Notes: generated from the letters alone by a model not told the origin. A stretch of 64,000 nt of DNA from Octopus vulgaris (GCA_951406725.2 OX597814.1:54374001-54438000); one strand, 5' to 3'. Positions 1 through 64,000 are shown, numbered from the stretch's first letter. A program made the numbers and translations.

Positions 1-649
1 TTTTTTTCAAAATTTACTATTTTTTAAAAATTTCAAGTTTTATTTTGTAATAAGAAAAAAACACTTTCAGATATAAAAATAGCTCATTAACTTTCAACTT
101 CTGTCATTTTTTAAAATCTCATTTTGCCCATGAAATCTTTTTAAGAAGGTGAATACGATGCTAATACTAATTTTTGAATGCATTATTTTTTTTCATTATT
201 TTTATCACAGACTTAATAATCTCTCTCTTTTCAACAAACCCAAAAGTAACCTATCCTGTATGCAGTCAGTTCGCATGCTAGAAATAGCAACATTCACGTG
301 GGTATGTTTTAAGGCCTACAGCATATCAAAAGTAGCCATACCAACCAATTCATTTGTCATATTTGATTTCAAATTTATGCTAGTATGTATTATGTCTTAT
401 GTGTTTCAGTCAATGAGCTGTAACCATGCGGAAGCACCACAATTTGGTCGAACAAATCGACTGCAGTGCTTACTTTTTTAAAGCCTACCATTTTCACTTT
501 TGCCAAATCACTAAAGTACTGGGATATAAACAAACCAACACCGGTTGTCAAGTGGTGGTGGTGGTGGTGGCTATAGTAGGAGACACTTGCTCATGTACCA
601 TGCAGTGGGACTGAACCCAGAACCATGTGGTTGGGAAGCAAACATATGA

Positions 650-1140
650 AGAAACAAAGTCGAGGTGCGGGAAATATCTACCTTCCTCCAATTTTTTCTC
701 CAATAAATTCCGATATATTGGTAATTGATGCCACCTGGAAGGTATTTGCAGAAAATTTCATTACGAAAACTCAATTTTCAGTAAGTTGTGAGGAAACAAA
801 GGCGACATAGGAATTTTCCGAATCTCCTCACCCTACCTCATCACAAAATATTTTTCTAACAAATTCCTTTATAATCGTAATCTGTACCGTTTCAAAGGTA
901 TTTTTATAACATTTCATCAAAAAATACCTATTTTTCTGAAAGCTAGGAGAAAAAAATAGTGGGGTCGTGTGAATTTTCCAAAACTCCTCGCACCATCACA
1001 TCGGAAAAAAAAATTTTCCTTACAAATTCATATACAGTTGCAATCTACAGCATCTGAAAAGTATTTGATGAAAATTTTGTTAAATGTATATACTGAGAAA
1101 AAATTGTATATATGAGGAAAAATTCGGAGTAAGGGGCGCT
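650..1140. mobile_element. Fragment of an internally repetitive non-autonomous DNA element; same family as 27469-28120
   Basis: Shares sub-repeat blocks (aattccgat..., aaaatttc..., ctcctcacc/gca) with the foldback element at 27469-28120. Confidence 0.5.
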
Positions 1141-1179
1141 CTTGTGTAGGTATGCCTATACTCCTTTATATATACATAA

Positions 1180-1216
<37 letters not shown>

Positions 1217-1613
1217 CTAGCTGTATCGCCCGGCGTTGCTCGGGTTTGTAATGGAAATAACTATATAAGCATTTTTAGAGAGTTATAGCCAAAAAATAGG
1301 AAAAAAATGCATTAAAAATGGAAAAAAAATTATGGTAAATTTTTTTTTAAATCGTTGACTTATCGTAGACATTTTTAGAGAGTTACTTCCCTTATATAAT
1401 AGCAAAAGAATGCATTAAAATGAAAAAAATGATGGTAATTTTTTTTTTAAATCGTAGACTCATCGTAGACGCACGATAATACCCAGAAGGGCTCGATATG
1501 AATCACGACTATAAGATACCCGGTTTTGGTTAAACTGCACCGCAAAATGTGGGAGTAGTTAGGAATCTAAATCGTAGGAGACAGACACACAACTTCACTT
1601 TTATATATAAAGA
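1217..1613 (-). mobile_element. Non-autonomous Helitron
   Basis: Minus strand starts TCTTTATATATAAAA and ends CCCGAGCAACGCCGGG (hairpin) ...GCTAG; sits between A and T with no TSD. Confidence 0.85.
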
Positions 1614-1722
1614 TATATAACAAAGTTTTTTTTATTCCACACGGGTAGAAACATAGGAAAAATAGAAGTTGAAAATGCACTGAGGATAGTTAAAATGTTT
1701 TTTATTAATAATATATTTAAAG

Positions 1723-1761
1723 CTTTAACCGGTTTCACAGTTTACACTGATTTTCAAAAAG
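1723..1761 (-). ncRNA. Hammerhead-like variant in a Penelope-type terminal repeat fragment
   Basis: Minus strand reads CUUU-UUGAAAA-U-CAG(UGUAAA)CUG-U-GAAA-CCGG-UU-AAAG: stem I CUUU/AAAG, stem II, palindromic stem III; core differs from CUGANGA. Confidence 0.45.
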
Positions 1762-1839
1762 TTCAAATAGAAAGACGTGGCTTATGTTGCAGCTGTCTTG
1801 CTTCTGAATTTCTTTATCGCCTATAAAAAGGCATATATA

Positions 1840-3118
1840 GAAGATACAGAACAGGGGGGGGGGCGAAACAAGGACAATATTACAGCGGGCTGGGGTTACA
1901 ACAATTTAAAATTTGGATGAAATCGGAATGAAAAATGCAATTTTAAATCGAAAATAAAAAATGCAATTCTAAATCCAAAATGAAAACCGCGATTAAAAAT
2001 ATAAATACAGAAATATATAGACCAAGAGTTCATTTTTAACCCGTCGGCTTTTTCCTTTTCTTTATTTCCTTTATTGTATTTTTTCTTTACTTTCTTTTCG
2101 TTTTGACCGGCTACACAAGCACGGCTCTGTTGATACTCAACTTCCTTTCCACAGTTTTCCATCTTTTTTCCGTACACACTCTGAGGCAGGTACCTTTTCT
2201 CCAGACGGATCTTTCTTAGCCGGTAGAAGTTAAAATAACTTACCAACCCGTGTCTGGAGATAAAGTGGCCTGTCTCAATCCCTTTCGCACGTGTCATCCA
2301 TACTGTATTTTTCAATATGGCTACTACGCAGAGAAAAGACGCCTTCCTTTCTTTGTTAAAGGAAGGAGGCGGTACTATCTTAACGATGGACTCAGTCGAG
2401 AGCCGTACTCTTTCTGCATCCGACATCAGTTGTTCGACATAGCTATCAACTCCCTCAGCTCCTCAGTGTACGGTGTGCGCGACTGTTTCACTGACGCGCC
2501 CGCACCTCGGGCATGTGGGGGAGGTGTCAAAACCGAGTCTGGACAACCTCTCTCGAACCGGTAAGGCCGACTGGTAGCACAACCAAGCCAAGGATTTCTG
2601 GAAGTTATCCAGATACCTCGGCCCGAATATCCTCCCGAACAGGCTGGTCAGTTGTCCCTCATTGAGGCCTAGAGTCTTTCCCAGGACGTCGTCGGACCCA
2701 TACTCTACCAACCTTCTATAAAAATCCGCAGTGGTAACCTCGCTGCCAGTATTGCTCGCTCGAGAGAACAGAGTGACTGCTTGTCCGGACTCTTTCTGCC
2801 ATTCTCCCATCCTAGGTCTCCGCTTGATCCATGTACCCAAGTCCCTGAGGGACTTCAATTGTGGAAGAATTTGCTTGACATGCGGTGACCACACCTGCTT
2901 ACCATCCAGGTAGCTCCAGAGATGTCTCAGCCTCAGCGTATACTTGCACATCATAAGCCAAGACATCTCCAGTCCACCCTTTAACGGTTTCTCGCAGCAG
3001 ATGGAGCGTTCACAAGTGACGTTTTCCCTGTTCACAAAAAGCGGAAAAGGATCCGTTCCAACTCGGTCAGCCACAAACCGGGGCAAGGCACGACGGAAAG
3101 CGACGATCTTCTTCACAA
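1840..3118 (-). mobile_element. 5'-truncated, frameshifted L1/Tx1-clade LINE (ORF2 C-terminus with zf-RVT, plus 3' UTR)
   Basis: ORFs 2463-3212 and 1896-2426 contain LAWLCYQSALPVRERL...SPTCPRCGRVSETVAHTVH and VWMTR, typical of the L1/Tx1 ORF2 zinc-knuckle region. Confidence 0.85.
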
Positions 3119-3539
3119 ACAAACAAACAAACAAAAACAAGTGCACCATAGTTTGACAACTATGGTACTCATGCCGTAATTTAGCCAGAAAACTTATCGA
3201 GAACATTTGCACAAATTTTTTATTAAAATATATTTGGTTTTTACTGGATTAGAGTTTTATTAAATTACGAAATATGTCCTCAAATTTGTCTCGCGCACTG
3301 TGTGTCTATGTCTGTGTACACATACATACATACATACATACATACATGATGTTTACAATTTTATAAATGCACCTTGTATCGAATACTTCCTCATGCAGTA
3401 TCGTTATCTGAATAACCACTCTTTATAACTGACCCTTACCCTCCCCAGGGACGGACCCGGGGGTGGTCAGGTGCCTCCACCCCCTCACGAAAAGAAGTGC
3501 GCCCTTCTAAATGTTATTACGCCCTTTTCTCCTGGAATT

Positions 3540-3872
3540 GTATTCCCTTCTGACCTTGTGCCCTTTCTTCGAAAAATTCCTGAGACCGCACCTGCTCCAT
3601 ACAGTGCAGATCTTGCTCCCTGTGACTTTTGGTTGTTCTCCAAGCTGAAGCTCAGGCGGGGTTGTCGTTTTGAAAACATTGAGAAAATGGAGGCTGCGAC
3701 AAGAGTACTGGACATCTTCACTTTGGAGGACTTCTATGGGACCTTCACAAAGTAGCTAGGACGCTACAAGTGCGTTGAAGTCAGATTATTATACTTTGAA
3801 GGAGATTAGAGTTTGCACTTCTATGAAATTAATGTTTCTCCTGAAGAAGACTTCTACAATACACCTCGGATA
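3540..3872 (+). mobile_element. Mariner transposase 3' remnant
   Basis: PYSADLAPCDFWLFSKLK..RGCRFENIE...YFEGD (YSPDLAP-D motif), with a stop codon, then a TIR-like end. Confidence 0.85.
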
Positions 3873-4073
3873 TTTGTTTTGCATTGAGATATCCTTTCAG
3901 AAAGAGCAGAAAAAAAAACCTTAGCTAGACTAATCCTTAGGAACTTAATGCTTTCCTTCATTAATCACGTGAGTGCGGTTTGTTTTTGATAGCAAGCAAT
4001 GAGAATGTGCGCGCCTAGAATCAATATATTACCTATCTTAATGTCGGTAAAAAATTTCAATTCTAGAATGATT

Positions 4074-4247
4074 AATAGACAAAGATTATCTATAAATCAA
4101 ATGTTATCTGCTGAGGCATTGAGGACATGAAACCGAAAGCAAAAATCGTTCTGCGCGTTCAATAGACAAAGATTATCTATAAATCAAATGTTTTCTGCTG
4201 AGGCATTGAAGACATGAAACCGAAAGCAAAAATCGTTCTGCGCGTTC
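4074..4247. repeat. Tandem duplication, 2 x 87 bp
   Basis: 4074-4160 and 4161-4247 are identical except for 2 substitutions. Confidence 0.95.
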
Positions 4248-4374
4248 ATAAGAGACTTCTACAAAGTATGACGTTGCAATAGAAATACATCGAAGTTTTC
4301 AAGTAAAATTATAGAATTTTGATATCTGTTTATGGAATCGATGTATAATTTTTTAAAAAAACGTAGCAGCAATA

Positions 4375-4673
4375 CTTATTTCTTTACTGCCTACAAGGGG
4401 CTACACACAGAGGGGACAGACAAACGGATTAAGTCGATTATATTTTCAGTAAGTTGTGAGGAAACAAAGGCGACATAGGAATTTTCCGAATCTCCTCACC
4501 CTACCTCATCACAAAATATTTTTTCAACAACAGTGCGTAACTGGTACTCAATTTATCGACCCCGAAAGGATGAAAGGCAAAGTCGACCTCGGCAGAATTT
4601 GAACTCAGAACGTAACGGCAGACGAAATACGGCTACGCATTTCGCCCGGCGTGCTAACGTTTCTGCCAGCTCG
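4375..4673 (-). mobile_element. tRNA-derived SINE, family B, CpG-intact copy interrupted by an ~82-bp insert
   Basis: Conserved body ATCGACCCCGAAAGGATGAAAGGCAAAGTCGACCTCGGC...TTTGAACTCAGAAC. Other copies near 6125-6312, 13675-13870, 16572-16785, 16833-17022, 20170-20360, 31190-31372, 37185-37428, 58400-58515. Confidence 0.85.
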
Positions 4674-7600
4674 TATGCATGAAAATATCAACTCCTGCAC
4701 ATAGTTCAATATATAAGAATATGTTTCCCCCAACCCCTGTGGGCAATAAAGAAACATATAAGTATATAAAACGTTTCAAGAGGAATACGTTAAGGAATAA
4801 ATTAGAATCGTAACATGGTATGTTCTTACCACAAAAGATGTTGACTGTTGTATAAAGCGTGATGGTAGTTAAGAAGATGGACACTATCTTCCATCTTATA
4901 ATCCATCGTCCTTAAAAGTGGATTTGATTGATGGAAATTATGTGGAAGCCCGTCGTATGTACGTGTGTAAGTGTGCGTGAGCGTCTGTGTATCTATATGA
5001 GTGTGTATGCAATTGTGTTGTGTTGTTCCCCCTCACAACCACTTGACAACCATCGTTGGTTTGTTTACGTCTCTGTAACTTGGAGATTTGGCAAAAGAAA
5101 CTGATTGAATAAGTACCAGGCTTTAAGAAGTACTGCAGTTGAACTTGTTTGACTAAACCCTTCAAGGTGGTACCCTGGCACGACCACAATTCAATGACTG
5201 AAACAAGTAAATGATAAAAGATTAAAGATAGACAAAGCCGACTGAAGGTCCTAGCAAACTTAAGCAATCACTAGGGATGTTCCAAATACAAATCTAAAAA
5301 TGTGAAAATAAAAAATGAAATGAAATAAAAACAAAATATTCTTTTAAATCACTGAGAGGAGACAAACTTATAATTATAAAATGACATATAGATAATATAG
5401 ACTGCACCAGCAAAAATCGGAAGTACTACTCAGCAGACACTGCAACATCTGTGATGAAATACAAACGACTAATTTTTCTCTAAGTAAATCAATCTTACTA
5501 CTTATCTTGATCAGATATTTTCCATTTCCTTTTTTCATTCATTTTTTTTTTTTTTTTGGTATGTTAAAATATTATCGCAACGTTTTGAGAAAGACGAGTT
5601 TACTGATTCTAATCAAGTCTCTTCGACCTGATAGAATCAGCAATCAACTAATTCAATTCTCAACTAGCCATAAGTTTAGTATCGTGTGATTGGAGCATCC
5701 GGGTTGTGAATCGTACTTTCGTCATTTTACTCGACGGCCTGTTATCGGTGCTTTCATTCAGGTTGTTGGTGGCACTCCCTCCACCGCCATGGAGCCCTTC
5801 CCTGCAGAACCATACAGCTTCTCTGGCGATGTTTGTACGTGTGGATGTGGGCGTAGGTACTTATGTTACGGTACTCGTGTATTGTAAATCTGTGTGTGTG
5901 TAAGTGTGGGCGTGTGTGTGCTTACGTTACCTGTATATTGTAATTCCATGTGAGTGTGTGAGAGAGATTTTAATCTATTGTTTTTTGTTCCAGTCCTCCC
6001 ACCCCTTGTATTCCCTCTTCCACCACACACACACTCGCGTACAAAAGAGGTCCTTTTTCTATTCTTTGAAAGGAATTTGCGGTTGTTCTATCTTCGAACA
6101 ATTACACAACAATATGTAAAGTCGAAGGCGGCGAACTGGCAGAATCATTAGCACATCGGACAAAATATTTAACGACATTTCTTCCGGCTTGAGTTCAAAA
6201 TTCTGCTGAGGTCAACTTGCCTTTCATCCCTTCATGGTCGATGATATAAGTACCAGTCGAGCACTGGGATAAATTAGCTCCCGAAATTTCAGGCCTTGTG
6301 TCTGTAGTAGAGAGAGTATGCTAAGTCGAAGTAAAATTTTCAGCATTTTACTGGTCTAAGTATTTTTATTTAAAAATATAACAATAAATTTCTACCGAAA
6401 CACTGCACAAAAATTGTACAGACGGTCATTTTATTTCACTCCCTGTGATAATGTAACACCGTAAGTTCCCCTTTTCCATTCCTGATAACCAGGGCCACTG
6501 CGAGAGAGAAAGAGAGAGAGAGTATTTCTTTATTCACCATAAGGTTGAGAAAAAGAGGGGACAAACAAACGTTGGGGTCAGGGTATCGAATGAGACGAAA
6601 CGTATGAATAAACAAACAATTAAAATATATACAATTAAATGAGAATGAGTGAATAACAAAAAATGAAGCGGAGGACACAGTTGACCCCACAAACTACATA
6701 CACTGAAGACTTTGCTTTCTCCTTTTTTACATTCTCGATTGAGCAGGTTCTTTCACTCGAGGGAGAGAAAGAGTAGGGTGCTTGTCAGTTTCCCCTTTAT
6801 AATAACAACTCCTGTTTGTTACACCACTGCATATTGTATCCATCTGTCATGTTTCCCATGTATCATTATCTGATATCCCCTTTTCTTCTTCTCCATATGT
6901 AATCCCCTGGAATTCTTTCCCTACCCACAAATTTCTTGCAGTCTTTTGGTTGCAGATAGGTAACAAAATGCTAAACATTTGCTTAATCAAACCGACTTAA
7001 TAACAATTATATTTTGCCTTCAAAAGCAGAGACATCCTTGAGAATTTTAAGATGTTTTTCTTTCAGTCGTTCCAGCCATTTGATTGTGGCTGACTTGAGC
7101 ACCATTTACAGAAATAAAGTAACAATAACAGTTGAAGTAAATCATTAACAACAACAACAACAATAGCAGTTATACTCCCAGAAGATAAATATATCAACGT
7201 GTAGCTTTGTGGTCTTAGAAAACTTACACGTATGTGCTTAATCTTTGTCCGAGAATTAACCTAAGGAGATCACTAAGAATAATGCATAAATATGTGTAGG
7301 CGTAAAATATACGGGTATATTTATCTTTAAATTTAAAAAGAAAGATTGACGTCAAAAATATGCGCCCTTCATCTTGAAGCCTACTAAATTTACAGCCATT
7401 ATCACGCAGTCATCACTACATAAGAATGAATCATTTAAAATAAAAATTGTCAACTACAGGTTATGTTGCATTGTTACCTTGCAAAAGAAGCAAGCGCAAC
7501 AGTAAATAATTCAAGTGACAACAGCTGGTTCAAGTAATAGCTGCATAAATAGTATAATTCTAGTTGAAAAGAAGTGTGCAAGCTTGCTTCTGGTAAGAAA

Positions 7601-7736
7601 CTTGCGTGGGAGACACTTAACGTCGATTTATGATGTCTTAAATACAATTTCCTTCTTTAAGCTGCTTTTCATCGATGTGCGTGCTCGCACGCGTGAGTGC
7701 TTGTAGGTGTACGCAGCAGTCATACGTATGTGTGTA

Positions 7737-7767
<31 letters not shown>

Positions 7768-8387
7768 ATGTATGTATGTATGTATGTATGTATGTATGTA
7801 TGTATGTATGTATGTACATGTGTATGTCTGTATTCATGTATGTATAAGTGTGTATGTATGCGTGTATGTATGTGTGTAGTACGTATGTATATGTACATAC
7901 ATATGTGTGTGAGTACATACACACACACATAACAAATACCAATAGATACTTGTCCTAAATATTAACACCCTAAGTTTTTGTTTTTGTACGTACCTGTGGT
8001 GTGTGTCATACTTCAAAGGAAGAAGTAAAAAGGTTGAAAGGAGAGAAACAAAGAAAAAGAGAAAAGGTGTTAAGCAGAGGAGGTATAGTTGAAGTGAGTG
8101 GCAAAGTGAGAGAGAGAGAAGGGACACAGAAAGGAAGTAAGAGAGAAAGGGAGAGAGGGTGAGAGAGAGACAATGAGTGGTGACCGAAAGGATGTTGGCA
8201 TTCGTTTTGTGTTTTTAAATGCTTATCAGTATTTTCAGAGTAGACTGATACATACATCGAAAGAAAAGTAGATACATAGATCGAAAGAAAAGTAAATACA
8301 TAGATACATTGACACATTGTTAAATTAAAGACAAATTACTACAGCAAATATTGGATCTCACTTTCACTTTTCATTACCACACGAGGA

Positions 8388-8650
8388 TTAGATTAATGCG
8401 CAAGAAGCCGAGTATTCCACAGACATGCGTACCATTAACTTAGTTCTCAGGGAGATTCAGCCTCACACAAAATGTCACAAGACTGGCCCCTTTGATTTGC
8501 AGCTACAACTCATATTTGCCAGCTGAGTGGACTGCAGCAAAGTGAAGTAGAGTGCCTTGCTCAAGAATACAGCTCGCTGCCTGGTATTGTATTCATGACC
8601 TTACAATCGTGGGCTAAATAACCTAACCATTGAGTCACGCACCTCCACTC
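8388..8650 (-). mobile_element. tRNA-derived SINE, family D (CORE/Meta-like central domain)
   Basis: CCAGCTGAGTGGACTG..GCAA.GTGAA...CTTGCTCAAGAATAC core; related copies at 19070-19440 (-) and 20630-20930 (+). Confidence 0.7.
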
Positions 8651-9154
8651 TTAACTGCAGAGAAAAGGAGTGAAGCGATATTGACAGGGAAAGGAAAGCC
8701 TGTCATTTAAAATGACAATTACACTGAAATACGATCGAATTTCTCTAGCTTTTTTACTTTTAACAATGAAAATGAGGAAATGAGATGTAGTATTGAATAG
8801 AGGTTAAGTCTTTCAGGTGCTTAGGTTTTCATTCCGGGAATTCTAGAAAGATCGAGTGTTAGTTCTCTCTTCTTTCCCCCACCCCCGATACTTATTCCCC
8901 TTCTTTGATAGTTCTTCATGTCTTTTAGTTGGGGGGAAGAACATCTTTTTTCCCCCAGGTACGTTTAACGTTTTCGCTACAAACTACAAACAAGCCCCAC
9001 TCACCCTTTTTTTAATACAAAACCTAATGCAAATTTCGAATGGGGTATAGCTGTGAAAATAGCCCAGAAAAATGGGTAATACCCCCAACAAAATGGGTGG
9101 GGGAGAAAAGTTGCCAACAGGCGGCTACACGAAATTCAACTCTATACTTTATCG

Positions 9155-9518
9155 AGTGTCTTCTACTATAGCCTCGGGCCGACCAAAGCCTTGTGAGTGG
9201 ATTTGGTAGACGGAAACTGAAAGAAACCCGTCGTATACACACACGCGCGCGCGCACGCACGCACACAAACATATATATGAATGTGTGTGTGTATTTATTT
9301 GTCTGTCTTTGTATGTCTTTTTCCACTACCCACCATCGCTTGACAACCGATGTTGGTGTGTTTGCATCCCCGTAACTTAGCGGTTCAACATAAAAGACCA
9401 ATAGAATAAGCACCAGGCTTACAGGCAATGAGTCCAGGGATCGATTTCTTCGACTAAAGGGTGGTGCTCCAGCATGACCACAGTCAAATGACTGAAACAA
9501 GTAAAAGAATAAAAGAAT
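9155..9518 (+). mobile_element. SINE family A (5'-truncated), with internal microsatellite
   Basis: GGATTTGGTAGACGGAAACTGAAAGAA...ACAACCGATGTTGGTGTG...CAGTCAAATGACTGAAACAAGTAAAAGAATAAAAG. Confidence 0.85.
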
Positions 9519-10543
9519 TCCAGAAGAACGTTCCATACCACTAAACCAAGAGGGTTCTCTGAATATGTACGATGTATTTTAAGGTTAAATAGTAATTCTG
9601 TTTATGTTTGCGTAACTGAGATATTTTGGTTGGATTATATAGTTATCGGTTTTACACTTCTTTCTATATTCTGTGTCACAATATAGAAACATTTCTCATG
9701 GAACCAGCACATAAAATGAAGGATAGCAAAGGAGATGCATAACTTATTGGGCGAAAGGTGTTAAGCAGAGGTGGTGTTGTTGAAGTGAGTCGCAAAGCAG
9801 GAGAGGGGAAGGACAGAGAGGAAGTGAGAGAGAAAGAGAAAGAGTGAGAGAGGCAGTGAGTGGTGACTGGAAGGATGGTGACATTCCTTATTTTGTTTTT
9901 AAATGTTTATCAGTGTTTTCAGAGCAGACTGATACATACATCGAAATAAAAATAGATACATTGATACATAGATACATAGACACATTGTTAAATCAAAGAT
10001 AAATAACTACAGCAACTTTCACTTTTGGATGCCACTTTCACTTTTCATTACCACACGAGGATGGGTGGCATGCAAGGAGACATAGACAAGGGAGAGGGGG
10101 GGAGAGGGGAGGGAGAGGGAAGAGAGAGTGAGGAGATAACGCGTTCAATGCAGGAGGGTGGGTGAGAGGCAAGGAGACAGAGAGGGGAGAAAGGGGGAGG
10201 GAAGACAGAGAGAGGAGGTGACAACGTGTTCCACGCAGAAGGATGGGTGACAAGCAAGGAGACATAAATGAGGAAGAGGGAAGGGAAGGAAAAAGAGAGA
10301 GAGAGAGAGAGAGAGAGTGTGTGTGGGGGAGACAGAGAATTAGAGAGATAGATTGAGTGAAGTAAAGGAGGGGATAGAGAATAATAGTGAAAGACAATCA
10401 AACCCTTCTCATATCGTCATACAGAAAACGGTGGAAAAGTTTTCCCTTTCCATCATATATCAAAAAGTAGTTGAAAACATGAAAATTGTAAAAAGAAATG
10501 TTGCCTATTTATCTATCTGTCTGTCTACCTACCTACCTCCTTG

Positions 10544-10619
<76 letters not shown>

Positions 10620-10687
10620 GTTGACATTTATTCTGTCTGTCTGCATCCCTCTCTCCCTTTCTCTGTCTCTGTCTCTCTCTCTGTCTC

Positions 10688-10733
<46 letters not shown>
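10544..10733. repeat. Compound (CT)n/(CTAT)n microsatellite
   Basis: Directly visible. Confidence 0.95.
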
Positions 10734-10736
<3 letters not shown>

Positions 10737-12494
10737 GAATACCTGTCGATGTCACTGTTTCTTTTCTACACTTAAAGGGATAGATACAAAGAAAAACAGA
10801 AATATAAGGTGTTAAGCAGAAGAGGTATAGTCGAAGTGAGTGGCAAAGCGAGAGAGAGAGGAGGGACAGAGCAGGAGTGAGAGGGAAAGAGAGAGTGAGA
10901 GACAGAGTGAGTGGTGACTGAAAGGAAAATGGCATGGTCACTATTTAAAGATGCTTACATTTCTTGTATTTCGTACAATTTCATAGGGTTGTGCTTATAC
11001 ATAATTATTTGATAGTTATTAAATGAAGTCACTATTTACAGATGCTTACACTGGATCTTTACCTTTTGACCGACAGATTTTAAAAACAATTTTTTGTAAC
11101 TAAACACTTTCAAACTTTGGACACTGGTAGAATATGTCATATAAAACATCTTTTACTCTTAGCGTTTTTGAGAAAAGCTTATATTTAGACGGTTATTTCA
11201 CGTTAAAGTTGTAGTATTTCGGTAATTTCAACCAATCAATGACGTGTATTCAGCTGAATAAAATTACTGCTGTTGTTTGTCAACAAGAACTTCTGGTGGT
11301 GTATATTTCGTTTGTCACTGGAAGACAGTCAATTTCTGAATGTTACTTCACATATTTACAAGTAACAATAGCAATAACGAGTTAAGACTATTGAAAAGGT
11401 TGCAAGACGCCACAAAAATTTTAAGAAAATAAAAATAAGAAAAAATGTGGAAATTTTACCAGTGAGTGTGTTATATTATAAGGCACAAAAAGAAAATGAC
11501 TCTCCCCAGACACAACAGAATATGCTTCAACACACGAACTCATATAAAGAATCTTGCAAACCAAATCCCAAAACGAAAAATAAACAGGATGCTTTCAAGG
11601 TTTGATGAGGTTAGCAAAGAACTGACCACTCAAATCAAGAGACCCAGTAGATGTTTAACTCATTAAATTTCAGTGTTGTAAGCAAGCACTTATTGTGGAC
11701 AAACAACATATAGAATTGTCACTAGCAATTTCATCCTCGGTGCCTTTTTCTTTGACAGATGTTAGCTATGTATAGTTTGTTTATCTACTAACCAGCAGTA
11801 ACTATAAGACAACCAAGACTGTCAGCTGTGACAGTTTACGGCACTCAGCTATGAACCATGATAACAGTGGTCATGACAGATTAAGCCAGTTAGCTGCTGG
11901 AATCTATACCACTCATGGCTACTATCCTTGTTAGAACACAACCTCTCATAAGAGCTATTGAACTGATCCTTTTGGCTTAAATATCTTCATTTCTGTTGTT
12001 TGTTGTAACGACATATTGTTCTGTTAACAACAATGAATGTGTTGTATTTGGAATTTCATACAGATACCTTTTTCTTTCATCTCTCAACTCAACCAAAATA
12101 TTTATATCTTCATTACAAAATGAAGTGCTATGCATTGGTGTATGAAAATAGTAATACCAGCCACTAAGGAAAAATTCCAGACAAGGACTATTTTAGAATT
12201 TAAGAAACCGAGATAAAGTAAATTAACAATAAAAATAAAAAATAAAAATAATAGATAAATAATAAAATCAAGGGCAAATGAGTATCAGAAAAATGTAAGA
12301 AAAAATTTGGTGAGATAAAAAGTGAGAGAAGTGGAGGTTAGTTAAAGGCAGCATATAGTTTTGATACAAGAATTAGATAAATAAACATTGATACATAACA
12401 TCAGTTTAACTTACATACACTCACACACAAACACACACCACATACACACACACATGCATTCACACATACATACATACATACATACATACATACA

Positions 12495-12527
<33 letters not shown>

Positions 12528-12529
12528 GT

Positions 12530-12742
12530 AGGGTTGGAGTTTGGTCAGGATAAATGCTGTTATATGGTTGTGAAAAGGGGGGAAAACTATAAACCAGATT
12601 AGTAACATCTCCATAAATGATTTGGCTGTTTCCCCTACATCTGACGAGGAATGTTACAAGTATCTAGGGGTGGATGGAAACATATCTTACAATGGCAACT
12701 GTAACAAAACACATGTCACTAAAGAATATTACATGTCTAGAT
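12530..12742 (+). mobile_element. Dong/R4-clade LINE reverse transcriptase fragment
   Basis: GLEFGQDKCCYMVVKRG, then after a frameshift SDEECYKYLGVDGN...VTKEYY; matches the GMEFG.DKC / YKYLG / KEY motifs of R4/Dong RT. Confidence 0.75.
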
Positions 12743-14789
12743 ATACAACTATATGCATGAGAATACATACATAATGCAAAATATACAAATCTGCAAATAT
12801 ACATACATACAAACAAAAATGCCCTGTTGTTGATGAGGAAATTCCAGTGGAGGAGCCTTGAATCTAGGTTAGAAACCGGCTTTTTCAATATTGGCAAGAA
12901 ATCTTGAGATAAAACTGAACAATGACATACATACACGTGTGAAAGAAATGGAAGTGAAAGGAAGTAGCAAGCCTGCATTAAAGAAATTATATGGAAAGGG
13001 ATCTAGTTTGATGGGCCAGGAGTAAAATTGGATGTTGTTTTCTCAGGTGCAATAAACACAAAACAAAACATGTAAAGGTGCATGGAAATTATGAATCTAA
13101 ACAATTGAAGTTTTGAGACATTTTCCTCAAAACACTGTTTAACAAACTTTTAATTTTCTATTTTATTTCTTTTTTTTTGTCTTTGGTCTGCAGGTGTTAT
13201 TTCTTATTTGCTTCTATCTAGAAATAAAAGGAAATGACAACTGTTCCCTTCGATCTTTGCTGTTGTGAGCTGGACATTAATGTTTTGAAACTGACTTATT
13301 TTCTATTACATTTCAGACAGATTCAGTGCTAAGTTGCTGAAGCAGAAATAACAAATATTCTGCTCAATACCACAGATTTGCTTGTCTGTTGCTTGACCTT
13401 AACCACTTTAGAATGTCCCTTAGTGGTTGACAATATGTGCATCTCTGATCATGAGCAGGAGTAGCAGGGGAGCATCATAGTCATGTGTTGCAAAGGATTC
13501 TTTAAGTTTTGAATAAATGTAGCAAAAGCAAAGTTTGAAGGAAATATTAACCATTTTACATACTTTCTAGGGGTAAGCAAATAAGAAATAACAGTTGCTA
13601 CCCAAGGACAAAAACTGTGTTATACAGTGAAATGGATGACATAAATAGCAGTTTCTGACTAATACCAAATGTTAAGGTGGCTAGTTGACAGAATTGCTAG
13701 CATGTTGGACAAAATGCTTTGTGGCATTTCTTCTGACCTTGCATTCTGCAGATCAGATTCTGCCGAGGTCAACTTTACTTTCAGGTTTGATAAATTAAGT
13801 ACCAGTCAAACCATATAATTGACTTAGCACTTCCCCTAAACTTTCTAGTTTTGTGCCAACATTTGAAATCATTATTAATTTTTAGAATATATTAGATGGC
13901 TTTTTGTACTCCGTTCAATGCCTGGATTCTTTCCAGCTGTCACATTTGATCCTTATACAATTTTACATAACTTTTACATCAATCTTGATATAAGTTGTGT
14001 ATATGACTTTTACTTATGAGTCTTTGAATTGATTAACTTCTTCATTTCCAAACACTTTTATGTACGTTTTGTCATATTTTTCTCAAACTTTTAAAACTGT
14101 ACTTCATGTGTTAGTTTTCACCTGTCTTTTGCATGCTTGTGCGTTCATTTTGTTATTACACAGGGCAAAATAATATACTACTCACTCAAAATGTAAACAT
14201 GCACACACACACACACACGCACACCCATATAAATACATATACATTTGTGCCAGCGACATGTAAAAGGTGCCCGTGCTGGTGACATATAAATGGCACCCTT
14301 GCTGGTGACATGTAAAAGACACATCCCAGTGACACATTAAAGGCACCTATGCTGGTGACACATAAGGGACACCAAGTACACTCTATAAAATGATTGTTAT
14401 TAGGAAGGGCACATACAAAGCATGTAAAAAGCACCATCTGAATGTAGTTGATGCCAGCCCCCACCACCCTGACTGGCTCCTGTGCCGGTAGTATGCAAAA
14501 AGCACCATCTGATCATGGCCACTGCCAGAGCTACCTGACTGGCTCCCGTGCCGGTGGAATTAAAAAGCACTCACTATACTCTCGGAGTGGTTGGCATTAG
14601 GAAGGGCATCCAGCTGTAGAAACATTGCTAGATCAGATTGGAGCCTGATGCGGCCTCCTGGCTTGCCAGTCTCCAGTCAAACCATCCAACCCATGCCAGT
14701 GTGGAAAACGAGCCTTAAACGATGATGATGATGATGATGAAATATACAAATATACAATATATACAAATATAGGCACAAATATACAAATA

Positions 14790-14915
14790 CAGGTGCAGGA
14801 GTGGCTGTGTGGTAAGAAGCTCGCCTCCCAACCACATGGTTCCGAGTGCAGTCCCACTGAGTGACACCTTGGACAAGTGTCTTTTACCATAGCCTCAAGC
14901 CGACCAAAGCCTGTC

Positions 14916-14981
<66 letters not shown>

Positions 14982-15242
14982 GTATATATATATATGTATA
15001 TATATATGTCTATATATGTATTTATGTATGTATGTATATATTTGTGTGTCTGTGTTTGTCCCCCCCCCCACCAGCGCTTGACAACCGATGTTGATGTGTT
15101 TACATCCCCAAAACTTATCAGTTCAGCAAAAGAAATCAATAGAATGAGTACTAGGCTTACAAAGAATAAGTCCTGGTGTTGATTTGTTCGACTAAAGTTT
15201 GTGCTCCACCATGGCCACAGTCAAATGACTGAAACAAATGAA
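14790..15242 (+). mobile_element. Full-length SINE family A with internal (TA)n
   Basis: tRNA-like head GGAGTGGCTGTGTGGTAAGAAGC...GGTTCCGAGTGCAGTCC and tail CAGTCAAATGACTGAAAC. Further copies near 400-645 (-), 18020-18190 (-), 19575-20000, 44630-44970. Confidence 0.85.
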
Positions 15243-15559
15243 AAAAAATTTTTTTTAATACATTTATTCCCATATATACGTGTGTGTGTGGGGGGGGGAG
15301 GGTATGAACATGGCTGTGTGGTTAAGAAGTTCGCTTTTATGCTTTGTGTTTCTGGGTTCATTCTCACTGTGTGGAAGAAAGATGTCCAGGTCATTCATTG
15401 TTCAATACACTAGGGAAAATATTAACCTTGCTTGGAAACAGATGAAGGTTGGTTTATAGAAAGAACATCTGGATGCTGAAAAATCTATCTCTACATAAAT
15501 TCATCTTACCCATTGAAAGGTCTTGTCTTGTAAGTTATTTGGAATCCTCACTGTTGCTG

Positions 15560-15726
15560 GAGCTACAGAAAAAAGAAACAACCAGTACATTCTGTAAAGT
15601 AGTTGGCGTTAGGAAGGGCACCCAATCGTAGAAACCTTGCCAAAACAGACATTAGAGCTCCTGTCAAACTGTCCAAACCATGCCAGCATGAAAAACAGAC
15701 ATTAAATGAAGACGATGACGATGGTG

Positions 15727-15785
<59 letters not shown>

Positions 15786-15786
15786 A
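15560..15786 (+). mobile_element. SINE family C (RTE-type 3' end) with an expanded (GAT)n tail
   Basis: GTTGGCGTTAGGAAGGGCA...CATGCCAGCATG...ATTAAATGA followed by more than 20 GAT units. Further copies near 14580-14740, 20945-21090, 21985-22200, 33572-33740, 37665-37812, 38806-39120, 43630-43910. Confidence 0.85.
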
Positions 15787-17197
15787 TAAATACATACACA
15801 TAACACACACGCACACAAAAAAAATCATACATGCATACATATATTAACACAGGTGTGTGTGTGTTTGCATGTGTGTGTGTATGTTTCTGTGTGTGTGTGT
15901 TTGTGCGTCTGTGTGTGTGTGTGTGTTTCTCTGTGTGTGTGTGTGTGTATGTTTCTCTGTGTGTGTGTATGTTTATGTGTGTGTGTGTGTATATATATAT
16001 ATATGTCTGTATGTGTGTGTATGTGTGTGCGTGTGTGTACTCTAACATAAAGTATACAGTAACACAAAGAATGAGCAAAAGGAAATGAGTTTATAGGTAT
16101 GAATTTGATTGTATGTCTGAACCTATAAATATGTTTGTGTCTATATATGTAATATGTGTATAGTTGTATACATGTGCAAGGGTGTTTATTAGCATACTTT
16201 GAAACACCTTGTTTATAGACTTGAATGTGTGTTAATGAGAGTATACCTTTTTATATTCCTGTTTATATTCAGTAAATGTTGCGTGTGAAAGGGCACTTGT
16301 AAAGTATCCTCCTTGGTGCAATGTTAATAAAGCTGGAATAAAGTTACTTACTACTGACTCTATTAGCAGGTGTGTATTTATGCCACACCCAGTATATCCA
16401 AAACAGAGGTGGGAGAGGAAGAATAAGGTAACTCTTATATAATATATACATACATATTTTGATTTGATGTACTTTCCAGTTTTAAAAGTATAGACTCAGA
16501 TAAACTGTTGTATGACAATATTGCATGAGTTAGCACTGGTATTTATTATATTGTATGCTTATATACCACTATCCTTTCTACTAAAAGCACAAGGTCTGAA
16601 ATTTGGGTAAAGGGGAATAGTCAATTACATCAACCCCCAGTGTTTTACTAGTACATATTTTATCAACCTTGAAAGGATGAAAGGCTAAGTTGACGTCAGT
16701 GGAATTTGAACTCAGAACATGAAGACATGAAATATCGCTAATCATTTCACCCAGTGTGCTTACAATTCTGCCAGCTCACCACCTTGCACTTATCTAACAT
16801 AATAAACAGAGAGACATACAAAGACATATATTGGTTTCAAACCTTGGCATTAGGCCAGCAATTTGAAGGGAAGGGTTAAGTCGACTACATTGACCCTGGT
16901 GATCAACTGGTATTTATTTTATCAATCCCAAAAGGGTTAAAGGCAAACTCAGAACATAGACTGTCAAGATGCCACGAAGCATTTTGCCTGGTATGTTAAC
17001 AATTCTTCCAGCTTGCTGCCTTACAGAGATATATATTAAAATGCTCAAACTAACATAAAGACACAGAAATACCAGAAATCTAACAGCCAATGAAAATGTA
17101 TGCCTCTATGGATTATAAAAGAGGAATATACATACATACATACATACATACATACATACATGCATGCATACATGCATGCATGCATGCACACACGCAC

Positions 17198-17247
<50 letters not shown>

Positions 17248-17641
17248 TATAAATTGTACAGGTGTGAATTTCCTAGAAGACATATGCAAACATCAACATA
17301 TACATTTGGTGTACATGAACACACACATAAGAGTGAAGAGAAATGCATATCCACCACACAATTTATCCATGAGCACAAATATGCATATACATACTCATCA
17401 ACTGATTCAGACAACCACGATCCACTTACAACTGTCTTAATAAAAGAAAGAACCTTGCCACTTGTTCAGTAGTCAGCTTAAATTCTCCAAATTAAAAAAA
17501 AACTTAAATAAATCCAAAAGAAAACACAAGCATGCATGCATGCATGCATCCATCCATATATACATACACGCACACACATATATATACACACATATATACA
17601 CATCCATATATACATATATACACATCCATATATACATACAC

Positions 17642-17692
<51 letters not shown>

Positions 17693-17972
17693 TATATACA
17701 TATATATATATATTATATATATATGATATTATATATATATAACGACTTGGACTGTGGGTATGTGGCTATTAGTATGTAGATTAAAGCAGAGTCACTGTTT
17801 GAGCTACCTGATGTCATCCACAGTAACAATATAATTTTCACTGGATCTATGTCAGGAAATCCACAGAGTTTGTTGGGTTTATAATTGATGAAGAAAATGG
17901 AAGATGGATGTTTTAAAGATTTACTATTTATACCCGACCTTAAATGGTTAACCCATCTTGTTTCTTTCATCA

Positions 17973-18028
<56 letters not shown>

Positions 18029-18464
18029 TTTGGGTTTCTTTCAGTTTCTATCTGCCAAATCTACTCAAGTCTTTGGTCAGCTCAAGGCTATAGTAGGAGA
18101 TACTTGCCCCAGGTTCCATGCAACAGGACTAAAACCAAAACCATGTGGTTAGGAAACAAACTTCTTACCATACAGCTACACCCTGCACCTAATTCAAAGT
18201 AGCTCCAAAAATTTTTTAAACCCAACAAATTTGTTTCCCCATAAGTTTTTTTAAAATGCTGATTTTTTAAAAACAATTTTCCAGAGGTACATTTTATATG
18301 AGTGTCACTTTGGGCAAGTGTCTTATAACCTATCCCTGGGCTTTAGCCTTATTTGTGGATTTGGTAGATAGGAACTGAAAGAAGCTTGTTGTTGTTGTTG
18401 TTGCTGTTATTGTTATTGTTTCCAGAAAGATGTTAAAAAACACTGGAAGGAGGAGATATTCTTA

Positions 18465-18650
18465 TCAAACACGCACTGTTGTCCTGAAGAATTCTCCAAT
18501 GTTGTTGTTCAGGAGAGCTGTACTACTTGAGTTTTGATATAGTGCTTCGATTAATTCGATGAGGTAATTGTTGAAGTAGTAATTCTTCATCACTTGCCAC
18601 AACCCATTGTGCCAAACATGGTCAAAGGCCTGATAGAAGTCAGACTGGTG
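18465..18650 (-). mobile_element. RTE-type LINE RT fragment
   Basis: DFYQAFDHVWHNGLWQVM...LIEALYQNSSSTALLNNNIGEFFRTTVRV (DF.KAFD.V motif through the region preceding GVRQG). Confidence 0.85.
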
Positions 18651-21600
18651 TTGCAGATGTTTGTCAGTGAGCTGTTTAAAAACATTAAAATAATTATTTA
18701 AGTGGGACAAAGGTGTTTGTGTGGATGCAAACATAGAGGCATACACACACACACACACACACACACACGCGCACACACACACACACACATACACACACAC
18801 ATATATATATCACCACCACTATCAGCAGCAGCCGCGGCATTTAATGTCCGTTTTCCATGCTGTATGTATATATACGCACACATATACATATATTATTTCA
18901 TATATATATATATACACACATACATACTTATAAACATATATACATGTATACAGAGAGAGAGGGAGAGAGAGAGAACAAATATCTACTGCAATGTTTACTG
19001 GACGCTTTTTAGTTTAAGAAAAACAAAAATGGTGTGAGAAGGGAGATAACTCTCACGAACCATATTTTACAGAATTTCTCATTTTTGCCAGCTAAGTGTA
19101 CTGGAGCAAAGTGAAATGAAATGTTTTGCTCAAGAATACAATGCATCGCCCAGTCCAGGAATTGAAACCATAATTTTACGATCATGAGTCCAACACCCTA
19201 ACCACTAAACCACATGCCTCCACTAAAAGGTAAAGTTACCTTCTCAAGTCATGCTGACTCACAAGGGCTGGTTTCCATGATGTATAAATTCCCCGCCTGG
19301 ACATGACGTCAGTCCGTCACAAGATTACTCATTTTTACCAGCTGAGTGGATTGGAACACCATGAAATGAAGTGTTTTGCGGGACCAGGAATTGAAACCAC
19401 AATGTTATGATAATCAGTCCAACACCCTACCCATTAAGCCACCACTAAATTTTGGAGAAAGAGTATAGTTGATTAAATCCACCCCATTATTTAACTTGAA
19501 TTCTGCTTCATCAACCAAACTCAATATCTTTCCACTTCTATCACTAGTGCTGCTTATATCAGCAAAAATAAATATGTGCAAGAATAGCTGTTTGCTTTGC
19601 AACCATATGGTTTCAGGTTCGGTCCCACCGAATAGCATCTTGGGCAAGTGTCTTCTGCTATAGCCTCAAGGTGAGCAATGCCTATTGAGCAAATTTCATA
19701 GATGGAAGCCATGTGGAAGTCTGTTACACACACACACACATACATACACTTATACACACATACATACATACTTATATTTATATGTGTGTGTGAGCATTTG
19801 TGTTTGTCTCCTCACTGTTTGACAACCAGTGTTGGTCTCTCTACATCTCTATAACTTTGCAGTTCAGCAGATAATATCAATAGAATAAGTACCGAAGTTA
19901 AAATATGTACGTGTGGTTGGGAGAGTAATTATTTTGACTTGTCCTACAAAACAGTGCTCCAGCATGGTTGTAGTTGAATGACTGAAAGAAGCAAAATACT
20001 ATAAACTATGGCAAAAAAATAAGAAATTTTGAAATTAGTTTTTAATTATTGTCAAATTTTCAAATTATTCCAATAACAAAATTAACCCCATGAATCAACA
20101 GCAGAGTTTGTGACATAAATGTTTTTAATTTCATTATAATTTTACCATTCAATTTTATTATAAACACTACATTCTCCCTAATTTTGGCCCAAGGTCACTA
20201 GTTTTGAGAGGAGGGGATATGTCAATTACATTGATCCTAGTACTAGGCTGGTACTTATTTTATTAACCCTAAAAGGATGAAAGGCAAAGTTGACCTCAGC
20301 AGAATTTGGACTATAAAGAGCTGGAAGAAATGCCAATAAGCATTTTGCCCAACTTGTCACCATTCATTTTTTTTGCCTTGTGCATACTGATTTCAAATTG
20401 GCACAGGGCTACAAATTTTCAGCATTTCACCTCCTAGAAATAGCAGCTAAACACATTTCAAATTATATCCTACTGTATTAAAAAGATAAAGAAAAAACCA
20501 GAAAGGACACGTTAAATTTGTTTTAATCTGTAACTTAGTTGCAGGAGAGCTTCTGAACCAGAAGGCCAGGCCTGAATACTTTCAACAGAGTGGACTCCAC
20601 TAAAGGTACCCAAGAACTAGGTGGGGGTACTAAACTATATGGTTAGAGCGTTGGGTTCAATCATGAAGTAGTGAGTTTGGTTCCCAGACTGGGTTGTGTG
20701 TTGTGTTCTTGAGATAAACACTTTTTACATGTTGCTCCAGTCCATTCAGCTGTAGAAATGTATTGCAACATTACTGGTGCCAGCCTTTGCATCTCCCATG
20801 GACAGGAGAGGCTGATATGCATGGACTGCTGGTCTTCCATAAACGAAATTGCTCAGACTTGTGCCCCAGAGGGTAACTTTGTAGGTGCAATCCTATGGTC
20901 ATTCATGACTGAAAGGGGTCTTTGTATATACATACACATATATATCATCATCATCATCTTCAACATTTAACGTCCACCTTCTATGCAGGCATGGGTTGGA
21001 CGGTTTGACAGGAGCTGGTCAGGTAGAAGATTACCCCAGGCTACTGTGTTTGTTTTGGCATAGTTTTTACAGCTGGATGCCCTTCCTAACCCAGAGTGTT
21101 CCCCCAAAAGATATATATACTTTAACAACTGATAAATCAATTTTTATTTCTTTTTAGATTTAACTGATAAGAAATAATAAAGGAAGCCAGACTAAGCTTT
21201 GAACAAAGGAAATTTATCCTGAAGTGCTACCAGAGGTTTGAAAATGCAATTGAAGTGCGAAGACAGTTTATGTGGGAGTTCCAAACTGATCTGCTTATAT
21301 GAATTACCATCACTTGAATTAGAGTTAAGTTTGGAGCAAATAGATCTATTCAAAATGTCCACAAGAAATGTTCCAGAAGACCACAGACATTGATAAGCAC
21401 CTTGGAACAAAAAAAGGGAAAAGGGAACAAGAAATGTATTGCCAGAGTTTTAAAAAATCTCTGTAGCAAGAGTCATGAGAGATCTAGGGTTTTTAGGAAT
21501 GTGGAACCACCTCTTAGCAACTATTGTTCCCAGGTCTGTTCTAACTTGGAGTAGTAGTATCTGTTAGGATCCCAGCTATTGGTTAATTAGAATGTGAGCC

Positions 21601-22622
21601 ACTGGGAGTGAAGGACCATTAGTTCTCAATAGAACTTCCTTTCAGGAGAAGGTGAACTGTATAAAAAAAAACCTGAAGTTCAATTGGTTTCTGGTTGTCT
21701 CAACTTCTGCTGTGCCACTGGTGTTATAGCTGATTGCACTGAAAAGTGAGTTCAGTGCTCACTAGTGTAGCTAGAGGGGTACGAGGGCACAGTCCACCCT
21801 GGGTGACACTTTTATGGGGGAGGCACCCCTTATGGGTCTGCTGTAGGTAATATGTAATTCTTGTGGGATGAGTACAGTATAGTCCAAAGTATCTGTGGGC
21901 ATCCAGTTGATCATCATAATTGATTCTTTTCGTCAGGTGATACTGCATTAGTGCATCAATCACACACACACACAAGCACATACCATCATCATCATCATCA
22001 TCATCATTTAACATCCTTGCTCCATACTGGCATGAGTTGGACAGTTTGACAAGGAGCCTATGGATCCAAGAACTGCATCAGGCTCTAATGTCTGCTTTGG
22101 CATGGTTTCTATGGCTGGATGTCCTTCCTAATGCTAACCACTTTATGTACAGGGTACTTTTTCGTGTCACAAGCACTACTGTGATTGCTATGCAATTTAC
22201 AAATCTATAAAACCCAAGTAATGAGAGAGAGTGTCCTTATGTTAGATGGGGAATAAGATATGATGGAAATGGTTAGGACAGGGTAGATTCATGATGCAGA
22301 GGAACTACATGGTTGCTTGCATTTAGGAGAGGGAGTGAGAATGATTTAGAGGTATGTCCAAGGAGACAGATAGTGGTGATGAGGTGTCCAGGTGGCACCT
22401 CAAGGCATGAGGTGAGTAGTAGTGGGTAGGACCTTCAAGGGTATATGGAAGAAGAGATAGGGGAAATTGGAGAGCAAGGGTAGGCAACATTTGTAAAGCT
22501 TGGGAAGGATTGAAGGGAGAAAGTACATGAGTTGAGGAGGCTAGAGTAGTAATGATAAGGTTGGCAGAGAGGAGAGTGATGGTATGTTTGAATAGGCTAC
22601 AGGAGTAAGAGGGGGGAGATAT

Positions 22623-22666
<44 letters not shown>

Positions 22667-22774
22667 AGTGCATGAAGCACTAAGCTTCAAAAGAAAGTCC
22701 TGGAGTTGATTTGTTTGACTAAACTCTCCAAGACAGTGCCCCAGCATGGTCACAGTCAAAACAAGTTACTTATA

Positions 22775-22912
22775 CAGGGTGTTCAAAAAGTCATGCTGCA
22801 GTGAATTTTTAAAGTCTTCTAAAGTCTAATATGTTCTCTTGTAGTCTTATACCATCTTATAGATATTTATTTTGCAATAAAATACTCACTGTGGAGAGAC
22901 TTTTTCAACACC

Positions 22913-22915
<3 letters not shown>
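22775..22915. mobile_element. Tc1/mariner-type MITE
   Basis: TIRs CAGGGTGTTCAAAAAGTC / GACTTTTTCAACACCCTG; TA on the left, TG on the right. Confidence 0.8.
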
Positions 22916-22953
<38 letters not shown>

Positions 22954-23037
22954 CACACACACACACACACACACATATGTCGTCTAACAATCAATAAGTC
23001 AGGGTAAAGATGCACTCATATATGTCAATATCCGCAA

Positions 23038-23635
23038 TGTACAGTACTATATATCTGTCACAGCTGATCTTACCAAACAGTTTTGCACTAGGAATACAAT
23101 GGAATGTTAGATAACAATCCAATTGTATAACCTTACACTCATCAGAGTTAGCCTATATGAAAAGGAATATGGTTATTGCTCTCTATTGTCAGATGTAAAT
23201 GGGCACATCTGGTATGTGGTTGCTGAGAAAAAAAAATGGTGAAATGAAAATGAGCAAGTGATCAGTTTAAAGCCAGTAAGAGTTATTTTGAAGTGTTTGT
23301 GGGAAATGCATGCATTATTAAGTGTGGTACTCCTGTGGGGATGGGATATGTGATATGTGTAGTGATGCCACAGGTATAATTTTTTCTGGGGGTGTAGGTG
23401 TATATATATATATACATACACTCATTTTTGTTTGACCATCTTTTTCACAGCAACCACATACCAGATGTGTCCATTCACTTCTGACAATAGAGAGCAGTTG
23501 CCATATTCCTTTCCATATCAGCTAACTCTGATGAGCATAAGGTTATATAATCGGATTGTTACCTAACATGCCGTTTTATTCCTGGTGTGAAACCAATTAA
23601 TAAGATCAGCCATGATGGATATATAATACTGTACA
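23038..23635. mobile_element. Palindromic Penelope-type element; arms 23038-23254 and 23421-23635 each carry a hammerhead-like motif
   Basis: The ~215-bp arms are reverse complements around a ~165-bp spacer; CTGATGA at 23528-23534 and GAAA at 23589-23592, with a mirror copy at 23069-23151. Confidence 0.75.
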
Positions 23636-23714
23636 GTTCAGATTATATCCATATCTGTGCGTGTGTGTGTGTGTGTGTATATATACATGGTACATACACA
23701 CACACATACATATA

Positions 23715-24220
23715 TTTATATGCTAGAATAAGAATAGGATGGACGAAGTTCGTAAAGCTATTACCTCTGTTGGTAACAAAAACACTCTTTCTCAGAGTGA
23801 GAGGGGTAGATTGTATGATGCTTGTGTACAAACAACCAACAAGAGTCTATGGTAGTGAGACGGGTGCTCTAAATGCAGAAGATATGCATAGACTAGGGAG
23901 GAATGAAGCTAGTACGCTCTTATGGATATGCAATATCAGTATGCATCAACAACAAAGCGCAAATGTACTGAGAGAAAGTTGGGCATAAGAGGAATCAGAT
24001 GCAGCATGCAAGAGAGAAGATAATGCTTGTTTAGAAAGTGATGCATATAAATGAAGACAGCTGAATAAAGAAGTGCCAGTAGCTTAAGTAGATGGCACCT
24101 GTAGAAGACAGAGACCCAAAAAGACATGGAAGGAAGTAGTGAGGACTGATCTCAAGATGTTGGGCTTCATGGAGCAGATGACAATGGACTGAGATGTTTG
24201 GCAATATGAGGTTCTTGAAT
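23715..24220 (+). mobile_element. Degenerate RTE(-X)-like LINE 3' fragment
   Basis: ARIRIGWTKFVKLLPLLVTK...YGSETGALNAEDMHRLGRNEASTLLWICN; same family as 24760-25490. Confidence 0.85.
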
Positions 24221-24457
24221 AAGGCAGTGAGTTGTCAGAATCGTTAGCACACCAGGTGAAATGCCTTGTGGCATTTCATCTGCTGTTACATTCTGAGTTC
24301 AAATTACACTGAGGTTGACTTTGCCTTCAGATTGGAGCTTGGTGCAGCTTTCTGGCTTGCCAGTCTTCCGTCAAACTGTCCAACCCATGCCAGTATGGAA
24401 AGCAGACGTTAAAGTTCAACAATGGTGATGATGATATATATATATATATGTACATAT

Positions 24458-24490
<33 letters not shown>

Positions 24491-24759
24491 CGTAAGACTG
24501 CATCAGGCTCCAGTCTTATCTGGCAATGTTTCTACAGCTGGATGCCCTTCCTAACACCAACCACTCCGTGAGTGTAGTAGGTGCTTTTTACGTGCCACCT
24601 GCACAGGTGAGGCTGGCAACGGCCACGGTCGGATTGGTGCTTTTTACGTGCCACAGGCATGGAAGCCAGTCGAGGCGGCGCTGGCATCAGCCACGATTCG
24701 GATAGTGCTTTTTACGTACCACCAGTCCAGGGGTCCTGGCATCTGCCGGGTGCCAGTCA

Positions 24760-25490
24760 TAGGATTGGTTCAATTGCTTCACTACCTCGTCCCAGGTTTT
24801 CCTGGATCTACCTCTTCCACGGGTTCCCTCAACTGCTAGGGATTGGCACTTTTTCACACACCTATCTTCATCCATTCTCGCCACATGACCATACCAGCGC
24901 AATCATCTTTCTTGCACACCACAACTGATGCTTCTTAGGTACAACATTTCTCTCAAGGTACTAATGCTCTGTCGAGTATGTACACTGACATTACACATCC
25001 ATCAAAGCATACTGGCTTCATTCCTCGCGAGCTTACGCATGTCCTCAGCAGTCACGGCCCATGTTTCACTGCCATGTAGCATGGCAGTTCGTACACATGC
25101 ATCATACATTCTGCCTTTTACTCTGAGTGAGAGGCCTTTAGTCACCAGCAGAGGTAAGAGCTCTCTAAACTTTGCCCAGGCTATTCTTATTCTAGCACCC
25201 ACCCTCACTACTTTCAACGCACCCACCCTCACTACTGACTTGGTCACCTAGATAACGGAAGCTATCAACTACTTCTAGTTTTACCCCTGGAAAGTGACGG
25301 AAGTTGTTTTCTGCAGATTTTCAGAGGTTAATGCTCCCGAGCATCTGCCACATACAAAAACTATCTTCCCAGTTAGCCTTCCTTTGACATTGCTGCACCT
25401 CTTATGTGTCCATAGCTTACGCTGGGTACATCTTATAGAGTTTCTACCTACACCTTTTCTACAGATCGAGCAGGGCCATCTTCCTGAAGC
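24760..25490 (-). mobile_element. RTE(-X)-like LINE fragment with a PHD-like Cys/His finger inside the RT region
   Basis: WPCSICRKGVGRNSIRCTQ.KLWTHKRCS...FVCGRCSG, then KLEVVDSFRYLGDQ, ARIRIAWAKFRELLPLL, MLHGSETWA and RWYGHVARM. Confidence 0.9.
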
Positions 25491-25541
25491 TTTTCCAGGT
25501 TTTTTTGATACAGAGTCCATGTCTTGCAAGCATACAGTCTA

Positions 25542-25589
<48 letters not shown>

Positions 25590-26059
25590 GTACTTACATA
25601 TAAGAAACCAAAGTGTATGTATGCCGCTATATGTATATACAAAGGAATACAAAAAATGGGAAAAGAACACAGTGCAACATCTATATTCCTCCCCATGCCT
25701 GTCATCTCTTATGTCCCTGCCGTAAGGCTTCACTTTCACACTTTTGTCCTTAGTCGAAAGACACCTGTTATTTGCATTTGTACACCATTTCTCTGGGTTT
25801 TTTTTGTATCCTTGTTTTTGCATACATTTGCTGCTTTTTTCCAAGGAATCTAATGCTCTTAGCTTAGTTTTTCCTTGGGGCTGACCAGATTGGAGCAATC
25901 TTGAGTATAACCAGCCAAAATTGCAAAGATAATCTGGAACTTGACCGAGGAAAGAAAACTTCGAACGACCTGTCTATGTTTTTTCTTGTCTGTCTTTGTA
26001 TCTGCCAGGATGTTTTGTGTTCTTGTCCCATTATATATATATATGTATGTTGTCGGCAC

Positions 26060-27290
26060 CACTCATGTCCAAGTTTGGTTCATCAGGTGCCTCCATGATG
26101 CCTAGTCTTGATGTAACTCAGAAGGCCAAGGCGGGAATGGAACAGTCTTGGGCATTGATTGCCTGGCAGCATGAGTGTTAGGTAGTCTTGACAGCAGTTG
26201 CCAGGCACTGTGTTGCCTTCTTTTTGCTTCTTCAGTCTTTTTCCTCTCCTCAAAAGTTGACCAGCCAAAATGAATTGCTCTTCGCCAGGATGGACTGTTG
26301 GCTGTTTGTTTTCCAGGTGTTAGAGTTGATTCCAGCTTGAAGGGGGAAGACTTCAGCTGGTCTTTGAATTTGCATTTTGGAGCTCTTCAATGTCATTTAC
26401 TGTTGACAAGCTTGCTGTAGAGGATGGTCCACAGGAGTCTTGAAAGGGCCATTCAGATGACATACCCTGACCACCTGAGGTGAAGCTTGAGGACGGTAGC
26501 TTCAATGATTGTCACTTCTGAGCAATTGAGTACATTGTTGTTAGTGCATTGGTCTTGCTATTTGATGTTGAGGATCTGCAGAAGCTTAGGTTTTGAGAAA
26601 TGCTCAAGCTTTTCCAAGTCTTTTTTATACAGAGTCCATGTCTTGCAAGCATAGAGCAAGGTGGAGATGACAATGGTGTGGAACTCCATAAGTTTTGTTC
26701 AGAGGGAGAGTCTGTAGTTGTTGAATATGTGCTTGCTGGAGTCTTCTAAAAGCTCAATGCGTGGATTTGATGCAGTGGTTGATGTCTCTTTTGTATGTCC
26801 TGGATTGTGAGAGAGTGCTGCCAAGGTATTGAAAGTTGTTGACAACTTCCAGAGGTGTGTACCCTATGTTGATGGTAACTTCTGGCATTCCTTGTCCAAG
26901 AACAGACTGCACAAGCAGTTTCACTTTGTCCACATTCACTTCCATTCCAAAGTGATAGTAGGCTTCAACTGCTGGTTGGCAACAGAGGAGGTTGGGGTGG
27001 CATTGTTATTATGTACTGGAACTCCCAGTTGCTGCTATTTGATATTTGAGTTTTGGATCTCAGGCATGCAAAGTTGAAGTGTCTGCTGTCCAGGCAATAA
27101 TAGATGTGAATACCAGGAGGGTCATGTGGGATCTCGTAGAGCATTGCCATCAGATAGAGTTGGAGCCAGGAGACAGCCTTGTTTCAGGTCTCTGAAGATG
27201 GGGAATGCTTGAGAGTGTATTCTGTGTGCAAACATGTCCTACCATGCCGTCATGGAGTGCAGCAATGATCAGGGCAACTGAAGCGATGGA
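26060..27290 (-). mobile_element. Degenerate RTE-BovB-like LINE 3' half
   Basis: LEVVNNFQYLGSTLS, LYACKTWTLY, and a C-terminal zinc-finger-like CPRLFHSRLGLLSYIKTRH; many frameshifts. Confidence 0.85.
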
Positions 27291-27468
27291 GTACAGACCA
27301 CATATGTATGTGTTTATGTGTACACATGTCTATATCAATCTGATGATGATACATACCACATTATTCACAACTTGTCTACCCAAGCTGGAACGAAAATAAT
27401 TTCATTAACTCATTGTATGAAGTGATATTCACATTTTGGCATTTCTACACAAACGTTCTTCCTAGCGC

Positions 27469-28120
27469 GACTTTATTTTGTCATAACTTCCAGAAAAATG
27501 GATATTTTTAAATGAAATTTTCTACAAATATGCTTCGGATGGTGTAGATTCTGATTCTATCGGAATTTGTTGTGAAAACAATTTTTTGTCTGTGGGAAGA
27601 GGAGTTTCGGGAAATTCACACGAGTTGTAAGGAAAATTTTTCCGACGGTGGGGTGAGGAGTTTCAGAAAATTCACACCATTTTCCTCACAACTTTCAGAA
27701 AAAAATGGATAGTTTTTACTGAAATTATCACCAAATGCTTCCCATGGTGTGTAAATTACGATTATATTAGAATTTGATGTTTCCGAAATTTCAAGTTTCA
27801 CTTTGTGACGTGTGTTAGTATGTATGTGTACGAGCCCACCATTTTTCTTTTTTTTAATATCAAATTCCGATGTAAACGTAATCTACATACTCTGAAAGGT
27901 GATGATATAAAAAAAAAATACCCAATTTTCTGAAAGTTATGAGTAAAGAAAGCCGTCTCGTGCGAATTTTCTGAAACTTCTCACTCCACCGTCGGAATTT
28001 TTTTTTTTTTCATAAAAAAAAATTCCGATATAATCAGAATCAACACCACCTGAAGCGTATTTGTAGAAAATTTTTGTTAAAAAATATCCATTTTCTGGAA
28101 ATTATGATGCAACAAAGTTG
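27469..28120. mobile_element. Foldback-like DNA element with long imperfect TIRs
   Basis: Left ACTTTATTTTGTCATAACTTCCAGAAAAATGGATATTTTT...ATCGGAATT is the imperfect reverse complement of right AATTCCGAT...AAAAATATCCATTTTCTGGAAATTATGATGCAACAAAGT. Confidence 0.75.
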
Positions 28121-29985
28121 GGGGGAGGGGGGACACATGTACAGGAATGCCCACATTTTTTTTTCTATATGAAGAAAATAATGGTGGAGCTGGAGGGTGA
28201 CTGTCGTCCAGCTCCTCCAATATAACCTTGTTGTCTCCTTTAATTTCCAACTAACAACAAACATTTGAAACAATATTTTGCTTTCTGAGTTCAAGTCTTG
28301 CCAGGACCAACTGTGCATTTCTTCTTTAGGGGCGAGAAACTAAGTTGCAGTCTTATCAACTATATCCTTTCCCCTAAATTTGTTACTTTTTCCTAAATAA
28401 AATATTTTAAAAATCCTTAATTTAGTGCCTAAACACCAACAGCTTTCTATAATAATCACCGTTAATACTTTCAACTTTGTACCAAAGCTTTGAACGTGTA
28501 AACCGATTTGATATTATTCCCCTGTCTAATAAGGATTAGATTAGAAATTTACTAATAGCAGAGTTGTCTTTCGTACAATTATTTCAAGTTTGTAAAGAAA
28601 TAGTACTTAAGTTGTTAGATGGCCGACCGGCCGTTTTTTAAAATTATTACTTTTTTTTAAATGTATATAGATTTAGTCGTTTTTTGTTAATCGGATGATG
28701 TATTGATTTACGAAAGAAAAAAACCTCGAGTAAAACATATACACACAACCTATTTACTACATGCTGAAATTAACATATAAAAAGGTAAGTAAAAGCTATC
28801 TTGGATTCTGCAGAAGAAACCGCTTGCTTGCATATAACATTGATGTTACTCGAAAAAATCGTGTCTTTTAGCGTTAGACAAAAAAGAAATATAAAATTAG
28901 AAATGTTATGTAATAATAAACAAACACTCATGTCAAAACAGTTTAAATTATTACTATAATTATTTCACATTTTCTGTTGCCGGTGGTATTTAGTATTGCA
29001 AATTTCGGTGTCCAAGAGATTAGCACACTTGTAGCACCCATTGTGCTCTGTAAATTGTCGTGCAGAAGAACAATGCATATGAATAACATGTGTTTCTTGC
29101 AGCACTGAGCTTAGAAATCCTACCATGGGCCTGGAGAAGCCACGGGAAATTACTCCAGTGTATATTCTCCCTTGAATCAGTATATGAAAAACCAGTCTTC
29201 ATTGGTGCGCCAACGTCTTAATTAGGAAAGGAGCATTATTTACATACATCAATCATTGTGATGATCTCTTTTCCTTTTCTTCTTGTTATGGCAGCTTGGC
29301 GCGCTGCCTCGAATCTATTTCACTGCATTTCAACCATTCGTGGTACTGAGAAAGGCATTAATGTCATACGGTTTTACTCCTCTATCGCATGAATTTGTAA
29401 CCTAAAGACATCATTGTCAATATTATTTTCCCCCCATTGTTTTAAAATTGTTTTTACGATAGTACGAAGCCCTAGATATATTACTTAGATAAGACGACGA
29501 ACAGACGTATTTGAAGAAATCTGTGACATCAACATCGCTTCTTAATTCATGAACGAAGTAAACAGTGATTCAAATTGGAATTCCAGGCCTGTTCCAACGA
29601 ATTGTTTTAGCTCCGGATCAACCTTAATCGAGCAAGCCTATGATCGAATACTTTCTAGCAATGACCTTCCAGTTTTGTCTGATTATGTTACAAAATACAA
29701 TCTTCTTATTTTTAAGGACGTTAGAAAATGCTTTGGGAGATTTGACTGCTATTTTTTAGCAGACTGCAACCACATAGAAACTCCCTCATTGGTTCGTGGT
29801 TCTAACTGTGTGGATCATCCAAGAATTTAACATATGCCACAGTTATTTTGCTAAATTGATTTTTTTTTTCACGCACACAATAGCTCGTTCTATGGAGGAA
29901 AATATTTTATTTTTAAATACACCAAAGTGCAGTGGGTCCAGTATAAGCATTATTCCCCGCCCCATCCAGCTCACACATACCCTCC

Positions 29986-30060
<75 letters not shown>

Positions 30061-31439
30061 CGTTTGGATGCACAAACTGTACGATCATTCAATACTATTT
30101 GCATGTAGCTATTGATTTCTTCCATCCTAAGAATGTTGCAGTCACATTGGCAAGATTGTGGGTTTGATTGCGCGTTATTCTTCAGCAAAACACTCCTATT
30201 CACTCGGAGCGAATGTTGGCTCGCCTGCATGCGGGGTGGCATCAATTAGGGCTACAACACGAAGAAGCGCATTATGACCAGCGATATATGTTAAACATCC
30301 AACAGTCTATCCTATAGTGGTATGTGTGTGTGTGTGTTTAAGAGATAGAGCAAGCAAGACCGGGGTGGGGGGAGTGTATGCATCCATGAAACTTGAGTGA
30401 ATTGGAGCGTTAATTGCAACTAAACGAATAGAATGCTACTTTCGTTTGTTCACCTCGTGTGCGTGAGATATTTCAATGTGTTCAATGTTGCTTTACCTAA
30501 AACCAGCCGAAACGTGATGCCAACTCGGACAAGGCACTCTGTTGTTGGACCTGTAGTTACATTTCCTTCAAATCACACAATACTATCTTATAAATAAGAA
30601 AATAACCCAATGAATAATGCAGTCCTAGATAGCCCTGCTAGAATGCTTTCGATCAGGCATGAGCAACCTTTTTCAAGAAGAGGGGCACATGAGACATGTT
30701 GCACTATTAAAAAAATTCAAGCTTAATTTTCGTTAGGCATGTTATTCAGAAAGTACCGCAGGCCGCACTAGACTGTTTTACATTAAAGCTAACTGGAATA
30801 CTAATTTGTAAACACAATAGTTCCCTATCTTCGTCATGTTTTGCCACACGCCAGGATCCGCTGGCGATCTCAATCGACTTTTTCTTTCCTCTACTATGCT
30901 AAAAATTATTACCATGAGAATACTTCATTACTTTTGCTTTCACTATTTTCAACTCAAGTTTTTTAGTGCTTACTGATTATTATTATAAGGCTAATAGACA
31001 ATATTTATCAAATCTATCTTCAATTCGATAACTACCCATTGAGACTTTTTCTTAGATCAGCTGAAGTCTTTCTCCTCTGAGTTAGCTTCTTTTCTCTCTC
31101 TCTCTCTCTCTTTATTTTAGTGAAGTAAACTGATTATAAAGGAGAACACTATTCCAATGACAAAGAAAATCGTTTTCCATTACAAACGTACAGAATCGCT
31201 AAATGCTAAGCGGCAAATTTTTGTTTATGTTTGGAGTTCAAATTCCGCCGCGGTTGACTTTGGCTTTCATTCTTTCAGGGACGATAAAATAAATACCAGT
31301 TTAGCCCTGGAGTTCGATGTAATCGACTGTTTCCCCTCCCTCCAAAATTCCCGGCCTTGTGCCTATAGAAGAAAGAATTTGTTAAACGTTAGCTTATCTA
31401 TCTCTCGAGAACAGTTGCCATGGAAAAGTGAAGTAAAGT

Positions 31440-31525
31440 CACTGATAGGAAGTGACGTTACTAGTATTGGTACTACGCATGCGCACTGTCATACACAGCG
31501 ACGTGCCTTGTAATGGCGGGAAGTA
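31440..31525 (+). promoter_or_regulatory. Housekeeping-type TATA-less promoter, likely for PAGR1
   Basis: ETS/CRE-like GGAAGTGACGT (31448-31458), reverse CCAAT ATTGG (31466-31470), NRF1-like CGCATGCGCA (31476-31485), YY1/E2F-like AATGGCGGGAA (31512-31522); CpG-retaining region; strong donor AG|GTGAGT at 31582/31583. Confidence 0.7.
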
Positions 31526-31582
31526 GCATGTTTTCATGTAAAGTGAAGAAGTATTTCTCCTATTCATTGACAGATGCCATAG
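31513..31582 (+). CDS. PAGR1: Probable PAGR1 exon 1, coding part (MAGSSMFSCKVKKYFSYSLTDAI)
   Basis: ATG in AATGGCGG context and donor GTGAGT. Joining these 70 nt to the acceptor at 45389/45390 gives a stop-free frame continuous with ATG 45413. Could instead be 5' UTR. Confidence 0.55.
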
Positions 31583-33736
31583 GTGAGTCTTTCCTCCTGC
31601 TCACGATGGCTTCCCCATTTATTTTAGAACTAACTCTGTACAGCTGCTCAGATATTTCATTCGCGATTTTCAACCTATCGCTAAAGCTATTTGTTATTAA
31701 TGCTTTTTATGTGCTCTTCATGGTGAACTTATATTTACTATTGTTTAGGTTATTTTAGATTATACTTCGTTGTTTTATTTTTGTTGACATTTTGACAATT
31801 GTGTCGCATTTCCCTCTCGAAACTTTTTTATTAAATACGCTTTTTTATACATTTAAATATCGATAATATTTCTATCACCGGTAATTTAAGCAAATTTGTC
31901 ATAGTGTTGCTTTTGGATAGAAACTGTTTTACTGAAAATCTTTTCTAAGCACACTATCACCAAATCGCAATGGTTCTATTAAAAAAAAAAGCCTCATTTT
32001 CTTTTTGCACATTTCAGTATATTACAAACATGTGGGTGTGTAGCGAGTTAAGCATCACAATATTAACTGATAGCATTCAAGTCTGCGATCTAACGTGTCC
32101 CACTCGAGATCGTGATAGAGTAAGGGTATAGCATCAGACTTATATGTATATATGTGTGTATATATATTTATATATATTGTATGTGTGTGAAGAAAGAAAT
32201 GAGGCGATGCGTGTGTATGTTGTGTAATATATATATATATATGTGTGTGTGTGTTTGTATTATTTTGATATCCAATTTTTAGATATTTTAGTTACTGTTT
32301 CCTCTTAATGAATCTATGCCACTTCGAGATATAAGAACAGCGAAAACCTCAATTCTACTATTACAGCGATCGAAGTGGCGCACTCTGTGCAACATACCCT
32401 TTTCTGAATACCTCCCCACAACCAAATATTGACATTAGAATGCAGCTTGGCTGGAGTAGCTATATTCTATCTCGTGGTCACTTGCTCAGACTATGCTATT
32501 CTAAATTAGATCGTTTTTCCTTGTAGACTCTGTCTGTGTGTGTAGTTAGTATTTTTAATACATATCTTTTCGCTTCCCTCGCTGTTGCCCTTGGGAAAAC
32601 CACAAACGTCACAATCCTGCATTTTACCCCCACAAATGAAAACTCAAAGGCATCGCGTCTCTGCAAAAAACTATTATTTATTAATTGTTATTTCGGCCCT
32701 TGATAAATTCGGATTATTTTTCGATGTTCTATGTATATATTAAACATTAACATAAAACTCAGTCTGATGTGCGACTACACAAAGGAATGTGAAAAATGAC
32801 TAATAATGGTTGTTTAGATCCGGTCAGACTTATGATCAAAAGCATTCTAGCCGTGACTATCTTGTCTATACGACATTGCTCAATGTGTTTTTTTTTCTCT
32901 ATATTTAAGACCGTGGAGGTATATATAGTATGACGGTATTTTGCTATTTCTTGCAGATTTAAAGTTGTGATGTTCATCTATTTCTCAAGGGTGTTAGCGA
33001 CGTTGGTAATATGAGATGGCTGTAGTCGGTGAACGAAATTCTATTGCGTATTCTTTGCTCAAGGAACCTGTCTACATATACGGAACTTAAGACTAAGATG
33101 GTGATGATGATCATAATTACTTACATGTATAAAGCTGTGAAGTTTCAAGAAAGCTTTACTATATCTATGATGCAAGCTTCAAAAGCTATTGTAGTAGTTT
33201 AAGCGAAAACCGTGACCTGTAGTTTTAATAAGAAATTCTGCTTATTTACAGTTATCGAATTCAAATAAAAGGAATATAATTTCAGTATATTAGTTATTTG
33301 AAACATAATCTAAATTAGTGTTACGTACGACTAATTTATAACAAGCCATTATTTTGTTAAATTAGCTGTGGCTAACTTCCGATTTGAAACTCGCTCTTTT
33401 GACCATTGGTTTGCTTATTAACTTCTGGATAATCATCTCTATATATAATTGAAACTATAAAATTAAATTTCTCTCATGCCCCCCTCTTTGAGAGCCATTT
33501 ATTAAATAATTTCCTTTAAAAGTAATTCTCAATACTTCAAAGTATATATCTATACATACATATATATATAATCATCATCGTTTAACGTCCGTTTTCCATG
33601 CTAGCATGGGTTGGACGGTTCGACAGGGGTCTGGGAAGCCAGGAGGCTGCATGAGGTTCCAGTCTGCTCTGGCTGGCAGTGTTTCTACAGCTGGATGCCC
33701 TTCCTAACGCCAACCACTCCGTGAGTGTAGTGGATG

Positions 33737-33775
<39 letters not shown>

Positions 33776-33989
33776 CCAGATAACAGCACTTAAAAAATTG
33801 GATTGTTTTAGATTACTAAAATACTGTAAGTGATTTCTGGTTGCTTGAAAAATCTCGATTTCCTAATACGTGGTAAGGCAAAAAAGAGAGAAAAATACAT
33901 TTTACAGGTTAACAAAAATGCCTAGGTAAATGTTATCATAAAAATATTTTAATAACATTAAAATGAAGGGATACAGTTTGTTTCATTTG

Positions 33990-34700
33990 GTTTCGAAAAT
34001 ATCTTCCAAATGGTGGCCTCTATTGTGATACTCTGTTGTTGGCTCCATCCTGTTGATGCCACATACAAGTTTCTAAGGACTGTGAGGTTTGACTCCAGAA
34101 AGTAATAGAACATTTCCATGTGTTTGGATGTTACTGTAATCGCTTGGCCTCATCAAAAATTTGAGGTTCCAAACACCAAAATTTATTACAAATCACTTCA
34201 CAGTAACTTGTTTATTGAGTAGAGCTCTTTTATGAGACATCAGGATTGTTTTCTGCTCAGTACTGAAGATTCTACTTATTGACAAAATCAGACAGATGAA
34301 ACCGGGCTTCATTGCTTAAGAGGAGAACATCTACAGGAACATTGTGAAGGATATCCTTGCAGCATATCATGCAGTTTTTCTGTCATGTTCATGTAGTTTC
34401 TGAACCACCATTATTTTGTATGGAACCTAAGATCAGTGTATAAAATTCTCTAGACAGTTTCATCATACAATCCCAAAGCAGAGGTTGGTTTATGGATTGA
34501 ACATTTAGGAGATTTCAAAACTGTCTGTCTCACAGGTTGGACATTTACTGGAGTTTGAGTACTCTAAGGTCTACCAGATTTTTTTTTAGCCCTGAATCTG
34601 TAACTCTGATAGCAATATAGATTTTCAGTTTGGAACATCATTTTGATTTAACCCAAGATGAATATGAAAAAAATCTGTGTCACAATTACAGATTTTGCTG
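33990..34700 (-). mobile_element. Degenerate Tc1/mariner-superfamily transposase
   Basis: Minus-strand PYKIMVVQKLHEHD, LSNEARFHLSDFVNK*NLQY*AENNP (cf. SDEAHFHL.G.VNKQN.RYW) and QQDGA. Confidence 0.8.
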
Positions 34701-35439
34701 CTATGTCTAGCTATTTAAATGACCACATAAAGCCTCAAATGTTGATTCATTAATGTTTATTTTAAATGAGATTAGTGAAGTGACTTCTGAATTTGACATT
34801 TACTGAACTTATTTCTCATTATGCACATCAGTTATCATGGAAGGTTAAAATATGTGGTTGAATGCTTTCTCCTAAACCTATCCAATCCATGTAGGCATTA
34901 AAAAAAATAGATATAAAACTGATAGTCATTATCATTTACATCTATTTTTCCATGCTTGGATTTGGTCTTCTCCAGTGCAGCTTCTTGCTATTTGTGGTAC
35001 CTTGTCACCTTTGCAACCTTCAGCATTCTGATGTCAACTTCACTTCTTCCCCACAATGTTTCTTTATCACATATTCCTTCCATTAGGATCACTTGGCACT
35101 TTTTTACCAACTGTCATTAACCATATGCATCATGTCTCCATACTAGCTCTGTCTTTTCTTTTGCACACTATAGCTGATTTCTCATATCCCCAGTTTTTAT
35201 TATCAACTTATTTGTGCTGTGTTGTTCATGTACATCAGCATTATGCATCCAATATCCATATCCATGTTTCACTACCATGTACTAGGTGTCACTGCATGGT
35301 AAGAAGTTGGCTTCTCAACCACATGATTCTGGGTTCAGTCCCACTGCATGGAATCTTGGGCAAGTGTTTCTACAATAGTCTCGGGCTGACCAAAGCCTTG
35401 TGAGTGGATTTCGTAGACAGAAACTCAAAGAAGCCCATC

Positions 35440-35808
35440 GAGTGGCTATGTGGTAAGTAGCTTGCTAACCAACCACATGGTTCCGGGTTCAGTTCCACTG
35501 CGCGGCATCTTGGGCAAGTGTCTTCTGCTATAGCCCCAGGCCGACCAATGCCTTGTGAGTGGATTTGGTAGACGGAAACTGAAAGAAGCCTGTCGTATAT
35601 ATGTATATATATGTATGTGTTTGTCCCCCTAGCATTGCTTGACAACTGATGCTGGTGTGTTTATGTCCCCGTCACTTAGCGGTTCGGCAAAAGAGACCGA
35701 TAGAATAAGTACTGGGCTTACAAAGAATAAGTCCCGGGGTCGATTTGCTCGACTAAAGGCGGTGCTCCAGCATGGCCGCAGTCAAATGACTGAAACAAGT
35801 AAAAGAGT
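35440..35808 (+). mobile_element. Young full-length SINE family A (CpGs intact), preceded by an older head fragment at 35290-35440
   Basis: GTGGCTATGTGGTAAGTAGCTTGCTAACCAACCACATGGTTCCGGGTTCAGTTCC ... CAGTCAAATGACTGAAACAAGTAAAAGAG. Confidence 0.9.
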
Positions 35809-35919
35809 ATATATATATATATATGTGTGTGTGTATATATATATACTTTATCATTATTAAAGGTGCAAGAATATCACCAAAAACTGCTATTCAGAGTTTC
35901 ATGTTTCCTGTTTGTCTGT

Positions 35920-35940
35920 CTGATGAATGGGAACGTGAAA
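35920..35940 (+). ncRNA. Hammerhead core remnant (stems III and I lost) in a collapsed palindrome
   Basis: CUGAUGA-AUG-GGAA-CGU-GAAA: canonical core with a 3-bp stem II and GGAA tetraloop; degenerate mirror copy just upstream (about 35888-35918). Confidence 0.55.
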
Positions 35941-36214
35941 TAGTATTTGAGTACTATTTTTTCCCCCACCTTGTTTCACATTTATGTGCTTACTTTGGTG
36001 TATATATATATAAATATATATATATATTGAAGTGTACAGTATTATATATCCGTTACAACCGATCTTACCAATCGGTTTCCTACAAGGGGTGATCAGCCTT
36101 AATGGATATATAATACTGTATACTTCAATTAATGTACCTACTCTACTGACAGATATATGAGTGCATTTTTTTCCTGATTTATGGACTCCTAGGCAGCCGT
36201 GTGTGTGTGTATAT

Positions 36215-36503
36215 CACTGTGACCGACCAGGCTATCAGATGTTGCTACACATCGCTGGTCACAATGCGCTTTGCATTGTTTTAGCCTTTAAATGACGCCA
36301 CCCTGCTGGCTAAGTGAGCAGGCCAAAAGAAGAAAGAGTGAGAGAAAGTTGTGAAAAAGTACAGCAGGGATCACCGCCACCTCCTGTTGGAGCCTCGTGG
36401 AGCTTTAGGTGTTTTCGCTCAATAAACATTCATAACGCCCTGGTCTGGGAATTGAAACCATGATCCTATAACCGCAAGTCTGCTGCCCTAACCACTGGGC
36501 CAT

Positions 36504-36505
<2 letters not shown>
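36215..36505 (-). mobile_element. tRNA-derived SINE (separate family)
   Basis: Minus-strand head CAATGGCCCAGTGGTTAGGGCAGCAGACTTGCGGTTATAGGATCATGGTTTCAATTCCC with A- and B-box-like motifs. Confidence 0.8.
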
Positions 36506-36562
<57 letters not shown>

Positions 36563-39471
36563 CTTTGTGTCTGTCACCACCACTTGGCAACTGGTATTGA
36601 TGTGTTTGTCCCTGTTACTTAGCAGTCCGGCAAAAGAGATTAATAGAATAAGTACCAGACTTTACACAAAAATAATTACTGGGGTTGATTTATTCAACTA
36701 AAATTCTTCAAGGCAGTGCCCCAGCATGGCCACAGTCTAATGACTGTAAAAATAAAAGTTAAGTATCATAAAATCTGCTTTTTACTCAGATGAGATTCCT
36801 TTTGTTGCCAGCATAAATAATAGGTTCTTGAACTTTTTCTGCTCTGTTCTTACTTTCGTTATTTTGCTTTCAGAACATCCACTGATGCTATTAATTTCTG
36901 TTTTAAGGATCTTTCCATACATTTAAAAGAATTCATTTCAAGGACACTGTTACTGCTTATCACTACATCTACTACAAAGACCTACTGGTGCTCCCATAGT
37001 ATCTCTTGCATATCCAAAGTATTGACAGTAGTTAATTAACAACCTTTCTTTTCCTGATTGTCTTTTGTCTCAGAATTCATGAATTCATTAATCTAACTCT
37101 ATGTCACTATTCATAATAAGTTTATGTTAAGTGATACATTTTTTATACATATGTGTGCATATATTATTGATAATAATAATAATGCTTTCAAATTTTGGCA
37201 CAAGGCCAGCAATTTCGGGGATGGGTAAGTCGATTACATTGACCCAGTGCTCTGTGACTTCAGTATGTAACTGAGGTCACTCAGTACAGTGACTTATTTT
37301 ATCAACCCCAAAAGGATGAAAGGCAAAGTTAACCTCAGTGGAATTTGAACTCAGAATGAATGTAAAGACAAATTAAATGCTGCTAAGCATTTTGCCTGGC
37401 ATGCTAACGATTCTGCCAGCTCACCACCATATGATGATAATAATAATATAATAATAATGTTTGTTTGTCATTGATGACCAAGGACATCATATGGGAGATA
37501 CTTTTATTGTTTTACTAGTTCTACTAGTTTCAGCTCAAGGGTTGTGGCCTAGCAATAAGAAGAGAATTTGGCCATAGTCCTATGCCCAAATAATTCTGTT
37601 CAAACATGTGCTAGTGTGGAAAAGAACCCCAGATATTTGATGACGTGTGTGTGTATATATATATATCATCATCATCATCATTTAACGTCCGCTTTCCATG
37701 CTAGCATGGGTTGGACGGTTCAACTGGGGTCTGGCGAGCCCGAAGGTTGCACCAGGCCAGTCAGATCTGGCAGTGTTTCTACAGCTGGATGCCCTTCCTA
37801 ACGCCAACCACTTTTCTAAATATATATATGTATAGAGAGAGAGCATAGTAGCCAGAGTAATAATGAAATATAAAAAAGTGAAGGGCAGATTATATGTTAC
37901 TTGTGTACAAAATGTGATTTTGTATAATAGTGAATCATGGGCACTGAATGTAAAAGATGTGAATATCAATAGAGCAAGTATTCTCTGCTGGATATGTTAA
38001 TCTGCATGTATGAATGAGCACAAATGAACTAAAAGAGAAGTTTACAATGAGCAGAATCAGTTGTTGCATGCTAGAGAGACGACTGCACTGCTGTGAACAT
38101 GTGATACATATGGAGGGTGAATGTTAGGTAAAGAATTACTAAGTTGAAGAAACCTGTAAGGTGTGAAGAATTCTTAGGGATGCTAAATCTGAAGATGACA
38201 AAGCTACAACAAAGGAAAAAACACTTGATAAGATCTGTGCAAGCATAGAAAAACAGATGCTAAATGATGATAAATTAAGTACACTGGTTCAGTAATTATT
38301 GTTTGTAGTGCCTCAATCATATAGCATCTTATCTCTGATTTGGCATTTGCATAAACTACCACTTTGGTTTTCCTCAACCTTTATCAACAATATGCATACT
38401 TGTGAAGAGTAGTTTCTTTCTAGATCCCTTTAAGTTGGAAGATCCCTTTGTATCTAATATAAGGTTTACAAAGGGAAAATAAGATTTTGATTGAGTAGTG
38501 CTTTAAATTTATGAACCTAAAATTAAACGAAAGATTAGGTTGTATCTATTGTGATCACCACTACTAAAAAATTCTTTCTGGACACAATATAGGGGATTTT
38601 AAGAGAGTCTATATTCTTTGAGACTTCAGTTGCTATCACTATAACTGAAAAAGTCTTTGTCTTTTCTGTAGCTACATTTCACAAAGGTCTTGTACATTTA
38701 ATAATAAAAGAAAAAAGGTATTCTTGAAGATATCGTTTACAAGTGTTTTCATAAATCTTTTTTTTTTCTTAAATTGATAATTCAGCTCGACCCACTTCTA
38801 GATATATCATCATCATCATTTAATATCTGCTTTCCATGCTGGCACAGTTTGGACAGTTTGACTGAAGACTGGCAAGCCAAGGAGCTCCACCAGGTTCCAA
38901 TCTGAATTGGCAATGTTTCTACGGCCAGATTCCTTTCCTAACGCCAACCACTCCAAGAGTGTTGTAGGTGCTTTTTACATGCCACTGGCATGACACCAGC
39001 ATTGACCATGACTACGATCTCACTTGGCTTGACAGATCTACACAAGCTTGGTATATATCTAAAGGTCTTGATCACCTGTCACTGCCTCCATGATGTCCAA
39101 CGCTCGAATGGTGCTTTTAAAACCTAATGATTACTGCTAATCCTTCTGGTCAAAACCTGATCAACCAGACTCATGTTGAAAAGCATATCTTCCATATATC
39201 ATGGCAACTTTTTGTAGATCCAGGATTACATTGTCTAATCTGTTCTTCCTTTTGTAAGTTGGTATGTTGTGATTTGAAGGTAGTTTGGCTGTTACTTCTA
39301 GCAGATTGAACAATTGTATGGATGTACCCTTGTGTGTCTTCACCTTTTAAATTTTATTGGTTGTACTGAATGGTATGCAGTAACCTTTCTCAAACAAACA
39401 TGTTTAAACTCAAATCTTAGCTCTCACATTCATGTTCAAGCAGATTGTAAATTCTGTTCCTTTTTTAACTA

Positions 39472-40457
39472 CGGTAAAAACTCATGTAATTTATGCACTT
39501 TTTTTTGCAAACAATAAAAATAAACTTTAGGGTGTGTAAATTACATGAGTAGATCATTTACAGAATGTTTTTAGAAATTTTTTTTGTTGAAAAAAGACAT
39601 ACATAAACATTCATACTAGAAGTTGACTCATTTAACCCTTTTGATACTGACCCGGCTGAAACTGCCTCTGGCTCTGTGTTTTGAATTAAAATCTGCCAAA
39701 CCTTAGTCACAATTTATGTTCCTAACACTAGCTTGATAATAACTAAGATATTTTACTAAATTCTTTGTTATATTTAAAATTAATTGAAAGAAACACAGAG
39801 CATCTCAACAGAAATACGGTAACAAAAGGGTTAATCTCAGAATAGGTTTTTACAGAGAAAAATAAGGGCTTAAATATAATGAAGTTGATTTTAATTTATG
39901 CTGGACGGTATAATGCTTACTTTTTCTGTATAAATTTACTAAAACCATTAAATGGTTAACTACTTTTCTATATTTTGGAGTTTGATGTATCAAAGGTTCT
40001 GACAAGAATAGGCAGAAAATTGGAGCTTGAAACAAGAAGATGCTTTTGACTGATCATAATTCTGTTTAAACAATCAGTTTGATTATCAGCTTTGTTTTTG
40101 TTGATAATTCTTAACAACTTTTCCTGTAATTGTGATTTGAGAAGATATACAGCAGTATGCTAAAGATTGAACATAATCTCTTGTGGGCAAGAAATGTAAA
40201 ATAAAGTTTATTATAAACAACATAAACACTTTGTAATTTAATAGCTTTTAATGTGATACCTGTTAAACAGAAATTGTTTTTATTTAAAGAAAATTTAATA
40301 AAATCTAATCATAAATAAGTGAAATTATGCTAAATACAACTAAATTGAAAACCTTTTCGTCCTGGCTATATTGACAATTCTGAACTTTTGGGTGCAAATT
40401 TTACATAAATCACCTGTGTATATTACACAGGTGCACAAATTACGTGGGTTTTTACGG
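39472..40457. mobile_element. pogo/Tc2-like non-autonomous element
   Basis: TIRs CGGTAAAAACTCATGTAATTTATGCAC / GTGCACAAATTACGTGGGTTTTTACGG, with TA on both sides. Confidence 0.8.
39636..39830. mobile_element. piggyBac-type MITE nested in the pogo-like element
   Basis: TTAA-CCCTTT...AAAGGG-TTAA; second copy at 42717-42937. Confidence 0.85.
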
Positions 40458-40487
40458 TACTTTTCAATATGAAAAAAATCTGTTTAA

Positions 40488-40689
40488 CCCTCTAGTATTT
40501 AAACTGGCCATATCTGGCCTGTTTTGTGTTCAAATTGACCAGATCTGACCTCTCACACTTCTCTTACAATGTCTTCTAAAAATAAACTGTCACATCGTTT
40601 AAATCTCAAAGCTATAAGATAATGTAGGATTAATTCAGAGCAGTGTGAATTAGCATTGCATTTGATAGAATAATCTGATTGCTTAAGGG
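40488..40689. mobile_element. piggyBac-type MITE (second family)
   Basis: TTAA-CCCT...AGGG-TTAA; homologous to the left half of 43031-43448. Confidence 0.8.
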
Positions 40690-40739
40690 TTAATGCATTT
40701 TTGGATCATCTATATGAAATATTAATGTTAGGAAACTCA

Positions 40740-41480
40740 AGGTCAGTTTTAAACAGATCTAAAATGGGCAAGTTAGTCAGACAACTAGATGCAATTCACA
40801 GAACTGTAATTTCACATATATTACACCTCTGCTACCTGACTAAAGATCACATTGACATGTTATGTGCTTCCTTTTGTCTACTTCTGTCTGATGTCAATTC
40901 TGGTGGTGTCCTCAACAGAAGCAAGCTAATCAAGGCTTTGTCAGACTGTGACAGTTTCAGTCTCTTTATCCTCATCATTCATAATGTACATCTTAGCCTA
41001 GTATAGTTGATAAGATGTTAGCCTACCTGTTGAAGATTTGCTGGTTATTCCACTGTCGGTGCCATATTATAACTCTTTTGTTAGGCTAATCTAATTGTAA
41101 ATAACATTCTTGGTACCTAATGATATTAGCTTTTTTTCTAATTCACAGTGATTTCATTACACACTATTAGTTTTTTAATTCTGTACTCAAATTCTCTGAT
41201 GAGTGGAGCTTGATTGACTGCAAAACTGGCCTTGGATACAATGCTGACTACAAGGTCAACAAGTGAGTTCAAATGATCTGATGGGTTATGTGACATTATT
41301 CTTTAGTGTTGCATTTTTTCCCCCTGAATGTGATTAGAGTTATCCGACAACTGCAACCATTGTGCAGAATCCATTGTTGACTCCTTATTTTATACATAGT
41401 GGATCAACATGCCTTCTATAGGTTGCTATTGAATACTCAAGTCACTTTTGACTGAAAGGAATTTTAGCACAAAATATGCT
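40740..41480 (+). mobile_element. Probable highly decayed Penelope-like element with a hammerhead remnant at 41196-41231
   Basis: CTGATGA-GTGG...CTGC-AAAA-CTGG-CC equals CTGATGA-GCGG...CCGC-GAAA-CCGG after CpG transitions; nearby translations only weakly resemble a GIY-YIG C-terminus. Confidence 0.45.
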
Positions 41481-42434
41481 GAGTGATTGCATACACTTGT
41501 GTGCACATGCACGCACGTGCACACACACATACACACAAACCCTAGATATACTTCATCTCTTTACCATGTCTTCCAGTTTGTTTATTAATTCAGATTTATA
41601 AGGAATGGAAAATGGGAATTAACATTCATGTCTTATCTGAGGAGGCTTTAGCACTGTGAGTGACATTAATGATCATAGTCAAGTTTTGAAACTTAATCAT
41701 CCCTCCTGTAGTGTTCGGTTTTTAGTCACTTTCCTACTTATGCATGTGACGACCAGATCCAGCAGACTGTGGAAGAAACCTTCATGGTTCAACAGTGGGG
41801 AAGGTTGCTGCAGTAGAGAGCAAGATGGGGCAAATAAAACATCGTGGTCATCTACTGCTCCTATCTCCATCCTCTGCCATCTTGACCTGGTCTTGCCACT
41901 GGATTGAAGATGGTCATGGATGAGAGAGAGTGAGGTTGATGATGTGCAACACTTTTCCACTTTGAGCAAGTCACTGCACAAGTCATCATTAAAGATGACT
42001 AGATGTTCCAATGTGGGAAACAGTGCTTAGTTAAAATTTCAGTATAAAATGTTTGTGATAAAAATTAAATCACCAAGATTCATAGCTTTGAATACAGCTA
42101 TTGTATTAACTATTTTTTTTTTCTTTTTTTAACAGTAACCATCCTGTTTTTTTTCTGTAATGCATTTTGAGTTAAATATCAAGACTACAAAAATAGTGCA
42201 TGATCTTAGCAATTATTTTTCCAAAAGATAAAGATTTCTGCAACATTTAAAAAGATTTCAGAATTGTGTGCAGAATCTTGACAGGAAGTAGACAGGGCAT
42301 GTCATTCAGGAGGTTGTGAATGGTGACAAATGGACTTTGGCTAATACAGCTTGATTGATTGATTAATCAAATAATTTATCAAACAATCAATTAGTTTATT
42401 AGTTAACTAGCTAATCAATTGACAAATAATAAAG

Positions 42435-42498
42435 AAGTGAAATTGAACCAGTGTCTCCCAAGATACAAGTGAAATTGAACCAGTGTCTTCCAAGATAC
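42435..42498. repeat. Tandem duplication, 2 x 32 bp
   Basis: AAGTGAAATTGAACCAGTGTCT(C/T)CCAAGATAC twice. Confidence 0.9.
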
Positions 42499-42716
42499 AA
42501 CAAAATGTATATAAATTAAATGATGACCTTCAATCTTGGTGCCAACTCTAGTAATTAAAAATAATTAATCAAAAGTTTTAGACAGGATACCTAAAATATG
42601 TCTTAGCTCATTAGCGAATAGAGTTAGGAGTTTAAAAGATGTGATTCTCACATTGAAGATAGTGGCATTAAGCTTTAATTATGTGACTTTACTTTAAGCA
42701 ATAGTTTAGCTTTTAA

Positions 42717-42937
42717 CCCTTTCGTTACCAACCCGCCTGAAACCGACTCTGGCTCTGTGTACAAATTGTCTTGTTTTCACAAGTTTTGAATTAAAATTTT
42801 CCACCAAACCTTAGTTACAATTTATGTTCCTAACACTAGCTTAATGATAACTAATTTATTTTACTAAATTCTTTGTTATATTTAAAGTAATTGAAACAAA
42901 CACAGAGTATCTCAAAATAAATACAGTAATGAAAGGG
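42717..42937. mobile_element. piggyBac-type MITE
   Basis: TTAA TSDs, CCCTTT/AAAGGG ends, homologous to 39636-39830. Confidence 0.85.
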
Positions 42938-43030
42938 TTAAACAGTTCATCTTGAGATTTAAAGATAGCCAACAATATTTGAAAGAAAATTTGGTTGGTA
43001 TGTTTGTTGGTCATTATTATCATTGTTTAA

Positions 43031-43448
43031 CCCTTTTGCATTTAAACTGGCCATATCCAGCCAAAATATTCTACCTGTTTTATGTTCAAACTGGCCAGGT
43101 TCAGCCTCTCACACCTACACTATAATGTCAGTCTAAGAAAATAGATAATCACATCATGAAATCTCAAGGCTACAAGATAATGCAGGGTAAATTCAAAACA
43201 GTGTGAATAGATAAGCATTACATTTGACAGAAATCTAAAGGCTAAAAAGTTAACACTTCTACATTCATATTATTCTATCAAATATAATTCTTATTTAATC
43301 ATGTATTATTTTATAGTTTCAAAATTTTGATGATGTGATTACAGTTTTTAGAATGACATTTTAGGTAAGAGTGAGATACAGATCAGGAAAGTTTGAACAC
43401 AGAACCAGATTATTTGGGCCAGATATGGCTGGTTAAAATGCTAAAGGG
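43031..43448. mobile_element. piggyBac-type MITE
   Basis: TTAA-CCCTTTTGCATTTAAACTGGCCATATC ... GATATGGCTGGTTAAAATGCTAAAGGG-TTAA. Confidence 0.85.
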
Positions 43449-45389
43449 TTAAATCATCATTTTTATGTTATGGCATGGATCTACAGTGTAGTATTTCCAA
43501 GTCATCTTATTAGTAGCTCCCAACCTTGGGTTTATTGCTATGTAGCAGTTGACCTAGAACACTTAGGTAGTTTGAAAGTTTACGTGCCAAACTTTGTTTA
43601 AAGATTTGCTAATGACAACTTTATTTTTACTTGCCAGTGCCACTGGACTGGCTCCTGTGCAGATGGCACGTAAAAACCACCATTTGAGCGTGGTTGTTGC
43701 CAGTACTGCCTGACTGGCCCTCGTGCTGGTGGCACGTAAAAGCACCCACTACATTCTCAGAGTGGTTGGCGTTAGGAAGGGCATCCAACTGTAGAAACTC
43801 TGCCAAATCAAGATTGGAGCCTGGTGCAGCCATCTGGTTCACCAGTCCTCAGTCAAATCGTCCAACCCATGCTAGCATGGAAAGCAGATGTTAAATGATC
43901 ATGATGATGTTGTAGTAACCAACAAGGGAGCCTTTATGCAGGCACTTGATTTGGTAGAATTAGCAGTCAATTCTCTCCTCATATCTCCATACATTTAAAT
44001 ATTGAATGATACATTCAACTGTGTAATCCCTGACACAAAAAAATTGATGGTCTCAACTAGGACATATGTTTGTAGCTAAACACCATAAAGAACCTTATTT
44101 TCACTATGACTTTCTAGCACTTTGGCCTATTTCTATATCATAGATTAGAAATTAGATTTCCAGTAGGTCTTTGTAAATGATTTTGAAAGTTCATTCTGAA
44201 GCAGAATTGAAAAGCTTGATGAGAACAATATGATTGTGAAATGATATGTCTTATTCACACAGCCATACCTGCTGTAGTAATTGACTTTTCTGTTAGCTAT
44301 CAAGTTTTGGTTTTAGTATTATATTCTCTAGCTACTGAACAGGTTTTCTTCTGGGTGTAAATTTTGGAAAACATGGAATAACTTTGAATTTACTTTGAAC
44401 TAATTTCTATACAAATGTCCCTTCTCAAGAAAGAGGTGGCTTGGATCAAGGCAGTATTAGGCATGGTTAAAATATCTCACAAGCAGAAACTGTCTTGTAC
44501 ATTTTTCTTTTTTTTTTTATTTATATTTATTTATAATCTAGCTGCCATTATCAATCCTATATCCAAGCTATAAATAATATCCAAACAACTAAACAAATGT
44601 TTGAATTTATAGAATTTTTCAACGTACATAGGTTCAGTGCAAGTTTTTTCTTCTGTAGCTCCTAGCCAACCAAGGTCTTGCGTATGGATTTGCTAGATGG
44701 AATCTGAAAAAGCCTGTCATATGATATATATATATATATATATATGTATGCATGAGTACATATCTGTGAGTATGTAGGTACATACTTATGTATGTCTGTC
44801 CCCCAACTGATTGGTAAAAGGTGTTGGTTTGTTTATGTCCCCATAATTTACCAGTTTCACAAAAGAGACTGATTGAATAAGTTCTGGGATTGTTTGTTTG
44901 ACTAAAAACTGCCTTGAAAGGTGGTGTCCTTGTATGGCTGCAGTCCAATAACTGAAACAAATAAAAGATAGATGATAAAAAAGATTTAAGATTTAAAAAT
45001 TTTTTTGCACTGAATTTTACCTTTGTTTTTCTATACTAAAGTGGGAATGGGATATTTGATTCTTATTTGAATATTATTTGTATATCATTGATGCAATTAT
45101 TTTTGTAGTGGATATCTTTTTCATTTGCTAACTTATTGTCAGTGAATTAAGAGTAACAAATTGAGGCAAGCTGAGTTACATGCTTTGCCTTAAGGCAGAT
45201 CACAATGCTCTATGAAGAATGTGAATAGTATTCCAACATTCTTAACCTTAAAACTAATTTGTTAAATGTAAAAAGAAACAAAACGAATGTTTTAAATACA
45301 CAGAAATTTCCTCTTATAATTTTACTATTTATTTTCTTTGTTGGTGGTAAATATATAAGTTGAAATTTTTTTCTTTTTATTCTTTTTAG

Positions 45390-45702
45390 CTAATTCCCCC
45401 AAATCTTCCCAGATGGTGAGGAAAATGAGTTCTCGTGTAGAGGACGAAGAAGACATTATTGATGTTGATGTGAGCGATGATGAGAAATACAATGCAAATA
45501 ATGTCTTCCAGGGCCTCTGGATCCCTTATCCGGATCAAGTTGCTGAAATGTTTGAGAAACTGGACAATGGTGGCTTACCAGTTCTTAAATGGAAATGTCC
45601 TGGTCGCAGGCCACCTGAGGTGGAGAAAGAGGATGAAGATATGGACATAGAACAGAAGTTAGTTGTGGAACAGAAAATAGAAGAACTCAAAGAGGAAAAA
45701 AA
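45390..45702 (+). CDS. PAGR1: PAGR1 (PAXIP1-associated glutamate-rich protein 1) exon 2; in-frame ATG at 45413
   Basis: Polypyrimidine tract plus TAG acceptor (45388-89) and donor AA|GTAAGC. DVDVSDDE...WIPYPDQVAEMFEKL...LKWKCPGRRPP and an E-rich stretch align with recalled human PAGR1 VPCSDEE...WMPPPSEIQRLYELL...PRRPP. Confidence 0.92.
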
Positions 45703-45958
45703 GTAAGCAAAATAGTTTTACTGCATGAATGTATGTGTGTGTTTGTAGGATCAGGTAAGTAGTTGTTGTTCAGCTCCAGGTCAGGCCTGATTATGTAGAC
45801 TTATGAGCAAAGGTTTTCCAACTGTGTCCATCCTCTCCTTTTCTTTTCCTCTTTTTAAGATGGGCATGTAACTTGAAGTAGATTTCCTAGTGCCAATGCT
45901 ATGTAAAAAGCATTGATACACTCTGTGAAGTGGTTGGCATTAGGAAATGTTCCAGCTG

Positions 45959-48270
45959 TTGAAACCATGCCAAAGCAGACATTGGAGCTTGGCACGATCC
46001 TCTGTCTTACCATCTCTTGCTAAATAATACAACCATGCCAGTATGGAAAACATGTTTAGTGGTGATGATGAGGATTTCTTATTTCTAAAAGCTTCTGTGA
46101 TTGTGTAAAGGTTCCTTCTCTGGCTGGCGTAGAGACTTCCTCATTGACTCTTTCTCAGATTAAGTTGGAGTAAATTCCAGAATGGTCTCATCTGGGAATT
46201 TATTCCTTACAACAATTGAAATTATCAAACTCTTCCAAGAACTCTCCTGCAGACTAATTGTCGTCAACACAGACAATCACTAGTTTCCTTGAATTTTAAA
46301 CTTTTGCTATTCAGTTGGTTGGTAGTGGACTTATGCCATGTCTTTTAAAATTTTATTTCACTTTATTTTTATTGTAAAATTAAATAGCATAGTGAGTTGG
46401 TAGAAGTGGTAAAACATTATAGTAAATGATTTTACAGTATTTATATGGCAGTCACAGTTATGGCTGTGGTTAAGTTTGCTTCATGCGACTTGATTTCACA
46501 TGTGATCCCAAATGCAGATGGCAGAACATCTTGTTGCTAAAGCCGACTGGTGAAAGTAACAGACATGTTTCACTGGTATTAGATCTCCTCAGCAAAGCAT
46601 CTTCAACTCTCTTTACAAAACTTTTGAGGAGATCAATATCTGTCTGTCTATCTGTGTATGTGTGTGTGTGGAACAAAGGGAATGTGGTATATAGTTTTGT
46701 TTATCTTCATTTTAGCTCCAAATCCTATGGAATTCTACTTCTGTCTCTGTGATCAAAGAAGTTCATCCATTTTCTTTATCACTATTCCTGGGAAGGATTA
46801 TGGTGGGTAGAGTCCTCTGACACATCCTCCTTAGGGTCCTGTCAGAAGCAACCATCATTGCACTTTACATTAAATAAGTGCCAATTGCATCAAATAAGTA
46901 CCAGTAGTTAATATACTAGAGATTGACTTGATCAATTATATATCTTCTTTGAAAATATTGGTTTTGTACATGACTGAAAGAACTCATGGGTTTGAACAAC
47001 AGGTACTATGAGGAGATTTAGTCAGTAAACAACTGGGAAAATTTATTGATAAAAAAATCAGTTTAGGAAAAGGCATTGGTTTTCTGTGTTTTAAAAAACA
47101 TACCTGAAAAACTAACTTGTGTGAGGGTAATCAACCAAGTGCATTTATCAAATATAAAATGAAGATAATAAATATGATAAATGTTGGTTTCAAATTTAGG
47201 TACAAGGCCACAATTTCAGTGGGTGCGGTACAGGGTAGTATCAAAAAGTTCCTGGACTAATTATGTTTAACAAAAAATAATTTATTTACCTAAGTTTTTG
47301 CATCATCTCCTTCAAAATAGTCACCTTGCACAGCAATACACTGGTCCCAGCTTTTCTGCCACTTTTGGAATCCAGCCTGGAAGCCATTTTCTGTAAGCGA
47401 ATCAAAGACCTTCTGCAATTTGCTCTAGATCTTGACAGTGGAGTTAAAACAGCGACCTTTGAGCTTCATTTTCATCTTGGGGAAAAGATGGAAGTCCACA
47501 GGTGCTAAATCTGGGGAATAGGGTGGGTGGAGAAGCAATACCATGTTGTTTTTGTGAGAAAAACTCACAAGTGAGAACTCGATGACAGGGTGTGTTGTTG
47601 TCATGAAGAATCCAATTTTTTGTGCTCCACAGATCCAGTTGCTTTCACTGAATGTCCTCAAACACTTCACAATGTTGTAGTAGAACTCTCAATTGAGGGT
47701 CTGGTCCTGGGGTGCGAATTCATGATGCACAATACCATGGATATCGAAAAAATGGTGAGCATGCTCTTGATTGAGCTGCAGCTCTATTATACCTTCATTT
47801 ATGGAGATGAAGGTCTCTTCCATTGTAACAACTGCTGCTTCATCTAACACAGGCCATCATCATCATCATTTAGCACCTGCTTTCTTTGTTGGCATGAGTT
47901 TGTCTTTCCAAATACCAACCACTCCAAAAGTGTAGTGGGTGCTTTTTATGCACCAGTTATGAAACACCGGCATTGGCTACAACATTGAAACCATGCCAAA
48001 GCAGACATTGGAGCTTGGCACGATCCTCTGTCTTACCATCTCTTGCTAAATCATACAACCATGCCAGTATGGAGAACATGTTTAGTGGTGATGATGAGGA
48101 TTTCTTATTTCTAAAAGCTTCTGTGATTGTGTAAAGGTTCCTTCACTGGCTGGCGTAGAGACTTCCTCATTGACTCTTTCTCAGATTAAGTTGAAGTAAA
48201 TTCCAGAATGGTCTCATCTGGGAATTTATTCCTTACAACAATTGAAATTATCAAACTCTTCCAAGAACTC
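45959..48270 (+). repeat. 286-bp direct duplication (45959-46244 and 47985-48270)
   Basis: Near-identical copies; 4 substitutions seen by eye. Confidence 0.95.
47231..47850 (-). mobile_element. Mariner transposon 3' part
   Basis: HPPYSPDLAPVDFHLFPKMKMKLKGRCF; TA-flanked TIR CAGGGTAGTATCAAAAAGTTCC at 47231. Confidence 0.9.
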
Positions 48271-49276
48271 ATGGTATGTTGCCAAAGGAGTCAGTAATTT
48301 GTCATTACCTCTGTGAGGCCCAAAGTTCGAAGGGTACTTTTTAGAGTACTCGAAGGGTACATCGGCACATGAAACTGGCAATGGTCACAACTACAATTTC
48401 ATTTGGTTTGACAGATGAAAAAATGGACATTGAAAATTGATGTTGATGATAATGGTTAGAATCTTCAGTCCACTTTAGGTGACAATGCTGTGCACATGTT
48501 GACCTACTTGTCAGGAATAGGTCATCTGGAATTATTATTTGAAATGGAATCCTCTTATATATACATGGAAGATATATTTATTATTTACTTAACTCTCTGA
48601 AAGTAGAGCTAAGCATTGGCTCTTGAATACATTTTGTAAATAATAAATAAATATTTTTTGTGCTACATGATATAATGACCAGAGAGGTCCCTGCTTTGTA
48701 AATAAAGTCTACACTAAGAAGCTGCTGCTAACAAACTGTTGTATAATGATGGAACATATTGTTTCCTCTCATTCTTTTCAGTACAATTTTGAAAGAAAAT
48801 GAAGGGGTTAAGCAAGTTTTACTCTTGATACTCATTAATTTATGTATCAAAATTGGCAATAATGTTTTTTTCCAAGATATTGTAACTTAGAATTGGATGT
48901 GATATTAGAAAGAAGAAACATTTTTTTTTACAAGGATGGAAACAATAGAACCATATTATTTCTATCTTTGCCTGGTAGGTTGTTTAAGTTGTTAGAGAAA
49001 TTGTTTTTTTTTCTTTTTTCCGTTGTCTTTTTTACAGCTGGATGCTTTTCCTTACTGTTAACCACACAACTGATATGAGTTGAACTGGAGCAAGCAGAGT
49101 TATGTACCTTGTTTAGGAATGCAGCTTAATGTAAAATTTTTTCTCATGTATAATTGCCAAACTAACAAAATAAATAAACATGGACATTTCTCAAATTTGC
49201 CATTGTTCGTTACTGAAGATGTAAAGAATATTTTCCTTAATAAAGGTTTTGTTTGCTTACTTTTTATTTTTTTCAG

Positions 49277-49359
49277 AGTGCCACAACCTACAGAATTTGA
49301 TTTTGATGATGGCAGCCTAGAGCAATCTACCACTAAACTAACTCCTAGAAAAACACCTG
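49277..49359 (+). CDS. PAGR1: PAGR1 exon 3 (83 bp)
   Basis: ttttttttcAG acceptor and G|GTATGT donor; phases match the flanking exons (2 in, 1 out); encodes VPQPTEFDFDD...RKTP, containing the PTEFDFDD signature of PAGR1. Confidence 0.95.
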
Positions 49360-49765
49360 GTATGTGTATATATATATGTCATTCCATTCTATTTAGTTGT
49401 TGAATATTTGCTGCAGTGGGAGAGATTCCCATATTGTTAGGCTTATTGTTAACATCTTATTTGATATTGGAGTGAAATATCCATTAAATGTTTAGATGAA
49501 ATTATGTATAATGTGCTGGTATCTGCTATAAATTTTTTTGTCATGTCTCTAGGCAGGACACTTTACCTCAGACATAGGCAACCTGCAGCCAGCAGGAATT
49601 TCTGAAAGCAATGTCTAACAAAATAATTACCTTGAATTTTTTTAGTAGTGAAGTCTGTCTGATGATGAGCTATTTCTCATGCAGTTCACTTCTTGAAACT
49701 GGTTATCCATGCATGCCTGCATTACATACATTAGTTCAATTAAATGTTAAGACTACATACTAGAT

Positions 49766-50078
49766 CAGGGCTAGCCAACCTGAGGCATGCAGCCCGCAGA
49801 CTTTTATATTGTGGCCCACTTGATACCTTCTTGAAATGAGTTTATTTAAGCATGCATTTAAAAATTTTATCAAAAATTAAAGATCGTAACGGAAAGTAAA
49901 AAAGGAAGATACTGTTTTTGCAATGATATGTCATGTTGAATCAACGATCATTCATTCAATATTGTAATAATAGCTTGAGAAAGCAAAATGCTTTCAATTT
50001 TGTCAGTATATAAGCGGCCCTCAAAAAACTTTCTGTGATTAAAGTGGTCCACAATGTAATTCAAGTTGGCCAGGCCTG
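49766..50078. mobile_element. hAT (Charlie-like) MITE
   Basis: TIRs CAGGGCTAGCCAACCT / AAGTTGGCCAGGCCTG and a perfect 8-bp TSD TACTAGAT (49758-49765 and 50079-50086). Confidence 0.9.
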
Positions 50079-51344
50079 TACTAGATCATATGAAGATATT
50101 CGATATGAAATAAAGGAAAGGTTACAGGAAATCACTTCATTGCTTAGGAGTCAATTTTAATTTGGTTGTTTAAGAAAATATATATTTATGTTGGTTGTTT
50201 TGGTAGTTTCATTCTTTAGCAGTCAAACTGACTGTATTGATTCTCTCTCTGTCACCACTAAGTCAGTGGGAAGATTTTTTTTTAAAGTAAAATTTTTGCC
50301 TAAGGCAGGCTATTTTACTTTTTCCATTGCATAAGCATATAAATAAAATCAGGTTATCATCCTCACCGTTATCATTGTTTAACATCTACTTTTCGATACT
50401 AGTATAGTGTGGACAAAATTTGTTGAGGCATATTTTTTACAGCTGAATGCCCTTCCTGTCGCCAACCCTCAGCTGTGATAGGTATCTTATTATCTGTTAT
50501 TGTCACATATAATGAACACCATGTTATGATAGGTTTCTTGAGTATTAGAAATTGATGTAATCCTCAGCTGCATATTATTAAAACTGTCACCACTGATAAC
50601 AGAGTTTTTGGCTTGCTTGTGCTATATTTCTGATAAATAAACTCTTAATTTTATTGAGGCTTTTGACCGTATAGTTGGTCCTTACAGGGAAAAGTAGATT
50701 TTTTTTTCTTGTAGAATATGAAGCACAGTGGCTGAGAAGTTAGTGTTGATCTTCTAACTACATGGCATGGTTCAAATCTTACTATTGTGTTCTTAACTAT
50801 GGTACATAACTCCTTGCTCTGGTTTCCCTGACTGCTAAAAATATACTTTTAACACTTAGCTAATATTTGTGGTTAGTAGTAGGAAAGACATCCAGATGGA
50901 AAAACAGTTTCAACAAATAAACTATTGCACCGTACTCGCATGGCATTATGGATCCAAAATAGCAGCAAAAAGAAAAATTTAAGTGAAGGTGTACAGTCTC
51001 AGCAATATAAATATAATGGTCTGGAAAGCAGATTATTAGCCAAATACTTTCAATATATGAAATGGTCTCACCTATCCTATGATCTCATTCTGTATTTAGT
51101 CATACTATGGTGGTTTTAGGATGTATTGTGACCATAAGAAAACTTTGATACGTAGTCTGTAAGGTTGGTGTGTTTAGTAGTGACAGAATAAACGGTTGTG
51201 GACATTGCTCAGAATTTGTTCAGTTTATTAGGTGGTGAGCATTCATCTCTGGAATATCTTGACAATAAAATAGACAAAAACAAATTGTATTATATTTTTG
51301 TTTTTATCATTTTCTCATGGGTATTTTTTTTCTTTTCAATCCAG

Positions 51345-54300
51345 GTTCATCAAAAGGCAAAAAGAGAGTTGCCAGAATGGATAAAGTGCTTGACGATCTT
51401 AATCGACAAAGGAAAGCCACTGAAGCTACAAAGGACCAGCGAAAGAAAGGTACCCCAAAGTCTGCTCGAGGATCAGCAGGTGGACGTTTTTTCTCATCAC
51501 CTCGAACGCCAATGTCTGCTGAAAAGTATGCGCCTTCTATAACACCACCAGGTACACCTCGATCTGTTGGAGCAAAGAGCTCACACAATCGTCTCTTGAG
51601 TTCTAAATACACTCCACCTTTACGTTCCACCTCCTCGTCTCCTCGTACATTATCCAGTCCCAAATCTCAAACTGGTCAGAGTGCAGAGAAAAATGCTGCA
51701 CAGACTACATCCACTGTTACTAAAGTTCCTCAAAGCACACTTCCAAGCGATGCTGAGTTCAATGCGACCGAAGTGACTCAAGCAGAATCAGTGGAAAGCC
51801 CCATCAAGACAAGTGGGTCATCCACTGGTTTGTCTATAGCCATGACCACTGCTGTCGTCAGCTCCTCGAAGTACACACCTCTAACCCAAGCTCTCATGAC
51901 TGAACCAATGGTAAGCTCTTACCCCTCTAATATAACTCTTTTTAATAAACCAAGGGTTTCTCTTCCACAAAATGTGCCACAATCACTATCTGGTACCACT
52001 ACAGCTAATGCTAGCTGTAACAGCACTACTACTACTACTACTTCTACTACTACTACTACCACCATTACTACTACCACCAGCACCACTTTGGCTCCTACTT
52101 CTCCTATTGGTGCACCTGCCAGCTCTCCTCTTTCTGCCACTGCACTTGCAGTATCTACTCAGGCTTCACACTTTGCCAGCAATACTCAACCAGCTCATTC
52201 GGTGGCAGGTATTTCACGATCTAGCATTTCCCTCTTCCCCCATCAGTCTGCCCAGGTTGCACAACAGCCTTCTGTGGTCAGAACAGCTCAATCCTATCTT
52301 GCTAATTCTCCTATGGCTCAACCTGTACAATCTCCTGCTCAGTCACCTTTGAACCAACATGCCCAATCACCAATGATGCATCCTGCCCACTCACCATTGA
52401 TCCAATCCGTACAGTCCCCTATGGCACAGCCTGTTCATTCACCCATGCCTCAACCTGTCCATTCACCTATGGCAAAACCTGTCCAGTCACCCATAGCTCA
52501 TCCTGTTATGTCTCCTATTGCCCAGTCACCTATCAGTCAAACTATTCACTCTCCAATGAGTCAACACACTCAGTCCCCTATGAGTCAGCACACACATTCT
52601 CCCATGACACAAATCTCAATGTCTCCTTTACAGCAGCCTGCTCTGTCCCCAATGAATCAACCTGTCCCGTCCCCTACTGCTGCCCAGTCTCCACTGTCTT
52701 CAGCTGCTCCATCACCTTTACAAACTGGTGCTCTGTCTCCAATTACACTCCAGTCCAATCCAATGGCTCAGACGGCTTCTGCACACCGGGTAGTCCAACA
52801 GAATCTACCCCAGACTGGTTTGATTACTAAACCCCGCCAGGCTGCTTCAGGCAAACCAAAGTTAAGTTCAGACAAATCTAAACATGTAGCCTCAGGTAAG
52901 CCAAGAGGTCCCCCAACTTCTCCATATGCTGCATCACCTGCAGCTAGTCAGCCTAGTTTTAGTTCTCTACAAGCCCAGCTTAGCCAGGGACTGCTGCAAC
53001 AGAAGGCTCAGTCTGCTCCACAGCAACTGTCTCAGGCTACTCAGCAGCAGATCAACCAGTTGCTTCAACAACAACAACAACAACAGCAGCAGCAACAACA
53101 ACAACAGCAGCAGCAACTACAACAGCAACAGCAGCAACAAAGATCCCAAGTGACATCACAACAAGTGATACAAGCTTCTCAGTTACAGGCTCAGACCTCA
53201 CTGGAACAGCAATTGCAGCAGCAGCAGCAATTACAGCAACAACAACAGCAGCAACAACAGCAGCAGCAGCAGTTGCAACAACAGCAGCAGCAACAGTTGA
53301 TACAAGCTTTAAGTCAACAAAATGTCAATCAACAACAGTTGAAACTTAGTTTAGCACAGCAGCAAATTTCGCAGCAACAGCAACAACAGCAGCATCAACA
53401 ACAACAGCAACAGCAATTACAGCAGCTACAACAACTGCAACAGCAACAACAATTGCAGCAACAGCTGCAACAACAACAGCTACAACAACAATTACAACAA
53501 CAACAGCAGCAGCAGCAGCAACAACAAACACCTCAAGTTGCTGGTCAGCAGGTGTCCGGTGTGCAGCAGTCGCAAAGTGTGATGCAGCAGCAGATAACCC
53601 AACAACTTACTCAGCTGATCAAACAACAGAAAACGCGACAGTTTGTCTCTCCGCAACGTGTTGCCCAGCAGCTTGCAAATCAAGCAGCATCTCAGAAGTT
53701 AGCACTACAACAGCAGCAACTGCAGCAGTTACAACAGCAGCAGCTGCAACAACAACAACAGATGCAGCAACAGCAGCTACAGCAACAACAGCAGCAGCAG
53801 TTGCAACAGCTTCAGCAGCTAGTTCTTCAACAACAACAGCAACAACAGCAGCAGCAGCAACAGCAGCAAGCTCAGATAGGAAACCAAACCCCAATAGGGC
53901 AAAGTTCACCCCAGTCTCAAGTAAGCCAGGCCTCTCCACAGTCAGTCCTTAGCCAACCCTCCCCACAAGCATCAGTAGGTCAAGCGTCTCCACAGACTCC
54001 ATCTAGTCAGGCTTCACCCCAGGCTGTCATTAGTCAATCATCTCCACAGGCCTTAATGGGTCAGACAATCTCCCAGCAAGCTGTTAGTCAGTCACCATCT
54101 CAGGAGCCCACTAGTAAGTTGCAGCTGAGTGCTGCAGCCTCGGTTCAGTTAGCAAAGCCAAGAGGAGCTCCTTCAGCTTTACAAGCAGCTTTGTCACAAA
54201 TGAACCGAGCCAGCCTTAGCCAGTATTTTCAGGCAGCCAAAGCCCGTGCAAACCAAGCAAATCACCCCCAGTTATTAAAATCCCTTTCTCTGACCACACA

Positions 54301-56470
54301 GGCTAACCAATTGCTTACATCTCAATCACAGCCAACTCAGTCTCCCACCACCCAAACTCTGTTTCACAACACTCAGATTCCTATCAGCTCAGCTCAAAAC
54401 ATTGCTCAGGTTAACGCTGCTACTCTTCACAATCAGTTATCTTCAAGAAGCCATGTTCCTTCAACTAATCCTTCTAATATTGCCCAATCACCTGTCACCT
54501 CTATATCACAGTCTCCTCCAGCTGGCACACAGCAATCTTCACTTCTGCGCAAGGATGATGTACTCACTGCACAAACTCTTGGAATTTCTCAAAATAAGAT
54601 TTCCTCACCAGATTACAAACTTTCCATTTTTACACAGGCCGCCACTCCACAAACAGGATCGTCAGGACCAATTTTGACCCGAAAGTCTTCTCTGAGCGGT
54701 AGCGAAGTAGATTTATCATCACAGGCAATTATGGAATTGAATGCAAACCAGTTAAGAAGTGTCGCTGTGTCTGGTCAATCTTCCAGTGGTGCCACCGCTA
54801 CAGCAACTTCACTCAGTCAAGGTGGTACTTTATTAACTCCACAAAGCAGAACTTTATCTCAGAACATACTGCAAACCAGTGGTGAAACTTCTGTTGCTCA
54901 GCAAGAGCGATTCACTCTAAGCTCTATGGTTCAGGGTGCTAACAATTTAACTAGCTCTAAACAAGTGCCTCATCAAAATGCATCTGAGGCAAATGAACCT
55001 TCGCCTTCAGCCACTCGGGAACGTTTGTCATTGTCATCTATGGTGCGATCATTTGACCTTAGTAGTCTGACACAACAAGAAAAGCAAACATTGTCATCTT
55101 TAATACAATCCAGAGAATTGTCATCACTTCAGAACCAAGAACGTTTTTCTCAACATTCAGAAGGAGACATCGTATCCCTTGCCCAACAGTACTCCAGTGT
55201 CCCAAAAGTCCAATCATCTGTTCCAGTGGGTTTCTCCCAATCCCATGCAGGGTCAATAGGAGATCCTGCTGTTACACAATCATATATGATGCCAAAGTCA
55301 GCAATAATTGGAAAGCCTCCTCCACCTTATTCAGTTGCTATTGCTGAGAAAGCACAAATGATTTTAACTTCCATCGCTGGACGAAAAGATGCCAATGCAA
55401 TAAGTCATCTTTCATCGGGTGTCGCTGATAAATCAAATGTAGCATTCGTTAAAGGGACTGAAATGTCATTGCCTTCATCCATTTCTTATAATTCTGGAGT
55501 TAATTGGAATACTTTACAAACTGTTTCAACTGATTCAGGAACTAATATTGTATCTAGTACACATACGATTACTACTCCACAGTCAGGTGTGAACTCTCTG
55601 GCAACCAACCAAATTTCACAACTTCTCCTCCAAAAGACACCAATGCAAACTGTGCAGCAATTTGATGCACAAAGAAAAGATGATAAACAAACGTTAGATT
55701 TAGTTAACACCTCTTTGTCTGCAGTTAGAGCTGCCATCTCTCAGTCTACCAGCAAAGAGAGTCCGTTAGTGCATAAAAAGGTATTAGGATTTTCTTCTGT
55801 GAAGAATTCAAGTAATGCCGTGAGTACACCTCAACAGTCAGATGTTGTCAACACTGTTGCGACCAATAACTCTTTACTGCAGCACATGCTAGTGTCTTCA
55901 GCAACAGAAGCTGCAACATCTGCATCAATACTCCCATCACTTCCCACCCAAGAACTTAATCTTCACAAGTTGTCTTTGAGTAGTGTTTCTCTTCCTAGCA
56001 GTACTGCCTTAACTCAGTCAACAAGCCACAGTTCTACTGCTGCCAGCCACATTTCAGCAGCAGCAGTATCAACATCAACAGCAACAACAACAGCACCCAC
56101 TCGTCCACGTCTAAACACTATTGCTGCTTTACTGAACATAGATTCAGGGCAGCGGACGCAAGCTGAATTACGGAAACTATCTTTGGCAGGTATCTCAGCA
56201 GATGGTTCCACGGGTATTTCAAATTTTGGACAAAGTTTAGGCATAGGTTCTGCTTCTAATTATTCTTCTGTTGTAACTACTGCTGGCAAAGCAATTACTT
56301 CTTTGAAACCTTTGACTATTGTAACTAGTAGTAATACTGTTGTTGCAGGTCATGCAGTCAAACCCCGACCTAAAATTGATGCTAATCAGTCAGTGGCCTT
56401 TTCAGAAAACACTTTTCAAAGTGATCAACAACAGCAACAATCTAGCAATGCTTCTGTTTCTGAATCTTAA
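51345..56470 (+). CDS. PAGR1: PAGR1 terminal exon (5126 coding nt): conserved C-terminal motif plus a ~1,680-aa low-complexity S/T/P/Q extension
   Basis: Acceptor ttcttttcaatccAG, phase 1. GSSKGKKRVARMDKVLDDLNRQRK aligns with recalled human GSS...KREARLDKVLSDMKRHKK. Open frame to TAA at 56468-56470. Confidence 0.92.
53040..53875 (+). repeat. Coding mixed CAA/CAG polyglutamine region
   Basis: Several long Q runs broken mainly by Leu, in frame within the terminal exon. Confidence 0.95.
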
Positions 56471-56608
56471 ATATTATTTCTCTTTTAAATGCAAATTTCT
56501 TTCTGTACAAAAAAGAAAAGAAAAAAATCAGAAAACAATGCAATTACAACAAAAATTGAGGAAGAAAGCTGTTTCTTAATATTTTTTTACTTTGTCTTGA
56601 CCAATTGA

Positions 56609-56721
56609 AATAAAATTGTTTGATCTGTGAAATTGAAAGGAAACAACATTGTATGTCAAGTATGAAATGAAATTCTGAGAAACTAGATGAACTTTTAAGT
56701 GTTAGAATCTCTTTGAATAAA
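56609..56721 (+). terminator. Candidate polyadenylation signals for PAGR1
   Basis: AATAAA at 56609-56614 and 56716-56721, 140-250 nt after the stop; the AT-rich context makes chance matches likely. Confidence 0.4.
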
Positions 56722-56844
56722 GTAAACAAATTTTGAAATAATCTAAAATTTAGAATTTAAAATTACATGGCTATACATGTGTGTGTGTGTGTGTGTATCA
56801 TCATCATCATCGTTTAACGGCCACTTTCCGTGCTAGCATGGGTT

Positions 56845-56979
56845 GATAATATATATGTATAATATAAATATCTATATATATATATATATATAATATAAAT
56901 ACATGTATAATATATATATATATATATATTATATTATATATTTATATATAAATATATTATATATATATATATATTGTAT

Positions 56980-57017
<38 letters not shown>

Positions 57018-57080
57018 TTTATATATATATATATATATTGTATGTTTATATATAAATATATATGTGTGTGTGTATGTATG
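56845..57080. repeat. Degenerate (TA)n-rich microsatellite
   Basis: Directly visible. Confidence 0.95.
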
Positions 57081-57977
57081 TAATGGTGAGCTACTAAAAT
57101 TTTAACTTGTTTGCGTAGCTGTCAAAACTTTAACAATCAGTTTACTTAGTTGCCAAAATTTTAGGCAAAAATTCTGAATTCAGCAATATAATATTAAATT
57201 GAGATGAAATCCAGTGTCAGGTGAATGTGGTAACAGTCTGTATCAGTAAAAAAATCAATTGGTATATGGTTGAGATTTATAAAATCTTTTGCTGTGGATT
57301 GTAGCAATACTGTTTTGTTGATTACCCTGTGTCTGAAAGTGAGGAAATTTGAACTAAACTTGATTGATTCTGTGGGGTGAGGGATGATATGAGAGTACAA
57401 AAAGCCAAGGAAGCATGCTGATGAAAGAGGAAGGTGAAAAAAGCTGAACATTAAGCTGATAAATTCATCCTTCAAACAATCACAAAAGGAGATGCAGTTA
57501 AAGTGACATGAAAGTTTTTTTTAGGAAGACAGCTACAATACATCAAACAACTGTTACAGTTAAGATAACTTGCTAAAATATTGCAGGGAGGAGAGTGAGA
57601 TAACAGTATAGAGATTGAGGAATGCTGGCAGAAGTGGTAGTGGGAACATATGCAAACAGACAATAACTCCCCAATACATAGTTACATGCATTCATTCACT
57701 GACATATTTCCTTGCTCTCATCACCGTAAATAACTTTGAACTATATTTTCGCAACTGAACATTAAATTAGAGATATTTATGCTGCAAATACAGTAACTTA
57801 AATCTTTCAAAGCATCAAAGGGCCAACTGAATTTTTGTAGTGTAGGTAGGTGGAGTCAGTTCACTGTGGCATAACAGATCAACTTTTTTGAGTCAGTCTT
57901 CAGTTTCTAGCAAAACTTTTTTTTTATGAGAACTGGTTGTTAACCAGTTCATGTGGACTGGAGCCAGCTCGCCGCTG
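57081..57977. mobile_element. Probable decayed TIR DNA transposon (hAT-like)
   Basis: Imperfect terminal inverted repeats TAATGGTGAGCT / AGCTCGCCGCTG. Confidence 0.4.
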
Positions 57978-59782
57978 TATATACATATATGCACAAATTT
58001 ATTACAATATGAAAGGGCATTTTTACTAATAATTTACTTTTATCAATATTTTTATATCAGAGATTTAATTTAGTGATATTATCTGAGAAGAAATTTTTCT
58101 TTTATAATAAACAATGATTGGAGAAAATAGTCGTTTAAATGCTTCTGAGAGAGAGAGAGGATTAGCCAGAAAATTCCAGAGTAATTGTACTTGTATGATT
58201 CTATCAAAGAATGCTGTTACCAATGTCTTCTGACTCTCATGGTGCTATATGTGTAAGTCACATTATTTTAATCAGTAAATAGCTATTGCCAGTGATATAG
58301 TGTAATGTGGCTGACTGTATAAGCCATCGTTTCCTTTCTAACATTAATTTTTATCTTACAACAATGTACAATATTAGAAATTACTAACTCTATTAAATAT
58401 TGTTCAAATACATCAAGGTTGACTTTGCCTGTCATCCTTTTGGGGTTGATAAAATAAGTATCATTGAGTGCTGGAGCTCCACAAATTTCTGACTTTGTGC
58501 CTATGTTAGAAATTGTCATTTTGACTATTATTATAACTATTAAAATCTTTAATATATTTACACATGTATATGTGATGGTGCATGTAGCATGTGTAAGTCA
58601 GGTATATATTCTTGCAAACATTATATATATTGTATAAGTGTATAATATATCCACTAACATATATGCAAATATGCCCACACTAGTGAATATTCACAAATGT
58701 GTAATGTATATATATATATATACATACATACATACACATAAACATGATACAAAAATATGCATGTAATATAGTGTAAATAAAGTAACTATATTTTATAAGT
58801 GGTTGGTATTTTTATAAGAGTTATAATTCTGTCGCTATTTTTATTAGGAATTATTGGCAAGTATTAAAATATTTAGTGTTTACCATTTTGTTCGTGGAAA
58901 ATGGTCTTTGAAAAATGGTAGGCCTGTACCAAATACTTTTCAAACTTTCTGTACTAATTAAATAAAAAAGAAAGAGAGTCTGAAATAATATTGCGAATAT
59001 TAGAGTTGAGTAAATAAACCCCAAAATTTTGAAGATTGATTACACAATGAGTAATAGTAATGAAATTAAAGATTTTGCTGCAATTCATAATTATGGTATA
59101 GCTTAACATTGACTTTATCCACTGGTTTTAATGAAGTCTCAGTTATTCAGAATTCTTCTCACCTTGCGCATCTTGGATTAGTTACCTGCTATGTACTGGT
59201 ACTGTTTGACCACATGTAAAATGTTAAAATATGACTGTATCCCAAATTAGCAAGTTATACTCTACAGTCTTGTCCAATATCCCCCCCCCCCCCTTTTTTT
59301 TATAATCACCACCACAATGTCATTTGGTGGATTCACCATTTCTGTACCACAACATAAACCCACTTAATTCAGCAGGCTTTCCACCAATTTTATTGTGTCC
59401 CTCTTCCCAAACTTCTATTCTTAATGAGTGCTTAATCCTCTCTTTCCAGATACTCATTTCTATCCTGTTGAATTCCTTCCTTACCTATGTTTTCTTCTCT
59501 TGGTCTAAATTCAAACTAAATATCACTTATGTTAATCTTATCAAAATGTCTTTCAGTTTAGGTGAGTCTGTGAAGACTGTTAACAATGCTAGTCTTCACA
59601 ATTAACTGATGAAAATTGTTTATTCATTGAGTACCCAAGGACTTGACCATTTCTTTGCTCTCTCCTCGAGATTGATCCAACTGGAATACTTAGCATTTGT
59701 TTAAGGACTTTCACAAGCCTTTCATCATTTTTGATGGTAACAGAGGGCAGGACTTGAATTAAGAAGGCACAGAAACAAAACA

Positions 59783-60284
59783 TACATTATTTACATTCAA
59801 CGGATATTTGTCCTCATCTTGTTTGTTGTTAACACAACGTTTCGGCTGATATACCCTCCAGCCTTCTTCAGGTGTCTTAGGAAAATTTCGAACCTGGGTT
59901 CTCATTCCTAAGGTATTTTTCAATGTTATTATTATTATTGTTAGTGTTCAGGTCACTACTTGGAATCAAACACAGAATCTTGGGGATAGTAGCCTGAGCT
60001 CTTAACCACTACGCCATATGTGGGCATATGGTATAGTGGTTAAGAGCACGGCCTACTAACCCCAAGATTCCGAGTTCAATTCCAAGCAGTGACCTGAACA
60101 CTAACAATAATAACATCGTAAAATACCTTAGGAATGAGAACCCAAGTTTGAAATTTCCCCAAGACACCCGAAGAAGGCTGGAGGGTGTATCAGCTGAAAC
60201 GTGTTAACAACAAACAAGATGAAGACAAATATCCGTTGAATGTAAATAATGTACATAATTCCTCATCTCTTAAATATAGAACTG
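59783..60284. mobile_element. Palindromic tRNA-headed, hammerhead-bearing non-autonomous retroelement (Penelope-type)
   Basis: Arms 59783-60020 and 60025-60253 are reverse complements around TGGG. Each arm has a tRNA-like head followed by a hammerhead motif; the right arm has an extra ~30-nt tail. Confidence 0.85.
59831..59876 (-). ncRNA. Minimal type I hammerhead ribozyme
   Basis: GACAC-CUGAAGA-A-GGCUG(GAGGGUAUAU)CAGCC-GAAA-CG-UU-GUGUU: 5-bp stem I, intact core with one extra A, 5-bp stem II, palindromic AACGUU stem III. Confidence 0.75.
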
Positions 60285-61387
60285 AACAAAACAGATATTA
60301 CCAAAATCTATTTCCTTGAAATGGTAAAAGACAAAACTAACGTAGGTGAGGTTTTAAATCAAGACACAGCTGAAACAAATACAAATATTCTATCCAATGC
60401 ACTAACAACCAATGTCCATAAAAGCAATAGTGAAGAAGATATTTGTGAAGTTGTTTGGTTAGTTTCAAGCACTTTGAACACACAGATGAGATGACAACCA
60501 AGATATGTAGAGAAATTTTGTGTTGTACATTCAGCCAACTAATAGTAAAGATAGGCAAAACCCTATATTTGAAATAGCCAGGCAAAAGTATACAACTACT
60601 TTGCTAAAAATATATACAACTAATACCTCTTAAGTGTTGTAATAAGGATGTCAAATGTAAAAATACTTCAACAAATTATTCAAATGTTTGAATTCTTCTT
60701 ATTTTTAAAATGCTACTTATCTAAGTTGTCTCTAAAATGGATATTAGGCTTCAAACTAATTTTTTATTTTTTTATACAAGCATAAGATTATTTAAGATAC
60801 GTAAAGAAACAACAGTGAGATGCTGTGATGTTTATTACTTCATTAGAATTTATGAACAATTTTAATGAAATGAAGCCTGTTGTGAAATTCAGTTTCCTGG
60901 AAACTTATCTTTGTCTTTTAATATCAATGCTACAATGACTTTCTATTCACCACAAATACATATATGTATGCTATTTACTTTATAAACAGTGTAGCCACAT
61001 ATTTTGTACATACTAATATACTTAACATTTTGCAGTCTTTTTTATGGTCAAAATTGACTTCTTTAAGTCAGCCATCATTTTTGCTTGATTTTTAAAAAAT
61101 TTCTATGATTTGAAGTAAATACCACATTGAATTTTTTACATTTGTTTATCTTTATTTTTGTCTCTCTCCCTCTTCAAAGCATGCTTATAAATGAATAATT
61201 CCTTCCTTACAAATACTCTGGTCTTTTGCTACACAAAGAAGAATGTATTAAGGGAAATATCCATTTATAAAATAAATAAAAAAAAACGTTACTGAAAAAT
61301 GAAAAAAATAATACATTTATATATGCCATAAAGCGTCATGCAGTATGAGAGGTGAATATATTTATTTAACTACTTGTCATTCTTAGG

Positions 61388-61420
61388 ATTACAGCTGTTT
61401 CACAGCCTTCATCATGTAAT
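61388..61420 (-). ncRNA. Degenerate minimal hammerhead-like motif
   Basis: AUUAC-AUGAUGA-AGGCUGU-GAAA-CAGCU-GUAAU: stem I AUUAC/GUAAU and palindromic ACAGCUGU; C3 replaced by A and stem II essentially absent. Confidence 0.45.
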
Positions 61421-61764
61421 AATAATTTCAATGTATAATAAATTATTTTATATATACTTCTAGTTTAGGGTTTTAATTCATATACTATTCATACACGCTC
61501 AAGAATGAAAGGAACATATAAAACACATTGGTAAACATGGGCACAAATTTAGACTGAACATCAAGTGGTAAGGAATCAAGATAAAGCAAGAAAGCATTTG
61601 ATTCAAAAGGTGAATTTAAGCTCAGTATAATTGTATCGCAATTGTGAGAATGCCTGAAAATTGTCTGAAGTGTTTACTGTGCTGTATAGGTAACAAAAGA
61701 ATGTATCTAAATATGATAAATTTAGACCAGTTGATAGTGTCTTTAATTAGAATAAAACATCCCA

Positions 61765-61915
61765 TAGGCATAGGAGTGATAAGTAGCTTGCTTACGAACC
61801 ACATGGTTCCAGGTTCAGTCCCACTGCGTGGCACCTTGGGCAAGTGTCTTTTACTATAGGCTTTGGCTGACCAAAGCCTTGTGAGTGGATTTGGTAGACG
61901 GAAACTGAAAGAAGC

Positions 61916-61968
<53 letters not shown>

Positions 61969-62150
61969 CCCAATATCACTTAACAACCGATGCTGGTGTG
62001 TTTACATCCCCATAACTTAGTGGTTTGGCAAAAGAGACCAATAGAATAAGTACTAGGCTTACAAAGAATAAGTTCTGGGGTCAGTTTGCTCTACTAAAGG
62101 CAGTGCTCCAGCATGGCCACAGTCACATGACTGAAACAAGTAAAAGAGTA
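61765..62150 (+). mobile_element. Full-length SINE family A with internal (TA)n(TG)n
   Basis: Same head, body and tail as 35440-35808. Confidence 0.9.
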
Positions 62151-63305
62151 TCCTTTCCTGAAGGTTTATAAAATTACTCAACAGTTTAAATTAATGTATT
62201 GTATTCAATGAACAGTAAAATCTCGTGATTTGAAATTTGTTTTTTAGTACTTTATACTGATAAAGAAGATTGAATTCTTTACAGATATTATATAGATTTG
62301 TCATTAAAATTGCCAGCCTATACAATAGCATTCCTTTAACCATTACCTATCTAAAGCATTTTCCATAAGTCTGACCTAAACATCTATTTCAGTGAGTGAA
62401 AAAAAATTGGAATTGTATGTCATGATGCATGCTTGCTGGGGAAGTATGTCCTGTGTATCACACAGGATACACAGGACAGGCAAAGGGTTAATTGCATATG
62501 ATGAAGGTATGTGGTAGCTCAATCTAATTCTTGCAGTTTGGATCTTAAATCAGAGAATATAAGGGTAATAATTATGACATGATCATTGTTCTTAAATCTC
62601 CATTTTGCTCCATGTTAAGTCATTGAGCTTCAAAGCTTGATCATATCTGTAATCAGAAAGGTTTTCTTATGACTATCTGTTTTTTTTTGTTTGTTTTGTG
62701 TATCAGGAGCTATATTGTCAGGTGTGTACTTTTTTTTTTTTTACCCTAAGACATTTGAATGAGATTTGGCTGTTATTTCCTGCTGTCCAAGTAACTGTGT
62801 AGAGTATTAATTAGACTTATTGACTTGTTTCCATCTGTAACCCTAAGTTCAACTTGACTGAGCAAACCTATGATCAGTCATTCCAGGCTAAGTGTACATG
62901 GGGCAGGTTACATTGTCCAGTCTCACCTTTCTTTTTTAAGAGTAGTTTGAAGGTGATTTAGCTATTTCTAGTAATTTGAGTAACTACATGGATGCTTCAT
63001 CATTGCCTAATACCTATATAGGGTTTATTAATAGCGAAGAAATGAAAACATTTCCCAAGTTCATTTCGGGTGGATTTATTTAGTTAGAATTTAAATGCAA
63101 TAAGTTTTTTTTAGCATTCATGCTTCCATAGGACATACAGAGATCATTGAGGTGGATTTTCTATGACTAGATACCCTTCCTGTTACCAACCCTCACTTGT
63201 TTTCAAGGTAATATATCCTCCTGGCTGGGCATGTTTTCATGCAAGACAGAAAACAAAACCACTTGTCACTCATTTACAACTTACTGACGAGAAAACAAAT
63301 GTACA

Positions 63306-63348
<43 letters not shown>

Positions 63349-64000
63349 ATACACACACGCATGGGGGGTGGTTAGGGTTAAATTTGATCATTTTTTTTTT
63401 GTTATGTCTCTTTTTTCAGGAACAGCTTGAGGTAATCAGTGAACAGCCAGTGTTGGAGAGTGTAAAGATTAAAGTTGTAGTTGGGAAAAGTTAGATGACA
63501 TGCAGGACTAGAAGCCATCTGAATATTGGAAAAGAGTTACCTGTATTCTGATGATTCGCACCAGGTATCAAAATACTGACATTACAACTGCTGCTCTGTG
63601 AATGTTGTGAAGATTGTACGATGTGACATGGGCAGCTGCAGCAGAAACTATAAACCCATGGCCAGCAGGAAGGGACACAGTAGGCACTAGGTGTCTGCAT
63701 GCAAGAATTCACCTCAGAATCTTTGAAGAAGCTCAGTTCAGATGGCTATGCGAAGCTGCTGGAACCTGTGATCAATCTCTGCCTAGTGAGGGTTGCTACT
63801 GGAAGGCCATATGTGTAGCAGCAGGATTTGGTTTCTTGTTATACCTCTGGAGAGTCAGAAGTGGTTGTCAGAGAATTTCTACAACTTTATCAGCCTCAAT
63901 TTCTGGTTTCCTAATTCCCACCAATTGTAATCATATGGATTACTATGTGTAGGACGCAGTTGAGAAATACCAACTACTTTTCTTGCAACATCAAGGAGGT

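Follow-up and report, generated by a model that had tools for sequence, protein, structure and literature searches.

A giant, partly Q-rich tail in PAGR1 of octopus and cuttlefish, with a candidate exitron in the octopus gene

Introduction

In a window of 64,000 nucleotides of the Octopus vulgaris genome, the whole stretch of DNA analysed here, the first-pass annotation noticed a homologue of PAGR1 with a lineage-specific, disordered tail encoded in one exon. Human PAGR1 (PA1) is a protein of 254 aa, whereas the octopus gene model encodes 1,832 aa, and the question raised by this locus is whether the additional residues are a real part of the protein, how widely they are distributed in the family and what they may do. 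It was shown that BRCT1-2 of PTIP binds PA1 (7 nM; PMC4719306), that PTIP is stabilised by PAGR1 and that cohesin occupancy requires the FDF motif (PMC10570055).

Results

The core of the protein is PAGR1

The three phase-compatible exons of the first-pass annotation (45413-45702, 49277-49359 and 51345-56470) indeed join through GT-AG borders into a frame of 1,832 aa whose sole stop is terminal. The family profile PF15364 (PAXIP1_C, gathering cut-off 27 bits) is above its cut-off on them, with profile positions 4-73, 78-103 and 105-130 mapping colinearly to exons 1, 2 and 3, respectively, and the similarity stops near aa 151 (51424), where the annotation had placed its end. The scores are 85.3 bits for P0001 (the core encoded in the window), 88.5 bits for P0003 (the cuttlefish cluster, see below) and 31.9 bits for exon 1 alone. 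The octopus protein has the full family domain and the FDFDD sequence (an FDF-type motif is found in 100 of 150 PAGR1 representatives), its first 100 aa are Glu-rich (16 E and 11 D), and a short core helix, aa 40-51, is predicted by AlphaFold2 in exon 1. In a core tree of 27 rows, from which Haliotis was dropped as it lacked the anchor, octopus and the cuttlefish cluster form a coleoid clade (support 100/100) amid mollusc PAGR1s, the nearest relatives on the tree. Judged by these sequence features, the gene is octopus PAGR1. Besides its length, it differs from human PA1, which has an LxxLL at 115-119, in that an exact LxxLL is absent from all 1,832 aa; in the accounts consulted, this motif does not define the family as a whole. 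A sequence search of the PDB found no relative of PAGR1 with a solved structure (best E 0.23); weak MCM3 rows in this search align on MCM3's own DF-type motif.

The start of PAGR1 is uncertain because an upstream exon, 31513-31582, joins 45390 in frame, which would add 31 aa and give a protein of 1,863 aa. The ATG at 31513 is a candidate start and 31400..31582 the probable first exon (Table 1), and the ETS-, NRF1- and YY1-like words in this interval are promoter-like. The upstream exon, the candidate in-frame exitron and the conserved motif islands described below all go beyond the first-pass annotation.

Table 1. Features of the octopus PAGR1 locus, with positions counted from the first nucleotide of the window
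Position	Strand	Feature	Basis
31400..31582	+	Probable first exon and promoter region; ATG 31513, donor GT 31583	Encodes N-terminus of NCBI model P0002
45390..45702	+	Exon with ATG 45413; codes for the acidic N-terminus of the core (SDDEKY, W-x-P, helix, WKCPGR)	PF15364 4-73
49277..49359	+	Exon with FDFDD cohesin-binding-type motif, aa 104-108 (49296-49310)	Sequence motif; function from PMC10570055
51345..56470	+	Terminal exon (5,126 nt) with the entire tail after the last part of the core	Spliced cuttlefish-cluster proteins run through
51345..51424	+	End of PAGR1 core, KKRVARMDKVL helix, aa 126-151	PF15364 105-130; helix aa 136-159, pLDDT 85-95
51425..51910	+	Basic S/T-P segment, CDK-type sites, aa 152-313	Retained by both isoform models; 56% identical to P0003; blastp E ≤1e-28
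51911..54637	+	Candidate in-frame exitron with GT-AG ends, 909 codons (2,727 nt), spanning the poly-T, the SP array, the polyQ and the SQ repeats	Segment omitted from the O. vulgaris and O. bimaculoides models
52025..52074	+	Poly-Thr (ACT repeat), shorter in cuttlefish	Sequence, repeat analysis
52304..52740	+	SP array, ~20 Ser-Pro units, mostly 8 residues apart	24-nt tandem repeats; cuttlefish match E 1e-27 (low-complexity filter on)
53021..53878	+	Q/L-rich region, 55-65% Q	Composition; predicted long helices aa 684-850, 867-889, 894-969
53933..54051	+	9-residue SQ/SPQ repeats	27-nt period, 4.4 copies
54611..54640	+	Invariant 10-aa island; DNA doubles as pyrimidine tract and acceptor of candidate exitron	Three-way alignment
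55052..55132	+	Conserved island with an amphipathic helix, aa 1361-1387, that may fold on binding	pLDDT 80-90 in tail otherwise <50; invariant QQEKQTLS
55307..55354	+	Longest invariant island, 16 aa, contains PPxY WW-ligand motif	Three-way alignment
55676..56146	+	Further invariant hydrophobic islands DLVNTSLSAVR, NNSLLQHML, IAALLNIDS; LxxLL-like, not exact	Three-way alignment
56609..56721	+	Two AATAAA signals, 139 and 246 nt 3' of the stop; candidate polyA signals	Sequence

The terminal exon encodes a modular tail conserved in cuttlefish

The last exon is open for ~1,708 codons, an event with a chance probability of ~1e-42 at the background stop rate of the window; the five other frames carry 78-133 stops, and no dispersed repeat lies over the exon. 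The tail that follows the core is ~1,680 aa long in octopus and ~1,500-1,700 aa across octopus and cuttlefish. All modules listed by the first-pass annotation are present (a basic TP/SP stretch, poly-T, SP array, polyQ, SQ/SP repeats and one PPxY). The spacing in the SP array is 8 residues in 16 of 19 intervals, and the polyQ is encoded by mixed codons (170 CAA and 166 CAG, the longest identical-codon run being 6). The tail is indeed predicted to be mostly disordered, the models being mostly at pLDDT <50 outside the core, the Q/L helices and the helix at aa 1361-1387, but the description was incomplete, as long helices are predicted at aa 684-969 (AlphaFold2, pLDDT about 50-80) and the aa 1361-1387 helix is a confident one. 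The last-exon ORF, taken from two start codons, has no exact entry in the protein collection.

The octopus tail is 42% identical to that of P0003, the cuttlefish cluster, and the order of modules is the same. This cluster was obtained from Logan (12 contigs, the longest 6.6-7.1 kb) and includes a Sepia pharaonis record, and six of its nine members begin at exon 1, cross both junctions and reach a shared C-terminus, yielding six spliced proteins of 1,665-1,673 aa with the tail. Other Logan proteins (P0007, P0011, P0014 and P0022) end or begin at identical intron positions. From the joined exons we infer that the cuttlefish long form comes from RNA; the spliced long form is seen in the cuttlefish cluster only, and the octopus long form is predicted. 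Every tail part other than polyQ scores better against cuttlefish than any of 30 local shuffles, polyQ matches mainly by composition, and conservation is lowest in the SQ region (27% three-way). Three cephalopod sequences share 15 invariant runs of at least 6 aa. Because six spliced cuttlefish-cluster proteins share the tail, with 42% identity and a common module order, the tail is a real conserved feature of coleoids and no repeat artefact, and the proposal that a frame open for ~5 kb past the core implies selection is supported by the alignments. A chance ORF derived from microsatellites or a transposon is ruled out by the mixed Q codons, the closed other frames and the orthologous cuttlefish tail.

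Tails in other molluscs

Among 110 measurable representatives (40 of 150 rows were dropped, as their match fell short of the core end), the post-core tail has a median of 32 aa, and the longest, leaving out the octopus model, is 477 aa. None of the 110 exceeds 1,000 aa, which, for the annotated models, rules out that long tails are general in PAGR1 of invertebrates, the outcome that the first-pass annotation had named as fatal to its proposal. S/T/P-rich tails of 100-500 aa are nevertheless common in molluscs, so the octopus tail is the extreme of a recurring trend; it is lineage-restricted in its present form and, being shared with cuttlefish, is no novelty of octopus. The tails of heterobranch snails and unionid mussels, which form separate clades on the core tree, resemble that of coleoids in being low-complexity and C-terminal, in their basic SP/TP start and in their S+T+P content (29-46%), but they are 270-500 aa long, contain 2-6% Q and have no detectable similarity to the coleoid tail; none of the longest non-coleoid tails is Q-rich. 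The appearance of unrelated tails of this length in two other mollusc groups suggests that tail growth may be easily tolerated. As far as sampled, the giant extension appears to be restricted to coleoids, and since the octopus entry is itself a shortened model, other annotations may hide tails as well.

What the tail may do

We lean, if only slightly, towards the reading that the tail makes a multivalent transcription scaffold of a small PTIP partner, and that the Q-rich middle of the tail may be removable by intra-exon splicing. The core would bind the N-terminal BRCT pair of PTIP, and cohesin via FDFDD, as in mammals. The Q/L helices would promote self-association and entry into enhancer and promoter condensates, like the KMT2D polyQ, and proline-directed kinases would tune this through sites in the basic S/TP segment and in the 8-mer SP array. 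Within the final 600 residues, the invariant islands would serve as docking motifs, with PPxY docking a WW protein such as Yorkie/YAP, as NCOA6 does in the same complex.

Analogy with the KMT2D polyQ and the NCOA6 PPxY makes it plausible that the tail could act as a coactivator or condensate scaffold. NCOA6 carries LxxLL boxes and an NCOA6 family domain. The octopus tail has no exact LxxLL and no Pfam family in common with it, and the analogy is a functional one only. NCOA6, a Trr/KMT2C-D subunit, is likewise a long low-complexity member of the same complex, and one study reports that the PPxY of Ncoa6 binds the WW domains of Yki (PMC4118621), but fly NCOA6 has three PPxY motifs, human NCOA6 two and the octopus tail one, which is invariant in the three cephalopod sequences. 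The polyQ of MLL4 (KMT2D) supports condensates, according to PMC13584762. The prion-like domain of this protein shares with octopus PAGR1 the leucine-interspersed polyQ, the predicted helices, the disordered region and the complex; in octopus, however, the polyQ (~285 aa) is on the PTIP adaptor, and condensate formation is predicted by analogy.

PPxY also binds NEDD4-family WW domains. It is conceivable, although we consider it unlikely, that the tail is real but acts mainly as a control handle on the abundance or timing of PAGR1, and thus of PTIP. A NEDD4-family WW ligase would then recognise PPxY as a degron, the SP array would be a phospho-timer and the Q-rich part a tolerated spacer, and there would be no scaffold role. 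S/TP pairs are enriched in all three cephalopod tails (in octopus, 56 vs 33 in local shuffles, P<0.001), polyQ is kept by composition only, PAGR1 stabilises PTIP, and unrelated tails grew in other molluscs, all of which would fit. Yet the invariant islands, no fewer than eight in addition to PPxY and with a confident predicted helix among them, exceed the needs of a degron, and both lineages retained the Q content together with the module order. The PPxY count in octopus is one, and a single PPxY arises in ~10% of local shuffles; IxxLL counts are also at chance level in such shuffles, so what speaks for these two motifs is their conservation.

It is improbable, in our judgement, that the tail is a DNA-damage scaffold in which ATM/ATR phosphorylate S/TQ and tandem BRCTs, e.g., those of PTIP, then bind and cluster the complex at breaks. 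The 55 S/TQ pairs with the 9-mer SQ repeat, the S/TQ enrichment in two decapodiform-like tails (P 0.001 and 0.009) and the ATM dependence of PTIP-53BP1 binding, as given in PMC4719306, are in its favor, but S/TQ pairs in the octopus tail are at chance (55 vs 52 in local shuffles, P 0.32) and the SQ region is the least conserved. An ATM-site cluster as the main role in octopus is rejected on this shuffle-level count.

Very improbable is the capture or fusion of a copy of another complex member, such as NCOA6 or the Q-rich region of PTIP, followed by its loss elsewhere in coleoids. The Q/S/P-rich composition and PPxY do resemble NCOA6, and PTIP has a Q region (PMC4719306), the tracts of which vary in length in flies (PMC3055267). 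However, the tail contains no Pfam family above E 0.1 (none in aa 1223-1832), the Atlas search with the tail gave one sub-threshold lead (an ARID2 fragment, 0.81) and one blank, the tail grades without an internal intron out of a basic SP segment present in all molluscs, and local repeats account for its bulk. No part of the tail matches any of 166 other compared proteins, nearly all of them PAGR1 hits.

A candidate exitron

Although the tail is open throughout the terminal exon, its description as a one-exon tail may hold for one form only, since the database models of O. vulgaris and O. bimaculoides excise 51911-54637 as an in-frame intron, which removes 909 codons, over half of the tail. 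That these models are simply correct, with the segment always spliced out and a protein of 923-954 aa as the only octopus product, is scarcely credible: both species' models do omit it at canonical in-phase sites and no long octopus protein was found in the searched protein collection, but the 909 stop-free codons are 36-39% identical to the stretch retained in the spliced cuttlefish sequence (E 1e-27 for the SP array), and a true intron would not hold frame since the octopus-cuttlefish split, ~270 My ago.

Both splice sites fall in three-way invariant peptides, the donor within EPMVSS and the acceptor at the end of DYKLSIFTQA, which suggests a conserved exitron. By rough splice-site frequency matrices, the donor ranks 2 of 239 GT sites (first in phase 0) and the acceptor 3 of 397 AG sites, and synonymous draws reach the observed score in 8% (donor) and 2% (acceptor). 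The donor window is invariant at 6/6 residues (2.8% of tail positions) and the acceptor window at 10/10 (0.66%), both windows having been picked after inspection of the data. Three of the top 20 acceptors sit in 10/10 islands; hydrophobic islands encode pyrimidine-rich DNA, which weakens the acceptor argument. The two octopus models may lack mutual independence, and a gene finder avoiding masked repeats would choose the same strong in-phase sites, an alternative source of these models. A short form near 931 aa is absent among the nine cuttlefish-cluster members, all of which retain the middle. Among the sequencing runs, 19 of 24 listed rows contain 0.85-0.98 of the words of 51345-56700, none being recorded as RNA and 14 of the 19 being assigned to RNA by guesswork, so that these rows carry no weight here, and two metagenome scans gave no confirmed cephalopod DNA among 274 and 531 pattern matches.

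It was reported in a recent study that IDR-removing exitrons recur across vertebrates (10.64898/2026.10.06.756961). The octopus candidate resembles such exitrons (e.g., that of TARDBP) in being an in-frame, stop-free GT-AG segment of a long coding exon that encodes a disordered Q-rich region, but it is 2.7 kb long and is known from gene models and conserved border peptides. On this basis, we regard a conserved exitron that takes out the SP array together with polyQ as a tentative proposal, possible though somewhat short of probable. Its splicing would yield a 923-aa form with the core and docking motifs kept and the SP array and polyQ gone. A bolder version, which we consider unlikely, makes coleoid PAGR1 a scaffold that can be switched: an exitron dating back to the octopus-cuttlefish split, with splice sites doubling as invariant protein motifs, would toggle a 900-residue SP-array/polyQ condensate module, and PPxY, present in both forms, would connect Yorkie with the PTIP-cohesin arm and assume some of the work of NCOA6.

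Conclusions

In the openly accessible literature searched, no paper deals with PAGR1 in octopus, and among the matches listed neither an exitron nor, in cephalopod papers, a PAXIP1-associated protein was met. The public octopus models are without the 909 residues, and proteomics and evolutionary screens that use them would miss the PAGR1 polyQ. The locus offers testable handles, namely one PPxY, one helix, the SP array, polyQ and two splice sites.

Coleoids have rearranged genomes and large brains. PAGR1, which is tiny through most of its family, controls chromatin cohesin via PTIP, and a conserved extension of 1,500-1,700 aa, found in coleoids alone as far as sampled, alters the enhancer and cohesin machinery of this group in a tangible way. 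If the exitron is true, it would represent an ancient example, from an invertebrate, of a condensate module being spliced out.

Gene structure and PAGR1 identity

The three exons proposed by the first-pass annotation for the octopus PAGR1 gene stand: all borders are GT-AG and the joined exons encode 1,832 amino acids with a single stop. Exon 1 matches two Octopus vulgaris proteins at NCBI with 100% identity, and all 923 residues of the NCBI model P0001 match the protein from the window. The PAGR1 family domain PF15364 (85.3 bits against the octopus core) is spread in order over the three exons and ends, as annotated, near 51424. The core contains an FDFDD motif; in human cells an FDF-type motif is described as required for cohesin occupancy (PMC10570055). 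Human PA1 is given as 254 aa (PMC9219552), in agreement with the ~250 aa assumed earlier and in contrast to the 1,832 aa of the octopus protein, and is reported to bind PTIP BRCT1-2 (PMC4719306).

The frame does remain open far beyond the core: the last exon holds ~1,708 open codons versus 78-133 stops in each of the five other frames, and, given the window's background stop rate, such an exon has a chance of ~1e-42. Its glutamine codons are mixed (170 CAA, 166 CAG; longest same-codon run six), and none of the dispersed repeats of the window overlaps it.

Features of the octopus PAGR1 gene and its tail
Feature	Position	Strand	Remark
Probable further upstream exon	31513-31582	+	Splices in frame to 45390; protein would be 1,863 aa
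Exon 1, coding part	45413-45702	+	GT-AG border, joins in frame
Exon 2	49277-49359	+	GT-AG borders
Exon 3, terminal	51345-56470	+	GT-AG border; end of core and whole tail
Candidate exitron	51911-54637	+	909 codons in frame, skipped by octopus models
Tail after core		+	Basic S/TP segment, poly-T, SP units, in this order
SP array		+	~20 SP units, generally at eight-residue spacing
After SP array		+	KPR linker, 285-aa Q/L region, SQ/SPQ repeats
C-terminal stretch		+	610 residues with scattered invariant islands

Ahead of the upstream exon, at 31400-31520 and 13.8 kb before the annotated start, lie clustered housekeeping-promoter-like words, which we take to be ETS, NRF1, YY1 and RFX sites. An intron carries, on the minus strand (47260-47850), a decayed transposase fragment, presumably mariner-like from its YSPDLAP motif and flanked by a 286-bp direct duplication (45959-46244 and 47985-48270, 98.6% identical). 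Downstream of the gene, a 470-bp imperfect palindrome (59783-60253, 87% self-match on the opposite strand) resembles a MITE or foldback element. At 1896-3248, on the minus strand, two adjoining open frames occur; a CPRC...H motif at the end of the second is presumably akin to the zinc finger that follows the reverse transcriptase of LINE elements.

A tail shared with cuttlefish

Judged by sequence comparison, the octopus tail is real and is shared with cuttlefish. It is 42% identical, with modules in like order, to P0003, a 1,673-aa Logan protein representing a nine-member cuttlefish cluster that includes a Sepia pharaonis record; P0004 (1,535 aa, ENA) is a third, cuttlefish-like copy, and 15 invariant runs of at least six residues extend across the three sequences. 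When aligned to cuttlefish, each tail part except polyQ scores clearly above all 30 local shuffles (polyQ reaches 407, the best shuffle 400), and none of the parts matches any of 166 other proteins, nearly all of them PAGR1 matches. Of the nine cluster members, six start at exon 1 and run continuously across both exon junctions, their contigs being no longer than 7.1 kb; the other three are the annotated record and two proteins that begin within intron 2. Since further Logan proteins end or begin at identical intron positions, the joined long forms probably derive from spliced sequence. Relative to P0003, the database proteins P0009 and P0012 each lack one whole 8-residue SP unit, at differing places, through repeat-number variation or assembly collapse.

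All the modules listed in the first-pass annotation (basic TP/SP region, poly-T, SP array, polyQ, SQ repeats, PPxY) are found. The disorder ascribed to the tail holds for most of it (pLDDT below 50 in AlphaFold2), but long helices are predicted at aa 684-969 and a short one at aa 1361-1387 (pLDDT 80-90).

Tail length across PAGR1 proteins

A profile built from five lophotrochozoan cores found 340 representatives, and tails were measured in the 110 of the best 150 that reach the core end. Long tails are not general there: the median is 32 aa, ten exceed 200 aa, and the sole entry above 500 aa is the shortened octopus model. Tails are ~100 aa in Mytilus, Saccostrea, Pinctada, Patella and Capitella, 306-443 aa in the named long-tailed heterobranch snails and about 500 aa in such unionid mussels (290-500 aa over entries P0017, P0018, P0038, P0043, P0044, P0050 and P0056 of both groups). 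These non-coleoid tails are all S/T/P-rich with only 2-6% Q, and those of unionids and heterobranchs have no detectable similarity to the coleoid tail. Because the three long-tailed groups form separate clades in a core tree of 27 rows, PAGR1 tails, on present sequences, lengthened repeatedly within molluscs. The tail is thus lineage-specific in its coleoid form, which is unmatched in length and Q content, but not as an S/T/P extension, nor is it confined to octopus. It is three times the next longest, in a sample without Nautilus and with annotation able to conceal such tails, as the octopus entry itself illustrates. Of the 22 longest tails looked at, no other is Q-rich.

Possible roles of the tail

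Most likely, the core would act as in mammals and the tail would render the adaptor multivalent. Q/L helices may serve clustering, by analogy with KMT2D polyQ, for which such a role is described (PMC13584762), and SP sites may give phospho-control. Invariant islands could bind partners, with PPxY contacting a WW protein, much as Ncoa6, a member of the same complex, is reported to bind Yorkie (PMC4118621). The single PPxY is not rare for the tail composition (P about 0.1) and sits inside the longest invariant run (16 aa); the octopus protein has no exact LxxLL.

That the tail is instead a degron and phospho-timer we consider unlikely, though worth keeping in mind; S/TP pairs are over-represented in each of the three cephalopod tails (P 0.001 or less). 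A DNA-damage S/TQ scaffold is more doubtful still, S/TQ pairs being enriched in the other two tails but not in that of octopus (P 0.32). Capture of NCOA6 or PTIP sequence, which neither Pfam nor Atlas supports, is very improbable.

A candidate exitron

Models of O. vulgaris (923 and 954 aa) and O. bimaculoides (956 aa) skip an in-frame segment of the last exon. It is hardly credible as a constitutive intron, since it has no stop and shares 36-39% identity with the segment kept by cuttlefish. It may, at less than even odds, be a conserved exitron removing the SP array and polyQ; exitrons that remove disordered regions have been reported from both plants and vertebrates (PMC4484396; 10.64898/2026.10.06.756961). 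With rough splice matrices, the donor ranks second of 239 GT sites in the exon and the acceptor third of 397 AG sites. An invariant six-residue window, of a class covering 2.8% of tail positions, contains the donor. The acceptor closes an invariant window of ten residues (0.66%), all but one of them, nine, within the skipped part; these windows, picked post hoc, would fit the pattern expected from dual coding. Against an exitron, all nine cuttlefish-cluster members keep the segment, no short form was found in the protein collection and cluster members searched, the octopus models may share ancestry or merely omit masked repeats, and acceptors arise readily in hydrophobic islands, which contain 3 of the 20 best.

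The strongest donor-like site of the exon (52896, phase 1) is outside conserved islands and unused by the models. An AATAAA at 51944-51949, 33 nt past the candidate donor, encodes N-K of an FNKPR motif invariant in the three cephalopod sequences.

Significance

No description of octopus PAGR1 was found in the openly accessible literature searched, nor of the protein or an exitron among the cephalopod matches listed; we regard the long-tailed protein as a PAGR1 family member of an architecture not found described. Lineage-specific growth of Q-rich regions is common in coactivators, fly PTIP being an example (PMC3055267), so the surprise is limited. That a splicing switch and a WW link both operate is a long shot. 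What goes beyond routine tail growth is the conserved islands, the omission from databases and the possible exitron.
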